NCBI GenBank assembly: GCA_963827685.1
Contig: CAWHBU010000002.1
Span: forward strand, 192,001-256,000
Direction: 5' to 3'
DNA from: an uncultured delta proteobacterium
Lineage (GTDB): Bacteria > Desulfobacterota > BSN033 > UBA1163
Length of the DNA stretch: 64,000 bases
Part shown: piece after piece, positions 1 to 64,000 of the stretch
Layout: each line of letters opens with the position of its first letter
Position numbering within the stretch: position 1 is the stretch's first letter
Program-made: the position numbers and the translations under genes
Notes under the pieces: model-generated
Told to the model about the DNA's origin: nothing
What the model saw: the letters and a program-made list of their open reading frames with translations, nothing else
Databases searched by the model: none

Positions 1-223
1 AAGGGTGAATGCCATGTCGGAGAAAGACCAGCGTGCCGTGCTCAGGAGGAATGGGGATCATGCAGGAGACCTGCAGCGGCATGGATCTGTAAGCACTCTT
101 AATATAAGGTTTAATCGATTGGCCAAGTGAGGGGTATAAGTAAAATGCCACAACGGCGAAGAGCAGGGCAACTACGATGCATATGATTAGCCCAACAAAA
201 AAGATTCTAAAAACTTTTTTCAT
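1..223 (-). CDS. Partial hypothetical protein with N-terminal signal/TM segment (runs off left edge)
   Basis: Manual translation from ATG 223: MKKVFRIFFVGLIICIVVALLFAVVAFYLYPSLGQSIKPY..., open to position 1; GAGGT RBS upstream. Confidence 0.6.
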   Translation of the reverse strand, partial: MKKVFRIFFVGLIICIVVALLFAVVAFYLYPSLGQSIKPYIKSAYRSMPLQVSCMIPIPPEHGTLVFLRHGIHP

Positions 224-492
224 GGTTTTACCTCATATTTTAACAGAATTGTGGCACAACATTTTGTCTAAAGGTTCCCTTGTATCCTAAGATGGTTTGG
301 TGACAACCCCTCTTTATATATGTTTTGTAATATACACCACACCCAAGCTTTTTAAAAGTGCCAATTTCGGGAAGGGCGGGAGGGTAATCACCCGTCTGAC
401 CATTGCCTCTGCCTTGACAAATGTAGCCCTCAATAACTAACTTTAAATCGATGAGATTGACAAAGGCTGGATAGAGAAAGGAGGAAAAGACA

Positions 493-771
493 ATGGAAAC
501 AAACCAAAGAGGCTATTCAAATCTGTGGAAGGGACTTATGGTTGGCAGCATTTTGGGTACGGCAGCAGGCTTTTTATTAGCTCCCAAATCTGGAAAGGAA
601 CTGAGGTCAGATATTAAGGGGAAAACGGACAAGGCATTGGAGGAGACAAAGCGCGTTTACTCAGATAGTCGCACAAGGTTTAGAAATGCTTTGGCGTGTG
701 TTGCTGGGATAGGAGAAAAGGCTTTACCAAACGACTTTGTGTCGGGTGAAGAAATAATGGGGGACGCCTAA
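493..771 (+). CDS. YtxH-domain protein
   Basis: GLMVGSILGTAAGFLLAPKSGKELR motif; AGGAGG RBS. Confidence 0.85.
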   Translation: METNQRGYSNLWKGLMVGSILGTAAGFLLAPKSGKELRSDIKGKTDKALEETKRVYSDSRTRFRNALACVAGIGEKALPNDFVSGEEIMGDA

Positions 772-1061
772 GAGGAATTAACAGGTTGAGGAGACAAGAG
801 ATATAGACTTTTAAAAGTTTTCCCGAGTGTTTTATGGATTCCGAAACTTTCATTATGGTGTTTTAATTTAAGATTTCCAAACGGAATACAGTCTTTTCTA
901 CACGGAGATATAAAATTTATCTTGTTTACTTTGATTGTCGTTTTGGATAGAATAAAAAGAGTTCAGCGAAAATCAACAGGTGCCTTTTCATTAAAGGCGG
1001 ATCAAGCAGCTTTTGTAAGACGTGAGTGGTAACCAACAAAAAAGAAAGGAGGTTTCATCCT

Positions 1062-1460
1062 ATGGCAGAGAATGGAAACGGTGGTGGAGGGTTCCTGCGG
1101 GGATTCCTTATAGGAGGCATGCTGGGGGTAATAGCAGGTGTTTTATTTGCTCCTAAATCCGGAAAAGAGCTGAGATCTGAACTGAAGCAGAAGGGGAGTG
1201 AAGTCCTCGACGAAGCGAAGGGATTTTATTCAGAAGCACAGGTTAAAGCGAAGGCCATCCTTGAAGATGCTCAGCGCCGGGCTGAAGAACTGAAGAAGGA
1301 AGCCAATCTTCAGCTTACCGAAGCACGCCTGAAGGCAAAGGAAGTGATAGAGGACGCAAAAACAGGGGCGAAAAAAGTAAAGGGAGCGGTAGAGGTAGGT
1401 TTGGAAGCCGCAAAGCAAGAGTTCTCTAAGGGATCGAAGAAGAATGAAACCAAGGCTTAA
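1062..1460 (+). CDS. YtxH-domain protein
   Basis: GFLIGGMLGVIAGVLFAPKSGKELR then coiled coil; start moved to ATG 1062 behind AAGGAGGT RBS. Confidence 0.85.
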   Translation: MAENGNGGGGFLRGFLIGGMLGVIAGVLFAPKSGKELRSELKQKGSEVLDEAKGFYSEAQVKAKAILEDAQRRAEELKKEANLQLTEARLKAKEVIEDAKTGAKKVKGAVEVGLEAAKQEFSKGSKKNETKA

Positions 1461-1481
1461 ATCGAAGGGAGATCACCACTT

Positions 1482-1874
1482 ATGTTACAGACTATCAGCG
1501 TCACTGTCATTGCAGCCTCTATAGTCGTTGTCACGATTGTTCTCATCCCTGTTATTTTGCAGATCCGCCGAACAGCTCGCGAGGCTGAGAAATTTTTAGA
1601 AACAGCCCGCACGCAGATTGTTCCCCTGGGTCATGACCTGACTGTCATTTCCAAGGAAGTCAGTAGTATCGTGCAATCCATTCATCGGCAGGCGGATAAA
1701 GTTGAGGAAGGGATTGTCACTGTTGAGGAGGCTGCCGGGCGCCTGCGGGAGTTCGAGGAAGCCGTATTGACCATCGTTGGGGAGCCCCTACTCAAGCTTG
1801 CAACGCTGGTCAGCGCAGTGAGCCGAGGAATCGGGGCCTTTCTGCGATTTTTTCGAAGTCCAGCTGCAGAGTGA
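1482..1874 (+). CDS. DUF948/YoxC-like membrane-anchored protein
   Basis: N-terminal TM helix plus amphipathic coil; usual YtxH neighbour. Confidence 0.7.
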   Translation: MLQTISVTVIAASIVVVTIVLIPVILQIRRTAREAEKFLETARTQIVPLGHDLTVISKEVSSIVQSIHRQADKVEEGIVTVEEAAGRLREFEEAVLTIVGEPLLKLATLVSAVSRGIGAFLRFFRSPAAE

Positions 1875-1908
1875 TGAATGTAGGGAAATAAAATCAAGGA
1901 CCAAAACA

Positions 1909-1990
1909 GAGATCCCGAGATCGTTAGATTGAATTCGATAGAGCCTGAACTTGTTTCAGGGCAAGGTTCAGGACCTGGTTCGGGATGACA
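1909..1990. repeat. REP-like palindromic element between convergent genes
   Basis: gatcccga...cctgaac...gttcagg...tcgggatgaca nested inverted repeats. Confidence 0.4.
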
Positions 1991-2038
1991 AGAAACAAGC
2001 GTCGACCGCGGATTGATGTTTCAAGGATCTTAAATTCT

Positions 2039-3901
2039 TTATAAATACCCTAGTTTCTTCAGGTTGACCATCAGGATGGAGATAGCGGCAGGGGTGACAC
2101 CAGAGATTCTTGAAGCCTGGCCGAGGGAATAAGGTTTAATCTTCTTCAGTTTCTCCATCACCTCTGTGGTGAGTCCGATCACAGAGCTGAAATCAAATTG
2201 TCCTGGGAAGCTCACGTCCTCCAATCTTCTAAACCTTTCAATCTGTTCCATCTGCCTCTTGATATACCCGTCATATTTCACCTGAATCTCGACCTGCTCC
2301 TGTATCGATTCTGGAAAATTTTCGAGACTTCGATCAAACTCAAAGAGGTGTTTGAAATGAATCTCCGGCCTCTTCAGTATTTCTTGAAGGGAAGAATCTT
2401 TTTTCAGAGTAGCGCTTCCCCATTGATGGAGGATCTCATCATTTTTCTTCGTGGGATTGATTCTTAGAGATGAGATTCTGGATAGTGCTTTTTCAATCGC
2501 CGCTTTTTTCTGCAGAAAGATCTTATAGTCTTCCTTCTTCACTAACCCCACTTCGTATCCGTCTTCTCTCAATCTCAGATCGGCATTGTCTTCTCTCAAA
2601 TAGAGGCGGTATTCCGCACGGGAGGTAAACATGCGATAGGGTTCGGCAGTCCCTTTGGTGACCAGGTCATCGATCAAAACGCCGATATAAGCATCGGAAC
2701 GTTTCAAGATGAGAGGTTCCTCCCCTCGAATAGAGAGCGAGGCATTGATCCCGGCCATCAATCCTTGTGCCCCTGCCTCTTCGTAGCCCGACGTTCCGTT
2801 TATCTGTCCAGCGTGAAAGAGTCCTTTGATCCTTTTCGTTTCAAGGGAAGGCTTCAGTTCCGTGGGATCGACAAAGTCATATTCGATGGCATAACCGGGC
2901 CGGATGATCTCCACTTCTTCGAGCCCTTTGATCGATCTTAGCATTCGGATCTGGATATCAAGAGGAAGGCTGGTGGAGATCCCATTCGGATAGACCTCAT
3001 TGGTGTTTCGGCCATCGGGCTCTAAAAAGATCTGGTGTCTTTTCTTATCTGCAAAACGGACCACTTTATCCTCAATCGAGGGGCAATATCGGGGTCCGAT
3101 GCCTTTGATAATTCCGCAGTAGAGAGGGGACCGGTCGAGGCCGCTCCTAATAATTTCGTGGGTAGTGGGATTCGTATAAGTCATATAGCAGGGAACCTGT
3201 TCGACATCGATCTTTTCTGTTGAGAAGGAAAAAGGAATTGGCGGTTCGTCTCCGTATTGAGGCGTCAGTTGAGAGAAATTAATGGTATTTCGATCGAGCC
3301 TGGGAGTGGTTCCGGTCTTGAGCCTTCCCATCCGAAACCCCAATCTATTGAGCGATTCTGATAAGCCGATGGAGGGCGGATCACCCATCCGGCCGGCAGA
3401 AAAGTGGGTGAGACCAATATGGATCAGACCATTCATAAAAGTCCCCGGGGTAAGGATCAATGCTTTTGTTTGGATGGTTTCATTTGAATCTGTTTTCACA
3501 CCCATGATCTGATTTTCATCTATTAGAATTTCCTCTACCGTCGCTTCTTTGATCGAGAGATTTTCTTGATTCTCGACAGTCCTTTTCATTCGAGATCGGT
3601 ATTCCTGACGATCAACCTGAGCTCGTGAAGAGCGAACCGCAGGACCTTTCGTATCATTGAGCTGACGGAATTGTATTCCTGTTTCGTCAGTGGCTTTGGC
3701 CATCTCTCCACCGAGTGCATCGATCTCCTTCACCAGATGGCCTTTGGCCAACCCACCCACAGCAGGGTTGCAGGACATGTAGCCAATCTGTTCGACTTTT
3801 TGAGTGATCAGAAGGGTAGGGTGTCCCAGACGGGCGCAGGCCAGGCAGGCTTCAATCCCAGCATGCCCTCCGCCCACCACCACTACATCGTAATCAGCCA
3901 T
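2039..3901 (-). CDS. mnmG: tRNA uridine-5-carboxymethylaminomethyl(34) synthesis enzyme MnmG (GidA)
   Basis: VVVVGGGHAGIEA, MSCNPAVGGLAKG, GPRYCPSIEDK, GQINGTSGYEEA, EPYRMFTSRAEYRL; start set at MADYDV. Confidence 0.97.
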   Translation of the reverse strand: MADYDVVVVGGGHAGIEACLACARLGHPTLLITQKVEQIGYMSCNPAVGGLAKGHLVKEIDALGGEMAKATDETGIQFRQLNDTKGPAVRSSRAQVDRQEYRSRMKRTVENQENLSIKEATVEEILIDENQIMGVKTDSNETIQTKALILTPGTFMNGLIHIGLTHFSAGRMGDPPSIGLSESLNRLGFRMGRLKTGTTPRLDRNTINFSQLTPQYGDEPPIPFSFSTEKIDVEQVPCYMTYTNPTTHEIIRSGLDRSPLYCGIIKGIGPRYCPSIEDKVVRFADKKRHQIFLEPDGRNTNEVYPNGISTSLPLDIQIRMLRSIKGLEEVEIIRPGYAIEYDFVDPTELKPSLETKRIKGLFHAGQINGTSGYEEAGAQGLMAGINASLSIRGEEPLILKRSDAYIGVLIDDLVTKGTAEPYRMFTSRAEYRLYLREDNADLRLREDGYEVGLVKKEDYKIFLQKKAAIEKALSRISSLRINPTKKNDEILHQWGSATLKKDSSLQEILKRPEIHFKHLFEFDRSLENFPESIQEQVEIQVKYDGYIKRQMEQIERFRRLEDVSFPGQFDFSSVIGLTTEVMEKLKKIKPYSLGQASRISGVTPAAISILMVNLKKLGYL

Positions 3902-3973
3902 AGTCAACACCAAAATTCGATTTAAAAGCGTTCTCGCCAGGTATGCTGCCCGAGACACAGGGCGTAGCGACTA

Positions 3974-4105
3974 AATTTCAAAATTCCAAAATCCAAATCC
4001 CAAATAAATTCCAAGCCCCAATTTCCAATAACCCAAACTGTTTTGTTTAGAATTTTGAATTTCGGTCATTGATATTTGTTTAGAACTTGGTATTTGGGAT
4101 TTGGT
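3974..4105. repeat. Heptamer-repeat inverted array (aaattcc/aaatccc ... ggatttg type)
   Basis: Tandem 7-mers on the left arm mirrored by complementary 7-mers on the right; same family at ~42097-42300. Confidence 0.6.
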
Positions 4106-4133
4106 GCTTCTCTTTTTCGCTATGCGCTCTGCC

Positions 4134-4817
4134 CTATGCGGTTTTTTTGCCTCGGCAGGCTTTTACGCAGACGCCACAGATATTATGGCTGAAGTGGAGG
4201 GTTTTGGCAAAGGTTCTGAGTTGTTCATAACATCGAAGATGATCGAAATCCCCTTGCCGTTCCTTAATTGCCCCTGCAGGACAGACCGACAGGCAATTGC
4301 GGCAGGAACCACAATCTCTTGTTGAAGGGGAATCAATCATAAGAGGAAGGTCGGTGAGGATGGTAACCAAACGAATCCGAGATCCAAATTGTTCATTGAC
4401 GAGAAGGTTGTTTCGGCCGATCCACCCCAATCCCGCAGCCCGGGCCACATGTTTATGGGAAACGTGGCCCTTTTGGTTTTTCCAATCAACGATTTGGGAG
4501 GCAGGGATGGGCATCGCCTGGTGTCCGAGGTCTTGAATCGCCGAACTCACGATCAGCCCAATGGTGTCCAGAAGAATATTAACCCTCTGGTAGTGATGGA
4601 AATAGAGTGGAGTGGGTTGGTTTTCAATCTCTTCTAAAATCGCATTGGAAAGGTGAAATCCCACCGAGACCCCATAGGGAAGTCGATTGATCAAGGAAGG
4701 AGGAAGAAGGATTTCCTCCTTTTTAAAAGAACGAAGATCTGCCACTCCAAACAGGGAACCTCCCTGTTGGTGGCAAAGTTTTTTTATCTTTTCGGCGCTT
4801 TCCTTAGGATTCGGCAT
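4134..4817 (-). CDS. Epoxyqueuosine-reductase-like (QueG-type) 4Fe-4S protein
   Basis: SHKHVARAAGLGWIGRNNL, GSRIRLVTILTD, CGSCRNCLSVCP, CGVCVKAC. Confidence 0.75.
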   Translation of the reverse strand: MPNPKESAEKIKKLCHQQGGSLFGVADLRSFKKEEILLPPSLINRLPYGVSVGFHLSNAILEEIENQPTPLYFHHYQRVNILLDTIGLIVSSAIQDLGHQAMPIPASQIVDWKNQKGHVSHKHVARAAGLGWIGRNNLLVNEQFGSRIRLVTILTDLPLMIDSPSTRDCGSCRNCLSVCPAGAIKERQGDFDHLRCYEQLRTFAKTLHFSHNICGVCVKACRGKKTA

Positions 4818-4865
4818 GGAGTAAATTGTGACTTTTGAATGGATTTATTGCAAGAACATTCTCAT

Positions 4866-4927
4866 TTCGGAATTCGGAATGCGGATTTCGGATTTGAATT
4901 CCGCACTCCGCATTCTGCAATCGGCAA
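4866..4927. repeat. Heptamer-repeat palindrome (ttcggaa/tgcggaa ... ttccgca); possible terminator
   Basis: tttcggaattcggaatgcggatttcgg...ttccgcactccgcattctgca; partial copies near 8874-8893 and 56437-56462. Confidence 0.5.
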
Positions 4928-4932
4928 TTGAA

Positions 4933-5745
4933 CTAACGCGCCTTAATCTTCAGCTCTTGCATTTTTTTGCGAAGGGTGTTCCGATTGATCCCTAAGAATT
5001 GGGCGGCAGCAATTTGGACATGGTCCACCTTCTCTAAGGCGGACTTGATCAAGATCTTCTCTACCAATCTAATGATATCGTCATAGATCCCCATCTTGGT
5101 CTTTGTCTCCACATAAGGGTCAATCTTATTCAGAACTTCAACCAGTTTCTGTTCCAGGATATCATCCAGAAGATGAGATCCTGCCTTCAGTTTGCTATCT
5201 TTCGCAAGAGGTCCGCTCTTTTTCAAATGGAAATTTTTAATCACAGGAGAGAGGATCGCTGAGAGGATGGAGAGGAACTGAAAATCCTCAGCCAATTCGT
5301 CTCTGGGACCATAGAGGGAATTCATGTTCATGACACCCATGGGCTCATTATCCGGAATGAGAGGGATGCAGAGCAGAGGGGGTTGGACCTTCTCGATCCA
5401 CCTCTGGCTCTTCATCATTTCCTCGTAGAGCGGCTCTCGACTTAAATCCTGAATCACCATGGGTTGTCGCGATTCCAGGACTTTACCGATCGTCCCTTTT
5501 TGGGCAGGACAAGTTGGCGGATGGATCTCTTTTTCGATTCCATAGAGAGCTTCCACTTGGAGAAAATCCTTTTGAGCGTCTTGGAGGAAGAGGGCTGAAT
5601 ACTTAATTGGGAAATATTGAGATAGGATTCCCATCGCTCCGAGAAAATAATCTTGGAGGTGGTTCTGTGGAGGGAGCAGGATGATCTCGTAAAGGCTCCT
5701 CAATTCAGGGTTTGACCGGGGATTGATGAAGAATGGTGAAGACAT
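4933..5745 (-). CDS. GAF domain + Fis-type HTH regulator without sigma54 AAA+ domain
   Basis: GTIGKVLESRQPMVIQDL...LLCIPL (GAF); VEKILIKSALEKVDHVQIAAAQFLGINRNTLRKKM (Fis HTH). Confidence 0.75.
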   Translation of the reverse strand: MSSPFFINPRSNPELRSLYEIILLPPQNHLQDYFLGAMGILSQYFPIKYSALFLQDAQKDFLQVEALYGIEKEIHPPTCPAQKGTIGKVLESRQPMVIQDLSREPLYEEMMKSQRWIEKVQPPLLCIPLIPDNEPMGVMNMNSLYGPRDELAEDFQFLSILSAILSPVIKNFHLKKSGPLAKDSKLKAGSHLLDDILEQKLVEVLNKIDPYVETKTKMGIYDDIIRLVEKILIKSALEKVDHVQIAAAQFLGINRNTLRKKMQELKIKAR

Positions 5746-5905
5746 ATCAGGCTCCTATCCGCTGGAACTCGAATGAAACGATGGTTTTGACAAACGGGGT
5801 ACCTTGGAGTTTATTCCGAAGATTAATCCTATATAAATTGAATTCCAATTTCAAGAAAAATTTACACTTGAAGTCTCATCATGAATTCATTAAAATCCAC
5901 TCCAT

Positions 5906-6865
5906 ATGGCCGCAAAGATTGAGATGGATCGGCCTCGGGTGGTGATTCTCCTCGGTCCGACGGGATCAGGAAAATCAAAATTGGCTATGGAATGGGCGGA
6001 GGAGTGGGGGGGTGAAATCATCAGTGCTGACTCCATGCAGGTTTATCGGTATATGGATATCGGCACAGCCAAACCCACACGCGACGACCAAGAGAGAGTA
6101 CGGCACCACTTAATTGATTTAGTCACCCCTGATCAACCTTTTCATGCTGCAGTCTATCGAACTCTGGGTCGGAAAACCATTGATCAATTATTCCAGGATA
6201 AGAAATGCATTTGGGTGGTAGGAGGAACTGGACTTTATATCAAAACCCTCACTCAGGGACTCTTTTCCAGTCCCAAAATAGATCCCCACGTGAGGGAAAG
6301 CCTAAAACAGGAAGCCAAGGAGAAAGGGGGAAATGCCCTTTATGAGCGTTTGAAAAAAGTCGATTCCCAGACAGCCTTTCATCTCCATCCGAACGACCTC
6401 TTTCGAATTATACGAGCTCTGGAGGTCTTTGATTCGACAGGAGCCCCCATTTCTTTCTATCGGGAACAGCATCGTTTTGGAGAAAGACCATACGTGACTT
6501 TAAAAATTGGTCTGGAGATGAACCGGGACACGCTCTATCGTCGTATCGAGGAAAGAGTAGATCAGATGTTAGAAAAAGGGCTCCTTCAGGAGGTCGAGAG
6601 GCTGATGGAAATGGGTTATGGACCTGAATTGAAGCCGATGCAGAGTTTAGGTTATAAACAGATGGTCCAATTTCTCTTGAAAGAGATCGGGTGGGAGGAA
6701 GCCGTAAGACAGATGAAAAGGGATACACGTCATTATGCCAAGCGGCAATGGACATGGTTTAAGGCCGATCCTGAGATTCACTGGCGGGATGAGTCAACGG
6801 ATCGGCGAAAAATGTTTCTCGAAATCGAATCTTTTTGGGGAAGGGGAGGCCCCAAGGCATGGTGA
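5906..6865 (+). CDS. miaA: tRNA dimethylallyltransferase
   Basis: GPTGSGKS, IISADSMQVYRYMDIGTAKP, VGGTGLY, TRHYAKRQWTWF. Confidence 0.97.
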   Translation: MAAKIEMDRPRVVILLGPTGSGKSKLAMEWAEEWGGEIISADSMQVYRYMDIGTAKPTRDDQERVRHHLIDLVTPDQPFHAAVYRTLGRKTIDQLFQDKKCIWVVGGTGLYIKTLTQGLFSSPKIDPHVRESLKQEAKEKGGNALYERLKKVDSQTAFHLHPNDLFRIIRALEVFDSTGAPISFYREQHRFGERPYVTLKIGLEMNRDTLYRRIEERVDQMLEKGLLQEVERLMEMGYGPELKPMQSLGYKQMVQFLLKEIGWEEAVRQMKRDTRHYAKRQWTWFKADPEIHWRDESTDRRKMFLEIESFWGRGGPKAW

Positions 6866-7086
6866 AGAATCAGATTAATATCCAGGATCAATTTCTCAAT
6901 CGTATCCGGCGGGATCGGAAACATGTGGTGGTCGAATTGACCACGGGTCGCAAGATCGAAGGGGTTATTCTCAGCTTTGATAATTTCTGCATCATCCTCC
7001 GGAAAGAGGCGGATCAGCTGGTTTATAAGCATGCCATCTGCTCCATCTCTTCCGGTGAAAAGATAGAATTTCTTGAGACAAGATAG
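6859..7086 (+). CDS. hfq: RNA chaperone Hfq
   Basis: NIQDQFLN...G..LSFDNF...QLVYKHAI; overlaps miaA stop; ATG 6859. Confidence 0.92.
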   Translation: MVKNQINIQDQFLNRIRRDRKHVVVELTTGRKIEGVILSFDNFCIILRKEADQLVYKHAICSISSGEKIEFLETR

Positions 7087-7158
7087 AATAAATTCCAATA
7101 ACTAATAGGAACGACATAAATAAGGTGACATCACCCTCTCCCTAACCCTCCCCCCTTG

Positions 7159-7400
7159 GAGGTTGTGTCGTAATCAATGACGGAGGGGAGATATGGACAG
7201 AGCAGACAGTCAAGTTCCTCAGCTTTAGAAGGCGGTCATTTAGAGGTATGGGTAATCGAGCTTCTTGCAAATGTAATCTTTCCATAGGCTTGCAGCCCCG
7301 TAGCTGACCGATAAAAGGTTTCCGCCCTAAAGCTTCGTCACCTGACCGCCTGCTCCGTCTTGTTGCGAGAGCGGTCTCTTGTTCATTATGACACAGTCTC
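7159..7400. mobile_element. 242-bp MITE/internally deleted IS inserted in the loop of a REP-like palindrome
   Basis: IRs gaggttgtgtcgtaat (7159-7174) / attatgacacagtctc (7385-7400), 13/16 match; 3-bp direct repeat TTG at 7156-7158 and 7401-7403. Confidence 0.75.
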
Positions 7401-7481
7401 TTGAGGGGGAGGGGAGGGTGGGGGGTAAAATAAATTAACACATTTGCATTAGGTTGATTAATATGTAAGTTAGAGGACAGG

Positions 7482-8087
7482 ATGATGGATGATTTTGATG
7501 TCAAACCCATACTTGAAAGTCTCTTTTTCATTTCGGATTCTCCCATTCGGCTTGAAACCCTTGTCGAGATGCTGCCCGAATCAAACAAAGAGGCTATCTT
7601 AGAAGGGATTCATCAGATTAAATCAGAATATGAAGATCGTTCCAAGGGAATAGAGCTGGCAGAGATAGCGGGTGGATATCAATTCCGGACAAAACCCAGC
7701 TGGGCCGGATGGGTCAACCGGCTGAAAAGAGCGAAGGCAGTGAGGCTGAGTCAAGCCGCTTTAGAGACATTGGCCATCGTTGCCTATCGCCAACCCATTA
7801 TAGGACCTGCCATCGAAGAGGTTCGCGGGGTCGATTCGGGATCTGTCCTTCATACCCTTTTGGAAAAGGGATTGATTAAGATATTGGGCCGAAAAGACCT
7901 GCCCGGACGTCCCATTGTCTATGGGACCACCAAAACCTTTCTTGAACTCTTCAGCCTTAATACGCTTTCTGATCTCCCCAGCCTCCAAGAAATCCAACCC
8001 CTTCGAGCGCCCGAAGAGATTTTAGAAAACCCCCATCCCTCTCCCCTTGGGGGAGAGGGATGGGGCGAGGGGGAGAAAGCAGAGTAG
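7482..8087 (+). CDS. scpB: SMC-Scp complex subunit ScpB
   Basis: IAGGYQFRT, LSQAALETLAIVAYRQPI, LPGRPIVYGTTKTFLELF. Confidence 0.95.
   Translation: MMDDFDVKPILESLFFISDSPIRLETLVEMLPESNKEAILEGIHQIKSEYEDRSKGIELAEIAGGYQFRTKPSWAGWVNRLKRAKAVRLSQAALETLAIVAYRQPIIGPAIEEVRGVDSGSVLHTLLEKGLIKILGRKDLPGRPIVYGTTKTFLELFSLNTLSDLPSLQEIQPLRAPEEILENPHPSPLGGEGWGEGEKAE
8030..8075. repeat. C-rich/G-rich REP-like palindrome inside scpB 3' end; family also at ~7131-7158+7404-7426, 10714-10753, 18098-18132, 37940-37975, 42193-42240, 51354-51388, 54601-54698
   Basis: ccccatccctctccccttgggggagagggatgggg; near-identical to 42193-42240. Confidence 0.75.
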
Positions 8088-8096
8088 GGAATTCGA

Positions 8097-8852
8097 TTGG
8101 CACTGGAACGGATTCAAAAGATTTTAGCCAAGACCGGGATCGCCTCGAGGAGAGAGGCCGAGAGGATGGTGGTTGAAGGTAGGGTGTCGGTCAATGGTAA
8201 AGTCGTTGAGACATTGGGTTTCAAAGCCGATCCATCCAAGAATCACATCAAAGTGGATGGTAGAAGACTCACCCATTTTGAACCGAAAGTGATTCTTCTC
8301 CTCAATAAACCCAGGGGCTATCTTTCCACGGTCAAAGACCCAAAGGGAAGGCCAACCGTTTTGGATCTTCTTAAAAATTTGAAATGGAGAATCTATCCAG
8401 TAGGTCGCCTCGATTTCGATGCCGAGGGACTTCTCCTTCTCACCAATGATGGTGACCTTGCCCACCTCCTCTCCCATCCAAGATTCTCCATTCCAAAGAC
8501 CTATTTGGCGAAGGTGGCAGGCGTCCCGGAGGAGAAGAAACTGATGCGGCTCAAGAGGGGGGTAATGCTCGAAGATGGAGAAGCCAAGGCCGTTTCCTGC
8601 AACCTTATCCGCCAAAGAGAAAAAAATAGCTGGGTCCGGGTGGTGGTGACAGAAGGAAGAAACCATCTGGTGAAGAGGATGTTTTCAGCCATTGGCCACA
8701 GTGTTCTCAAGTTGAAGCGAATCGAATATGGGCCGATTCACTTAGGAGACCTCCCTTTCGGACAATTCCGTTACCTCACCGCTGAAGAAATGGAGAAGCT
8801 TAGAAAGATCAGTTGGAGTAAGATAAATAAAGATGGGGAGAAAGGGAGATAG
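8097..8852 (+). CDS. rluB: rRNA pseudouridine synthase (RluB/RsuA family, S4 domain)
   Basis: ERIQKILAKTGIASRR, LLNKPRG, PVGRLDFDAEGLLLLTNDG, EGRNH; follows scpB. Confidence 0.85.
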   Translation: MALERIQKILAKTGIASRREAERMVVEGRVSVNGKVVETLGFKADPSKNHIKVDGRRLTHFEPKVILLLNKPRGYLSTVKDPKGRPTVLDLLKNLKWRIYPVGRLDFDAEGLLLLTNDGDLAHLLSHPRFSIPKTYLAKVAGVPEEKKLMRLKRGVMLEDGEAKAVSCNLIRQREKNSWVRVVVTEGRNHLVKRMFSAIGHSVLKLKRIEYGPIHLGDLPFGQFRYLTAEEMEKLRKISWSKINKDGEKGR

Positions 8853-8899
8853 GGAGACACGGAGAGTTTTTGATGCGGAATGCGGATTTCGGAGCCGTT

Positions 8900-8962
8900 T
8901 GTAGCGCCCCCATTTATTGGGGGCGAAAGAGGAGGACGTCGGCAGTAAATGCCGACGCTACA
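8900..8962. repeat. GTAG-type REP doublet (REPIN-like)
   Basis: tgtag-cgcccccatttattgggggcg ... cgtcggcagtaaatgccgacg-ctaca; second copy 55191-55248. Confidence 0.75.
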
Positions 8963-8965
8963 TGA

Positions 8966-9538
8966 TTGATTACCAAAGTTGAGATTCTAAGAAAAGTTGT
9001 CCATCTAGCCACGTTGATCATTCCTGTCGGATATGCCTTGACTTCTGAGGAAACGGCCATCCTATTTCTCGTCCCTTTCTTTATAGCTCTTCTATTGGTT
9101 GACCTCCTTCGCCACTTCCATCCTGGGATGGCTTCCCTTTTTCAAAAATATTTCTTCGGAAGGGTTCTCAGAGAAGAGGAGAAGTCCGCCTTTATGGGGT
9201 CAACCTATTTTATCTTCTCAACGATCCTGAGCATCCTTCTCTTTCCCAAATCCATTGCCATTGCCAGCCTCCTCATTCTAATCCTTTCTGATACGGCGGC
9301 GGCCTTAGTAGGGAAATGGATTGGAAGAGTGAGGATTTTTGGAAAAACCCTTGAAGGGAGCATGGCTTTTCTTATCACCTCCCTCTCCATTGTCTGGATC
9401 TATCCTAATCTGAGCCGATTTCCAGGAAGCCTCGCAGCGCTGGGGGCAACATTGATTGAGATTCTTCCAATAAAGGTGAACGACAATTTCAGTATTCCCC
9501 TTGTGGCAGGGACGATCATGTTTTTCGCGGGGGGATGA
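8966..9538 (+). CDS. CTP-dependent diacylglycerol/polyprenol kinase family (SEC59/DGK1/VTE5-like) membrane protein
   Basis: EILRKVVH, SDTAAALVGK..G, GKTLEGS, VNDNFSIP. Confidence 0.8.
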   Translation: MITKVEILRKVVHLATLIIPVGYALTSEETAILFLVPFFIALLLVDLLRHFHPGMASLFQKYFFGRVLREEEKSAFMGSTYFIFSTILSILLFPKSIAIASLLILILSDTAAALVGKWIGRVRIFGKTLEGSMAFLITSLSIVWIYPNLSRFPGSLAALGATLIEILPIKVNDNFSIPLVAGTIMFFAGG

Positions 9539-10400
9539 GGGAAGGAAATTTCTTCAGGACCTCAACGATTCTTCTGGCCTCTTCCTCTGAGCTAATCTTA
9601 GCAATCACTGCAGAAACCTTCAATTCATCAAAGAGGAAAGAAAAGGCCCCTTCGGATTCTCTCAAGAGTGTCCCATCGGCAAGAGGATTGAGGCTGATTA
9701 CAGGCTTTTCAAACTTCTTGATCAGATCAGAGGCTCGCTGCAAATCAAAGAGGCTCCATTTCTTATTGATGGGAACGGCGTAAGCCGATACATTGAGTGA
9801 TCTTGCCCTCGGAAGGGCAAAGGTCGCCCATTGACCTGAAAAGACGGGGATGAATCCTTTTCCCCTGACCCTGGACACCATCTCATGAAGAAGATCGATC
9901 CGGCCCAGCGCCAACAGCCAATCGCCATATTTTTCTCCGACGAGGAGGAACGGAGACTCTTTGGGATCGAAGAGGGAAAGAGCTTTCTCGAAGCGAAGGG
10001 GATCGAAGGCGATCCGGTCAATCTCTTTTTGCGTAAAGACCTCGGAGGAAGAGGAGGGGGGAAGAATATTTCGAGGCAGATGAGAGGGGAGGAGTTCTTT
10101 TCTGATCGTTGAGATGATTTTTGATTCAAAACGATGGAGAGGCTTTCCTAAAAAGGAGGCGCCTGTCTCCACCTCTACATGGGAAAGGCCCAAAAGCATT
10201 TCGTCCGTCATAAGATTTTTTAACTCTTTAAAGGATTCGAGATGATCGCCGGAGGTGAGATCAAAACACCACGCCCCCATTTCATAGGCTTCTTTCATGA
10301 GGAACAAAATCTGATGTCGATTAAAAGGAGGTTGAGGCTGGATGGAGAGAATGACCCTCGGAATCTTTTTCCCTTCTAGAATGGTTGTCGGAAGCCTCAT
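9516..10400 (-). CDS. Hypothetical protein, possibly a degenerate aldo/keto-reductase-like barrel
   Basis: N-terminal LPTTILEGKKIPRVIL and C-terminal KPVISLNPLADG resemble AKR-fold segments; no catalytic tetrad recognised. Confidence 0.5.
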   Translation of the reverse strand: MRLPTTILEGKKIPRVILSIQPQPPFNRHQILFLMKEAYEMGAWCFDLTSGDHLESFKELKNLMTDEMLLGLSHVEVETGASFLGKPLHRFESKIISTIRKELLPSHLPRNILPPSSSSEVFTQKEIDRIAFDPLRFEKALSLFDPKESPFLLVGEKYGDWLLALGRIDLLHEMVSRVRGKGFIPVFSGQWATFALPRARSLNVSAYAVPINKKWSLFDLQRASDLIKKFEKPVISLNPLADGTLLRESEGAFSFLFDELKVSAVIAKISSEEEARRIVEVLKKFPSLIPPRKT

Positions 10401-10815
10401 GGTATCATTATTCTATTATCTTCCTATCCTGTTTTCAATCAAAAGTCCAATCTTTGTATTTCAAAAATAAGATGTTCTTCTGTTTTTACTCTTTAAATAT
10501 CTGTTCATTGTGCACAAATAAATTATGTCGGAAAGCTGAATCAAAAAATACCATGGGTTGCTTAAGACTTTCTAATCGTAGACGGCAAGCGCCATTCCTT
10601 AGTCGGCCCAACCGTTTTTTGATTCAATGCAAATGGAAGGGACGGATCCTCTCCAACCATAGGATTTCTACAAATTGCTCCAGTATTTCAGAATGGACCG
10701 ATACTCCAATCATTCCCCTCCATCTTTTATGGGGGAGGATAAGGGCGGGGGTGAATGACAAGATCTAACCATTTCCTCCCTTGCTAAAAACATTTCTTTC
10801 TGGTAAAAGATTTCC

Positions 10816-11343
10816 ATGCCATTGAAAGATAAAGAGTTAAGAAAAGCCATAAGATTGGGAATTAAGACTCTGATTCTTCAGGAAGTCAGATTATTACGAC
10901 TGGAACGAGCCTTTACTCCACATGTTATGATCGACGAGATATCCGATTCGATTCAAGAGACAAAGAAGGTAATTATAAAGTTGACACGATCTATGGATAA
11001 TCAAGAAAGAACCGTTCTCCTAAAGAGAATGATCCGGCAAGCCGTAGACGAAGAGATCGATCGGGCTATTCAATTAAGAAAGACCAGGTGCATTCGTTGC
11101 CTTCATGGCAGGTTTTATGATGAAGCAGGGACGGGTCATGTGGACTTACCAGTCAAAACCCGGGCAGAGACCATCGGATGCGATAAGCTCAGACCTAACC
11201 TCAGAAAAAGTTGCAGGAGATTTGTAGAGATGTCGATGGCTGCTTCGCTGGATGACTATCTCAAGGAAATCACTTTCCTCTATGAATTTAGAGGCGTACT
11301 TGACCGGATTGAAGAGATCTGGAAGGACTACCTTACACAATAA
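10816..11343 (+). CDS. Hypothetical protein with Cys cluster (CIRCLH...C...C)
   Basis: 175-aa ORF in otherwise empty space. Confidence 0.65.
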   Translation: MPLKDKELRKAIRLGIKTLILQEVRLLRLERAFTPHVMIDEISDSIQETKKVIIKLTRSMDNQERTVLLKRMIRQAVDEEIDRAIQLRKTRCIRCLHGRFYDEAGTGHVDLPVKTRAETIGCDKLRPNLRKSCRRFVEMSMAASLDDYLKEITFLYEFRGVLDRIEEIWKDYLTQ

Positions 11344-11408
11344 AGGTTAAGGCTGAGGCTAAGGTTTAGATTTTTTAAATTCAACCTTAACCTAAACCTC
11401 AACCTAAA
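11343..11408. terminator. Hexamer-repeat inverted repeat between convergent genes (likely bidirectional terminator); related copy at 59181-59251
   Basis: aggttaaggctgaggctaaggtttag...aaccttaacctaaacctcaacct. Confidence 0.5.
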
Positions 11409-11416
11409 TCATTTGA

Positions 11417-13996
11417 TTAGGCGAGCGCTTCGGCCACCAGCTCTGTAATATCCATCACTTTGATCCGGCCCTTCTTCTCTTTTCGAAGTCTTGCCGCAGC
11501 CAGCTGTAGGTTGGACTTACAGGCCGGACAGGCTGAGACAATAGTATCAGCTCCTATGATCGAAGCCTGTTGAACGCGTTTGTAAGCTATATCTAAGCTC
11601 ATTTCCGTGTCATAAGCCTTAAGGCCCCCGCCGCCACCGCAGCATTTAGCGAGATTTCTGTTATGAGGAAATTCAATCAATTCTACTGATGGGACCGCAC
11701 GGATGACATTGCGGGGTGGGTCATAGATATTCATGTGCCGCCCGATATCGCAGGGGTCGTGATAAGCCACTTTCATTTTAGCCCCATTCTTAAAAATGAG
11801 CTTACCGTTGGTGATGAGCTTTTCCAGATATTCTACCGTATGGTAAACCTGAACGTTAGGAAACTTATTGTGTTTTGGGTAAAGATCTTTGAAGGTCCGG
11901 TAGCATCCGGCGCAGGTGGTAACAATCTCTTTGAGACCCATCCGTTCGAAATGACTTATATTATTTTTGATACATCTCTCAAATTCTTTTTGATCCCCTA
12001 CCAGATAAGAGATATATCCGCAGCAGGACTCCTCATTCCCCAAAGTCGTATAGTCAATATTCGCCTGATTCATGATCTTCAATGTACTTGGAATAAGGTT
12101 GATGTCCTGATAAGAAGCGACACATCCGAAAAAAAGGAGAGTGGACGCTTTTTCTTTAAACTTAAACTCTGTGGGATAGATGTCCGCCCTTTTTCCCGTG
12201 GCTTCCCCAAAGGGGTTTCCTTTTTCCTCAATCGATTGCAGCAGCGTCCGGTGGACGGACGGAAGATACCCTGCCTCCACCAGTCGCACGCGGGCGGCCT
12301 GGACAATATCGGAAATCTTAACCCCCGCGGGACAGACGGCATTGCAGTTAAGGCATGTGGTACACGGATAAAATCTTTCAGCCAGTTCTTCCGATGGTTT
12401 TAATCTTCCGGTGAGGAGGTGATAGGCCAAGATCACCCTTCCGCGCGCATTGATAGATTCGAGGGAAGTCTCCCCATAGGTTGGACACCCGGCTCGACAG
12501 AATCCGCACATGATACAGGCCATAATCTCATTATCCAGTGCCTCGCCAAAGGATTGAATCTCGCCAGGCCTATCAACAAGGGGTAGAAAGGCAAACTTCT
12601 CATAAATGTCTTGAATGGAGTCATCGAATCCCATCTTCCCCGGATTGAGTATATTGTTGGGGTCAAGGGCTTTTTTGATCTCCTTCATGACTTCGAGAGT
12701 TCCCCCAAGCTCCCTCTTTATATAAGGCGATTTGGCCATTCCTGTTCCATGCTCGGCCGTGAGCGTGCCCCTGAGCCGTATCGTGAGGTCAATTAAGTCT
12801 TTGGCTACTTCTCGGATGGTATTCCATTGCTCCTTATTTCTGGGGTCAGAGATGATGATGGGATGAATATTCCCGTCACCGATATGGCCGAAGGTATTGA
12901 TCGGGATGTGATGTTTCTCTGAGATTTTGTTGATTTCCATAATGGCTTCCGGGATTTTGGTGATAGGTATTCCCGGGTCGTCCATAATGGACTGCATCCT
13001 TGATCCTCTCTTGACTTTTGACAAGGAGGCAACAATCCCTTGACGGGCGGCCCACATCTTAAGACGTTTCGCGGGATCATCCTCCCATTTATTCTCGATG
13101 CCGTTATTGGCCTCACAAATTTTATTGATTTTTGCTATGTTTTCCTGAACAGCCTTTTTATTCCCATCGATTTCAATGAAGAGGAGGCAGCCGACTCGAT
13201 CGGGGATGTTGAGTCCCATGGCTTTATTCACCACATCGATCGTCACTTTGTCCAAAATCTCACAGGAAGAGAGAGCAATGCCTGAGGTCAAGATCTCCCG
13301 AACGGCCTTTCCAGCCTCCAGGGTAGAGGGAAATCGCGCCTCTGCAAAAGCAACATATTCGGGAACGGGGAGGATTCTTAGAATGATCCTTGTGATAATT
13401 CCCAGCGTCCCCTCGGCCTGGGTGAAGAGCTGGGTAAGGTCGTATCCGGAAGACGTCTTGCTTAAGACCGAACCTGTGTTAATCGTTCGACCATCGGCCA
13501 GCACGACTTCCAGCCCCAAGACATAATTCTTCGTTGTCCCATACTTCAGCGCCCTATTTCCGCTGGCATTGGTTGAAACCATTCCTCCCAGCGAGGCAAG
13601 ATTAGCACTCCCAGGATCTGGAGGGAAAAAATGGGTGGGGGCAACGGCTGCATTGAGATGGTTGCATATGACGCCAGGTTCGACCACGACATATCCGTTC
13701 TCTTTGTCTATCTCTAAAATACGATTCATCCTGCTCAGGTCAAGCAGAATGCCTCCCTTGGCAGCCAATGCGCTACCGACCGCGCTTGTCCCCGAACCTC
13801 TTGGGGTCACAGGGATTTTTTCCTGATTGGCCAAAGACATTATTTTTGAAACTTCATCTGTTGTTTTGGCGAAGACAATGACATCCGGAACGGCCTCGTG
13901 GACCGATAGATCCCTGGAGTAACAGAGTCGTTCGATTTCATCGGCCCTCACATTTCTTTCGCCGACGATTTTGATCAATTCTTTGATATAGTCCAT
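11417..13996 (-). CDS. FAD-linked oxidase (GlcD/D-lactate dehydrogenase-like) fused to 4Fe-4S and CCG domains (GlcF-like)
   Basis: PRGSGTS, PPDPGS, GHIGDGNIH, TAEHGTG, NPGK; CIMCGFCRAGCP; ESCCG, YHDPC, CCGGGGG. Confidence 0.9.
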   Translation of the reverse strand: MDYIKELIKIVGERNVRADEIERLCYSRDLSVHEAVPDVIVFAKTTDEVSKIMSLANQEKIPVTPRGSGTSAVGSALAAKGGILLDLSRMNRILEIDKENGYVVVEPGVICNHLNAAVAPTHFFPPDPGSANLASLGGMVSTNASGNRALKYGTTKNYVLGLEVVLADGRTINTGSVLSKTSSGYDLTQLFTQAEGTLGIITRIILRILPVPEYVAFAEARFPSTLEAGKAVREILTSGIALSSCEILDKVTIDVVNKAMGLNIPDRVGCLLFIEIDGNKKAVQENIAKINKICEANNGIENKWEDDPAKRLKMWAARQGIVASLSKVKRGSRMQSIMDDPGIPITKIPEAIMEINKISEKHHIPINTFGHIGDGNIHPIIISDPRNKEQWNTIREVAKDLIDLTIRLRGTLTAEHGTGMAKSPYIKRELGGTLEVMKEIKKALDPNNILNPGKMGFDDSIQDIYEKFAFLPLVDRPGEIQSFGEALDNEIMACIMCGFCRAGCPTYGETSLESINARGRVILAYHLLTGRLKPSEELAERFYPCTTCLNCNAVCPAGVKISDIVQAARVRLVEAGYLPSVHRTLLQSIEEKGNPFGEATGKRADIYPTEFKFKEKASTLLFFGCVASYQDINLIPSTLKIMNQANIDYTTLGNEESCCGYISYLVGDQKEFERCIKNNISHFERMGLKEIVTTCAGCYRTFKDLYPKHNKFPNVQVYHTVEYLEKLITNGKLIFKNGAKMKVAYHDPCDIGRHMNIYDPPRNVIRAVPSVELIEFPHNRNLAKCCGGGGGLKAYDTEMSLDIAYKRVQQASIIGADTIVSACPACKSNLQLAAARLRKEKKGRIKVMDITELVAEALA

Positions 13997-14186
13997 GGTC
14001 CTACCTCTCCATTATGTTTGATAAGATTGAACGATATCATTATAAAACAAATATCAGGAATCTACACACTGATCCGTTCTTTTTCATGGTTGAGATGAAA
14101 TGGATTTTCTTGGTAGGGAGGACGAATAAGAATTATCTTTACATAACCCTCCCCTCTCCCAAAATGAAGGAGTAGGAAAATAAGGC

Positions 14187-14247
14187 TTGACAAAAGGATA
14201 CACCCTATATAAGGTGTAGAGCATAGATACACCCGATTTGAGGTGTA
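14187..14247 (+). promoter_or_regulatory. Sigma70 promoter overlapped by two TACACC-N8-GGTGTA palindromic sites
   Basis: TTGACA 14187-14192, TAAGGT 17 nt later; palindromes 14199-14218 and 14228-14247. Confidence 0.7.
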
Positions 14248-14262
14248 AATGGAGACTATATA

Positions 14263-14970
14263 ATGGAGAGAATCGTAGCCGCCGTGACATGTGACATCGT
14301 TCGATCACAGAGATACTCCACGGAGCAAAGAAGAAAGATTGACGCAATCTTGAAGAAAGAATTCACGACGGTGTCCAAGACTTACAAGAACGCCGTTCAC
14401 ACCCCTACTTCTTTCAATGTTACTGTAGGTGATGAATTCCAGTTTGTCTTGACAAAAGTAGAGAAAGCTTATGAGGTAACGGTTTTTTATCGGGCATTGT
14501 TTGCCATTGCGGATCTTGCATCCATGTTCAGCTTCCGCTCCTCTATTGGCATCGGCGAAATCGCTGTCGAAAATAAGAAGGATTCTTATTCCCAAGATGG
14601 TCAGGCTTTTCATCGTTCTAGACTTGGTATCAATTTCTTCCGAGATCACAAATATAGAGGAAAGAGGCGGACTAAAATTGTAACCGGCGACATTCACCTT
14701 GACGAAACCCTGGATATGATTCTCATGTACCAGGATCTCCTGGAAGAAAAGTGGACTCGTGCCCAATGGGAGGCTATTCGCTGGCGATTGATGTTACCTA
14801 CCTATGAGGAGATTGCGAAAAAACTAGGCGTTGCTTATCAAAATGTCCAGAAACGACTGAAGGCAGCGAACTGGGATGAGTTCAGCCAAGGGGTTGAATT
14901 TGTTGAGAAGGTCTTAACCTCACACCTTCAAAAGGGTGCAACCGGCCATTTCACCTTTGAAAGGGTGTGA
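14263..14970 (+). CDS. SatD-family protein (nucleotide-cyclase-like palm domain + C-terminal HTH)
   Basis: AVTCDIVRS, GDEFQ, RSSIGIG, DGQAFHRSR, WTRAQ...YEEIAKKLGVAYQNVQKRL. Confidence 0.85.
   Translation: MERIVAAVTCDIVRSQRYSTEQRRKIDAILKKEFTTVSKTYKNAVHTPTSFNVTVGDEFQFVLTKVEKAYEVTVFYRALFAIADLASMFSFRSSIGIGEIAVENKKDSYSQDGQAFHRSRLGINFFRDHKYRGKRRTKIVTGDIHLDETLDMILMYQDLLEEKWTRAQWEAIRWRLMLPTYEEIAKKLGVAYQNVQKRLKAANWDEFSQGVEFVEKVLTSHLQKGATGHFTFERV
14921..14969. promoter_or_regulatory. Second pair of CACC-N8-GGTG palindromes at satD 3' end, just upstream of the DUF3307 gene
   Basis: cacacc-ttcaaaag-ggtgca (14921-14940) and ttcacc-tttgaaag-ggtgtg (14950-14969), 29-bp spacing. Confidence 0.65.
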
Positions 14971-14976
14971 TGGGGA

Positions 14977-15711
14977 TTGAGGATTAACATGATGTTTTGG
15001 AAGATTCTCCTTGCCCATGTGTTTACTGATTTTATTTTCCAACCTGACCCATTGGTCGAAAATAAAGGGAAGATTGCGGTTCTTTTCGTTCACAGTCTTA
15101 TCTTTTTTCTCCTTTCCATTGTAATCCTTTTACCGACCTTTTCTTATCAGACGGTCATCGCTCTTGTGTTCCTAGCATTATTTCATGGTTCTGTTGACTA
15201 TTTAAAAAACCTGATACAAAAACGTACTGGAAAAAATCATTGGGGCTACTTTCTGGGAGATCAGGTAATTCATATGTTGGGAATCGGAGCCGTCGTCTTT
15301 TTTCTGGATAAGAAATACTTGCATGCATGGGTTGATGTCTTATCTACCTATTGGTCGAAACCTTCTGTATTTCTGTTTCTTTCCCTCTTTGTTCTGATTG
15401 TATTCGGAGGAAACTTCTTCACCGGAGTCCTGTGTAAGGGGTTTTCGGGAAGCCTAAATTCAGAAAAGAAACCAGGGATTGAGAGGGCAGGACGGTATAT
15501 TGGAATTGTAGAAAGGAGTTTGGTCTTGACAGCTGTGCTCTTTGGCAAGATGGAATTTATCGGATATATCTTTGCCGCCAAATCCATTGCCCGCTATCCT
15601 GAAATGAAAGAAGGGAGTCATTTCGCAGAGTATTATTTGATTGGAACTTTGACCAGCATTGTTATAGCTTTTTTCGGAGGTCTGCTCTTAAAGTATCTGT
15701 TAGGATGGTGA
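14977..15711 (+). CDS. DUF3307-family multi-pass membrane protein
   Basis: LAHVFTDFIFQ, HGSVDYLK, DQVIH, GRYIGIVER, AAKSIAR, EYYLIGTL; start may be the ATG a few codons downstream. Confidence 0.85.
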   Translation: MRINMMFWKILLAHVFTDFIFQPDPLVENKGKIAVLFVHSLIFFLLSIVILLPTFSYQTVIALVFLALFHGSVDYLKNLIQKRTGKNHWGYFLGDQVIHMLGIGAVVFFLDKKYLHAWVDVLSTYWSKPSVFLFLSLFVLIVFGGNFFTGVLCKGFSGSLNSEKKPGIERAGRYIGIVERSLVLTAVLFGKMEFIGYIFAAKSIARYPEMKEGSHFAEYYLIGTLTSIVIAFFGGLLLKYLLGW

Positions 15712-15763
15712 TGGGTTTTGCCTTTTGTTCTGTCTCGATTTTTGGATAAAAAGATACCTTACA

Positions 15764-17803
15764 TTACAAGGATTGATAGACCAGCTCGCTTAGATCGTAG
15801 ACGGCCATGCTTTCTGTCTTCCCCTTCTCTTTGATCCCATCGAATAACATCGTCAGACAGTAAGGACAGGCTGTTCCTATTAACTCGGCCTTAACCGCGA
15901 TGGCATGATCGGTTCGCATCTGATTAATCCGCGTTCCGATATGTTCCTCCATCCACATTCTTCCTCCACCCGCCCCACAGCAGAAGCTCCGCTGACGATG
16001 CTGCTTCATCTCTATCAACTTTAAGCCGGGGATGGATTTTAAAATCTTTCGAGGCGGGTCGTAGATCTGGTTGCCCCTTCCGAGGTAACAAGAATCGTGA
16101 TAGGTGATCACTTTGTTGATAGGTTTGGTGAGTTTCAATTTTCCAGTTGAGATTAGCTCTGTTAAAAATTGGGTGTGGTGAACGACTTGAAATTCCCCGC
16201 CAAATTGGGGGTATTCATTTTTCAACGTATGGAAACAATGAGGACATATCGTGAGGATTTTTTTAACGCCGTATCGTTTCATGATTTCAATATTGGCTTC
16301 CGCCGTCGTCTGGAATAGGTATTCGTTGCCGATTCTCCGTGCCGGGTCTCCACAACATCCTTCCTCATTGCCTAAGATTCCAAACCGGATACCGCTCGCT
16401 TGGAGAATCTTCACTATCGAAGTGGCTACCTTTTGATTTCGGGCATCGAAGCTTCCCACACATCCCACCCAAAAGAGGAACTCAGGATTTTCTGCTTCAG
16501 CAAAGTTTTTCACTCCCAAGTCTTTGGCCCATTCTGCCCGCGTTCCCCGACTCGCCCCCCAGGGGTTGTTGCTCTTCTCGAGATTCTTTAAAGTTGATCG
16601 TACTTCGGAGGAGTACTTTGTTTCCACAAGAACCAAATATCGGCGGAGCTCCACGTTCCGTCTCACCTGCTCTATATAGACCGGGCATGCCTCCTCACAA
16701 GCCATGCAGGTCGTGCAGGCCCAGAGCTCGTCGTCGCCCACGCTGGTTTCCATGATGGCCTCTGGTTGACGCTGATCCCGAGGAGTGGCAAGGAGCTTCG
16801 GCCCCTCGCGCCACAGGTGTTCCTTCAAGTTTTGGGTCATCCGTCTGGGGGAAAGGGGCTTCCCTGTTAGATGCGCCGGGCACACATCCTGGCAGCGACC
16901 GCAATTCGTACACGCCTCAAGATCTAACATCTGCTTCCAGGTAAGCTCGGAGAGCTCCCGTGCTCCAAAGGTCTCTGCTTCTTCGAAATTGGGCATAGGA
17001 TCAAGGGCACCTCTTGTCTTGAAGGAACGGAAGAATATATTTAGGGGCGATAGAAATAAGTGCTGTAAAGGAGAATGGCTTATGGTGACGTAGGCAAAGA
17101 GTATGAATGCCGGTATGGCGTGGATCAGTACTCTGTGCCAGACCAAAAGTTCATTCAAAGGCGCAGTCGGTAGAATGAGAAAGAAACGAGAAATGAGATA
17201 ACTGACGGGTACCCAAGAAAGCCAATCCGGAACAACACCCGGCCCGATGATGGCTATCCGGTAGCCTTTAACAAAGTAGCCGGTAATTAAAAGCACAAAT
17301 CCCCAAACAAAAATCAAGGTCCTGTCGGGCTTGGTAACCAAACGGGACGGTCTGATTACGTATCTTCGGATGATCGCCAGACCTCCGCCCATCAAGACCA
17401 GAAGTCCGCCGATTTCTGAGACAAAAGAAACATATAAAAAGATGTTTTGAGGCGGATTCGTCAATCCAACAGGGTAAGAGAAAAGCCTCACGGTTTTTCC
17501 CAGAAAGATTAAAGCCGTTCCCCAGAAAATCAAAAAATGCATCGTGCCGGGATATAACTCCTTCCAAATCCGGGCATTGGCAAAAGTAACGGCTAAAACG
17601 GTTCTGAGTCGGGCAGCCACTTGACCGGAACAATCTTGATCCTTTCCGAGTTTCCATAGCCGATAATGTTGCCACCAAAAGCTCAATATGAAAACGGCAA
17701 CGAGACCGATGAAAAGAACGAGAAAGCCAAGGATGATCGGCAAAAAGACTTTCATGATGTAAACTTCTTGACTTGTCCAGAAAATCCGATTTAGGTGATC
17801 CAT
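15764..17803 (-). CDS. Membrane-anchored Fe-S oxidoreductase (NarI-like TM + 4Fe-4S + CCG; HdrD/FadF-like)
   Basis: CTNCGRCQDVCP, CTTCMACEEACP, EEGCCGDPARR, YHDSCYLGR, CCGAGGGRMWMEE. Confidence 0.88.
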   Translation of the reverse strand: MDHLNRIFWTSQEVYIMKVFLPIILGFLVLFIGLVAVFILSFWWQHYRLWKLGKDQDCSGQVAARLRTVLAVTFANARIWKELYPGTMHFLIFWGTALIFLGKTVRLFSYPVGLTNPPQNIFLYVSFVSEIGGLLVLMGGGLAIIRRYVIRPSRLVTKPDRTLIFVWGFVLLITGYFVKGYRIAIIGPGVVPDWLSWVPVSYLISRFFLILPTAPLNELLVWHRVLIHAIPAFILFAYVTISHSPLQHLFLSPLNIFFRSFKTRGALDPMPNFEEAETFGARELSELTWKQMLDLEACTNCGRCQDVCPAHLTGKPLSPRRMTQNLKEHLWREGPKLLATPRDQRQPEAIMETSVGDDELWACTTCMACEEACPVYIEQVRRNVELRRYLVLVETKYSSEVRSTLKNLEKSNNPWGASRGTRAEWAKDLGVKNFAEAENPEFLFWVGCVGSFDARNQKVATSIVKILQASGIRFGILGNEEGCCGDPARRIGNEYLFQTTAEANIEIMKRYGVKKILTICPHCFHTLKNEYPQFGGEFQVVHHTQFLTELISTGKLKLTKPINKVITYHDSCYLGRGNQIYDPPRKILKSIPGLKLIEMKQHRQRSFCCGAGGGRMWMEEHIGTRINQMRTDHAIAVKAELIGTACPYCLTMLFDGIKEKGKTESMAVYDLSELVYQSL

Positions 17804-17827
17804 CTCACTTTTCCCAATCCTGAGAGA

Positions 17828-18052
17828 TTAGAAAGGCAACAAGTGCGGATAGAACGTAATCAAATGGGCGACGAAGAAGACGAATGCTAAGCAGCCCATG
17901 ATCATCAACGCTCGATCGATAAAGGTGTTGTACTTTTGGTCTAAGCCAAAGTCGAAAGCAGCAAACTTCAGACCAGCGAACAGGGAGTAGATAACCGCCA
18001 TCAATATGGCCAATTCAACAATGATCGCTATGGGTCTAAGGGATGCTTCCAT
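17828..18052 (-). CDS. Small two-TM hypothetical protein
   Basis: 74 aa with two hydrophobic helices; GAGGAG RBS. Confidence 0.7.
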   Translation of the reverse strand: MEASLRPIAIIVELAILMAVIYSLFAGLKFAAFDFGLDQKYNTFIDRALMIMGCLAFVFFVAHLITFYPHLLPF

Positions 18053-18085
18053 AAATTGCTCCTCATTATTATTGTATGCAACAAT

Positions 18086-18607
18086 TCAGCGCTTTGGAAA
18101 TCCCTCCCGACCTCCCTTTGCCAAAGGGAGGAGACTGGACATAAACTGGGTCTTCATTCTGCAGGAAGGGCAAAGGTTAAACGGCCAGGTGGTCTCCCTA
18201 TTCATAAGAATCTTGCTTTCCAATTTTCTTACCATCGACCGAGGGAATAGAGGAATGCCACACTCCATACACCTGCAGATTTCATCTTCAAAAATGGTGT
18301 TTGCGCTCTTTCCTGTTTGATTCTTTTCTGGTTCTGTTTCCACCCATTGAAAACAATTCTCCGGACAGGATTTTTCACAAACGCCACAAGCATCGCAAGC
18401 GTCTTCCCGGAAAAGGAGTTGATAAGTATCCCTTTCACTGTTTTGGGAAATGGTTAAAGCCTTTGTCGGACAATCAATCGTGCAAAGGCCGCAGCCCGTA
18501 CATTTTTCTTTATCGACCAGGGGCATGCCGTGCTTCTTGAGCCGGATGATCTTCAAAAACTCCCGTCGGCTAATCCTGTCTTTAGATCCTAATGCGTGTA
18601 ATGTCAT
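18086..18607 (-). CDS. 4Fe-4S ferredoxin (NapF/ArxB2-like)
   Basis: CTGCGLCTIDCP, CDACGVCEKSCP, CMECG...CPSC; SRREFLK without hydrophobic core; start overlaps upstream stop. Confidence 0.8.
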   Translation of the reverse strand: MTLHALGSKDRISRREFLKIIRLKKHGMPLVDKEKCTGCGLCTIDCPTKALTISQNSERDTYQLLFREDACDACGVCEKSCPENCFQWVETEPEKNQTGKSANTIFEDEICRCMECGIPLFPRSMVRKLESKILMNRETTWPFNLCPSCRMKTQFMSSLLPLAKGGREGFPKR

Positions 18608-19800
18608 GTCTTCTTTGTTAGTTCGGGCGTTTGCTGTTCACCCTCATCAACTGGTAATAACTCCAAGTTTTTCAAACCTATGAGAAATAAAAGTCCCATC
18701 AGGGTAAATATTCCAAGTGACATAAAGGACTCAACAGGAGTGATTGGGAAAGAACCTGCCATTCCCCAGATCCCTTCGATTTTCCCCGGATAGAAAGGCA
18801 AAGGATAGGCTGTCCCAGGGATCACCAATGAAAATCTTTCTCCAAATATGCCAATGACGACTAAAAAGGCAGCCACCATTACTCCTTTAAGGGTCTTGCC
18901 AAACCGAGGATGAAATAATATGAGAACGGGAAATACATAGGCGAATCCAACCTGCAATATCCAGAAGATCCAGGAGTAAGGCCCAGTCAATAGCCAGAGG
19001 GTAGGATCTCGATGGGGTGAATAAAGATGGGTCAGTTTATCGACGAGTACCATCACAGCCAGGACAATAATCAGGACCCGGAGGTATCTGCTCAAGGAAA
19101 AGATCAGTTCTTGATTTAGATTCCTTCTCGTAGATTTAAAAGTGGCCACCACGGTGATCATTAGCAGGGCCAGCCCAGAGACCATGGCCGCAGCCAAAAA
19201 TTCAAAAGGCTTGATCGGTGAAAAGAAGATAGGTCGGGTGGCGATGAATCCAAATATGGCTCCTGTACCCATATGGACCAGAGCCGCCCAAAAGATGGCG
19301 ATTTTCCCCATCATGCTGATGAATTTATATTTCTCGGCAAATATGGCCCCGAGGTAAACCATCCCGATCAGGAAATATCCTCCGTATAGAATCCCATTTA
19401 CTGCAAACATGGAGCGCATATTATTCAATACAAAAAACATAAAAAGCCGCCAGGTTTTTTCAGGTCTTCCGAGATCCAGAGCAATCCCAATCATGGCACC
19501 CAGAATAAGAATGATGGCGAGGTAGACAGCGAGCCTTGCGATGGGGCGATATTCCTCTTTCCCAAAGACGTAGGTCAGGGCAGAAAGGATAAGAGAACCG
19601 GCACTCAAGCCTATCAAATAAATAGTGATCGTAATAGGCATTCCCCAGGGGATGATACTGCTTGACCCGAGGACATGGTGACCTGAAATATAGCTCACCA
19701 TGAAACAGATAAAACCAATGAGCGTGAAGATCGAAAAGAGGATCAGGAGTATATAAAACTCTCTCGATTTACCATCTATTTTTGAGTAAGCTAATCCCAT
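18604..19800 (-). CDS. NrfD/PsrC-family membrane anchor
   Basis: PWGMPI..YLIGLSAG, DLGRPEK, ~10 TM helices. Confidence 0.9.
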   Translation of the reverse strand: MGLAYSKIDGKSREFYILLILFSIFTLIGFICFMVSYISGHHVLGSSSIIPWGMPITITIYLIGLSAGSLILSALTYVFGKEEYRPIARLAVYLAIILILGAMIGIALDLGRPEKTWRLFMFFVLNNMRSMFAVNGILYGGYFLIGMVYLGAIFAEKYKFISMMGKIAIFWAALVHMGTGAIFGFIATRPIFFSPIKPFEFLAAAMVSGLALLMITVVATFKSTRRNLNQELIFSLSRYLRVLIIVLAVMVLVDKLTHLYSPHRDPTLWLLTGPYSWIFWILQVGFAYVFPVLILFHPRFGKTLKGVMVAAFLVVIGIFGERFSLVIPGTAYPLPFYPGKIEGIWGMAGSFPITPVESFMSLGIFTLMGLLFLIGLKNLELLPVDEGEQQTPELTKKT

Positions 19801-19825
19801 CTGAAATTACCTCATTTTAAAACTA

Positions 19826-19949
19826 TTCAGACACTGGACTTCAGACTTTAGACACCAGACTTTGGCCACTTCCTTCATTCAGTCTAATGCCTGCCTTCGC
19901 CGAAGCGCTTCGCGCAGGCAGGTCTGGAGTCTATGGTCTAGTGTCTGAA
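19826..19949. repeat. Heptamer-repeat palindrome (cagacac/agacttt ... gtctgg) carrying a 33-bp insert at 19890-19922; sister copy 20658-20790
   Basis: Same left and right arms occur on both sides of the Fe-S subunit gene. Confidence 0.7.
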
Positions 19950-19954
19950 TCGCC

Positions 19955-20650
19955 TCATTTTAAGAGATAATAGACTTTGGGCTTCGTATCCAGTTCCTCC
20001 CGCAATCTGATCCATGCTCTTGAAGACAGCAGGTGAGATACCTTGCTGTGGGTATCATCCAAATCTCCAAATATTCTGGCCTCTGCGGGACAGTCTTCGA
20101 CACAGGCCGGCACTACTTCTGTTCCTATTTTTTTGCCTTCCTTTATCCCTCGATCGATTCGATGAAAACAGAAGGTACATTTCTCGACTACGCCGTGGGT
20201 CCTGGTCGGGAATGGCCATTGTCCCCAGACGCTTCTGTCTGGAGGCAAATCGGGGCGGAGATATTCTTTTTCTTCTTGTTCTTTGCTATTGAAGCTCCTT
20301 GCCCCGTAGGGGCAGGCGACGATGCAATATTTACATCCAATACACCTTCTGAAATCCTGGACGACAATACCGTCTTCACGGCGATAAGTTGCCTTGGCCG
20401 GACAGACGGTGACACAAGGAGCATGATCGCAATGCATACACGGCATTGAGATGATTTCGGTATTCACCCGAGGATATTTCCCGGTGGTCACGGCAATGAC
20501 CTTATTCCAGAAAATATCTCTTCTCATTCTCTGGTCATCCGGTGAGCCATATGGAACGTTGTTCTCGTTCTTGCAAGCCGTTGAGCATGCCTGGCAGCCG
20601 ACACATTTATCCAGATCAATCACCATTCCCCATCTTGGCATTGTTATCAC
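19955..20650 (-). CDS. 4x[4Fe-4S] electron-transfer subunit (ArrB/PsrB/NrfC-like)
   Basis: WGMVIDLDKCVGCQAC, CMHCDHAPCVTVCP, CIGCKYCIVACPYGAR, KCTFC, PACVEDCP. Confidence 0.92.
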   Translation of the reverse strand: MITMPRWGMVIDLDKCVGCQACSTACKNENNVPYGSPDDQRMRRDIFWNKVIAVTTGKYPRVNTEIISMPCMHCDHAPCVTVCPAKATYRREDGIVVQDFRRCIGCKYCIVACPYGARSFNSKEQEEKEYLRPDLPPDRSVWGQWPFPTRTHGVVEKCTFCFHRIDRGIKEGKKIGTEVVPACVEDCPAEARIFGDLDDTHSKVSHLLSSRAWIRLREELDTKPKVYYLLK

Positions 20651-20788
20651 CCCAAAATTCAGACACTGGACTCTCGCCTGCCAAAGAACTTGTTCGGCGA
20701 GCAGGTCAGACTTTAGACACCAGACGTTCTTATTTACTCAGGGAACGAACCTCTCCTCGGTCTAATGTCTGAGGTCTATGGTCTGATG

Positions 20789-23131
20789 TCATAGTTTATA
20801 AACCTTCACTCTGGTATTAAAAAAGGCAGCTTGCCCGCTGATGGTGTCATAATCCACACCGATGATGTCATGGGGATTCACACCGATTCCCTTTTGCCAT
20901 TTTCCATAGGAGTAATGTCCTTGTCCAGAAGGCATCGCTACCACCCCTGGATGAACCCCTTCAGAAAACTTAACCTTTGCTTTAATTTTTTGGAACGGAG
21001 ATTCTACCCATACCATTTGGCCATCCTTCAGCCGAAGTTTCTTTGCGGTTTCGCTATTCATCTCCGCCAGGGTTTCCCAGCCCACTCCATCCATGGGCAG
21101 AAATATTTCCTGGGCCCAAGGATAATTCTGACTTCCGTTTTCTATAGTCACGAGAGGTTGATAAGGAAGCAATATAAAGGGAAATTTTTCTTTATCCCCT
21201 AAGAATTTTGCCTCTGTGTAGTGCGGCAGGTAGTCTGAACCTTCGCCTTTCCCCTTTTTCATTTTGGCAATTAAGGCTTTGAGGTTTCCTGAGGAAAATT
21301 CAAGTTTTTTGGAGGGGGTGTGGAAAATACGGTCATACTTCCTATATTCATAATCTTTTCCTATCCAGACTCCCTTTTTTAGAAAATCTTTCCAGGGGAT
21401 CAGTTTTTCAGTTCGGATTTTAACAAACCCTTCGGCATGATCACCTATATTGGCAAAGGATTGGGCCACTCCTCCTCGAAGTCCTCGCGCTATATCAAAA
21501 AGGATATCTATAATAGGGCGTGCACTGCCTTGGGGGGAGACGGCTGGCCGTTTAATTTTAACTTCGGCAAAACCTGATCCCGGAGGGGAATGATCGTAAC
21601 CCCATTCCTCCAAAAAAGTGGTGGATGGCAATACCAGGTCAGCGTAGAGTGCCATCTCACTGATAAAGGGAGAGAGATGGACATAATAGGGTAGTTTCGT
21701 CAAAGCCTTATCCCATCGATCCGTTCCGGGGGAAGACATGTTAAAGTTGCTATTGAAGCCGATAGCCATCTCAATGGGGTAGGGGGCATTTTCTAACAGG
21801 GATTCAGGGATTTGATTTGTTACGACCTTGGCCGCAGGAAATCTATCGGTTCCATGAAGATCGATGACTGGTTTGGCTTTGCCTTTTTTTGTTGTCTCAT
21901 CCTCCACCCATCGGGGCATTTCATTATATTGAGGACTCTCCTGATAGATGATCCCTCCTGGTACATCGATGCTGCCCACTAAGGCATTCAGGCAGAATAT
22001 GGCGTAGCTGGTGAATGACCCTTCAGGCCAGTTAAGCGATTCCTTACCTCGCAGGGCAAGGGCGGGTTGGGTTTGGGCAAATTCTCTTGCGATTCTTTGA
22101 ATGGCCTCGGGTTCAATGCCAGTTATTTTTGATACCTCTTTTGGCGCATATTGACTGAGCACCAAATTCTTATAGGAATCGAATCCCACTGTCCAGCCTT
22201 TGACAAACGTCTTATCATAAAGTTCTTCGCTGATGATGACGTGGGCAATGGCCATCGCCAGGGCACCGTCTGTGCCTGGGTTGATGGGTATCCACTCATC
22301 CGCTTTGGCTGCCGTAACGGAGTATCTTGGATTGATCACCACAACTTTTGTGCGATTTGGTTTTTCCCGGCGGAATTTTCCCCATTTTCTCAAAAATCGA
22401 GACAAAGGCTTGGAGGATTCGAGCATATCGGTGCCAAATGCCAGGACATAATTGGTGTGATCAAGATCATAAGCCGTATCGGCATAGTGTCCGTCGGCCA
22501 TCCAGTTACCCGATTTCTCTGTCTCACTATCCAGTCCGTCTCCCGAAACAAGATTGGGGGTTCCAAAGGCTTCTGCAAATCGGAGAATCAACTCTTCACT
22601 GCTGACCGTATTTAATCCGTAAAAAAGGAGAACTTTATGGGATTCGCCATTCTCTCTCAGTTTTCTTAATCGGTTTGTCACTTCACTCAACGCTTGATCC
22701 CAAGAGATAGGAGTCCATTTAGGATCGACCCCTTTTCCTTTTTTGTTGTTTGTTCTTTTTAAAGGGGTATTGATCCGTTCGGAATCATATAATACCTGAA
22801 GACCAACGTGTGCCCGGGGGCAGATCTTCCCTTCGGAAACTCGCGAAAGAGGATTTCCGGTTATCTTGACTGCTTTGCCATTTACCACCCTTACCCGGGT
22901 AGCACAACGAGCCGGACAATTCAAACAAGAGGTGGCTATCCATTTCTCTTCAAAGGTCTTCTGAATATTTTTTTGAAGAGGGGAGGCCGCAGGGGTATCC
23001 AATTGACCGATGATCTTACTGGCTCCGACTGCCGCAGCGGTGAAGGCCGACCACTTAAGAAATTTCCTTCTGTCCATCTTCAACCCATTTCGCTCCTTTT
23101 CTTTTGACCCCGACCCAACCTTGTTTTTCAT
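20789..23131 (-). CDS. Tat-exported DMSO-reductase-family molybdopterin oxidoreductase, ArrA/ArxA/PsrA-like
   Basis: DRRKFLK signal, CLNCPARC...ICP FS0 motif, KRTNNKKGKGVDPKWTPISWDQAL, C-terminal molybdopterin-binding domain. Confidence 0.88.
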   Translation of the reverse strand: MKNKVGSGSKEKERNGLKMDRRKFLKWSAFTAAAVGASKIIGQLDTPAASPLQKNIQKTFEEKWIATSCLNCPARCATRVRVVNGKAVKITGNPLSRVSEGKICPRAHVGLQVLYDSERINTPLKRTNNKKGKGVDPKWTPISWDQALSEVTNRLRKLRENGESHKVLLFYGLNTVSSEELILRFAEAFGTPNLVSGDGLDSETEKSGNWMADGHYADTAYDLDHTNYVLAFGTDMLESSKPLSRFLRKWGKFRREKPNRTKVVVINPRYSVTAAKADEWIPINPGTDGALAMAIAHVIISEELYDKTFVKGWTVGFDSYKNLVLSQYAPKEVSKITGIEPEAIQRIAREFAQTQPALALRGKESLNWPEGSFTSYAIFCLNALVGSIDVPGGIIYQESPQYNEMPRWVEDETTKKGKAKPVIDLHGTDRFPAAKVVTNQIPESLLENAPYPIEMAIGFNSNFNMSSPGTDRWDKALTKLPYYVHLSPFISEMALYADLVLPSTTFLEEWGYDHSPPGSGFAEVKIKRPAVSPQGSARPIIDILFDIARGLRGGVAQSFANIGDHAEGFVKIRTEKLIPWKDFLKKGVWIGKDYEYRKYDRIFHTPSKKLEFSSGNLKALIAKMKKGKGEGSDYLPHYTEAKFLGDKEKFPFILLPYQPLVTIENGSQNYPWAQEIFLPMDGVGWETLAEMNSETAKKLRLKDGQMVWVESPFQKIKAKVKFSEGVHPGVVAMPSGQGHYSYGKWQKGIGVNPHDIIGVDYDTISGQAAFFNTRVKVYKL

Positions 23132-25402
23132 TGCTTCTACCCCAAGAATTTTATAAAACCCTGAGCAGTGTATTCAAAAGAATTGATGGATGTCAATCCG
23201 CAAGCAAACCTCCTGCTTGCAGTTAGCTGTGAAATTATACATTTTTTTTGTGGAATTGCAATAAATTCTTGCGTGGAGCGCGGCAAGGTAAAGGTAAGGT
23301 TTAAATTTCTAAATGCATTAGTCCCTATGTTCCAAAGGGAAAAGAATAAGAGTTTCCCTGTTTCTTCCCCTTATCGTGAGGGACTCTCCTCTCCTCCGAC
23401 TTCTCTGGCGACGTCATTGTGCTGATCAATAACCCAATCCGCCCTGGCTGAAAAACTGTCGTCTGTCCCGTATCCTGCGGAAGAGCGGTGAATTTATTAT
23501 TCGGGCTTACCGATATGGTGACTGACGCAGGATTCTCACTTAGGCCCGAAAAATCCCAAACTCATAAGAAGGTGAAGCCTATCGAGTTCAAGGTCCCGGG
23601 TTATTCACTTGCGTTGTGCCTGAAAAGGCAATTCCACTCCCACCGCTGATGATCTCTCCTGTGACGGTCGAGCTACTGAGCGCTACTGCCCGTTGCGGCG
23701 CCAATACAATCCCGACCACAGAGGCCCCCCCGCTCATCGCAACGCCCCTTCCACTCCCAACGAAGTTGTAAAGAACATCTGAGGGAGTGATACCCCCTGC
23801 CAACACGATCCTGCTTACCCCTGAAAGAGCGAAGCTGCCGGAAACATTCATGATGAAACACCCCCCGTGGGGAGCATTCAACGTCACCGTCCCGTTTGAG
23901 ATGGCTACGTTCGTGATATGCAAGACATTGGTCCCTATGCCGCCCGTAATGGTGATGTTCTGAGACGGGTTGCTGATCGTGATACTCGTGGGAGAAGTAA
24001 TGGTGGCTGGCAGGCTCGCCGCACTCTGTGAAGCTGCCAGGGCATCCGCAACTGCCTGGTCCAGGATTCCATTGGTCGCCGTATTCTGCTGAATGCCCCC
24101 AGCCACTTTGCTGGTCCCAGATTTGTTTAAACGGCCTGCTGTGTTGAGGGAGAGTATGCCATTGATGATAGAGGATCCGCTCATATTCACATTACCGGCA
24201 TCGGCAACCCCCACGTTGGCCACTACTCCCTTAACAGAGGATGAGCCGCTCATCGATACGCTGGTACTGCTTGCCGAACCGATCCCTCCCATTCCAAGAA
24301 TACCCCATTGGCCTGGACCTGCTGAACGCAAGAGGTTAACCGGGGTATAGGGATTCCATTCAGAAACCGAGAAGTCATCGAAGTAGAACGGACTGCCTAA
24401 ATGATGAATGACCCCTATTTTATTCAGGATAAAGGAGTGCGTGCCCTCGTATTCCCACGTAGCATTTTTCGGAGACACCTGGAGGCCGCTGCCCACATGA
24501 ACGTCGTCAATGAACACATCCGCAATCAGATTTGCAAAGTCAATCTGAACGCGGACTTTGTGCCAGACCCCGATAGAAAAACTGTCCAGTAATAGAACCG
24601 TGAATCCGTGGTCTCTATCGGCACTGGTGAAATAGACCTTTCCGTCAGTCCCATTAAAGTAGACAGCATTGAACTGGGGCACAATCCCCAGGATCTCTTC
24701 AGAGAAGCCAACGTACGCACCACTCGCTGTCGAATTGACCTTTGCCCAGACCTCATAGGCGATTCTGTCAGGATAAGTGTCACCAAGGTTCACAAAAGCG
24801 CTTCCACTGCCCTCCGGTCCGCTGGAAACAGAGATAGAGTTTGCTGGGGAATGGGACCCACTGCCTGTCACAATCGCCGGGCCCCCATTGAAGTTATCCC
24901 ATGGAAGATTCGGCAGTGTCCCGACAGGATCATCCTCAAAGTCGTCCGAGAAAGGCAGGCTGACCACCTGGATCTGTTTGAACGTAGCAATGATCGTATG
25001 ATCCGAGGTGACGTTGCTGAAGGTATAGGACTTCGTTACACCCAGCATTGCTCCATCCACTTCCACATCCGATATGCGATAGCCGGTATTCGGGGTGATG
25101 GTGAAGGTCAGGCTCCCGCCGTGATCCACGGTAACCGATCCTGATGGAGTGATCGTGCCGTTTGATCCCGCCGCTGCGATAATCGTGTGCTGGTTGATCG
25201 CAAAGAGGGCTTCGATCGTATGGGCAGCGGTCACATTGGTAAATGTGTAGGTCGCTTTCGCCCCTATCGATCTCCCATCTACGTTTACATCTGATATGCG
25301 ATACCCAGCATCCGGAACCATGGTGAATGTCTGGCTCGCACCATGATCCACTGTCATGGCTCCTGATGGAACGATTGAGCCGTTTGGTCCTGCTGTTGCA
25401 AT

Positions 25403-26041
25403 AATCGTGTACTGGTTGATTGCAAAGTTTGCCTGAATCACATGATTCGTAGTCACATTGCTGATCGTGTACTCAGTTATAGGAACCCCATTATCCGTCA
25501 CCTCCACCACATGATAACCCTCACTCGGTGTGATGGTGAAGGTCTGGTTGCTCCCGTAATCAACCAACATCGATCCCGACGGGGTGATCGTGCCATTCGG
25601 CCCCGCAGTCGCTGTAATCGTGTACTGGTTGATTGCAAAGCTCGCCTGAATCACATGATTCGTAGTCACATTGCTGATCGTGTACTCAGTTATAGGAACC
25701 CCATTATCCGTCACCTCCACCACATGATAACCCTCACTCGGTGTGATGGTGAAGGTCTGGCTGCTCCCGTAATCAACCAACATCGATCCCGACGGGGTGA
25801 TCGTGCCATTCGGCCCCGCAGTCGCTGTAATCGTGTACTGGTTGATTGCAAAGCTCGCCTGAATCACATGATCCGCAGTCACATTGCTGATCGTGTAGTC
25901 AGTTATAGGAACCCCGTTATCCGTCACCTCCACCACGTGATAACCCTCACTCGGTGTGATGGTGAAGGTCTGGCTTTCTCCATGATTTACTATGACTGCG
26001 CCCGATGGAGTGATTGTGCCGCCCGGTCCTGCTGTAGCCGT
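25403..26041 (-). repeat. Three near-identical tandem 213-bp (71-aa) coding repeats
   Basis: aatcgt anchor at 25403, 25616, 25829, 26042; YTITATAGPNGTITPSG...HVIQASFAINQ. Confidence 0.9.
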
Positions 26042-29000
26042 AATCGTATGCTGGGCGCTGAATGAGAATACCGAGAAGTCATCAAAGTAGAACGGCTCTC
26101 CAAGAGCATGCGTTACCCCGATTTTATTTAATTGGAAGGAATGCGTGCCGTCCTGCTCCCACGTGGCATCCTTCGGAGAAACTGGGAGGTCTCTGCCCAC
26201 CAGAACGTCGTCAATGAACACATCCGCAATCAGATTTGCAAAGTCGATCTGAACGCGGACTTTGTGCCAAACGCCAATAGCGAAACTATCCAATAGTGGA
26301 ACCGTGAACCCATGGTCTTTATCGGCACTGGTGAAGTAGACCTTTCCGTCAGTCCCGTTAAAGTAGACGGCGTTAAATTGAGGCATGATGCCTAAGATCT
26401 CTTCAGAGAAGCCGACGTAGGCACTGCTCGCCGTCGAATTCACCTTGGCCCAGACCTCATAGGCGATCCTGTCAGGATAAGTCTCGCCGAGACCGACAAA
26501 GCTACTCTGGCTGTTCTCCGGTCCTCCACCGATCGTTATAGAGTTCTGCCCCGTATGGAATTCTGTATCGGTTACGGATCCTTGCACGGCACCAAGCTCA
26601 AACCATGGAGTGGGAGGTGAAGCGTTAACTGTATAACTGTCAAAGTTGTCCGAGAATGGAAGTGTGACAGCCTGAATGACCTTGAATGCGGTGCTCGCTA
26701 CTGTTTTTGCTTGTGTTATGGTGACTGAGGACACCTGAAGGATCACCAGATAGGTTCGGGGCGGGAGGCCTGAGGTTGAAGCAGTAAAGTTGCCTGTGAA
26801 GGTTGTGCCCATGGGAAGGTTGACGGTGCTTTCAAGTGTATTCTTAACCTCCTGGGTATCTGGATTTACAATTAGAACCTTCGCCGTAAGACCTGAAATG
26901 TCCTCGTTGCCTTTGTTGGTGACGCTGTAGCTTAAGATCTCGTCCTGACCTTGATAAAGTAAATTGGGTTGAGCTGTAATCGTCCCCAGAATGCCCTCGC
27001 TTGTCTGAGACGAGCCAAGGATTTCGAAGCTCGCTGTGGATGTGCCAAGGAGGGATGCTCCCTCAAGGACTTCAAGTCCTACCGTATAGGTTCCTCTGGG
27101 ATTGGTTGATGTATTCCAATAGGTTTTCAACTCAACACGCTGACCTTGGGCGAGAAAAGGGATGGTCTTTGTATCTGTGAATAGGGTCGTACCCTGACTA
27201 TTCAGGAGGGTTATTTGGGCAGCAAGGCTGGAGAAGATGTAGTTGGGGCTTGTGCTCTGAATCGTGGAGGTAATGGTCACAGCCTGATTCGAGAGATAAG
27301 ATATCTTGTCCGGAAATACGCTCGAGCCTATCTCTTTTACCGGAGCGATTGTGATGGGCGTTTCTGCCTTGGCAATCACGTTGCTTGCTTCGATGAAATC
27401 GCAGTAAGCTTTGTAATCGCCTGAGAGAGTTTGGGCCGTATTCCACAGGTAGCTGACCGCTCTTTTTTCATTCGGTCCAAGATTAAACCCTTGATCGTTA
27501 GCCACGATAGATACAACGTTTCCATTCAGGTCTAAGATTTTAACTTCCAACGTTCCTGACCGATTCGCATTGAGAACGTTATTAATGTTTACCGTGATCT
27601 GAACATTCTCATTGGCTGTATAAGCGGATTTGTCTGTAAGAATCCCTAAACTCACGCCCGCTTGACCAATCGTGATTAGATTGGATGCGGTGTTGTTGGT
27701 CTCCAGCATCTCATCAATCTTATTATCGGGATCTACGCTGATGAAGAAGTGATGATCCCCTGAAAAACCGACCGTGTCAACGTTAAAGCTCAATGTTGCT
27801 GTTCCGCCGGATGGAATGATCGGCATATTCAAGCTCTTGGTAACGAGCATACCCCCTACTGACGGATCTCCCTCATATAGAGAGACCTCGACATTGCCCA
27901 CTGCAACGCCAAGGTTATGGACAGTGGCGCTGATAACTAAAGGGTCTCCCTCATTCGGGTTCATATTTGAGAAGACAATATCAGAAGATGTTATAGACAA
28001 ATCAGGTTTCGTGGGAGGAGTGACATTAACAGAAATGATTCCAACATTATTATTTTCATTGGTCTCCCTTATTAAATCCTGAGGATCAACAATAACGTGG
28101 ATGTAATGGAGTCCCGATTTCCCCAATGTACTCCACTGAATTTGCGTCTGAGCGCTGCCGTTCACCGGAACACTGGAAATCTTCGCAAGACCGATGAGCA
28201 GACCGCCCTGGGTGGGGTCTCCGTCGTAGAATGAAACATCCACATTCTGTATGTCATTTTCTCCTGAACAATGGACCACAGCAGAAATCGTTACTTGTGC
28301 TCCACCCCACGGGGCCACTGGGTCAATGGTGATATCCGAGGCGCTTATAGAGAGGTCTTGTTCCACGATACGAGCGACAACGGTGAGTGTTTTAGATGCT
28401 TTATTGTTTGTCTTATCCGTCTCAAGAATGGTATTGTCGGGATCGATCACGACATAAATCTCATGCAGGCCCTCCGTAAAGCTGGCTTCGACGGGGAAAT
28501 CCTTGTTTCCTTGCGCCGGCACGTAAGCCATTGTCAGACGTCCTAATTCGGCCCCTCCGGTAGCCGGATCACTATCATAAAAACCTACGGTCACATTTTC
28601 CATATCAATGGTTGTCGGGTTATGCACCTCGGCAGTCATAACGACTTTTTCTCCGACCAAGGGTGAATTTGGAGAAAAGGAAATATCATCGCCTTGGATC
28701 GAAAGATCGCCAATCTCCGGAAGAATGAGCTTCTGACCCGTAGAGGTGCTCCTTCGATTCACCACAATCTTACTGGTAGGGAATACGACCTGAACATCAT
28801 ACTTGTAATTGGAATTGACCCCAAAATGTGCGTCACTTGAGTCCTGGCTCACATAACCCTGTCCTCCGGCCTGAACCTGTCTGAAGCCTTTCAGGTGATC
28901 CCTTTCCCCCAAGTGGCCTTCTTCATAGACGCTGATCTTGCTTCCAATGCCATAGTAGTTGCTCCTTTTGCCTCGGAGCGAGATGAGTAGATAGTTGTTG

Positions 29001-30272
29001 TCATTCATCTCATTCTTATAGATGTATTGCCCGCCCACAATATCAATATCACCATCATTATCAATATCACCTAATAATACCGTGTACCATGGAAGGTTTA
29101 ATTTATTGAGAGGAGTAATGTCCGTGAACTGCCGGTTTCCGTCATTTCGGATCAGCACGCCGGTATCGGAATAGAGGATATCGAGGTAGCCGTTATGATC
29201 AAAATCCGCGAGGCTGATGGTATAAACTCCGCTTCTCGGAAGTGCAACGGAATTGGCTAAAGAGAAATTTCCATGGCCATCATTGAAATAAACTCTCCCG
29301 TCAAGGGTGACGATGTCTAGATAACCGTCGTTATCCATATCACCCAAAGCGACGTCCCACGAGGAACTTCCAGGGAGAGCTTGAGACCTTGTGAAATGGC
29401 CAGTGCCATCATTTTTGTAAATGACGGCACTCCCGTTACAAACCACTACGTCGAGATAGCCGTCGCCGTCTAAGTCACCTAACTCCACACTTTCAGTGCC
29501 CTCTGAAAATCCAGGAATTCTTCTAAACGTCCCGTCTCCGTTATTCAGGTAGATATATTGTTCTCCACCATAGGCTCCTACAAAGAGATCAAGATAGCCG
29601 TCATTGTTAAGATCCCCGAAGACAGCGTTTACTGTGTAAGTGTTAATGCCTTTCAGGCCTGCCTGTTGTGTGATCTCTGTAAAGGTGAGATTCCCGTTGT
29701 TTTTATAGAGTCGATTATCGCCTGTGGTGCTGCACGTAAAGACGTCGAGATATCCGTCGTTATCGATATCCCCGAAGGCGCTGCTGTAGTCGCGTCCAGT
29801 TCTGAAACCTGTCTTACTCGGGTTAAGATCCGTGAAATTCCCATGTCCGTCATTGACCAGAAGGGCCGAACCAGAGGAATCGATAACATCGAGGGCTCCG
29901 TCATTATTAAGGTCTCCCATGGCCCTGTAAGAGTCTTGAATAATCTGATTGACCTGTGTAAATCGGACATTTCTGACGATGGTGACAATCGCTAAGTTGT
30001 TGAACTCGTCCTGCTCTAACAGAACATTGTCCGGATCCGCTTCAATATAGATGAAATCATTTGGGTCGGTCACTACCCAGGTGGTTTGTACCAGAGACTG
30101 TCCTCCAGCTGCGAGGCTTGGGGTATGGAACGTGGCAATGAGGGCTTCCTTGGTATAGATCTTCACATCGGCTCCGTTAGAGATCGGATCTGTCCCCAGA
30201 TTATGAATTTGGGCGCTTATCGTTACTATCTGACCAGCTTTGGCGTCCGCTGGGGAGATGGTCACATCTTTA

Positions 30273-31893
30273 CGGGCTGTTGCTCAAAAGCCCAATTCAA
30301 AAATATCTGACAGTTTGAGTTTCCATGAATGATAGCCGAGGGTAAGTAAAACCAAATAGCACCATTCGGCCAATTTTTGAGTTCATTAGCTCCTTAAAAT
30401 CTGAAAAGGACCTTATCTCCCTTGTCACAGCCCCTTTGATCTGCTCCATCATCACCGATGGACTTCTCTTTAGGTAAGATCCGTACCTAAGCAAAACCTC
30501 AATGTTCTGGACAGCAGAGATCAGGTATTCCTGTATCTGCACCCGCCAAAGCCCTCTCCATCGTGCCCGGTCATATCCATACCGCGTCCCTCTGGCATAG
30601 GAACGCTCCATCAAATGCTGCCTCACTTTGATATCCCGCTTCGCTTTGGCCGATCGACTCGCTTCTCGCATCCTGTCTAGATCTTCCTGCCTCAGATGTC
30701 GCTTAATTGTCCGACCTGATCTGTTTCTAGTACACTGCTCTCTTAAGTCACATGCTGCACAAATCTTCTTGGGTGCAGCGTAATCTCTACTTTGCCGACT
30801 CATATGTAATGATCTAGGCTTCAACCGATGCCCAGCCGGACAACGATAGGTGTCACTCTCCCGATCATACTCAAACCGCTCTTCCCCAAAGATATTCTGC
30901 TTTTCTGTACGCTTCAATGAAATTTCCCTCAAGTCCGGCATGTGGGCCTCTACTCCTCTATCATGACAGGCCAAAAAGTTCTCGATCGTCCCGTATTTGC
31001 TGTCGGCCACCACCGTATCCGCATTGATCCCTGTATTTAAACGGTGGCTCTCTATCAGAGGAATCATCTCATGCGCTTCATTGACATCTCCTGTTGTCGT
31101 CTCGATCGCCGTGATCACTTCACTCCGCTCATCCACGGCCCGATGTACCTGATAGGAGAGTTTGGGCTTGCCACGATTCACTATCGATGCATCCGGATCG
31201 GTCGTTGAAATGTATCGGCTGTTCTCTTTAACGTATCTCCTGGAGGAATCCGTGCTCTCGCTCTTTTCCTCTAATCGTGCTTCCAGCTTCTTGTAGCCCT
31301 CCTGGAGTTGAACCTTCAACGATCGCGTGTCGATCACGGAGTTGTTCGATGCATCCGCATCCACCAGGCTCGAATCCACAAAGATCTTTCTGCCGTCCAC
31401 TAACCCCGCCTCCACACATTGCCACACCATTCGCTCAAAGAACCCCCTAAACGCTTCCACTCCCCACCGCGCCCTGGCTTTACTCAAAACACTGTGATCC
31501 GGCACCTCACTGTCTATGTCGTACCCTAAAAACCATAGCCAGTCTAAACGCATGGGGATCGTTTCCATTAACTCTCGTTCCGATCGAACATTGTAAAGAA
31601 CTAACAGCAACATCATCTTCAGGATTACAGGAGGGGGAATGGACACATTCCCGTTGCCCCCATAGGTGTCTCTGACCTCTGCATAGATGAAGTTAAAGTC
31701 AATCTGCTCTTGAATCCTTCTCAGAAGGTGTGTCCGGGGAATCCTTTGTTCCAGGTTCATATGATGATAGAAGATCTTCGGCTGAATTCCTGTCTGTTGA
31801 CCCATCATGGCAATATCTCCATTCCAGATTTGTGCTGCCATGCTTATAGCTCGAATGTATAATCGTTGCAAGCATCATTTGGGCAACAGCCCG
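30273..31893 (-). mobile_element. IS1182-family insertion sequence, 1621 bp
   Basis: IRs cgggctgttgctcaaa (30273-30288) / tttgggcaacagcccg (31878-31893), 15/16 match; 4-bp TSD TTTA at 30269-30272 and 31894-31897. Confidence 0.92.
30297..31808 (-). CDS. IS1182-family DDE transposase
   Basis: HLLRRI, VRSERELM, VPDHSVLSKARARWG, STTDPDA, VADSKYG, YRCPAG, CAACDLREQCT. Confidence 0.92.
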   Translation of the reverse strand: MMGQQTGIQPKIFYHHMNLEQRIPRTHLLRRIQEQIDFNFIYAEVRDTYGGNGNVSIPPPVILKMMLLLVLYNVRSERELMETIPMRLDWLWFLGYDIDSEVPDHSVLSKARARWGVEAFRGFFERMVWQCVEAGLVDGRKIFVDSSLVDADASNNSVIDTRSLKVQLQEGYKKLEARLEEKSESTDSSRRYVKENSRYISTTDPDASIVNRGKPKLSYQVHRAVDERSEVITAIETTTGDVNEAHEMIPLIESHRLNTGINADTVVADSKYGTIENFLACHDRGVEAHMPDLREISLKRTEKQNIFGEERFEYDRESDTYRCPAGHRLKPRSLHMSRQSRDYAAPKKICAACDLREQCTRNRSGRTIKRHLRQEDLDRMREASRSAKAKRDIKVRQHLMERSYARGTRYGYDRARWRGLWRVQIQEYLISAVQNIEVLLRYGSYLKRSPSVMMEQIKGAVTREIRSFSDFKELMNSKIGRMVLFGFTYPRLSFMETQTVRYF

Positions 31894-34162
31894 TTTATAG
31901 TCCACCTTCACATCAATATTATTAATGGTTGTTGAGATGGCGAGTGGCGCCGATTTTGGGCTCTCGTCTCCGCAATTGCCCGGCGAGTAGCAGGCTATCG
32001 AGGTAACCTCGTAGTGAAACAGGGTGCCGCTCGGTAGCCCCGTATCCGTGTATGTCTCGTGGGCTATTGGAACAGTATTCAAGAGAACCCCATCGCGGTA
32101 GACCATGTATCCGCCAAAATAGAATCGGACCGCCGCGTCCCATTGCAGGGTAATGGAGGTCTTGGTGGATGTCCCTCTCAGATTCCTTGGAATGGTAAGG
32201 GCTTCTTCAGCCGTCCCTTCGAGGACCGTGAGGTTCGCTGATATCGTATTATTGGTTTCATCGGCCTCTGAAATCAGATTCTGGGGGTCAACCACCATTG
32301 TGATCGTGTGCGTTCCCTTGGCAAAAACGTGCTGGAAGGAAACGGGTCCCTTCTGCCCAGAATCAAGAATGGGAATTGTTGTGCTGAATATCCTGTTCAT
32401 GGCATTAGAGGGATCGCCATCAAAGAAATCGACCGCAATGTTCGTCGTCCCATAAGTTCCGTTGTTCTGCACCATAGCTGCAATCAAGACAGGACTACCC
32501 TCCTGTGGTAAACCAGGAGAAAACGAAAAGCTGTTGGGCACGGCAACCAAATCAATTCCTTGAACAGGCGGGGCTACGGAATTGAGCAGCCGGAAGGCCT
32601 GGTTGTTATCTTCCTTCGATTCTGATACCTGATTCAGAGGATCAACCTTTACCGTAATCCGATCCACCCCTTGTGCTACGGTCCACGGAATTTGGAAGAT
32701 GCCAGAGCCTCCACCGGACAAATTAGTATAAGTGGCCTCACCTATCTTCAGCCCTCCCTGATCCGGATCGCCTGCATAAACCCAGACCACAAAATTCGAA
32801 GCCAGGCTCTCGCCCTGATTGCGGACCCTAACCGAGATGGTAATCGCTTCTCCGATCTTTGGAGGATCAGGATTAAAGCTGATGTCGGTAGAACCAAGGG
32901 TAAGATCCGGTAAATTAGGTGAAGTGATGCTCTTAGAGGCTATGTTGTCGGTTTCATCCAGTTCATCGATTGAATTTAAGGGATCTACGTTTACAAATAC
33001 CTTTCGGGATGACGCAGTTGGAATGGTCCAAGAGACACTCGCCTGAGAGCTTCCGTAAGCAGGTATAGATGCAATGGTTACTGTGCCAATGAATGCCCCT
33101 CCTACCGATGGGTCTCCATCGAAGAATCGGACGACAACGTTATTGGCAGCCGCTGGGCCTTCGTTATGAATTATCGCTGTGATAGTGATCGTATCGCCCA
33201 CCTTTGGAGCGGAGTTTGAGAAGGTGATGTCCGAAGATGATACCGAGAGATTTGGTTTCACATTTGCCAACGCCCGAAGCGCCAATGCCGTCGAATAGGG
33301 ATCATCATTCCAGGAGCCGTCTGGAAGCTGGGTGGAGGTGAGATAATTGATTGCCTGAGGAGCCATTGATGAAAGATCAGTGCCACTCTCAACCAGTGCC
33401 AAAAAAGCAAGGGCTGTCTCATAGACCGTAGAAGGGCTTGTCCCAAACCCCCCATCCGGATTCTGTTTTGTGAGCAGATAAGCCACTCCATTATTGATTG
33501 CTGTCTCAAGGTTATAGATGGTTTTGAATTGTGAAAGGGTTTGAAGAACTATCGCCGTCATATAAACATCACTTGGATCAGCCTCACAATTTGAGCACGC
33601 CGACGGATAAAATCCCCACCCCCCATCAGGATTTTGGGTGGAAAGAAGAAACCCCAGAGCAGTACTGATCGTATTTTGGTCGGAGTAGTTGGCCTCCTTC
33701 AACGCCTGAAGAGCAAGGGTGGTGTCAATAACATCCCTTACAAAGGACTCCGTGATTCCCCACGCAGACTGCGATATGTCACGCAGTGAGAGTAAGCTAT
33801 CTAATTCACTTGATAAATCAATATGGTTTTGCGCAAGCAGGATTATCTTTCTTGCCAACATGTCAACATCTTCGGCAAGGTATGAACATATCCACTGCAA
33901 ACCATTCTGATAGCTTGAATCCACCTTATTAAAAATCTTAAACGCATCGAGCACATGAAATGTGCTATAAGAATCTGTTGTAATATTTCCACTCCAAGCA
34001 CCGTCTGGCTTCTGGGAAACAGATAAATAATTGAGCCCATTAAGTATTATATAATTTTGAGCGATTACGGTATGTCCAGCTACTGAAAAAGCAATAATCA
34101 TCACAACTATTTTCAAGATTTTTTTCATAACTATACCTCACGCTTTCTCAAGAGCAATAACA

Positions 34163-34546
34163 TTAAATGCCAGCGTTTCGGAATAAACGCCACGCGAATC
34201 CCAATAGGACATAAATAAAAATCCCAATAGTGATTACTAAAATATAGGATTTGAAAAGCATCAAACTACTTAGAAAGATAATAGTCATAGTGATGCCCAA
34301 TATAATAGATGCCTTCCTTAATATTTTATTTGGTTCAAATACGATCCCCAAAATAAACCATAAAACTATCGATCCTATAGCTGCAGCTAACCAATAATTT
34401 ATAAAGAAACAACCAATTGTTTGAGGTGGAGGGATTCTTCTAACATAAAAACAAACAGCTATTGAAATCATTGAGAGGTTTGCAATAGCTGTTCCCACAA
34501 AAACTACAATGAAAGGTATTCTCCCCAATGATATTTTCGGCTTCAT
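34163..34546 (-). CDS. Small ~4-TM membrane protein (candidate immunity/partner protein)
   Basis: MKPKISLGRIPFIVVF...; ATG 34546 overlaps the upstream TGA (ATGA coupling). Confidence 0.7.
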   Translation of the reverse strand: MKPKISLGRIPFIVVFVGTAIANLSMISIAVCFYVRRIPPPQTIGCFFINYWLAAAIGSIVLWFILGIVFEPNKILRKASIILGITMTIIFLSSLMLFKSYILVITIGIFIYVLLGFAWRLFRNAGI

Positions 34547-37504
34547 GATAAGTCCCACCACCTTACCAACTTCTTTTGACCGAAGGCGATTCTTGAAGAC
34601 CCCCTGTTTGCTTCGTCTAATTGTGCGGTGGATAATGATATAATGCAGAGATCGATGTAAATTAATAACAGAGCTACAAGGAATAAAATAAATGCAAGGA
34701 TGGCTATAATTGCAAGGTAACCAAGGAGGCCAACAGTCATCATGGCGGCCACTATGGCTGGAAATTGATATATACCTGCAAGTAGCGCGGCTGCGATTAT
34801 TAAGGCAGGAACAATGAGAAATGCGCATGCCAAACCTTTACCCTCTTGTTGGTTAGTAATATCATTTACTCCCAGAGGTTGCGTGGTGCTCCCACCTGCA
34901 ATTCCCCCACTGATAAGGTACGCTCCTGCACCCGTAACAGGATCGGAAATAACATACCCTGCACCACTCCAATCATTGACCTGAATTTCTCTTTGAGGAA
35001 TAATTATCTCCTTGCCAGCATTTATTGCATTAATTATATCGGCCTTAACTTCATCAGAAACCTCAAGGAATGGAAGCACCGCAGACAGGTTTGCACTACT
35101 AACTATATATATTCTTAACCCTTGCTGATTAGCCAAATAAACGGCTTTGGCTGCTGAAATTCCTTGAACCCGGTAAAGCTGTTCCATTACTCCGTGTTCT
35201 AAACTCGACCCGATTATCCCAGCTGTCATCATAAAGCTCTTAAGGGATTGCGAATCACCTGTCCGTGACGAAAGGAGATACAATGACCGATCTATATCAA
35301 TATTTGCCCCTGTTACATTCACCCATCTCGGCACTCCAAACATGGTGACCACATTGAGTGATAACCCAAAAATTCCTTCCCCGGGTTGCTTCCCATATAC
35401 TATATTTTGCGATGCGGCAACAACATCTATTTGCCTATCGACTTCAAAGAAATAGCACATGACACTAAGGTAAAGTTGTTCGCCTATACCTGCGTCTGAT
35501 AGACGATCGCCTCCTGTTTTTGCAAAATTCTCAAGTTGTTGAGCCCGTTCTCTAAGAACCGAAGAAAAATGGGAAGACAGTCGATCGGGAACAAAGCCCA
35601 AAGCATAATAGCCTCCTGCCACAATATTATTTTGAACTTCGTCCGATCCTAACCCGGGAGATACGAAGCGTATAGTAAAATGCTGGATAATTCCCATTCC
35701 TCCTGAAATTCCTTCCGTCTTAACTATAGCTTCAACTCTAAGTTGTGACTTAACGTTGATAAGATAAGCGGGGGTATTGAAGAGACCTCCATACATGTTG
35801 ACCGTTTGCTGATCTGTTGAGGTTGCAGGCGCATAACTCAGTGTTACCCTTTTCCCGATCAGTTCTGGTAGGCTGGACGCGAAACTCAGATTCGGGCCGG
35901 ATAAACTCTCTGTATCTAATTCGAAAACGACATTATGCCGTAAACTGTCGGGAATAGCACAAAACTTGCTTCCAGTTGCTATTGTCTTATAGGGTAGTGT
36001 GATGGGTAAGGTAGAAAATTCTTGAGGAATAATTCCCTTTTTTCCAATGAGGTCTTCTATTGTACCGTTCGGTAGATTGTTATTGACATAATTTTCAATA
36101 CGGTTCTTAAGGTCATCAAATTGTGTCCGGATTAGGGCCCCGTCTACATTTGATATAAATCCCTCTTGTTCATTAATCGTAGCGGTAACCTTCAATTGAT
36201 TCACAAGTCCCTCAGCATCAAATGGAACTGCTGTTTTTATGTCAATCCCTTGTGTATAGGCAAACTGCTTGTACGATGGATCAAGGGGAACCCAAGTATC
36301 TCCTTGTCCTGTTTTATGTCTTGCACCCCTTGAAGGAATGTAATCAACCCACGCCTCGACCCATACATGTTCCAATCTTGCTTTTGTGACTTTGCCGCCT
36401 GAGATAATGCCTGTGACTGGGATTCCGCCACTCGCGATAAAATCAAGGGCGGCATTGGCATCGGTAAATCCTCCCACCCAGTTCATAACCTTATCTATTG
36501 GGAGTTCGATGGTTACCATAAACATACCGGGCGGGGATGTTAGAAGCACGAAGCAGTGCAGTCAGCAAAGAGGTCGTATCAAAGGCATTGCCTTGTTTGG
36601 TGAGCAAGGTCATATGGGCTCCTTGAATGGAGCCATAGGTGGGTACAAATTCGATGTTATTTCTCACCCAGTTGTAGATCTTTACAGGGTTGTTTCCAAG
36701 TTCCTGTGCTTTTGCAATTATTTCCGGTGTGAATTGGACTTCTATGTTCTCAGCGAGATCATCTGGAGTGGGAGGATTGGTCGCTTGTGCAACCATCAAG
36801 TTTGGAGTATTTGGTTCATAGTTCATAGTTCCTTGTTCATCGTTGGGCGATAAAAGACCTTTTAGAGACCCAATCGATGCAACAAGAATTGGTTTCCTCT
36901 GTGCTTCTGCCTTTTTCTGTTTTATGAAGTCTTTCTCAAAATCCTCTTTCTTAAGCCGGGGTTCCTTCCTTTCAAGCTTTTGGGTTCTATTGGGGAGCTT
37001 GTTTGGGTCTAACGGAATGTGTTTCTTGGGTGGTTTTACCTTTTCAAGATGGGCTCTAATTTTTTCGGCCCAAACCTCTGTCCCCGCTTTCTCAAATGCA
37101 TCAAGGTTGCCCTTCAGTTCAGTCACATTATCTTCATAATGCTTTACAAATTTATGATGCCTCTGCAATATCTCACTAGGAAGTCCTGCATCTCTTAACT
37201 TCTTCTCTGTCTCTGCAAACTGCTTTCTAATCTCCGTATCAAGGTTCTCTATTTCCGCTCTTTTTGCCTTTACCTTGGCGGCCTTTGCCTCTCTGTCAAT
37301 AACAGGATTCTCAAGAATCTCTGCGATTTCCTCGATTGCTTTCTGAAACCTCTCCTCTGATTTCGGAGTTCTTGAAGGCTGATTTTGGGGAGCGGGATCT
37401 TTTAGATTATCAACGGCATAAGCAAAGCTCGATATCCCAGCGAAGGTCCATGAAAAGAAAAATAGAACAACAATGGCCAATTTTTTTAAGAATTTATGAT
37501 TCAT
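34543..37504 (-). pseudogene. Secreted transglutaminase-like protein (986 aa if repaired) with +1 frameshift at 36513-36514 and hydrophobic C-terminal domain
   Basis: Signal peptide; IYNWVRNNI, GNAFD, IPARYVYG|TIELPI, EHVWVEAWVD, WVPLDPS; GGTAACC should read GGTACC to join the two ORFs. Confidence 0.85.
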
Positions 37505-37541
37505 TTAGTCCTCCGTCTAATTTAATTATGCTCAATAAAAC

Positions 37542-37582
37542 AAAAGCCCATCCCCAGTCATTTTGACTGAAAATGGGCTTTT
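37542..37582 (-). terminator. Intrinsic terminator-like hairpin in the 5' leader of the transglutaminase/CARDB operon
   Basis: aaaagcccat...cagtc-atttt-gactg...atgggctttt, followed on the minus strand by a U-rich tract. Confidence 0.65.
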
Positions 37583-37670
37583 CGATTTAACCCTTTTTCG
37601 TTCTTCATCCGGCCCCCCCCAAGATTTTAGCCTTCTGTTGCACTTCCGATACAGAGGTTTGTTGCACAAA

Positions 37671-37725
37671 CCCATACCACGGTAAAAACTGGTTGTCAAG
37701 AAGATAAGTTTCAGATAAGTTTCAG
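37671..37725 (-). promoter_or_regulatory. Sigma70-like promoter with adjacent 11-bp tandem direct repeat
   Basis: Minus strand TTGACA (37699-37694)-17 nt-TATGGG; agataagtttc x2 at 37702-37723. Confidence 0.5.
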
Positions 37726-38060
37726 AATGTCGAAAAGTCAATGGGTAAACTGGTGGGCATATATATCACAGAACAGGTAACAGATTGGATACAGATTCGA
37801 AAAAAAATGAAAAAATTCTTAAAGGGGGAGATGAGGTTCTTAGCGCAAACCGAGGACGAGTAGTGAAGAAACTGACTAAAATGTCAATAATTACTTAATC
37901 TGGTTAGATTCCTATGGGCAGAGATAGGGGAAGATTAGGAGTCTCCCATTGTAAAGGGGGATTTAGAGGGATTTTTCTATCCGATGCTTAACAGGACTTT
38001 GACGGGGCCATGAGCGTGGCCAGTTATAAGGTGAAAGGTCAGAAGTGACAGGTAACGATA

Positions 38061-38603
38061 TCAGACGTGGTCTATCTTTTGGTACACGACCATTTCATCT
38101 TTTTTGAACAGGTCTTCAGGGTGGTATTTCGGAATGGGTAGCTCCAGTTGTTTGAATCGAACGGGTGAGACTTTCTTATCCACCAGACCCAACGCCACGG
38201 CTACGCCATACAGGATAGCTTCCGGTCGGGGTGGACAGCCGGGGATGTAGAAATTGACAGGAATGACCTTTTCGACCGGCCCGATCACATTGTAGGTATC
38301 ATACCAGATACCTCCGCCACAGGCGCAGGAGCCAATGGCAAAGACCAGTTTGGGTGCGGGTATTGCTTCGTAGGCTTTTTTTAGCGCCTTGGCAGTAGCG
38401 CGGGATGCCGGTCCCTGGCAGAGCATAACGTCGGCATGACGGGGAGAGCCAACCAGTTTTATGCCGAAACGCTCGGCATCATAGTACGGTGTTAATACGT
38501 TCAGCACCTCGATATCGCATCCGTTACACCCTCCGCTGTTGGCGTGGTACACCCACAGGGAACGGGGAAACATCTTTTTGCACAGGTTCTTAAGCATTCG
38601 CAA
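38061..38603 (-). CDS. Group 4 [NiFe]-hydrogenase small subunit (HycG/EchC/NuoB-like)
   Basis: GGCNGCDIE, GSPRHAD, IGSCACGGG, IPGCPPRPE. Confidence 0.92.
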   Translation of the reverse strand: MRMLKNLCKKMFPRSLWVYHANSGGCNGCDIEVLNVLTPYYDAERFGIKLVGSPRHADVMLCQGPASRATAKALKKAYEAIPAPKLVFAIGSCACGGGIWYDTYNVIGPVEKVIPVNFYIPGCPPRPEAILYGVAVALGLVDKKVSPVRFKQLELPIPKYHPEDLFKKDEMVVYQKIDHV

Positions 38604-38862
38604 TTCTCCTCACTCCGAATTCTCCGTAATGTTTTACTGAGAAGGCGGTTGGGTGTGCTTTCCAACATTTACAAAGCGATTTTTGAGATGTCTTATGGGC
38701 AACATGCAATATTGCCTGAGATGATTTGGGCAATACAATTGGAAAGACAGTAGCAAACGATTTAAAGGTACCGCTGTAAATGTTTTCCAACACACCCAAC
38801 CACCTTGTCGAACGCGTTAATTTAGCTGTAAAGACCTCTCCAAACATTATCCATGCCTTCCC

Positions 38863-39387
38863 TTAGTCAAGCTCCAGGTCGATGTCTTTCACTACCGGTT
38901 CTTTGTCGAGGTAGGCCTGAGATGTATAGACCCATGCGTCTTTCTCCAGGTTATCGAAGCGGTAGCCTTTCATCATCAGCGCCTCCAGTGGTCTCTGTCC
39001 GCTGTAACAGCGGCCACAGCGCTGGCAGGTGCCCATGAAGATTTCAAGGTTCTGCTGAATGTCGTGGATATCTCCGGTGGCGTTTTCAAACTCCTTGCTC
39101 ATGGTGATCGCCCCTTCGGGACAGACATCCGCGCACCGACCGCAGTAAGTGCAGCGCCGCCCGATGTACTTGATGATGCGCACCTCCTGGCAGGGATCGA
39201 ACACCAGGATTTCACGGGCAGGGCAGTTGTTGGCGCACCCGGCACAGCCGATACACTTTTCTGGATGAAAGATCGGACGGCCACGGAAACGTTCCGGCAC
39301 GGGCTTGGCCTCGAAGGGATAGGGCAGGGTAACCCGACCTGCATTGAGACAGATGATCACTTCTTTAATCTTACTGAGCAGCGACAT
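38863..39387 (-). CDS. 2x[4Fe-4S] subunit (HycF/EchF/NuoI-like)
   Basis: TLPYPF...FRGRP, CIGCAGCANNCP, CTYCGRCADVCP; start at MSLLSK. Confidence 0.9.
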   Translation of the reverse strand: MSLLSKIKEVIICLNAGRVTLPYPFEAKPVPERFRGRPIFHPEKCIGCAGCANNCPAREILVFDPCQEVRIIKYIGRRCTYCGRCADVCPEGAITMSKEFENATGDIHDIQQNLEIFMGTCQRCGRCYSGQRPLEALMMKGYRFDNLEKDAWVYTSQAYLDKEPVVKDIDLELD

Positions 39388-39400
39388 AGTCACCTCAGAG

Positions 39401-40324
39401 TTAAAATCCACTCACGGCAAACACCAATGCCACGAGTGCGAGTCCGAACAGCCCTGCATAGTATCGGATCGCCTGATCAATACGGTAGCGGGCGTGCGTG
39501 GCTGCAACGAGCGTTACCAGCAAAACCAATACCGTTACTTTTACGAGAAAGATGATCACATCCAGTGGGTAAAAGCCGGTTTGGCCCCATGGGACGAAGA
39601 GCGCAACAAAGAGGGCGGTGTATACAAATAATTTCACCATGCGGGCATACTTGAATAGAGCAAGTTTCGGTCCCGAATACTCAATCATCGGTCCTTCCAT
39701 GATTTCTGTTTCCGCCTCAGCGGTATCGAACGGCATCCGGCCTACGAAAGCCTGTAGTGCAAACAGGATAATCCCCAGTATGATCAGCCCTGCCACTGGA
39801 AACACGCCGGAAGTATAGACCGATCCATTCAGTACCTGATTGAGCCTGAGCGTGCCGGTGTGCACCGCGCCGATCACGATGGCAACGGCGAGAAGCGGCT
39901 CCAGGGTCATCATGGCCATCATCTCCCTGCTCATGCCGATGAGCGAATAAGTTGAACCGGCAGCCAGCGCTGCCAGCAGGGTCGATATACCCGAGAGCGT
40001 GAGAAGGTAAATCAGAAGAATGACATCACTCTGGCCGCCTAAGGGAGCTTGTCCCCCCATCGGTACCTGCACGGCAACGGTGAGCACCGTCGCCAGCGAA
40101 AGCAAGGCAGCAAACCGCTGCATCCTGGGGGATTGGCCGGATTCGATATCCTCCTTGCCGAGTAGCTTCAGCAAATCAAAATATGGCTGCAGGATAGGGG
40201 GACCTTGCCGGGACTGGATCCGTGCTGTGATTTTCCGGAGGATGCCCTCAAACAATGGGGCCAGCCCAAGGGCGAGCACCACATTGATTGCTCCAAGAAT
40301 GATCGCTGATATATTTAGCTGCAT
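39401..40324 (-). CDS. Membrane subunit (HycD/EchB/NuoH-like)
   Basis: RKITARIQSRQGPPILQPYFDLLKL, PFDTAEAETEIMEGPMIEYSG. Confidence 0.92.
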   Translation of the reverse strand: MQLNISAIILGAINVVLALGLAPLFEGILRKITARIQSRQGPPILQPYFDLLKLLGKEDIESGQSPRMQRFAALLSLATVLTVAVQVPMGGQAPLGGQSDVILLIYLLTLSGISTLLAALAAGSTYSLIGMSREMMAMMTLEPLLAVAIVIGAVHTGTLRLNQVLNGSVYTSGVFPVAGLIILGIILFALQAFVGRMPFDTAEAETEIMEGPMIEYSGPKLALFKYARMVKLFVYTALFVALFVPWGQTGFYPLDVIIFLVKVTVLVLLVTLVAATHARYRIDQAIRYYAGLFGLALVALVFAVSGF

Positions 40325-40342
40325 CTCCCTCTCATCTCCGTA

Positions 40343-42019
40343 TTACCCGTTTCGTTGCCGCACCAGTTGTAACAATTCTTCTTGAGAGTAGACCCGTATT
40401 TTTCCGGAGCGGATGTCCACAATTTCCATGCGGTCTGTGCAGGAGAAGCATGGATCGATGCTGCCGAGCGAGATCGTCATGTCCGCCAGTTGCTGGTCCT
40501 TGATCATCGCCGGGATGCCCTGCAGATTTTGATAGGTCGGTGCACGTACCCGCCACCGGTCAGGACGGTTGTTTTCACCTGTGACGACGAAGTGGTGCGA
40601 CTCGCCGCGCGGCGCCTCTACAGAAGAGAGCCCAATGCGGCCGGCAGGGAGTTCATCGTTGATTGGCAGCTGGATGGAACCTTCCGGCATCTTTTCCAGA
40701 CACTGGTGGATGATGCGGATGGATTCAAATACCTCCAGGACACGGACAATCAGCCGTGACCAGACATCGCAGCCGTCTTCGACTATCACATCAAAATCCA
40801 CACGGTCATAGGCAGCGTAGGGGAGATCGCGGCGGCAGTCGATGGGGACACCGGAAGCCCTGGCGAGCGGACCCACCAGGCCTGCGTCTTTGACCAGTTC
40901 TTTATCGGCGATACCCACGCCTTTGGTCCGTGCCTTAATATTCCGATCGCCTTTGACTGCGTTGGCAACCTTCACCCATTCCTTTTCCAGGGTGTCGAGC
41001 ACCCCCTGCAGTTCTTTCTTCAACTCTGTGGTGATATCCCAGCGCACACCGCCGACGACACAGAGTGAGTACGTTTTACGGTTGCCGGTGAGCTTTTCAG
41101 CGATCCACATGATCGGCTCACGGATCCGCCAGCTCTGCATAAAGAGCGTGTCAAAGCCAAGGATGTGTGATGCCAATCCCACCCACAGGGGATGGCTGTG
41201 CAGACGTTCGAGCTCAAGCATGATGGTGCGGATGAACTCAGCGCGGGGAGTCGGCTTGATCCCCGCGGCCTGCTCGACGGCCTGAATGTATGCCACGCTA
41301 TGTACACAGCCGCAGATTCCGCAGATCCGCTCTGCGAGCATCGGTATTTCATTGTAGGTTAGGACGGAGTCAGCCAGTTTCTCAATGCCGCGGTGCACCA
41401 TGAATCCACGGTACTCGCACCCGCGGACAATTTCTCCTTCTACGTAGAGGCGGAAGTGAGCGGGTTCATCCAGGGTGGGGTGAAAGGGGCCAAAGGGAAC
41501 GACCATGCACCCCTCCGGGACCTCGTCAAAATTGTATTCTTTGTTTTCGTCGAAATTGGATGGAACGTGGTTCCACGGTACATCCTTACGCAGGGGATGA
41601 ACTCCCTCTGGCCAGCCGTCCGGCAGAATCAGCCGCTTGGGGTTGGGACAGCCAATGGATTCAATCCCCAGAAGATCACGCATCTCCCGTTCAGCCCAAT
41701 TCGCACCAGGCACTACGTCGGAGATACATTCCACCCTGGGCTGGCTGGCTGGCACCTGGACCATGATGCTCGCCAGCACGTTCTCTCGGTCAAAAGAGAA
41801 ATCGTGCGCGACGATGAAACGGTTGGAGCGCTGCCGGTCATCTATGCCGATGCTGATGACATAGCGGGCATCAAGGTTGCGGAACACATAACGGCAGACC
41901 TCTTTAATCATCTCAGGCTGGACGTAAAGATATAATCGGTTATCTGCGGGTACATCCACGCGTTGGATGACCCCGTCAAATCGTTTCTTGATGCTGTTTA
42001 GTACATCACGTGCTGGCAT
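40343..42019 (-). CDS. Group 4 [NiFe]-hydrogenase large subunit (HycE-like NuoC+D fusion)
   Basis: ERICGICGCVH (L1) and DPCFSCTDR (L2) followed by a C-terminal extension. Confidence 0.93.
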   Translation of the reverse strand: MPARDVLNSIKKRFDGVIQRVDVPADNRLYLYVQPEMIKEVCRYVFRNLDARYVISIGIDDRQRSNRFIVAHDFSFDRENVLASIMVQVPASQPRVECISDVVPGANWAEREMRDLLGIESIGCPNPKRLILPDGWPEGVHPLRKDVPWNHVPSNFDENKEYNFDEVPEGCMVVPFGPFHPTLDEPAHFRLYVEGEIVRGCEYRGFMVHRGIEKLADSVLTYNEIPMLAERICGICGCVHSVAYIQAVEQAAGIKPTPRAEFIRTIMLELERLHSHPLWVGLASHILGFDTLFMQSWRIREPIMWIAEKLTGNRKTYSLCVVGGVRWDITTELKKELQGVLDTLEKEWVKVANAVKGDRNIKARTKGVGIADKELVKDAGLVGPLARASGVPIDCRRDLPYAAYDRVDFDVIVEDGCDVWSRLIVRVLEVFESIRIIHQCLEKMPEGSIQLPINDELPAGRIGLSSVEAPRGESHHFVVTGENNRPDRWRVRAPTYQNLQGIPAMIKDQQLADMTISLGSIDPCFSCTDRMEIVDIRSGKIRVYSQEELLQLVRQRNG

Positions 42020-42096
42020 AGTTTAACCTGCTAAATAAATTTCGTTTGTTCCCATATTGGCAATAAAAATTTTCTCATACCTTGGGGAACGAAGCA

Positions 42097-42300
42097 CCAA
42101 ATTCCAAGCACCTGCCTCCGCCGGAGCGGCTTCGCGCAGGCAGGCCAAATAACAAATAAATTCCAAAGGACCAAATTCGAAACCACAAGCGTCCTCACCC
42201 TTCCCCTCTCCCCCGAGGGGAGAGGGATGGGGTGAGGGGTGGTCATTGGAACTTGAAATTTGGAGCTTATTTGGAATTTGGGATTTGTCATTTGGAATTT
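42097..42300. repeat. Composite intergenic repeat: heptamer-repeat arms, 34-bp CCTGC...GCAGG insert (42111-42144) and REP-like palindrome (42193-42240)
   Basis: Three repeat families nested between hydrogenase genes. Confidence 0.7.
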
Positions 42301-42341
42301 TTCCTTCTAATCCTCTTTTGTTTGTCGGCAAAGCCGAGAAT

Positions 42342-44276
42342 CTATTCTTTCGTCTCCGTTTTTATTGTTTCTTTATGGGGGTGACGCGGCATTCCACCGA
42401 CCCAGTGAAAGTAACGCTTCACTTCGGTGTAGAGGTTATGGGCACCATAGCGGTATGCGTCCGCGTCACGGACGTAACCACAGAGCCAGATGTCCGCTGT
42501 GCGTCTCTCTGCCGCCCCCAGCCGGGAGATGAGTCGGGCGATCAGGAGCATGAGCAGCAGAACGGCTCCAACTGTCAGGGGTGCCAGGATGGCAGCGTTG
42601 CTGCCCGGAGGAAGCGCGATGACAAGGCCTGTCTGTGCCGGTGCGGCACTCAGCAGCTTTGCAGCGAGACCCTGGTTGCTGGCTGCCAGAGACAGGTGGA
42701 TGAGACGGTACGCCAGTCCCGGTGCGAGGCCCAGCAGGATGCAGAGCAAGGCGAGCAGGACCTGAGGGATCTGCATGGTCGGCGTGACCTCCAGGGACAT
42801 ATTCTTGGTTGCTTTCTCTTGTACCAGCTTGCTCGCGCGGGAGAGAAAACTCACACCGAAGAACTTCATGAACGATGCCAGTGTCAGGGCACTGGTGACG
42901 ATGCCGAAGATGCCGCAGAGGGCCAAATAGCCCGCATGGCGGCTGCCGAGGATTGTCGCAACGTAAATGCTCCACTTGCTCGCAAATCCATTGAACAACG
43001 GCACACCTGCGATCGAGAAGGAAGCCACCAGTGCAGTGATGGCGGTCAAGGGCATGTATTTCATCAGTCCACCCAGCCGATTTAGGTCTTGAGTTCCGGT
43101 GGCGTAGAGCATGGAGCCGGCGTTCAGAAACAAGAGGCTCTTAAAAAGGCCGTGGTTCACTGTATGGAAGAGCGCGCCGTAAAAACCGATGACAGCCAGC
43201 GCCGTCAGGCCCGCGGAGTCTTTTCCTGGAGACAACAGTGCCAGACAAGCACCGAGGCCGAGGAGGATGTAACCAATCTGTCCGATGCTGTGAAAGGCCA
43301 GCAGACGTTTGCTCTGTTCCTGCTTCAGTGCCTGCATGGTGCCGAAGAACAGAGTAATTGTACCGAGCAGGGCGAGTGCTGTACCCCACATTCCGGGGGA
43401 ATACCAGTCACTCCCGTGCGAAGGCATCAACCAGATGAAGGAACGCATCAGGCCGTAGACGCCCGTTTTAATCATGACACCGGAGAGGAGCGAGCTGACC
43501 GGCGAGGGAGCTGCAGGGTGGGCATCGGGAAGCCACATCTGGCCAAAGGGCCACATGCCTGCCTTAATTCCAAAACCGATCAGGAGCAAGAGGAGCGCGA
43601 ATGTGCCCGTTCCGGCGGGAAGGGCTGCCAGCGTGCTGGCATGTTCGCGAATCGCATCGAAGTCAAAACGCATGAGCGTCTCGCCTCCAATGGTCACTGG
43701 CGCTGTGCCGGCCAGCAAATATGATGCCAGCATGACGAGTGCGCAGGATATCTCCATCATCACCAGGTATTTATTGGCAGCGCGAACATTATCACGCTGT
43801 TTGAATTCATAGCGGATTAGCGCAAAGGAGGGCAGGGTCATGAGCTGCCAGAAGAAGCAGAAGAAGACCATGAGGTCGGTTGTGGCTACGATGCCATACA
43901 TGCCGGCGATGAAGAACTGAAAGTATGGATAGAAGCGACCGACGCCATAGTCGTGGTAGTGGGTCATGTAGCGGATGGAATAAAATGAGGAGAGAATTGC
44001 GATTGTAGCAATCAGTCCCAGAAATACCGCACTTAGGCCATCTATAGAAATTCGTAAGGCAGATCCGTACTGGGGCAGGGCATAGATCGTCACAGCCGCG
44101 GTCGAACCGTGTAGCAGGGTCATCGCAGCCCCGTACAGGACCAGGGTGCCGGAAGCAGCAGTGATCAGGAAGTTGATCCAGCCGGCCAGGACCTTATTGC
44201 GGGAGAAGAACCCGACCAGGAGGCCTCCAGCGCAGCTCATTCCAATGGCATACAGGACAGTTTCTGTTGGTGTCAT
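42342..44276 (-). CDS. Antiporter-like membrane subunit (HyfB/HycC/NuoL-MrpA-like)
   Basis: GFGIKAG..P...WLPDAHPAAPSPVSSLLSGVMIKTG, KRLLAFHSIGQIG, NHGLFKSLLFLNAG. Confidence 0.92.
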   Translation of the reverse strand: MTPTETVLYAIGMSCAGGLLVGFFSRNKVLAGWINFLITAASGTLVLYGAAMTLLHGSTAAVTIYALPQYGSALRISIDGLSAVFLGLIATIAILSSFYSIRYMTHYHDYGVGRFYPYFQFFIAGMYGIVATTDLMVFFCFFWQLMTLPSFALIRYEFKQRDNVRAANKYLVMMEISCALVMLASYLLAGTAPVTIGGETLMRFDFDAIREHASTLAALPAGTGTFALLLLLIGFGIKAGMWPFGQMWLPDAHPAAPSPVSSLLSGVMIKTGVYGLMRSFIWLMPSHGSDWYSPGMWGTALALLGTITLFFGTMQALKQEQSKRLLAFHSIGQIGYILLGLGACLALLSPGKDSAGLTALAVIGFYGALFHTVNHGLFKSLLFLNAGSMLYATGTQDLNRLGGLMKYMPLTAITALVASFSIAGVPLFNGFASKWSIYVATILGSRHAGYLALCGIFGIVTSALTLASFMKFFGVSFLSRASKLVQEKATKNMSLEVTPTMQIPQVLLALLCILLGLAPGLAYRLIHLSLAASNQGLAAKLLSAAPAQTGLVIALPPGSNAAILAPLTVGAVLLLMLLIARLISRLGAAERRTADIWLCGYVRDADAYRYGAHNLYTEVKRYFHWVGGMPRHPHKETIKTETKE

Positions 44277-44794
44277 GAGACCCTACACTCCACTTCAGCC
44301 GGTATCCCCTGATGATGATTGAGGGTGTCCGGAAGGAGCTCTTTCAAGATTTCTACGGCTGTTTCCACAGGTTTACTTAGACCGGTGCCTTGCCGTAAGG
44401 TCGCTGGCTGAATGCCCAGGAGCCAGACTCGGGTGGGACCTTCCGCTTCGATCAACCGTGCCAGCATGCCGAGTGCAACCTTGTGAGTGGATATCTGGGG
44501 AAAACGGTTCTTTAGCTCACCCGAATCGAGGAATACCACCGAACCAGGTTCAGCACCGATGTTCACGGCATCCAAGAATACCACGTTGTCAAATTCTCCA
44601 TGAGCCAGGGTCGCAATGTGGTTCTCAGGCACCATGTGTGTGATCAAGACATCAGTCAGCCCAGCACCAGCCAATGCCTCTGCCAGACGCACGCCAAACC
44701 CATCATCGCCGAGGTCCACATTCCCGATGCCGACGAGTGCTGTTCGGCCGGTCAACGTTTCGCAAAGTGTCGTATGTAAGTCCTTATGGTTCAG
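44273..44794 (-). CDS. Hydrogenase maturation protease (HycI-like); start uncertain
   Basis: VGIGNVDLGDDGFG, VPEN, FLDAV, STHK, LLGIQP. Confidence 0.85.
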   Translation of the reverse strand: MNHKDLHTTLCETLTGRTALVGIGNVDLGDDGFGVRLAEALAGAGLTDVLITHMVPENHIATLAHGEFDNVVFLDAVNIGAEPGSVVFLDSGELKNRFPQISTHKVALGMLARLIEAEGPTRVWLLGIQPATLRQGTGLSKPVETAVEILKELLPDTLNHHQGIPAEVECRVS

Positions 44795-45636
44795 ATTTCT
44801 TCTCCGAGCTTCCGGATTTGCTCCAGCGTGAATACAGGCCCATCCGTGCACACATAGGCGAGACCGATACAGCAGTGACCGCACTTGCCCACGCCGCACT
44901 TCATATACCTTTCGAGGGTTGAAACCATGTTTCTGTCGTCATACCCCATGCCCTTGAGGTCAGCCAGGACAAACCGGAACATAATCGGCGGTCCGCAGAT
45001 GAAGACCGTCGTATTCTCCAAGGGCATTTCCACGCCGGGCCTTTTGAAAAGTGTGCCGACTACGCCCGTATGGCCTTTCCAGCTTTGATCACCCTGGTCC
45101 ACGGTCAGGTAACACCCAAATCCTTTGTCCTGCTGCCACTCGTCAAGGTTTTCCACGTACATCAGATCCTTCGGTGTGCGCGCGCCGTAGAACACCTGAA
45201 TTTTTTCGTAATGGTTGCGGTTGTGAAGCGCGTAGATGATTACGGAACGGAGTGGAATGAGCCCAATGCCGCCTGCAACGATGATCAAGTTCCGGCTAAC
45301 GTACTCCTTCATTGGAAACCCATTGCCGTAGGGGCCCCGTACCCCGAAGCGGTCACCCGACTTCAGCTGATGCATTGCTTCGGTCACATGCCCAACCTTT
45401 CGAGTCGTAAAGAACAGCCGGTCTTCTGTCGGGCTGGGTGGGAGGGACAAGGGGATCTCCCCAACTCCAAAAATCGAAACCTGTGCAAACTGTCCAGGCA
45501 TAAACGCACGGAACGCCTTCTGATCGTCCTTGTTCTCAAAATGCCAGTAAAAGGTCTTAACGTCTTGGATTTCATCCCGCACTTCTTCCAAGACGGCTAT
45601 CTTCGGTTCATAGAGGTTCCGAGGCTGATGCGTCAT
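44791..45636 (-). CDS. FAD/NAD(P)-binding 2Fe-2S subunit (HydG/AsrB/PyrK-like)
   Basis: PGQF, RGPYGNGF, AGGIGLIPLRS, CGPPIM, ERYMKCGVGKCGHC...VCTDGPVF. Confidence 0.9.
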   Translation of the reverse strand: MTHQPRNLYEPKIAVLEEVRDEIQDVKTFYWHFENKDDQKAFRAFMPGQFAQVSIFGVGEIPLSLPPSPTEDRLFFTTRKVGHVTEAMHQLKSGDRFGVRGPYGNGFPMKEYVSRNLIIVAGGIGLIPLRSVIIYALHNRNHYEKIQVFYGARTPKDLMYVENLDEWQQDKGFGCYLTVDQGDQSWKGHTGVVGTLFKRPGVEMPLENTTVFICGPPIMFRFVLADLKGMGYDDRNMVSTLERYMKCGVGKCGHCCIGLAYVCTDGPVFTLEQIRKLGEEI

Positions 45637-45637
45637 C

Positions 45638-46714
45638 TCATTTCCTCTCTGCTGCTGCCGTTTCCCTTCGCAGGATCTCCACGACGTGTGGCATGCCGAC
45701 GTCACCGTGGCAAACGCTGACACAGCGCCCACATCCTACACAGGATGGCATCAGCTCACGTTGGATGAAGTAGTACCCAAGCTTGCGGAAGAAACGGCGA
45801 TTACGGCGATCGTGCACGGCGCGGCGCGGATTATGACCGCCTGCCATCCGGGTGAACCCACTCAGCGCACAAGCATCCCACATCCGGACCCTCTCTGTTT
45901 CATTCGGACCGATTGTGCGATCAGTCACAGTGAAGCAGGTACACGTGGGACAGACGTAACTGCAGCCACCACACTCCAAACAGCGATCACCGACCTTCTT
46001 CCATGTTTCCTCGGTAATTTCGCCCTGAGTGATGAAGCGGGTAGCGGCCGAGTACCAGCTCGTCGCCAGCTTAAAACGCTTGCGGACTTCATTAAGAATC
46101 TCGCGGCGTCGGGTTACGTGTTCCGGTTTTGCTTTGGTGAAGAAGGGCAAGGCGAACAGGGCTTCGCCGCGGGGTGACCCGGCAACCGCCATGAATTCGC
46201 CACGGTCATTGTGCATGTCCATGAGCTGGAGGTCAAAGTTCTCACGAGCAGCCGGACCGGTATCCGCACAAACACAGAAACAATCGTCATCCACGTCCAC
46301 CGTTGCATCCGAACAAACGACATTGACAAGAAAGGTGCTGTTCCTGAACTCCTCGTAGTAGTTATCTTTGAAGGTATTTCCAAGGTAGAATCGATCCAGG
46401 TGGAAAATGCCGGCCACATCGCACGAACGGATGCCAAAGACAGCCTGTTTCTTTCCTTCCTTCATCGGCTCAATGGTAGGATGTTCGCCGGTACGGATCG
46501 TAAAGAGCTTCTGGATGTGTGGAAACACGTACCGCTTGGGCGGATAGTATGGATTCGGCAAGTGGATTTGTACGGCATCGCGGTTTGCGTCGGTCACCCT
46601 GTCGAAGTAGGTGTCTCGGTCTCGCCCGTAAAATGGCGCATAGACTTCATGTTCTTTCCGGAGCTCATCGACAAGATTCAGGAGATCGTCTTTCTGTATC
46701 AGTCGTGCACGCAT
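45638..46714 (-). CDS. 4Fe-4S subunit (HydB/AsrA-like)
   Basis: FGIRSCD, CLECGGCSYVCPTCTCF, CVGCGRCVSVC. Confidence 0.9.
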   Translation of the reverse strand: MRARLIQKDDLLNLVDELRKEHEVYAPFYGRDRDTYFDRVTDANRDAVQIHLPNPYYPPKRYVFPHIQKLFTIRTGEHPTIEPMKEGKKQAVFGIRSCDVAGIFHLDRFYLGNTFKDNYYEEFRNSTFLVNVVCSDATVDVDDDCFCVCADTGPAARENFDLQLMDMHNDRGEFMAVAGSPRGEALFALPFFTKAKPEHVTRRREILNEVRKRFKLATSWYSAATRFITQGEITEETWKKVGDRCLECGGCSYVCPTCTCFTVTDRTIGPNETERVRMWDACALSGFTRMAGGHNPRRAVHDRRNRRFFRKLGYYFIQRELMPSCVGCGRCVSVCHGDVGMPHVVEILRRETAAAERK

Positions 46715-46715
46715 G

Positions 46716-48743
46716 TTATGCCTTTTCCACCTTTATATAAACGGTGCGACTACCGGCTCGGTATTCCGTGCGGGCAGGGCCGAGAATCTGCCTGGCAATA
46801 TCCTCCATGTAATAAGGCACGAAGATCGTCCCTTCCCGGATCTCATTGGTCACGCGGGCATAAGTGGCCGCAGAACCGATGTCGGAGATCAAACGGATCT
46901 TCATGCCATCACGAATATTCAGGGCTTTGGCATCTTCAGGATTCATCTCTACAAATCCGTTTGGGTAGTCAAGCAGGAGGATTCCATATTCTCGCTTCAA
47001 TGTTTCACTGTGCTGCACCATCGTATTTTGGTGCCAGTAATAAAGGGATCGACCAAAAACGAGCACGAAAGGAAATGCTGTGGTCGAGGGGCTGGCCGGA
47101 GGCGACTGGTGGATAGGGATAAAAGAGAATGGCCGCCCTGCATTCTGATCTACAACGAGATAGGGAGTGCCCAAAGGACGATCATGCGTGCACGGCCACT
47201 GCCTTCCGTAATGGCGTGCCAGGTTCTCGTAACTCGCCCCCTCATAATATGGGATGACACGTCCGATCTCCTTCATTACATCGGAGGAGCTTTCGTAGTT
47301 CCATGTCACACCTAGGCGTTTGGCAACCTCCACGACCTGACACCAAGCCGAGGTGAGACCGGACGGAGGCTCAATGGCTTTCTGAGCCAGTTGAATACGA
47401 CGCTCTGAGCTCGTGAAAGTCACTGTTTCTTCACCGTAAGCTACTGTTGGCAGGATGACGTCCGCATATTGCGCGGTAGGTGTCATGAAGAGATTTTGGA
47501 GTACGACAAATTCCATTTTTTTCAGTGCCGCACTCGCGTCACAATATGCGGTGGAGACAACAGGATTGTGGCGATCAAGCCAAAGTGCCTTTAAGTTTCC
47601 CCTGGCACCAAGCATGGTGCTGGAATCCATTCCCCACCGATCAGGGAGCGGTCTCATCCATATCTCTTCGAAATGCTTTCTTCCTTTAAGATCTCGAACA
47701 GGGACATAACCTGGTAGGGAGCTTGGAAACATTCCAACATCACAACCGCCCTGTAGATTGTTATGTTCAGCCAGTGGCATGATACCCGCCCCTGGCTTGC
47801 CGATATTTCCGGTGAGAAGGGTCAGGTTCGCCATGGAGTGGATCTGATCCCTACCGCTGGCCTCAGCACCTGTAGAATAGAGGATCATCGCCTTGGAAGC
47901 CTTCGCGTAGGTGATGGCTGCCTGTTCAATCACGTCCGGTGAAAGTCCACAAATGGATGCGGCCTGAAGGACATCGAACGACTCGATGTTTTTCAAAAAT
48001 AATTCAAAGGCATTGCATCGCTGACGTACAAACTCCAGGTTCATCAGTCCGCGGTCGACAATCACCTTGGCCAATGCACCATAAAGAAAAACCTCTGTTC
48101 CCGGTATGGTCTGTAAAAGGTAATCGGCATGCTCTGCGACGGGATGTCGACGAGGACCGATGCAGATGAGCTTTGCCCCGGCCAGTTTTGCACGAATCAC
48201 CCATCCGCCAATTGTGGGCAACTGACGTCCCAGATCAATCTGGCTGACGATGATGACATCGCTCTCCATCAGCTCGGCGATCGAATTGGTTGCCGCTGGT
48301 ACCCCTATCGTATCACGCAAGGCCCTGATGCTGTTGGAGTGGTAAAACGTGGTTCCCTGATCTACATTGTTCGTACCAATCACGGCACGGGCGAATTTCT
48401 GGAGGATGTAACCATCCTCATTGCCACAGTGGGAAGAATTTAAAAAGCCGATGGCATCCGGTCCGTATTGCGATTTGATCTCTGTGAGTCGTTTGGCAAC
48501 GAAATCATAGGCCTCACTCCAGGACACAGGTTGAAACGTATTGTCTTTCTTAATAAGAGGTTGTTTCAGGCGGTCAGAAGCGCTTGCGACTTCATGGGCG
48601 TGCCACCCGCGGATGCAGATGCGCCCACGGTTCGCAGGGTGTGACATGCTTGGGTAGGTGCCGATGATTTTATTACCTGATGTTTCCAGGTAGATCCCGC
48701 AGCCAACACCACAGAAGGTACACGTTGTCAGTGTGTGCGACAT
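46716..48743 (-). CDS. FdhF-like molybdopterin-family subunit lacking catalytic Cys/Sec
   Basis: TCTFCGVGCG...ICIRG, QKFARAVIGTNNVDQGTTFYH, AEHNNLQG, TFTSSERRIQ. Confidence 0.85.
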   Translation of the reverse strand: MSHTLTTCTFCGVGCGIYLETSGNKIIGTYPSMSHPANRGRICIRGWHAHEVASASDRLKQPLIKKDNTFQPVSWSEAYDFVAKRLTEIKSQYGPDAIGFLNSSHCGNEDGYILQKFARAVIGTNNVDQGTTFYHSNSIRALRDTIGVPAATNSIAELMESDVIIVSQIDLGRQLPTIGGWVIRAKLAGAKLICIGPRRHPVAEHADYLLQTIPGTEVFLYGALAKVIVDRGLMNLEFVRQRCNAFELFLKNIESFDVLQAASICGLSPDVIEQAAITYAKASKAMILYSTGAEASGRDQIHSMANLTLLTGNIGKPGAGIMPLAEHNNLQGGCDVGMFPSSLPGYVPVRDLKGRKHFEEIWMRPLPDRWGMDSSTMLGARGNLKALWLDRHNPVVSTAYCDASAALKKMEFVVLQNLFMTPTAQYADVILPTVAYGEETVTFTSSERRIQLAQKAIEPPSGLTSAWCQVVEVAKRLGVTWNYESSSDVMKEIGRVIPYYEGASYENLARHYGRQWPCTHDRPLGTPYLVVDQNAGRPFSFIPIHQSPPASPSTTAFPFVLVFGRSLYYWHQNTMVQHSETLKREYGILLLDYPNGFVEMNPEDAKALNIRDGMKIRLISDIGSAATYARVTNEIREGTIFVPYYMEDIARQILGPARTEYRAGSRTVYIKVEKA

Positions 48744-49137
48744 ATTCCCTGCTCGAAAATTAATTCCTACACAACTTGTTAATAACGATAGATTGTGTTC
48801 ACGCTAACGCTTACTGATCTTAGACGCTGTACAATTTTTCACATATTTTAAAAGATGAGAATACCTTTGTCAAGCTTTTTTAGAGAAAATTTCTTTAGAT
48901 AGCTTCCAAATTAACTAATAACTAATATAATATATTGAAATTATTGTATTTTTGGTATGATTTTGAATTCACATTTTTAGAAAAAATTGTGACCTTTTTG
49001 GATCAGAAGAGAAAGAGTCGGTTGGAATAACAAGCTTCAAGGGGGAGAGAGGTCGAGGATTCAGGCGAGAAGTTTGATTTCGAGATCCTAAGGGCTAACA
49101 AACCCAGGCCTTCATCTTATGATAGTCGAATGATAAG

Positions 49138-49566
49138 CTATTTTTTCATTTTTTTAACGCGGTCGATTTCAGCCTTTATATGGTCCACAAGGCTTTCGCC
49201 TCTTAACAAGTTTTTAAGTTCCTCCTGAAGGTTGGAAGGGCTGATCTTACATATCCATCCCTTTTCATAGGGGCTCTCATTGATCAGCTCAGGGTTTTCC
49301 TCAAGGTCCTGGTTAGCCGATTGCACTTTTCCAGAGACCGCAGCATAGATCCTTCCCACCCACTTGCCAGACTCCATGGAGCCACAAGGCTTTCCCTGTT
49401 CGACCTCCTTGTTCACAGAAGGCATTTCGACGTAAACGATCTGTCCTGCCAATTTTTGAGCAAAATCATTTGTACCCATGACGACAGTATCCCCTTCAAC
49501 TCTGGCCCAAAAATGCTCTTTATGGTAGTATAAATTATCCGGGAAAAGGTATCCTTCGATTTCCAT
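49138..49566 (-). CDS. GcvH-like lipoyl-carrier protein
   Basis: YYHKEHFW, GSMESGKWVG lipoyl-Lys motif, LINESPYEKGW; start MEIEG behind AAGGAG. Confidence 0.85.
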   Translation of the reverse strand: MEIEGYLFPDNLYYHKEHFWARVEGDTVVMGTNDFAQKLAGQIVYVEMPSVNKEVEQGKPCGSMESGKWVGRIYAAVSGKVQSANQDLEENPELINESPYEKGWICKISPSNLQEELKNLLRGESLVDHIKAEIDRVKKMKK

Positions 49567-49725
49567 TCTACCATCTCCTTTCTGATTTATTATGCTATGT
49601 ACTATAAAACCGATCGAATAACAAGTCATTTTAGGAAGCTTTTTCTTGACACAGTTCTTGAATTGGTGATAATAGATGTAGCAAAAAGCACACAAACAGC
49701 CTCGATTTGAAAGGAGGAGATTCCT

Positions 49726-51303
49726 ATGACAATTAGTAAGTGGATGACTGTAGGAACAGTCCTTAAAATGATGGCGATGCATTACCCGAATAAGGAAGGG
49801 GCAGCGGACAAATTTCGGAGGTTGACGTTCAAGCAGTGGAATGAGAGGAGCTGTCGTTTAGCCAATGCACTGAACAAAATGGGTGTCCAAAAGGGAGATC
49901 GCTTTGCTATATTGGCCTACAATTGTATTGAATGGTTAGAGATCTATGCGGCGGCTGCAAAAGGGGGTCAAATCTGTGTGCCGATTATGTTTCGTCTTGC
50001 CCCTCCCGAAATGGAATATGTGATCAACCATGCAGAATGCAAGGCCTTTCTTGTTGCAAAGGATTTTGTTCAGACGGCCAATACCATTCGTGGAAAACTT
50101 ACCACTATTCCGAAAGAAAATTTTATCTATTGGGGAGATGATAAAACGCCAGAAGGATATCAGCACTACGAATCCATCATCGCCAAAGCATCCCTTGATG
50201 AACCAGATGTTGTTGTAGACGGAGAAGATATCTGGACTTTTATGTACACCTCAGGAACCACTGGTAAACCCAAAGGGGTGGTTCGAACCCACGAAAGCAA
50301 CCTCGGTCAGTACCTGTTGAGCGATCTCTGTATGGGCGTCAGGCCCAGTGATTGCGTTATGCTCGTCATGCCTATGTGTCACGTCAACTCAATTTTTTAT
50401 TCTTTTGCTTATACCTACGTAAGTGCAAAGTGCTTCGTCTATAACATGGTCAGCTTTGATCCGGAGGATCTGCTGAAAACGATTGAAAAAGAGAAGATTA
50501 CCTATACCTCCCTCGTTCCCACGCACTATATAATGATGCTTTCCCTCCCCGATGAGATTAAGAAGAACATCAATGTCAGTTCAATTCGACAACTCTTAAT
50601 CTCCTCCGCACCCGCCCGGAAGGATACCAAATCGGCCATCATGGAATATTTCAAAAATGCAGAACTCTGGGAGGCCTATGGTTCAACAGAAGCAGGACTC
50701 GTAACACTGCTCAGACCAGAAGAACAATTTAAAAAATTGGGCTCCATCGGGAGGGAGATCTGGGGAACGGACCGGATCAAGATTTTGGATGAAAACGGAA
50801 ATGAAGTGCCGAGAGGGCAGGTGGGAGAGCTTTACTCACGGACAGCATCTATTTTTAGGGAGTACTGGAAAGATCCCGAAAAGACGAAATCCGTTTTCCG
50901 GGGAGAATGGTTCTCAGCAGGGGATATGGCTTATCAGGATGAAGATGGATATTTTGTTTTAGTGGATCGAAAAGCAAACATGATCATCACCGGAGGTGAA
51001 AATGTCTTTCCCTCAGAGATTGAAAATGTATTGGGGTCCCATCCTGCCGTCAAATATGTGGCAGTGATTGGGATCCCCCATGAAAAATGGGGTGAGTCGG
51101 TAAAGGCTGTGGTAACCCTGCATCAAGGAAAGACAGCCACTGAGAAAGAACTCATCGACCATTGCAGAGGGAAGATCGCAGGATATAAGATTCCGAAATC
51201 AGTCGATTTCATCAAGGATGAAGAAATGCCCATGACTCCCACAGGGAAAATCCTCCATCGTATTCTAAGGGAGAGATATGGAAAATGGAGTGATGTGAAG
51301 TAG
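49726..51303 (+). CDS. AMP-dependent acyl-CoA synthetase/ligase
   Basis: YTSGTTGKPKG, YGSTEAG, SAGDMA, DRKANMIITGGENV, TGKI. Confidence 0.92.
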   Translation: MTISKWMTVGTVLKMMAMHYPNKEGAADKFRRLTFKQWNERSCRLANALNKMGVQKGDRFAILAYNCIEWLEIYAAAAKGGQICVPIMFRLAPPEMEYVINHAECKAFLVAKDFVQTANTIRGKLTTIPKENFIYWGDDKTPEGYQHYESIIAKASLDEPDVVVDGEDIWTFMYTSGTTGKPKGVVRTHESNLGQYLLSDLCMGVRPSDCVMLVMPMCHVNSIFYSFAYTYVSAKCFVYNMVSFDPEDLLKTIEKEKITYTSLVPTHYIMMLSLPDEIKKNINVSSIRQLLISSAPARKDTKSAIMEYFKNAELWEAYGSTEAGLVTLLRPEEQFKKLGSIGREIWGTDRIKILDENGNEVPRGQVGELYSRTASIFREYWKDPEKTKSVFRGEWFSAGDMAYQDEDGYFVLVDRKANMIITGGENVFPSEIENVLGSHPAVKYVAVIGIPHEKWGESVKAVVTLHQGKTATEKELIDHCRGKIAGYKIPKSVDFIKDEEMPMTPTGKILHRILRERYGKWSDVK

Positions 51304-51494
51304 GGAACGTATTAAACCTCTCTAAGTCGTTTATCTTTACTCTTGAACATTAGCCCCCCACCTTTTCCCCCATGGGGGGGAGGGGGGTAATTTTTTCTTG
51401 CAAAATACCTTGGCATGGGATATGTTAAAAGTCACCAAGGGTTCAAGCCGCCCTTGGTTTCATTTTGTTAGGGCGATGTGAAGAGGAGCTTCGC

Positions 51495-53087
51495 ATGTTA
51501 AAGAGTCTGAGGTGGAAAGCAATACTATATGGGGCCATCGCTGTTTTTGCCATTGTTCTTCTTGTGCCCACTGTGACTTCTCAATTGCCCCAATGGTGGA
51601 GTAAGGTCCTGCCTTCTGAGAAAATCCATCTTGGTCTCGATCTGCAAGGGGGAATGTATCTTCTCCTCGGGGTACAGGAAGATAAGGCCGTTGAAAGCTA
51701 TGTGGAGCAGATCAAGAATAATCTGAAAGACGACCTGAAGGACCAGGGAATTCCGGTTGGAAAATTGGAAACAGAGAAAGACCGCATCCTTCTAGAATTC
51801 TCAGGAGCCAAAGAAAAAGTAGATAATCTTCTGAGCCGGCAGTTTACCATGCTCCGTGAACTGTCTTCTTCCGGGGAAGGAGGGATATGGAAATACCAGT
51901 TGCTTCTCGACAGTAAGGAGACAGAAAAGATTAAGAAGAGAGCGATTGATCAGGCCCTGGAGATTATCCGGAATCGAATCGACCAGTTCGGCGTTTCAGA
52001 ACCCGAAATTACCCTTCAAGGGACGGATCAGATCTTGGTCCAACTTCCTGGTATCAGGGATCCCCAGAGGGCCATCAATCTGATCGGCCAGACAGCCTTG
52101 TTGGAATTCAAGCTGTTGGATGAAGAGGGAAACATCGACGAGGCATTAAAAGGGAATATTCCTCCCGAGGACAATATCCTGTACCGGAGGTCTGTGGACT
52201 ACAAGACAGGAGCCGTGAGAAAGGAACCTTTCCTGCTTAAAGAGAAGACTTTGATGACCGGTGAGTTTATAAAGGATGCCCGGGTGACCCTCGATTCACA
52301 ATTCCACCAACCTTATGTGGCCTTTGAGCTTACCGATGTTGGGGGGAAACTTTTTGAGCAGATCACCGGCGCAAATGTAGGGAAACGTTTGGCCATCATT
52401 CTTGACAATAATGTCTATTCGGCGCCCGTTATAAAGAATAGAATCCCAGGGGGCAAGGCCATAATCGAAGGCACCTTTACAACCGATGAGGCTAATGATC
52501 TGGCGGTCGTTCTCAGATCAGGCGCACTGCCCGCGCCCGTTAAAATCCTTGAGCAAAGGACCGTGGGACCCTCCCTCGGACAGGATTCGATCCACAAAGG
52601 AATTGTCTCCACTTTGATTAGTGCGGCTCTGGTTGTTCTTTTTATGGTCGTCTACTATAAGTTCTCAGGGATGATTGCAGATGTCGCCCTCGTTTTGAAT
52701 ATTATCATCACGCTGGCAGTCCTCGCTCTCTTCCGTGCAACCCTTACCCTTCCAGGCATTGCCGGTTTAGTCCTTTCGGTTGGAATGGCAGTTGATGCCA
52801 ATATCCTGATCCATGAGAGGATCAAAGAGGAGCTGAGGTTCGGAAAGACGGTTCGAGCAGCGATCGATCAGGGCTATCATCGGGCTTTCTCTGCTATTAT
52901 CGATTCTAATTTAACGACGTTTATCTCGGGGATTATCCTTTATCAGTTTGGGACAGGGCCGGTGAAAGGATTTGCCGTCACCCTGAGTATTGGCATCTTG
53001 GCCAATCTTTTCACCGCTGTTTATATTACAAGGGTGATCTTCGATTACGTCAGCCTTAGACCAGGAGTCAAAAAACTTAGTATTTAG
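51495..53087 (+). CDS. secD: Protein translocase subunit SecD
   Basis: LGLDLQGG, NRIDQFGVSEP, LRSGALPAP, VGPSLGQDSI, GMAVDAN; start at MLKSLR. Confidence 0.96.
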   Translation: MLKSLRWKAILYGAIAVFAIVLLVPTVTSQLPQWWSKVLPSEKIHLGLDLQGGMYLLLGVQEDKAVESYVEQIKNNLKDDLKDQGIPVGKLETEKDRILLEFSGAKEKVDNLLSRQFTMLRELSSSGEGGIWKYQLLLDSKETEKIKKRAIDQALEIIRNRIDQFGVSEPEITLQGTDQILVQLPGIRDPQRAINLIGQTALLEFKLLDEEGNIDEALKGNIPPEDNILYRRSVDYKTGAVRKEPFLLKEKTLMTGEFIKDARVTLDSQFHQPYVAFELTDVGGKLFEQITGANVGKRLAIILDNNVYSAPVIKNRIPGGKAIIEGTFTTDEANDLAVVLRSGALPAPVKILEQRTVGPSLGQDSIHKGIVSTLISAALVVLFMVVYYKFSGMIADVALVLNIIITLAVLALFRATLTLPGIAGLVLSVGMAVDANILIHERIKEELRFGKTVRAAIDQGYHRAFSAIIDSNLTTFISGIILYQFGTGPVKGFAVTLSIGILANLFTAVYITRVIFDYVSLRPGVKKLSI

Positions 53088-53146
53088 TCTCCGCTTCCTT
53101 CCCTTCATAGACAGGGGTTGCGGGGGATTAGAGGCGCAGAACTTTT

Positions 53147-54061
53147 ATGGAATTAATCCCACACGATACCCGTTTCGATTTTATCGGGAAAAAGAAGATT
53201 ACGCTTTGGATCTCAACGCTGGCTATCCTTATAAGCTTCGGATCCATTCTGTATCACGGAGGATTGAGATATGGAGTCGACTTTTCAGGAGGTCTGGTGG
53301 CTGAGATCAAGTTCTCGAAGCCCATTGATATCTCCGAACTTCGGAATGCCACGGATGCAATAGGTCTAAAGGATGCAGTGGTTCAAAAATTTGGAGGGGA
53401 GAATGAGTTCTTGATTCGGATAGAAAAAACTTCCAGCGATTTGGAAGCGATGTCAAAATCGATTCAAACCTCTCTTCAGGAGCAATTCAAAGGCAAGCCC
53501 CTGGAAATTCGGAGAGTGGAAGTGGTGGGTCCGAAGGTCGGAAAAGATCTGAAGGAGAAAGCCATGTGGGCTGTGGGCTTAGCTTTCGTGGCCATCCTCA
53601 TCTATGTGGCGTTCAGGTTTCATGAATTTTCCTATGGGCTTGGGGGCATCGTTGCCCTGTTCCACGACGTGGTGGTGACATACGGTGCTATCTCCGTCTT
53701 CAATATAGAATTTTCTCTAAATGTTTTGGCTGTTATTCTGACGATCATCGGTTTTTCAATCAATGATACGATCGTCATTTTCGACCGGGTCAGAGAGAAT
53801 ATCAAGAAGATGAGAAAGGAAGACCTAACGACGATTTTTAATGTGAGCATCAATGAAACGCTCGGAAGAACCATTCTTACTACCGGAACGGTCATGATGG
53901 TGGTCTTGATCCTCTTCTTCTTAGCAGGAGAGGTGATCCATGATTTCACGATTGCTCTGATTGTCGGGTTGATTACCGGGACTTATTCTACCGTCTATAT
54001 CGCGAGCCCTGTTGTTCTGTTTTGGGAACAAAATATTTCAAGAAGAAGGAGAAGAAGCTAA
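53147..54061 (+). CDS. secF: Protein translocase subunit SecF
   Basis: GVDFSGG, VGPKVG, ALFHD, GFSINDTIVIFDRVREN, GTYS. Confidence 0.96.
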   Translation: MELIPHDTRFDFIGKKKITLWISTLAILISFGSILYHGGLRYGVDFSGGLVAEIKFSKPIDISELRNATDAIGLKDAVVQKFGGENEFLIRIEKTSSDLEAMSKSIQTSLQEQFKGKPLEIRRVEVVGPKVGKDLKEKAMWAVGLAFVAILIYVAFRFHEFSYGLGGIVALFHDVVVTYGAISVFNIEFSLNVLAVILTIIGFSINDTIVIFDRVRENIKKMRKEDLTTIFNVSINETLGRTILTTGTVMMVVLILFFLAGEVIHDFTIALIVGLITGTYSTVYIASPVVLFWEQNISRRRRRS

Positions 54062-54167
54062 GCTGATAGGTGGCCAATTTGCACCGCCACCTGAGTTAGG
54101 CGGCGCCTTGTCACTATTGACACCAGTGAGATCATTGTCTTAAACTGAATATTTTTAAGGTGACGGA

Positions 54168-54596
54168 ATGAAAACTTATCAAGCCAAAAGAGAAGAGTTG
54201 GACCATAAATGGTACCTGGTAAATGCCGAGGGTAAGGTTTTAGGGAGACTGTCTACCGAGGTGGCAAAAATACTGAAAGGAAAGAATAAGCCCACTTATA
54301 CCCCCCATCTGGATACGGGGGATTTTGTGATCGTAGTAAATGCAGGGAAAGTGACATTAACTGGAAAGAAGATGAAAGACAAGATCTATTATCATCATAC
54401 AGGTTATCCGGGTGGGATTAAAGAGATGAATGCTGAGAAACTCCTAGCAAAAAAACCCACAGAGATGATCCGGATGGCGGTAAAGGGAATGCTTCCTAAA
54501 ACCAGTTTGGGCCGTCAGATGCTCAGAAAGCTGAAAATCTATGCGGGCCCGAATCATCCGCATGAGTCGCAGAAACCTGTATCCCTTGAGATTTAA
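54168..54596 (+). CDS. rplM: 50S ribosomal protein L13
   Basis: [39 protein letters not shown]. Confidence 0.98.
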
Positions 54597-54734
54597 TCTT
54601 CTTCCTCCCTCCCCAATGACGAGGGAGGGTTGCGGGTGGGGGTGAAAAAAGGAATTTGTTCCCCCTCCCCTCTATCCCCTCCCACCAAGGGAGGGGAGAT
54701 GGTGATTAAATTTGACTGAAGGAGAGAGAAGAAA

Positions 54735-55124
54735 GTGACAGAACCCATTTATGCTACAGGCAAAAGAAAGACCTCCATCGCAAGGGTTTGGCTTGAACCC
54801 GGAGAAGGGAAGTTCGTTATCAACGAAAGGGCATTGAAAGAGTATTTCGGAAGAGAAACCAGCGAAATGGTCATCTTTCAGCCCCTTGATATTACAGGAA
54901 CTCGAAATCAATTCGATATCACTGTCAATGTTCACGGGGGAGGGGAGTCCGGGCAGTCCATTGCCATCCGCCATGGGATTGCAAAAGCCCTTCTCCAGTA
55001 CAATGCCGATTTTAAGGATTCTCTAAAAAAAGCCGGATTTCTCACACGTGATTCAAGAGTCAAAGAGCGGAAGAAATATGGGAGGAGAGGAGCGAGGCGA
55101 AGACCGCAGTACTCTAAGAGATAA
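54735..55124 (+). CDS. rpsI: 30S ribosomal protein S9
   Basis: [39 protein letters not shown]. Confidence 0.98.
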
Positions 55125-55150
55125 TTCCATGATCCTATTGGACTTGTTTG

Positions 55151-55182
55151 AAAAGGGAGGTCATGGTGCCTCCCTTTTTTTT
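55151..55182 (+). terminator. Rho-independent terminator after rpsI
   Basis: aaaagggagg-tcatggtg-cctccctttttttt. Confidence 0.8.
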
Positions 55183-55190
55183 GTAATTTC

Positions 55191-55288
55191 TGTAGCGCTC
55201 CCATTTATTGGGGGCGAATAACCGTCGGCAGTAAATGCCGACGCTACATCATTTGTATGGAAAGTAGCGTCCCCATTCACCGGGGACG
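55191..55288. repeat. GTAG-type REP doublet plus a third REP
   Basis: Near-identical to 8900-8962; extra gtagcgtccccattcaccggggacg at 55264. Confidence 0.75.
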
Positions 55289-55306
55289 AAATAGAAAAGG
55301 TGACCT

Positions 55307-56347
55307 ATGAAAACGAAAGTGGGTATCATTGGGGCAACGGGTTATACAGGGGTGGAGCTCCTCCGCCTTCTCCTTCATCACCCTCAGGTGGAGGTCACCG
55401 CGCTAACCTCACAGAAATATGCTGGAGTTCCAATTGACCAAGTTTTTCCGTCCCTGGCAAAACATCTCCAATTGAAGTGTGAAGAACTTACGGTTGACCA
55501 AATTTCGAAGAAAACAGATCTTATCTTCGTAGCGGTTCCTCATAAAACAGCCATGGAAATCGTCCCATTATTTTATCGGCAAGGGAAGAGGGTGGTTGAC
55601 CTGAGTGCAGATTTTCGATTCAAGGATGCTGGCGTCTATGAACGGTGGTATCAGAAGCATACCTCGGCAGATTTACTCTCGGCATCTGTCTATGGTCTCC
55701 CTGAACTTCATCGAGAGGAGATCCGAAATGCAAAAATTGTTGGGAACCCAGGATGTTATCCAACCGGAGCCTTGATTGGTCTCATTCCCCTGGTGAAAAA
55801 AGGGATAATCTCGCTTGAAAATATTGTGATTGATTCCAAATCCGGGGTCAGCGGCGCGGGGAGAGATGTGGTTTTGGAATCTCTTTTCTGTGAGATCAAT
55901 GAAGGTGTAAAGGCTTATAAAGTATTTGACCATAGGCACCTCCCTGAGATCGAGCAAGAACTGAGTGAAATGGTCGAGAAAAAAGTGGCGGTGACCTTTG
56001 TACCTCATCTTATTCCAATGGATCGAGGGATTTTGACGACCCTGTATCTTGTCCTGACAAAAAAGTGGAAGACAGAGGAAGTTTTAAACACCTTTCAAGA
56101 GCATTATCAAAAAGAACCCTTTATTCGAATTTGCCCGAAAGGCAAACTTCCCAATACAAAAGATGTCCGAGGTTCAAATTATTGTGATATCGGAGTGAAG
56201 GTAAACGAGTCAGCTAGTCGGGCCGTTGTTGTCACGGCGATTGACAATTTGGTCAAGGGCGCTTCCGGCGAAGCCGTCCAAAATATGAATATCATGCTGG
56301 GATATCCTGAGACCATGGGACTGGATGTGTTGCCGCTCTTTCCCTGA
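55307..56347 (+). CDS. argC: N-acetyl-gamma-glutamyl-phosphate reductase
   Basis: GATGYTGVEL, DLSADFR, NPGCYPT, SGVSGAG, DNLVKGASG. Confidence 0.97.
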   Translation: MKTKVGIIGATGYTGVELLRLLLHHPQVEVTALTSQKYAGVPIDQVFPSLAKHLQLKCEELTVDQISKKTDLIFVAVPHKTAMEIVPLFYRQGKRVVDLSADFRFKDAGVYERWYQKHTSADLLSASVYGLPELHREEIRNAKIVGNPGCYPTGALIGLIPLVKKGIISLENIVIDSKSGVSGAGRDVVLESLFCEINEGVKAYKVFDHRHLPEIEQELSEMVEKKVAVTFVPHLIPMDRGILTTLYLVLTKKWKTEEVLNTFQEHYQKEPFIRICPKGKLPNTKDVRGSNYCDIGVKVNESASRAVVVTAIDNLVKGASGEAVQNMNIMLGYPETMGLDVLPLFP

Positions 56348-56515
56348 AGCACAGAGTGCATGGTGTAGGTCTTGATTCACAATTCATAACTCATAACTCT
56401 GAAGCCTTAAATCCTCACTCCCAAACAAAGAGTCTAAATTCCGCAATCCGCGTTCCGCAATTCTGGTTTCTTTCCATTTTACAACCCCACCGGATTCTGT
56501 TAGATTATTTTTGAA

Positions 56516-59122
56516 ATGACGACGAGACCTTTGACCCCCGTGATCAAACAATATCTCCAGATTAAGAGTCAATATCCAGATTCCATTCTTTTCTTCAGAA
56601 TGGGCGACTTCTATGAGATGTTCTTTGAAGATGCCCGTGTGGGTTCTCGAGAACTGGACATTGCGTTAACCTCAAGGGATAAAGGGCAAAAGGATAGCGT
56701 CCCTCTATGCGGGGTTCCTTATTTTGCGGCCGAAACCTACATCTCCAGATTGTTACAGAAAGGATATAAAGTTGCCCTCTGTGACCAAGTAGAAGACCCA
56801 AAGTTCGCCAAAGGGATTGTCAAAAGAGAAGTGGTCAGGGTTTTTACTCCAGGCCTGGTGATCGATACCATCCAATTGGGGACTGGAGAAAATAATTACT
56901 TGATGGGGTTTTCCGCGGAAGGGGAGGTTTTCGGGCTTGCCTTCTTGGACATTTCGACGGGCGAACTGAAAGCCTGTCAAATCTCAGGATTTGAGCCCTT
57001 TCTGAGCGAAGCCCTTCGAAACGAACCGAAAGAGATTTTATCCCTCAAAAGATTTCAGGAGCATCCCTGTCTTGAAGGATTTAAAAAGAATTTTGGGAAT
57101 GGTTTGATTACCTATTTGGACGATCCAAAATTCGATGCCATCCCTTCTTTGAAGCAGAACGAATGGAGTGCGATCCTCCGGAAAGCACCTTTAGCTGCCC
57201 AAGCCGTGGCCATGGTCCTTCATTACGCAGAGGAGAACCAGAAAAAGCCGCTCTCCCACATCCGTCCCCTCTCTTTCTATCAGGTCCAGGATTTCATGGT
57301 CATCGACGAAGTGACGAAGAGAAATTTGGAACTGACGCAATCCCTCTTTGATCAGGGGAAGAGAGGTTCTCTCTTCTGGTTTTTAGATGAAACGATCACC
57401 CTGATGGGAAGTCGGACATTGAAGCAGTGGTTAAATTACCCGTTGATCGATATCAAGGAAATCGAGCACCGTTTGGAAGGGGTCTCCGAACTGAAGGAGA
57501 AGAAGATAGAAAGGAAACAACTGAGAGAATCCTTGAGAGGGATTCAGGACATCGAAAGATTGACCTCCCGAATCTTCCTTGGACATGCCAATGCTCGGGA
57601 TCTCATCGGATTGAAAAATTCACTCCAAAACTTACCCCTTCTTAAAGCAAATCTTCAGCCCTTTGACACCTCCCTCATCAGAGAGTTTGCATCGGAAATT
57701 GAGAACTTCGATGATCTTGATCAACTTCTCGAGTCCTCCATCGTAGATCATCCGCCCCTGACGATTAAAGAAGGAGGCATGATCAAGCCGAGCTATGATA
57801 AGGAATTAGATGCTTTAAGAGAGATTGGTCGGGAGGGAAAAGGATGGATCCTTCAGTTGGAAGCAGAGGAGAGGAAGAAGACAGGAATTTCCTCCTTGAA
57901 GGTTCGATATAACCAAGTCTTTGGATATTATATTGAAGTGACCAAGAGCAATCTTCACCTCGTTCCAGACCATTATATTAGAAAGCAGACTTTGGTGAAT
58001 GCTGAACGATTTATAACCCCGGAACTCAAGGAATTTGAAACTAAGGTGTTAGGGGCTGAAGAGGCAATCTGCCAGCTGGAATACAGGCTCTTCGAAGAAA
58101 TCCGGAAAAGAGTCTCAGACGAAACCCCGAAGCTTCAAAAAACAGCTTCTGCCATTGCGGTCATAGATATTCTGGGCTCCATGGCAGAGATTGCAGATCG
58201 GTATGATTATGTCCGACCCATTGTGGATGAAGAGGATGAGATACTGATCCTGGACGGAAGGCATCCTGTCCTGGAAAGAATGGGGCTTTCGGAAAGATTT
58301 GTTCCCAACGATACTCAAATGAATAGCCAAGAGCATCAGCTTCTCATTATCACGGGGCCGAATATGGCGGGTAAATCAACTTATTTAAGACAAGTCGCCC
58401 TTATCGTTTTGATGGCGCAGATGGGGTGTTTTGTTCCGGCGAGTGAGGCAAAGATCGGTGTGGTGGATCGGATCTTCACCCGAATTGGTGCCCTGGACAA
58501 TATCATGAGAGGCCAAAGCACCTTCATGGTGGAGATGACGGAGACGGCTCGCATTTTAAATCAGGCGACCTCGAGAAGTCTTGTCGTTTTGGATGAGATT
58601 GGAAGAGGGACCAGTACTTTTGATGGATTGAGCATTGCCTGGGCCGTAGCTGAATATCTCCACGACCTTCCCTTGCTCAGGCCGAAGACCCTTTTTGCAA
58701 CGCACTACCATGAATTGACGGAGCTGGCTCTAACAAAGGAGAGGGTCAAAAATTATAATGTGGCAGTAAAGGAGTGGGGCGGAGAAATTATCTTTCTCAG
58801 AAAGATTGTGGAAGGAGGAACCAACCGTAGTTATGGTATTCAAGTGGCTCGATTGGCGGGCCTCCCCCAAAAAGTGATTGATCGGGCAAAAGAGATCCTT
58901 TCCAACCTGGAGAAAGGCGAATTGGATGCAATGGGGATGCCAAAAATCGCAACGACAAAAATACCAACCTCGAAGCCCAAACCTCCTTTACAACCTTCAT
59001 TGTTTGCTCAGCCCGATCGCATCCGATCTGAGTTGAAGAAGATCAGGCCCGATCAGTTAACTCCTCTCGAGGCCTTAAATATTCTGGATGAGTTGAAGAA
59101 AAAGGCTGAAAAGGAAGAATGA
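56516..59122 (+). CDS. mutS: DNA mismatch repair protein MutS
   Basis: FFRMGDFYEMFFEDA, TGPNMAGKST, STFMVEM, DEIGRGTST, FATHYHEL, SYGIQVA. Confidence 0.98.
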   Translation: MTTRPLTPVIKQYLQIKSQYPDSILFFRMGDFYEMFFEDARVGSRELDIALTSRDKGQKDSVPLCGVPYFAAETYISRLLQKGYKVALCDQVEDPKFAKGIVKREVVRVFTPGLVIDTIQLGTGENNYLMGFSAEGEVFGLAFLDISTGELKACQISGFEPFLSEALRNEPKEILSLKRFQEHPCLEGFKKNFGNGLITYLDDPKFDAIPSLKQNEWSAILRKAPLAAQAVAMVLHYAEENQKKPLSHIRPLSFYQVQDFMVIDEVTKRNLELTQSLFDQGKRGSLFWFLDETITLMGSRTLKQWLNYPLIDIKEIEHRLEGVSELKEKKIERKQLRESLRGIQDIERLTSRIFLGHANARDLIGLKNSLQNLPLLKANLQPFDTSLIREFASEIENFDDLDQLLESSIVDHPPLTIKEGGMIKPSYDKELDALREIGREGKGWILQLEAEERKKTGISSLKVRYNQVFGYYIEVTKSNLHLVPDHYIRKQTLVNAERFITPELKEFETKVLGAEEAICQLEYRLFEEIRKRVSDETPKLQKTASAIAVIDILGSMAEIADRYDYVRPIVDEEDEILILDGRHPVLERMGLSERFVPNDTQMNSQEHQLLIITGPNMAGKSTYLRQVALIVLMAQMGCFVPASEAKIGVVDRIFTRIGALDNIMRGQSTFMVEMTETARILNQATSRSLVVLDEIGRGTSTFDGLSIAWAVAEYLHDLPLLRPKTLFATHYHELTELALTKERVKNYNVAVKEWGGEIIFLRKIVEGGTNRSYGIQVARLAGLPQKVIDRAKEILSNLEKGELDAMGMPKIATTKIPTSKPKPPLQPSLFAQPDRIRSELKKIRPDQLTPLEALNILDELKKKAEKEE

Positions 59123-59299
59123 GAGATGCAAGTCCAAATGCCAAAGTTCAAATGCCAAATGAATGTCAAAGTTCCAAATCCAGGTTAAGGTTAAGGCTAA
59201 GGTTTAGGATTTTGTTGTTCAACCCTTGACCTCAACCTCAGCCTCAACCTTTATCTTGCGGTTTTGGTTTTTGACATTTTACGTTTCCGGTTGAGAAGG

Positions 59300-59947
59300 A
59301 TGGTTGATTTCTCGAAGGCAAGATTGAAGATGGTGGAGGAGCAGATCGTCTCCAGAGGAATCAAAGATGCCAAGTTGATCGCTGCCATGAAGAAAATCCC
59401 TCGCCATCTCTTCGTAGAAGAAGCTCTCCAAAACCAAGCCTACAGCGATCATCCTCTGCCCATTGGGGAAAAACAGACCATTTCTCAACCCTATATGGTC
59501 GCGTTGATGACCGAAGCATTGCTGCTAACCGGGAAGGAAAAGGTGTTAGAGATCGGTACGGGATCTGGATATCAGACAGCGATTGTAGCTGAATTGTCTG
59601 AGAAGGTCTTCTCTGTAGAAAGGATTCGTCCCCTGGCCATTCGGGCAAGAAAGTTACTCTATGAATTGGGGTATTTCAATGTTGAAATTAAGATCTTTGA
59701 TGGGACCTTTGGATGGATGGCAGAGAGTCCGTTTGATGCAATTCTTGTTACAGCAGGATCTCCTGACATTCCACAAACTCTGATCGATCAACTGGCGATG
59801 GGTGGAAAGTTGGTCATTCCTGTGGGAGATGCTTTTGTCCAAGATTTGTTTCGGGTGACTAAGACAGAAGAAGGAGTAAAAAAAGAAGACTTAGGCGGTT
59901 GCCGATTTGTCAAGTTGATAGGGAAATATGGGTGGAAAACCGAATGA
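59300..59947 (+). CDS. pcm: Protein-L-isoaspartate O-methyltransferase
   Basis: [33 protein letters not shown]; ATG 59300. Confidence 0.95.
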
Positions 59948-60650
59948 AAAATTTTTTTTAGCGTTATTTTTTGTTTCGACGGTCTTCTTCTTGAATACTT
60001 GTGCTCGTCACAGGACCCCGGTCGAAAAACCACCTTCACCTCCAAAGACAACACGAGTTTATCATGTGGTGGAGAGGCACCAAACCCTCTACCGTATCTG
60101 TAAAACCTATGGGGTCGACCTCAAAGAGGTTGCCTCTTTAAACAAAATTGCGGATCCAAGCAAGATTGACACCGGTCAACGGATTTTTATACCAGGGGCG
60201 AAGAAAGTTTTGAAAGTTGAGATCTATATTGACGATGTGGCAGCAGAACAGGGGGAAAGGGCAAAGATTGCTTACAGAAAACTTGATTTCATCTGGCCTG
60301 TTGAAGGGAAAATTACCGACGTTTTTGAAGGGGCGGAAAGCAGAAGGCATCAGGGAATTGACATCGCCTGTCCCACCGGGACACCGATTAAGGCTTCAAA
60401 TGCGGGGACGGTTATGTACTCCAATAACACCATCAAAGGATACGGGAACCTGGTCATTATTCGCCATTCCGAAGAGTACGTCACGGTTTATGCCCACAAT
60501 CAGGTGAATCTGGTAGAGGAGAGGACATGGGTGGAAAAGGGGCAAATTGTCGGGAAGGTGGGCCAAACAGGAAGGGCATCAGGTCCCCATCTCCATTTTG
60601 AAATCCGAAGAAATAACAAAGCCATAGACCCCCTATTATTTTTAAAATAA
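59928..60650 (+). CDS. LysM + M23 peptidase lipoprotein (NlpD-like)
   Basis: FLNTC lipobox-like, [13 protein letters not shown] Lys[20 protein letters not shown]; follows pcm. Confidence 0.88.
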
Positions 60651-60684
60651 ACACATCCACGGTCATATCTTCATATATCATGAG

Positions 60685-61305
60685 TCAGGTTTTGTGAGGC
60701 AGATCCCTCAGGAGATTTTTCAGATCATCAATGGTATCGATGTCCCTCAAAGGTTGCAGGGTATGAACCGTAAGCCTTTCTTGTTTCAAAACTTTCATGG
60801 TCTCTTTAAAAACCCTCTTCGTGCTCCAGGGGATTCCCTCAAATACCCTAAGGGAGAAGTTCTTATCCTTAAAACCAATGAGGTAATATCCGCCATCAAA
60901 GGAAGGACCGATGACACCATCCTTCTCCTCGAGAGAAGTAAACGCTTCTTCGATGAACTCCAGCGGCAGATCAGGAATGTCACTTCCAATAAGGACTACT
61001 CTTTTGAAGTTCATGGCAAAAGCTTCTATGAAGCCGTTCTTCATTCTTTCACCAAGATTTTCCCCGGTTTGAGGCATATAGAGGTAATCGTCTCCTAACC
61101 AACCTTTGAGATCGGTCAGAGAATTCTCTTGGGAGAAGCATAGATAGAAAAGAAAGGTTCCCCTATTTAACGTGGACAGTATTTCAAGCAGAAAACGCCT
61201 GTAAAGCTTCACTGCCATCTCATCACCGACCGCAGAGGCCAGTCTTGTTTTGACTTGGCCTTTTTCTGGATTCTTTATAAAGAAGAGCAAACACCGATCA
61301 TCCAA
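60685..61305 (-). CDS. DUF2064/TIGR04282-type nucleotidyl/glycosyltransferase-like protein
   Basis: PEKGQVKTRL, QTGENLGERM, IGSDIP, GPSFDGGYYLIG, DIDTIDDL. Confidence 0.85.
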   Translation of the reverse strand: MDDRCLLFFIKNPEKGQVKTRLASAVGDEMAVKLYRRFLLEILSTLNRGTFLFYLCFSQENSLTDLKGWLGDDYLYMPQTGENLGERMKNGFIEAFAMNFKRVVLIGSDIPDLPLEFIEEAFTSLEEKDGVIGPSFDGGYYLIGFKDKNFSLRVFEGIPWSTKRVFKETMKVLKQERLTVHTLQPLRDIDTIDDLKNLLRDLPHKT

Positions 61306-61348
61306 TAGAATGCTCCTTATCGAGTTGCTTCAATATTCAAACCCTTCA

Positions 61349-61443
61349 CCCCGTTAGAAATGATACCCCTCTGCCCTGCAATGGGGTTAGGTCCCTGAAT
61401 AATTCCGGAGGGGTTTGATGCCCCGTTGGAATTTCTAACGGGG
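61349..61443. mobile_element. 95-bp MITE
   Basis: Perfect 12-bp IRs ccccgttagaaa / tttctaacgggg; 4-bp direct repeat TTCA at 61345-61348 and 61444-61447. Confidence 0.8.
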
Positions 61444-61444
61444 T

Positions 61445-62287
61445 TCACTCTGTCCCTGGACTCCTTGTCATCGGGTACTTCCCCAGCTTGCCGATGAAGG
61501 GCAGGACGATCAACCACGGTAATGTTAATTTTTGGGGTTCTTTGTATTGGTCAAGGCCAATGGTCATTTCTAAGTGTCCTTTTGCGGGCTGATTCCGGTA
61601 GGTTCCAAACAGTCTATCCCACCACGGGAAGTTAAAACCGAGGTTGCTGTTTGTTTCCCACCGTATGGTTGAGTGATGGACACGATGCATCTCCGGTGTT
61701 ACCACTAAGAGGCGAAGAAAGGAATCGATTTGTTGAGAATACCGAACATTGCCATGATTGAACATGGAGGTTCCGTTCAGGAGGACTTCGAAGATCAAGA
61801 CGGCTATGGCAGGAGCGCCAATCAGGATGACAACGATTATCTTGATCATCATTGAAAGGAGGATCTCAATTGGATGAAAGCGAACTCCTGTGGTGACATC
61901 AATATCCATGTCTGAATGATGCACCATATGGAGCCGCCAGAACAGGGGAATGGAATGAAACATGACGTGCTGAAGATAAATGGCGAGGTCAAGGATCAAC
62001 ACACCGAGGATGATTTTTAACAGGTAGGACAGCTCAAATTGATTGAATACACCCCACTCCCGTTGCTGAACCAGGAGAGCAGCGCCAACCAAAGCTGGTG
62101 GAAAAACCAGGCGAACCACAATGGAGTCCATTAGGACTAGGCTAAGATTGCTGAACCACCGTCGTGTTTTCGATGTGGTTAAAGGGCGGCGAGGAGCGAT
62201 GAGCTCCCATAGAAACATGATGACGAGAATGCCAAAGAAAAATCCAAGTCTGATCATCGGTTCGTATTTGTTGGTCAGAAAGTCCAT
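61445..62287 (-). CDS. Sterol desaturase/fatty-acid hydroxylase family protein
   Basis: His boxes HVMFH, HMVHHSD, FNHGN, HRVHHS; WDRLFGTY. Confidence 0.9.
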   Translation of the reverse strand: MDFLTNKYEPMIRLGFFFGILVIMFLWELIAPRRPLTTSKTRRWFSNLSLVLMDSIVVRLVFPPALVGAALLVQQREWGVFNQFELSYLLKIILGVLILDLAIYLQHVMFHSIPLFWRLHMVHHSDMDIDVTTGVRFHPIEILLSMMIKIIVVILIGAPAIAVLIFEVLLNGTSMFNHGNVRYSQQIDSFLRLLVVTPEMHRVHHSTIRWETNSNLGFNFPWWDRLFGTYRNQPAKGHLEMTIGLDQYKEPQKLTLPWLIVLPFIGKLGKYPMTRSPGTE

Positions 62288-62290
62288 CTT

Positions 62291-63010
62291 TTAGGCCTCA
62301 CTCCTTCCTCTGCGGTAGCTACTCTTGTAAAAGGTTGCCAGTTTATGAGGTGAGATGCCAAGGACATAAAGAGCTTGCAGGGTCCAATTTCTGAGAATGC
62401 AGTAAATCACTCCCTCTTTTTCCCACCTTCTTGGAGAGGTCCTCACTCGATCATAGAAAATCCGTATCTTATGTCCTGATTTCTTGATACGTTTCATCAA
62501 TTCTACATCTTCCATTAAAGGGATCTCTTGGTAGCCACCTATCTTGTTGAAATATTTCCTTCGGATAAAAATGGCCTGATCTCCATATGGAATTCTATTC
62601 AGACGGGAGCGTAAAGAAGCTAAGAATGCAATGATCTTGTAAATCAACTTATCTGACTTGATGTCCAGATCAAAAGCCCCAGCAACGTATCCCTCTTGTT
62701 CCATGACAGCACTGATCTTTTCAAGGGCCTGGATAGGCAGTTCTGTGTCAGCATGAAGAAAGATTAGAATTTCTCCCTTGGCAATAGAAGCCCCGGTGTT
62801 CATCTGCTTTGCCCGACCCTTTTCAGATGAGACTTTAATGGCATGGTTACTATGAACAGCCCTCAAAGTATCCCTTTCCGGGGCCCCATCCACAATGATT
62901 ATCTCAACATTTTTCTCGGAATCTAAATGATTGAGATAGTTGATCAGGTCATTGATCATTTTTCCTTCTTGAAATACAGGCACAATGATTGAAAATTTAG
63001 CAGAATTCAC
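62291..63010 (-). CDS. GT2 glycosyltransferase (TIGR04283-type)
   Basis: SIIVPV, GRAKQMNTGA, FLHADT, PYGDQAIF, PLMED, TSPRRW. Confidence 0.88.
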   Translation of the reverse strand: MNSAKFSIIVPVFQEGKMINDLINYLNHLDSEKNVEIIIVDGAPERDTLRAVHSNHAIKVSSEKGRAKQMNTGASIAKGEILIFLHADTELPIQALEKISAVMEQEGYVAGAFDLDIKSDKLIYKIIAFLASLRSRLNRIPYGDQAIFIRRKYFNKIGGYQEIPLMEDVELMKRIKKSGHKIRIFYDRVRTSPRRWEKEGVIYCILRNWTLQALYVLGISPHKLATFYKSSYRRGRSEA

Positions 63011-63189
63011 AGTTTGATTTCTCCAAAACGGGGTTCCCGAGCCGTTAAAGCAGGAAGAACTCTATAAAAATAGATTAAGGTGTCACTTTCTTCCCGTCAA
63101 GACTTTTTTGCATTCATTTGTTTACGCAGGAAACCGCGGCCTTGGCCGTGGAGGATTCGTAACTCTGGATAGGAACCTTCCAGCGAAGG

Positions 63190-63300
63190 TGAAGGAGAGG
63201 CGATTGACCCAGGTGATGATAGCAGAGATGATGGGGGTAACGGATCGAGATGCCTGGAGGATCCTTGAGAAGGTTCGAGAAAAAGGAACTAAGTATTGCC
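63190..63300 (+). pseudogene. Possible remnant HTH of an IS transposase (ISNCY-like N-terminus)
   Basis: RLTQVMIAEMMGVTDRDAWRILEKVREKG; no catalytic domain follows. Confidence 0.35.
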
Positions 63301-63694
63301 CCCTATGTCTTGAATTCCTTGAGTATGGTAGAGATATAGCTTCCTAAAGCCCTCTATATATCGCTCGGTTTTACATCAATTATAAGATTCATCTTGCTTT
63401 TTAAAAAATTACTCTTGTCCAAATTAGATTTTCGAAGAAACCTATATTTTGGATACCAAAATGGATCAATAAAAAAGAAACGGTAAACCTGGTTATGAAA
63501 ACATGTAGAACTTGTCCAAATTGGTAATAATTCAAGTCACTTTTGAAAATCTCAGCTAATTTAGACAGCAACGTTAAAAAATGGTGAATTTTTTTGGACA
63601 TTTAAGAAAATTTTTTCCTATTCAGATCCATTTGAAAATATTGAGTTTGTTAGAAATCTAAATAAAATTAATTAATTACAAATATATCGACTGT

Positions 63695-63710
63695 TGGCAT
63701 TAAAATTGCT
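63695..63710 (+). promoter_or_regulatory. Sigma54 (-24/-12) promoter
   Basis: TGGCAT-TAAAA-TTGCT with GG/GC 12 bp apart, preceded by a long AT-rich region. Confidence 0.7.
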
Positions 63711-63750
63711 CAATCACATCATGACTAAGTATAAGAAATTGTAGAAAAAC

Positions 63751-64000
63751 ATGGAAAAGGATTTCTTTTTTGATTTTTTAGACCAGAACCCTCCGTTTAC
63801 ACCGCCTGCAAGTAAGGGTGAAACAGAATCCCCCCTAGCCAAAGAGAATATCATTCCCAATGAGCGAGTAGCCTTCCTCTTGTTTCCCTTTTTTATGGAA
63901 TTGGTCGATCAATTTAAGCATACTCTGAATAACCTCAGAAATTTTGCGCGAATTTTTCAAGAGAAATACGGCGATAAGGAGTTCGGTACCTATCTCAAAC
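63751..64000 (+). CDS. Partial ORF running off the right edge; HisKA-like helix lacking the usual His
   Basis: MEKDFFFDFLDQ...ELVDQFKHTLNNLRNFARIFQEKYGDKEFG. Confidence 0.5.
   Translation, partial: MEKDFFFDFLDQNPPFTPPASKGETESPLAKENIIPNERVAFLLFPFFMELVDQFKHTLNNLRNFARIFQEKYGDKEFGTYLK

Follow-up and report, generated by a model that had tools for sequence, protein, structure and literature searches.

The window (the whole 64-kb stretch of DNA that was analysed) contains a unit of two genes on the plus strand, satD and a gene for a membrane protein with the Pfam family DUF3307, here called the partner. The genes on either side are encoded on the minus strand and specify FAD-oxidase/CCG/4Fe-4S redox proteins. 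A previous description made from the letters alone (the sequence-only reading) had presented this as a self-contained two-gene unit inside a block of redox genes, and the annotation agrees on both counts. The features of the locus are the following:

14175..15733, plus strand: cassette, delimited by congener alignments (promoter, satD, partner gene and a conserved T-rich tail of ~20 nt)
14187..14192, plus strand: putative -35 hexamer (TTGACA) for satD transcription, invariant in close relatives
14199..14218, no strand: putative operator O1, TACACC-N8-GGTGTA, conserved in close relatives
14210..14215, plus strand: candidate -10 hexamer TAAGGT, separated from the -35 by a 17-nt spacer and located inside the O1 spacer
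14228..14247, no strand: putative operator O2, TACACC-N8-GGTGTA, 29 bp downstream of O1 and covering the likely start of transcription and the leader
14251-14254, plus strand: ribosome-binding site GGAG of satD, as read from the sequence
14263..14970, plus strand: satD, 235 aa, Pfam SatD (PF16264)
14921..14940, no strand: putative operator O3, CACACC-N8-GGTGCA, within the last satD codons
14950..14969, no strand: putative operator O4, TTCACC-N8-GGTGTG, running into the satD stop codon (14968-14970); the partner ATG is 20 nt further on
14977/14989-15711, plus strand: partner gene, Pfam DUF3307 (PF11750)
14979-14983, plus strand: ribosome-binding site GAGGA of the partner
14989..15342, plus strand: N-terminal membrane module of the partner (DUF3307), with motifs HxxxDFxxQ, HxxxD and DQxxH (alignment A2; helical model)
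15358..15711, plus strand: C-terminal membrane module of the partner, no Pfam family, with invariant AGxxIGxxER, AKSxxR and FAEYYLxGTLxS

Comparison of congeners shows the cassette to be an indel. One congener (G010) has a copy at another genomic place, with 87% identity across 14175-15733, three others (G002, G007 and G011) have empty sites, in which the flanks align up to ~14109 and resume at ~15766, and one decayed copy was also found. Its distribution is patchy, being present in 8 of 41 relatives and in 36 of 151 genomes of another order. A 16-nt terminal inverted repeat (14190-14205 versus 15713-15728, 81% complementary) is possibly due to chance or to a U-tract; conservation 3' of the partner stop codon ends after ~20 nt in the relatives. 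Phage records gave zero tblastn matches, and plasmid records gave three weak ones (26-28% identity). The cassette is small, mobile and accessory.

The pattern CACC-N8-GGTG has four matches in the window (14201, 14230, 14923 and 14952), none of them outside the locus, and these form two pairs with a spacing of 29 bp in each, as had been noticed earlier; shuffled windows contain a mean of 0.61 matches, and four or more were reached in 0 of 100 shuffles. In the 5.2-Mb genome, this 4-bp core pattern has 98 occurrences, compared with 47 for a control pattern, O1 and O2 are the only perfect 20-mers, and among the 78 sites with up to two mismatches to the 20-bp motif the only close pairs are the two of this locus. 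O3 and O4 are in different reading frames (29 mod 3 = 2), which rules out a repeated peptide as the cause of the repeat. As RNA, the O1-O2 stretch folds at -15.7 kcal/mol (z -4.0 versus shuffles) and the O3-O4 stretch at -20.3 kcal/mol (z -2.6).

Among close relatives, CTTGACAAA is invariant across 43 distinct upstream sequences and always lies 7 nt ahead of O1. The O1 spacer, CTATATAA, is also highly conserved, contrary to the spacers of O2-O4, which fits a promoter element embedded in it. This promoter was called by direct reading and has a weak -10 hexamer, with 3 of 6 consensus positions, which explains why TTGACA-17-TAAGGT is absent from the list of a promoter scan; the scan also lists none at O3/O4. 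The nearest plus-strand candidate of the scan is at 14693-14720 (9 of 12 positions).

Exact cores at all four sites were found in 41 of 46 close relatives of the window SatD (72-97% amino acid identity), with the other five keeping two or three; for locus L095 the upstream DNA is absent. The palindromes are present in these other satD loci; their absence had been named in the sequence-only reading among the outcomes counting against its proposal. O3 lies at +660, or at most 3 bp off, in 46 of 46 relatives, the shifted loci (L010 and L143) both having interrupted satD frames. The arms of O3 and O4 are at least 95% conserved, while their spacers and the inter-site DNA vary (37 distinct junction sequences), and O2 likewise combines conserved arms with a variable spacer. 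In L007 and L104, satD ends earlier, so that O3 falls after or across the stop codon, and the sites persist where they are non-coding. At the window locus the second putative operator pair is overprinted by the coding end of its own regulator, which shows selection on DNA sites inside a gene. Across 45 relatives, this second pair lies at, or at most 3 bp from, +660/+689, and the first pair anywhere from -60 to -154, giving an inter-pair distance of ~720 to 814 bp in which no helical phase is kept. The earlier idea of a loop between the two pairs finds no backing here, and DNA looping is not claimed because the inter-pair distance is unconserved.

A SatD profile search returned 6,435 cluster representatives (50% identity, E up to 0.001) from a family that spans bacteria and archaea. 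The collection of satD loci that had been recommended was scored for four half-sites under a fixed 6-N8-6 model, using 85 loci including five close kin of the window. Scores of at least 22 out of 24 were obtained for 37 of the 85 loci and for 0 of 255 shuffles, and 34 loci scored below 21 under this fixed model. Nearly all the high-scoring arrays (35 of 37) are located either immediately ahead of satD or where satD meets the partner gene. Among the 37, a spacing of 29 bp predominates (30 loci), with 28 bp found in 6 loci and 30 bp in a single one; in many lineages the arrays lie 80-170 bp upstream of satD. The half-sites vary by lineage, following the HTH sequence, and many of them are GTTGAC or CTTGAC, resembling a -35 hexamer. 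In the Auribacterota locus L019, the stretch that begins with the recognition helix reads AYQNVQKRLKAAN, as in the window SatD, and the arms are TACACC-like; the P0089 cluster, taken as the SatD of L019 because its longest contig is equally long (24,720 bases), has 37% identity overall to the window protein. In a Mantel test of 32 loci, the correlation between site and HTH was 0.54, and the partial correlation given the rest of the protein was 0.40 (0 of 2000 permutations as high), in both cases confounded by shared ancestry. Paired arrays thus recur across the family with half-sites that covary with the HTH, and this comparative evidence supports the earlier suggestion that the HTH of SatD may itself bind both site pairs.

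SatD matches Pfam PF16264 with 75.7 bits (cut-off 29) over residues 7-202, all 53 aligned homologues also match this family, and NCBIfam has no family for SatD or for the partner. A search with the window protein as query found no fused or longer SatD forms, which is weak evidence. The structure model (pLDDT 86.6) consists of a palm domain (cyclase/GGDEF-like) at residues ~1-140, a helical HTH domain at ~144-224 and a low-confidence tail, encoded by O3/O4. The acidic motifs CDIVRS and GDEFQ pointed out in the sequence-only reading do occur, and the 53 aligned proteins (alignment A1) have invariant D11, G56-D57-E58-F59-Q60 and R120. Foldseek returned class III cyclases and PycC with probability 1.0 and E 2.6e-4 to 1e-3, the best match being the Pycsar cUMP synthase PycC (7r65_A, E 2.6e-4). 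By VIA, residues 1 to ~150 match 2qv6_A (Z 13.4, rmsd 2.7 across 118 residues), class III cyclases (Z ~12 over 130-143 residues), GGDEF (Z ~11.9) and Cmr2 (Z 11.5), so that GTP cyclohydrolase III, class III cyclases, GGDEF and Cas10 fall within ~2 Z units. An hhalign comparison with 31 genuine class III domains (alignment A3) gave a probability of 17% (E 0.0015), and D11 and D57 align with both invariant aspartates of class III cyclases in this low-probability profile-profile alignment. Pfam Guanylate_cyc (PF00211) has no match in the window SatD at E up to 10 and is touched by 2 of the 53 members (best E 0.063). Of the kinship with class III cyclases read from the motifs, the HTH-fused palm fold stands (Z 11-13), at superfamily level only, and a cyclase-specific match does not.

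The HTH resembles sigma-70 region 4 and LuxR-type domains. Sigma70_r4_2 scores 18.7 bits in the window SatD, below the cut-off of 25.7, and is matched by 29 of 53 members at E up to 10 (best 1e-5). A PDB profile search gave weak matches of the HTH to RhlR, GerE and NarL (E 0.05-0.7), and also to VpsT and SdiA; outside the HTH it gave only the Rv1900c cyclase (E 0.31). Modelling predicts a SatD homodimer joined by the C-terminal helices, with a score of 0.72 against 0.02 for the best of three controls. Of 30 proteins solved as one-chain pairs, 20 reached this mark, compared with 1 of 23 known as single chains; these counts hold only roughly here, given the custom alignment used for SatD. The runs have at least 93% of contacts in common, with a partner-chain pLDDT of at least 80, and the interface is formed by residues 148-159 and 203-213, including no palm residues. 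This dimer model is compatible with palm pairing between neighbouring DNA-bound SatD dimers.

The partner matches PF11750 with 59.6 bits (cut-off 23), confined to residues 7-109, and its C-terminal half has no Pfam match. The conserved His and Asp residues that the sequence-only reading had singled out in DUF3307 are indeed ~70% conserved, and the invariant residues of the partner are instead all in the C-terminal half. The C-module was found in 74 of 87 SatD loci and the N-module in 62 of 87, and short partners (~120 aa) consist of the C-module alone; by sequence comparison, the C-module is the part of the partner that is always linked to SatD. A partner lies directly 3' of satD in 74 of 87 loci, and the same partner is immediately downstream in 29 of 30 SatD loci of the order of a Carnobacteriaceae genome (G041); 11 of the 87 loci, mostly from Calditrichota, have neither a same-strand downstream partner nor an array. 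Structure searches with the partner gave nothing in Foldseek at E up to 0.001 (best E 0.81), a best Z of 8.8 in a wide VIA search, which is ordinary for helical bundles, and a best score of 0.79 in the ESM Atlas, under the lead level of 0.9. In Pfam it has no cyclic-nucleotide-binding or other known domain beyond DUF3307.

From the computed sites, conservation, covariation, fold, dimer model and indel, here it is proposed, with somewhat more confidence than doubt, that SatD is a dimeric one-component repressor acting on two targets, its own promoter and the membrane gene downstream, with a toxin-antitoxin-like logic. A SatD dimer, joined by the C-terminal helices, would bind each 20-bp 6-N8-6 palindrome through its sigma-70-region-4/LuxR-like HTH, and each pair with 29-bp spacing would hold two adjacent dimers. 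O1 and O2 overlie the candidate -10 hexamer and the start region of the sole conserved promoter, so that SatD would shut off its own operon. O3 and O4, directly ahead of the partner ribosome-binding site, would provide a second block on the membrane gene, which could be a transcriptional roadblock or the repression of a weak internal promoter. The palm domain, which keeps both putative metal-binding aspartates, most likely serves as the input, and DNA binding or cooperativity would be set by a nucleotide bound (or turned over) there. In all lineages the common target would be the membrane partner, which probably does harm when expressed without restraint, and from this harm a toxin-antitoxin-like or addiction-like behaviour of the cassette would follow. 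As a bolder version, which is quite unlikely, SatD would be a DNA-templated nucleotide switch, the fixed 28-29-bp phasing being due to head-to-tail pairing between the palms of adjacent operator-bound dimers, like that of a cyclase catalytic dimer, and nucleotide binding or turnover at this composite site setting the cooperative repression of a toxic membrane protein. If true, toxin-antitoxin or abortive-infection systems would gain a new class, extending from bacteria to archaea, with a nucleotide-sensing repressor of cyclase fold and sigma-region-4-like HTH as antitoxin.

The toxin-antitoxin-like logic is consistent with published Tn-seq data for Streptococcus pyogenes: a meta-analysis gives satD as the single essential accessory gene, and across the nine data sets tabulated there satD is always classed as 'Essential' and its neighbour in the operon always as 'Non-essential' (9 of 9 each). 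This operon partner (SP5448_RS04935) is presumably a DUF3307-type gene, going by the 29 of 30 adjacency in the order of the Carnobacteriaceae genome, and satD could be essential in S. pyogenes from other causes.

In the alternative closest to this proposal, SatD would control an ordinary, non-toxic membrane enzyme or transporter (e.g., for the envelope or acid stress) in response to a metabolite, as a plain inducible operon. The regulatory architecture would be identical, and the His/Asp motifs of the N-module are of a kind that we take to be typical of membrane metal-dependent enzymes. The S. mutans sat genes have also been linked to acid tolerance, according to papers citing that work. However, the patchy distribution, the empty sites and the displaced and decayed copies among congeners, together with the essential yet accessory satD and the dispensable partner in the S. 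pyogenes data, are features of a selfish or accessory module, and a plain inducible operon seems unlikely.

A second alternative, close to the Pycsar/CBASS-type defence favoured in the sequence-only reading, has SatD working as an active cyclase and making a product that would gate or activate the membrane effector, with the HTH used for autoregulation only. The top rank of PycC in Foldseek, the invariant D11, D57, E58 and R120, the alignment of D11 and D57 with the class III metal aspartates and the accessory, mobile nature of the cassette are all in line with it, and given the invariant catalytic-type residues SatD could be an enzyme first and a regulator second. Nevertheless, PADLOC gives SatD only mad1, over 25 HTH residues (E 0.0092), and nothing for the partner at E up to 1, the partner lacks a cyclic-nucleotide-binding domain in Pfam, the hhalign probability is only 17%, Guanylate_cyc is touched by only 2 of 53 members, and the fold cannot tell cyclases from GTP cyclohydrolase III, GGDEF or Cas10. 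Class III catalysis requires a head-to-tail palm-palm dimer, whereas the modelled interface has no palm residues. An essential cyclase with a dispensable effector, the pattern in the S. pyogenes data, is also contrary to its prediction, and a defence system of this type is decidedly improbable. Finally, that the palindromes are RNA hairpins acting on partner translation or mRNA stability, sites of another host protein or recombination sites is very improbable, even with RNA folds that beat shuffles, O3/O4 transcribed just ahead of the partner ribosome-binding site and a mobile cassette, given that O1 lies over the promoter itself, arrays occur well upstream of satD in many lineages, half-sites covary with the SatD HTH beyond host lineage alone, the sites are internal to the cassette, away from its ends, and the paired motif is absent elsewhere in the genome, which leaves no wider regulon for a host factor.

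Under the repressor proposal, SatD, a large family of undefined function, gains a concrete and testable role as a repressor with an operator code (6-N8-6 with a period of 28-29 bp), a predicted dimer, a conserved membrane target and a cyclase-type input domain. The proposal would account for satD as the sole 'essential accessory' gene of S. pyogenes and would add a type of regulator that couples a palm of catalytic appearance to a sigma-region-4-like HTH. The accessible parts of the literature on SatD, DUF3307 and the sat operon contain no description of such regulation by SatD.

Among known systems, the S. mutans sat operon (satD-satE) is the namesake of Pfam SatD and belongs to the same family; to our knowledge, its original study reported no regulatory or structural role for SatD. 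Pycsar shares a gene for a cyclase-fold protein adjoining a membrane-protein gene, with PycC as the top Foldseek match, and differs in that SatD has an HTH and operator arrays, pointing to gene regulation. Class III cyclases, GGDEF, GTP cyclohydrolase III and Cas10 have the same palm fold, and two SatD aspartates fall at putative metal-binding positions; SatD, in contrast, has no family-level sequence match to them, its palm is fused to an HTH and its predicted dimer is not the head-to-tail catalytic one.

As in PucR/CdaR proteins (M. tuberculosis Rv2242, PDB 9f80), a palm/GGDEF-like domain is followed in SatD by a C-terminal HTH. The Foldseek alignment with 9f80 covers 249 columns (E 1.5e-3) with an rmsd of 15 A, so the domain arrangement differs. 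SatD also retains the invariant GDEFQ and both aspartates, and the Pfam families PucR and HTH_30 are absent for the window SatD and from the 25 commonest of the 81 families matched by the 53 members. PucR proteins are longer and have extra N-terminal domains. The weak Pfam and PDB matches of the HTH are to LuxR/GerE and sigma-70 region 4, with the window SatD being under the Pfam cut-off. LuxR-type dimers bind palindromes of ~20 bp, and we know of no LuxR proteins with two to four sites repeated at a constant period of 28-29 bp.

The hipBA operon of E. coli has four TATCC-N8-GGATA sites with spacings of 28, 39 and 28 bp, as checked in its sequence. Both systems have four short-arm N8 palindromes in two pairs, with a within-pair spacing of 28 bp in hipBA and 29 bp in the SatD cassette, and in both the first of two operon genes encodes an HTH protein in a position suited to repressing its own promoter. 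The proteins differ, with the small Xre-type HipB and the soluble kinase HipA on one side and, on the other, SatD with its cyclase-fold domain and a polytopic membrane protein as partner. In the SatD cassette the second pair also lies 722 bp downstream, inside the satD coding end. An essential first gene with a dispensable second one, as the streptococcal satD Tn-seq data suggest, would be a further likeness to hipBA.

The cassette, slightly lower in GC than its flanks (0.40-0.45 vs 0.45-0.52), comprises satD, whose product matches the Pfam family SatD at 75.7 bits (cut-off 29), and a downstream membrane-protein gene, here called the partner, whose DUF3307 match covers residues 7-109 only; NCBIfam gave no family name for either protein. 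Four candidate operator palindromes (O1-O4) form pair 1 at the promoter and pair 2 at the end of satD. The features, in window positions, are:

11417-13996, (-) strand: flanking gene, 859 aa, a large fusion with FAD-linked oxidase, 4Fe-4S dicluster and two CCG domains
14187-14192, (+) strand: candidate -35, TTGACA, read from sequence
14199-14218: O1, perfect TACACC-N8-GGTGTA 20-mer
14210-14215, (+) strand: candidate -10, TAAGGT, 17 nt after TTGACA, read from sequence
14228-14247: O2, perfect TACACC-N8-GGTGTA 20-mer
14263-14970, (+) strand: satD, 235 aa
14921-14940: O3, weaker version of the 20-mer
14950-14969: O4, weaker version of the 20-mer
14977-15711, (+) strand: partner ORF, likely ATG at 14989, 240-244 aa
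15764-17803, (-) strand: flanking gene, 679 aa, likewise a large fusion, with two CCG and 4Fe-4S dicluster domains and, by eye, a hydrophobic N-terminal stretch

The four palindromes in two pairs described by the sequence-only reading were confirmed: the 64-kb window holds CACC-N8-GGTG at four positions only (14201, 14230, 14923 and 14952), against a mean of 0.61 in shuffled windows, with 0/100 shuffles reaching four. In the 5.2-Mb genome, perfect copies of the 20-mer are O1 and O2 only. Allowing up to two mismatches gives 78 sites, of which just the two pairs of the cassette stand close together. The motif is therefore specific to the cassette, and no wider regulon for it is visible in this genome.

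The sites are also conserved among 46 close-relative loci (SatD identity 72-97%), five of them from related genomes and 41 from metagenomes. All four exact cores are present in 41/46, and the remaining five have two or three, including L095, which is without upstream DNA. Pair 1 lies between -60 and -154 from the satD start codon, and pair 2 is found at +660/+689 in 44/46, being displaced by 1-3 bp in two loci with interrupted satD frames (L010 and L143). Across 37 distinct satD-partner junction sequences, conservation of the arms is at least 95%, against variable 8-nt spacers and inter-site DNA; O3 and O4 fall in different reading frames, and both are still present in L007 and L104, where satD stops earlier and some or all of the site sequence is no longer translated. 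The encoded C-terminal tail is modelled with low confidence (mean pLDDT 66 for residues 221-230 and 51 for 231-235) and is missing in many homologues. Together these features therefore point to selection acting on the DNA of pair 2 and not on the tail, and suggest that in the window's clade the satD reading frame has extended over a junction operator. RNA-hairpin roles of the transcribed sites are a minor rival explanation.

Upstream of satD, CTTGACAAA is invariant 7 nt before O1 in 43 distinct upstream sequences of relatives, and the O1 spacer CTATATAA is conserved, in contrast to the spacers of the other sites. In our reading of the candidate promoter, O1 would cover the promoter spacer and the -10, and O2 the start and leader, which is a repressor layout. 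The TTGACA-17-TAAGGT promoter was not listed by a consensus promoter scan, because its -10 hexamer matches only 3/6 positions.

The wider family was surveyed in 87 loci, 80 representing one genome per species and seven from relatives. A same-strand partner lies directly downstream of satD in 74/87, and the two genes often overlap. Arrays were scored as four alternating half-sites (6-N8-6, period 28-30 bp, maximum 24) in 85 non-duplicate loci, a set that includes five loci made up of the window and close kin. Scores of 22/24 or higher occurred in 37/85 loci and in 0/255 locally shuffled controls; 35 of these 37 arrays are either immediately upstream of satD (24) or at its junction with the partner (11), with a spacing of 29 bp in 30, 28 bp in six and 30 bp in one. 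A stricter pair search, allowing 27-31 bp, found pairs in 33/85 loci (29 bp in 37 cases, 28 bp in nine, 30 bp in one). In another order SatD occurs in 36/151 genomes; of 30 loci retrieved, 29 have the partner after satD, and in 26 the best array lies upstream. The common denominator of the loci is an array between a promoter and the partner gene. In some Bacillota (L056, L077, L084, L231) the best array is just downstream of the partner, not upstream of satD, with family-typical TATGCG or GATTC arms, and may control a further gene. A subfamily that is mostly from Calditrichota (L022, L050, L051, L055, L062, L078, L083, L085) has R120 replaced, with the motif FHRANA, and neither a same-strand downstream partner nor a detectable 6-N8-6 array, so that its architecture is probably different.

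The half-sites vary by lineage (TACACC, TATGCA/TATTCA, GATTCA, GTCAAC/GTAAAC, TTCAAC, TACAAG, CTTAGC, TATAAG and others) and track the SatD recognition helix. In Auribacterota L019, taken to belong to protein cluster P0089 (37% identity to the window SatD), the recognition-helix stretch AYQNVQKRLKAAN is as in the window SatD and the arms are TACACC-like. A Mantel-type test used 32 loci scoring at least 22 in either zone, excluding L010, L012 and L088 for their broken or partial SatD frames. Half-site similarity correlated with identity of the helix-turn-helix (HTH) domain at r 0.54 and with the rest of the protein at r 0.45; the partial r of 0.40 for the HTH was reached by 0/2000 permutations, and the 428 pairs below 40% identity gave r 0.40 (HTH) vs 0.19 (rest), shared ancestry inflating such tests.

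In the SatD model (pLDDT 86.6), residues 4-140 form a beta-alpha-beta-beta-alpha-beta domain and residues 144-224 a helical one. For the first, Foldseek found class III cyclases, with the Pycsar cUMP synthase 7r65_A on top (E 2.6e-4), and a second structural aligner gave GTP cyclohydrolase III (Z 13.4), class III cyclases (about 12), GGDEF domains (about 11.9) and Cmr2 (11.5). As these matches lie within about two Z units, the modelled domain is assigned to the palm/cyclase superfamily and not to a family; of the cyclase-like HTH protein read earlier, the palm fold and HTH-type matches stand. Residues D11, S15, R23, GDEFQ (56-60), G96, G113 and R120 are invariant among 53 SatD sequences. Against 31 genuine cyclase domains from the relatives' genomes, the SatD profile places D11/D57 on two invariant Asp and pairs IGIGxGE with RIGINSGPV, in an alignment with a probability of only 17%. 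The HTH has sub-threshold matches to sigma-70 region 4 and LuxR/GerE proteins, the former being the best of these weak matches. In many lineages (L009, L012, L030, L034, L072 and others) an operator half-site reads GTTGAC or CTTGAC, the -35 consensus; SatD may derive from sigma-70 region 4 and compete for -35-like DNA.

The SatD homodimer model scored 0.72, vs 0.02 for the best of three controls; this mark was reached by 20/30 proteins solved as one-chain pairs and 1/23 solved as single chains, counts that apply only roughly because the alignment used was our own, and resemblance to known HTH dimer structures may add to the score. At least 93% of contacts recur between runs (pLDDT at least 80), and the predicted symmetric interface involves helices 148-159 and 203-213. 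Five proteins of 410-424 aa (P0120, P0126, P0128, P0131, P0144) each have two SatD-matching stretches in the profile search; they appear to be tandem SatD-SatD fusions, an arrangement that would be in keeping with a protein working as a dimer. A Pycsar-like messenger system, as in the cyclase and TM-effector (Pycsar/CBASS) pair first proposed, has little support from PADLOC/Pfam and from the homodimer model, whose interface lists no palm residue.

The partner model (pLDDT 91.7) is all-helical, with two modules (residues 1-113 and 124-240). Its invariant residues (AGxxIGxxER, AKSxxR and FAEYYLxGTLxS) all lie within the C-terminal module (window 15358-15711), for which Pfam has no family; fold and feature searches with the partner gave no usable match. 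This C-module is present in 74/87 SatD loci and the DUF3307 module in 62/87, and partners of ~120 aa, beside SatD in several phyla including archaea (L009, L012, L019, L025, L027, L030, L032, L072), are made up of the C-module and nothing else. What stays constant beside SatD is this module, not DUF3307.

The cassette (window 14110-15765) is an indel among congeners. SatD is patchy (8/41 related genomes), and in G002, G007 and G011 (L204, L205, L206) the two flanking redox genes stand next to each other, 45-140 bp apart, and lack the 1.65-kb stretch. G010 (L207) has an 87%-identical copy of window 14175-15733 on another contig, apart from the redox genes, and G007 a decayed copy (L208, C241) with internal deletions, retaining the promoter with O1/O2, the satD 5' end and the partner 3' end. 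No recombinase gene was found among the window ORFs inside the unit. Both redox genes, adjoining each other in congeners without the cassette, resemble HdrD/GlcD-type modules. Near the cassette ends there is an imperfect inverted repeat (14190-14205 vs 15713-15728, 16 nt, 81% complementary), which may have arisen by chance or be what is left of a terminator or a repeat marking the ends; past the partner stop, conservation in relatives is limited to about 20 nt of T-rich sequence. Short repeated CGCCTTACG-like units occur past the cassette end on many related contigs, in otherwise unrelated flanking DNA (L007, L102, L108, L110-L113, L118, L119, L124, L127).

The best explanation makes SatD a one-component regulator that acts as a dimer: it would repress its own promoter, receive an input of nucleotide type through the palm domain and keep the partner, a membrane protein, switched off, with pair 2 as an additional gate on the partner. 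In Streptococcus pyogenes, a pangenome Tn-seq meta-analysis reports satD as the sole accessory gene scored essential; its supplement lists satD (group_1290, SP5448_RS04940) as 'Essential' in 9/9 data sets and the gene next to it in the operon (group_1858, SP5448_RS04935) as 'Non-essential' in 9/9. An essential satD beside a dispensable neighbour is characteristic of a repressor or antitoxin that restrains a harmful gene next to it, and this neighbour is probably a DUF3307-type gene, because the partner is adjacent in 29/30 loci of that order. The same operator geometry, as checked here, is found in Escherichia coli hipBA, with four TATCC-N8-GGATA sites at 28, 39 and 28 bp.
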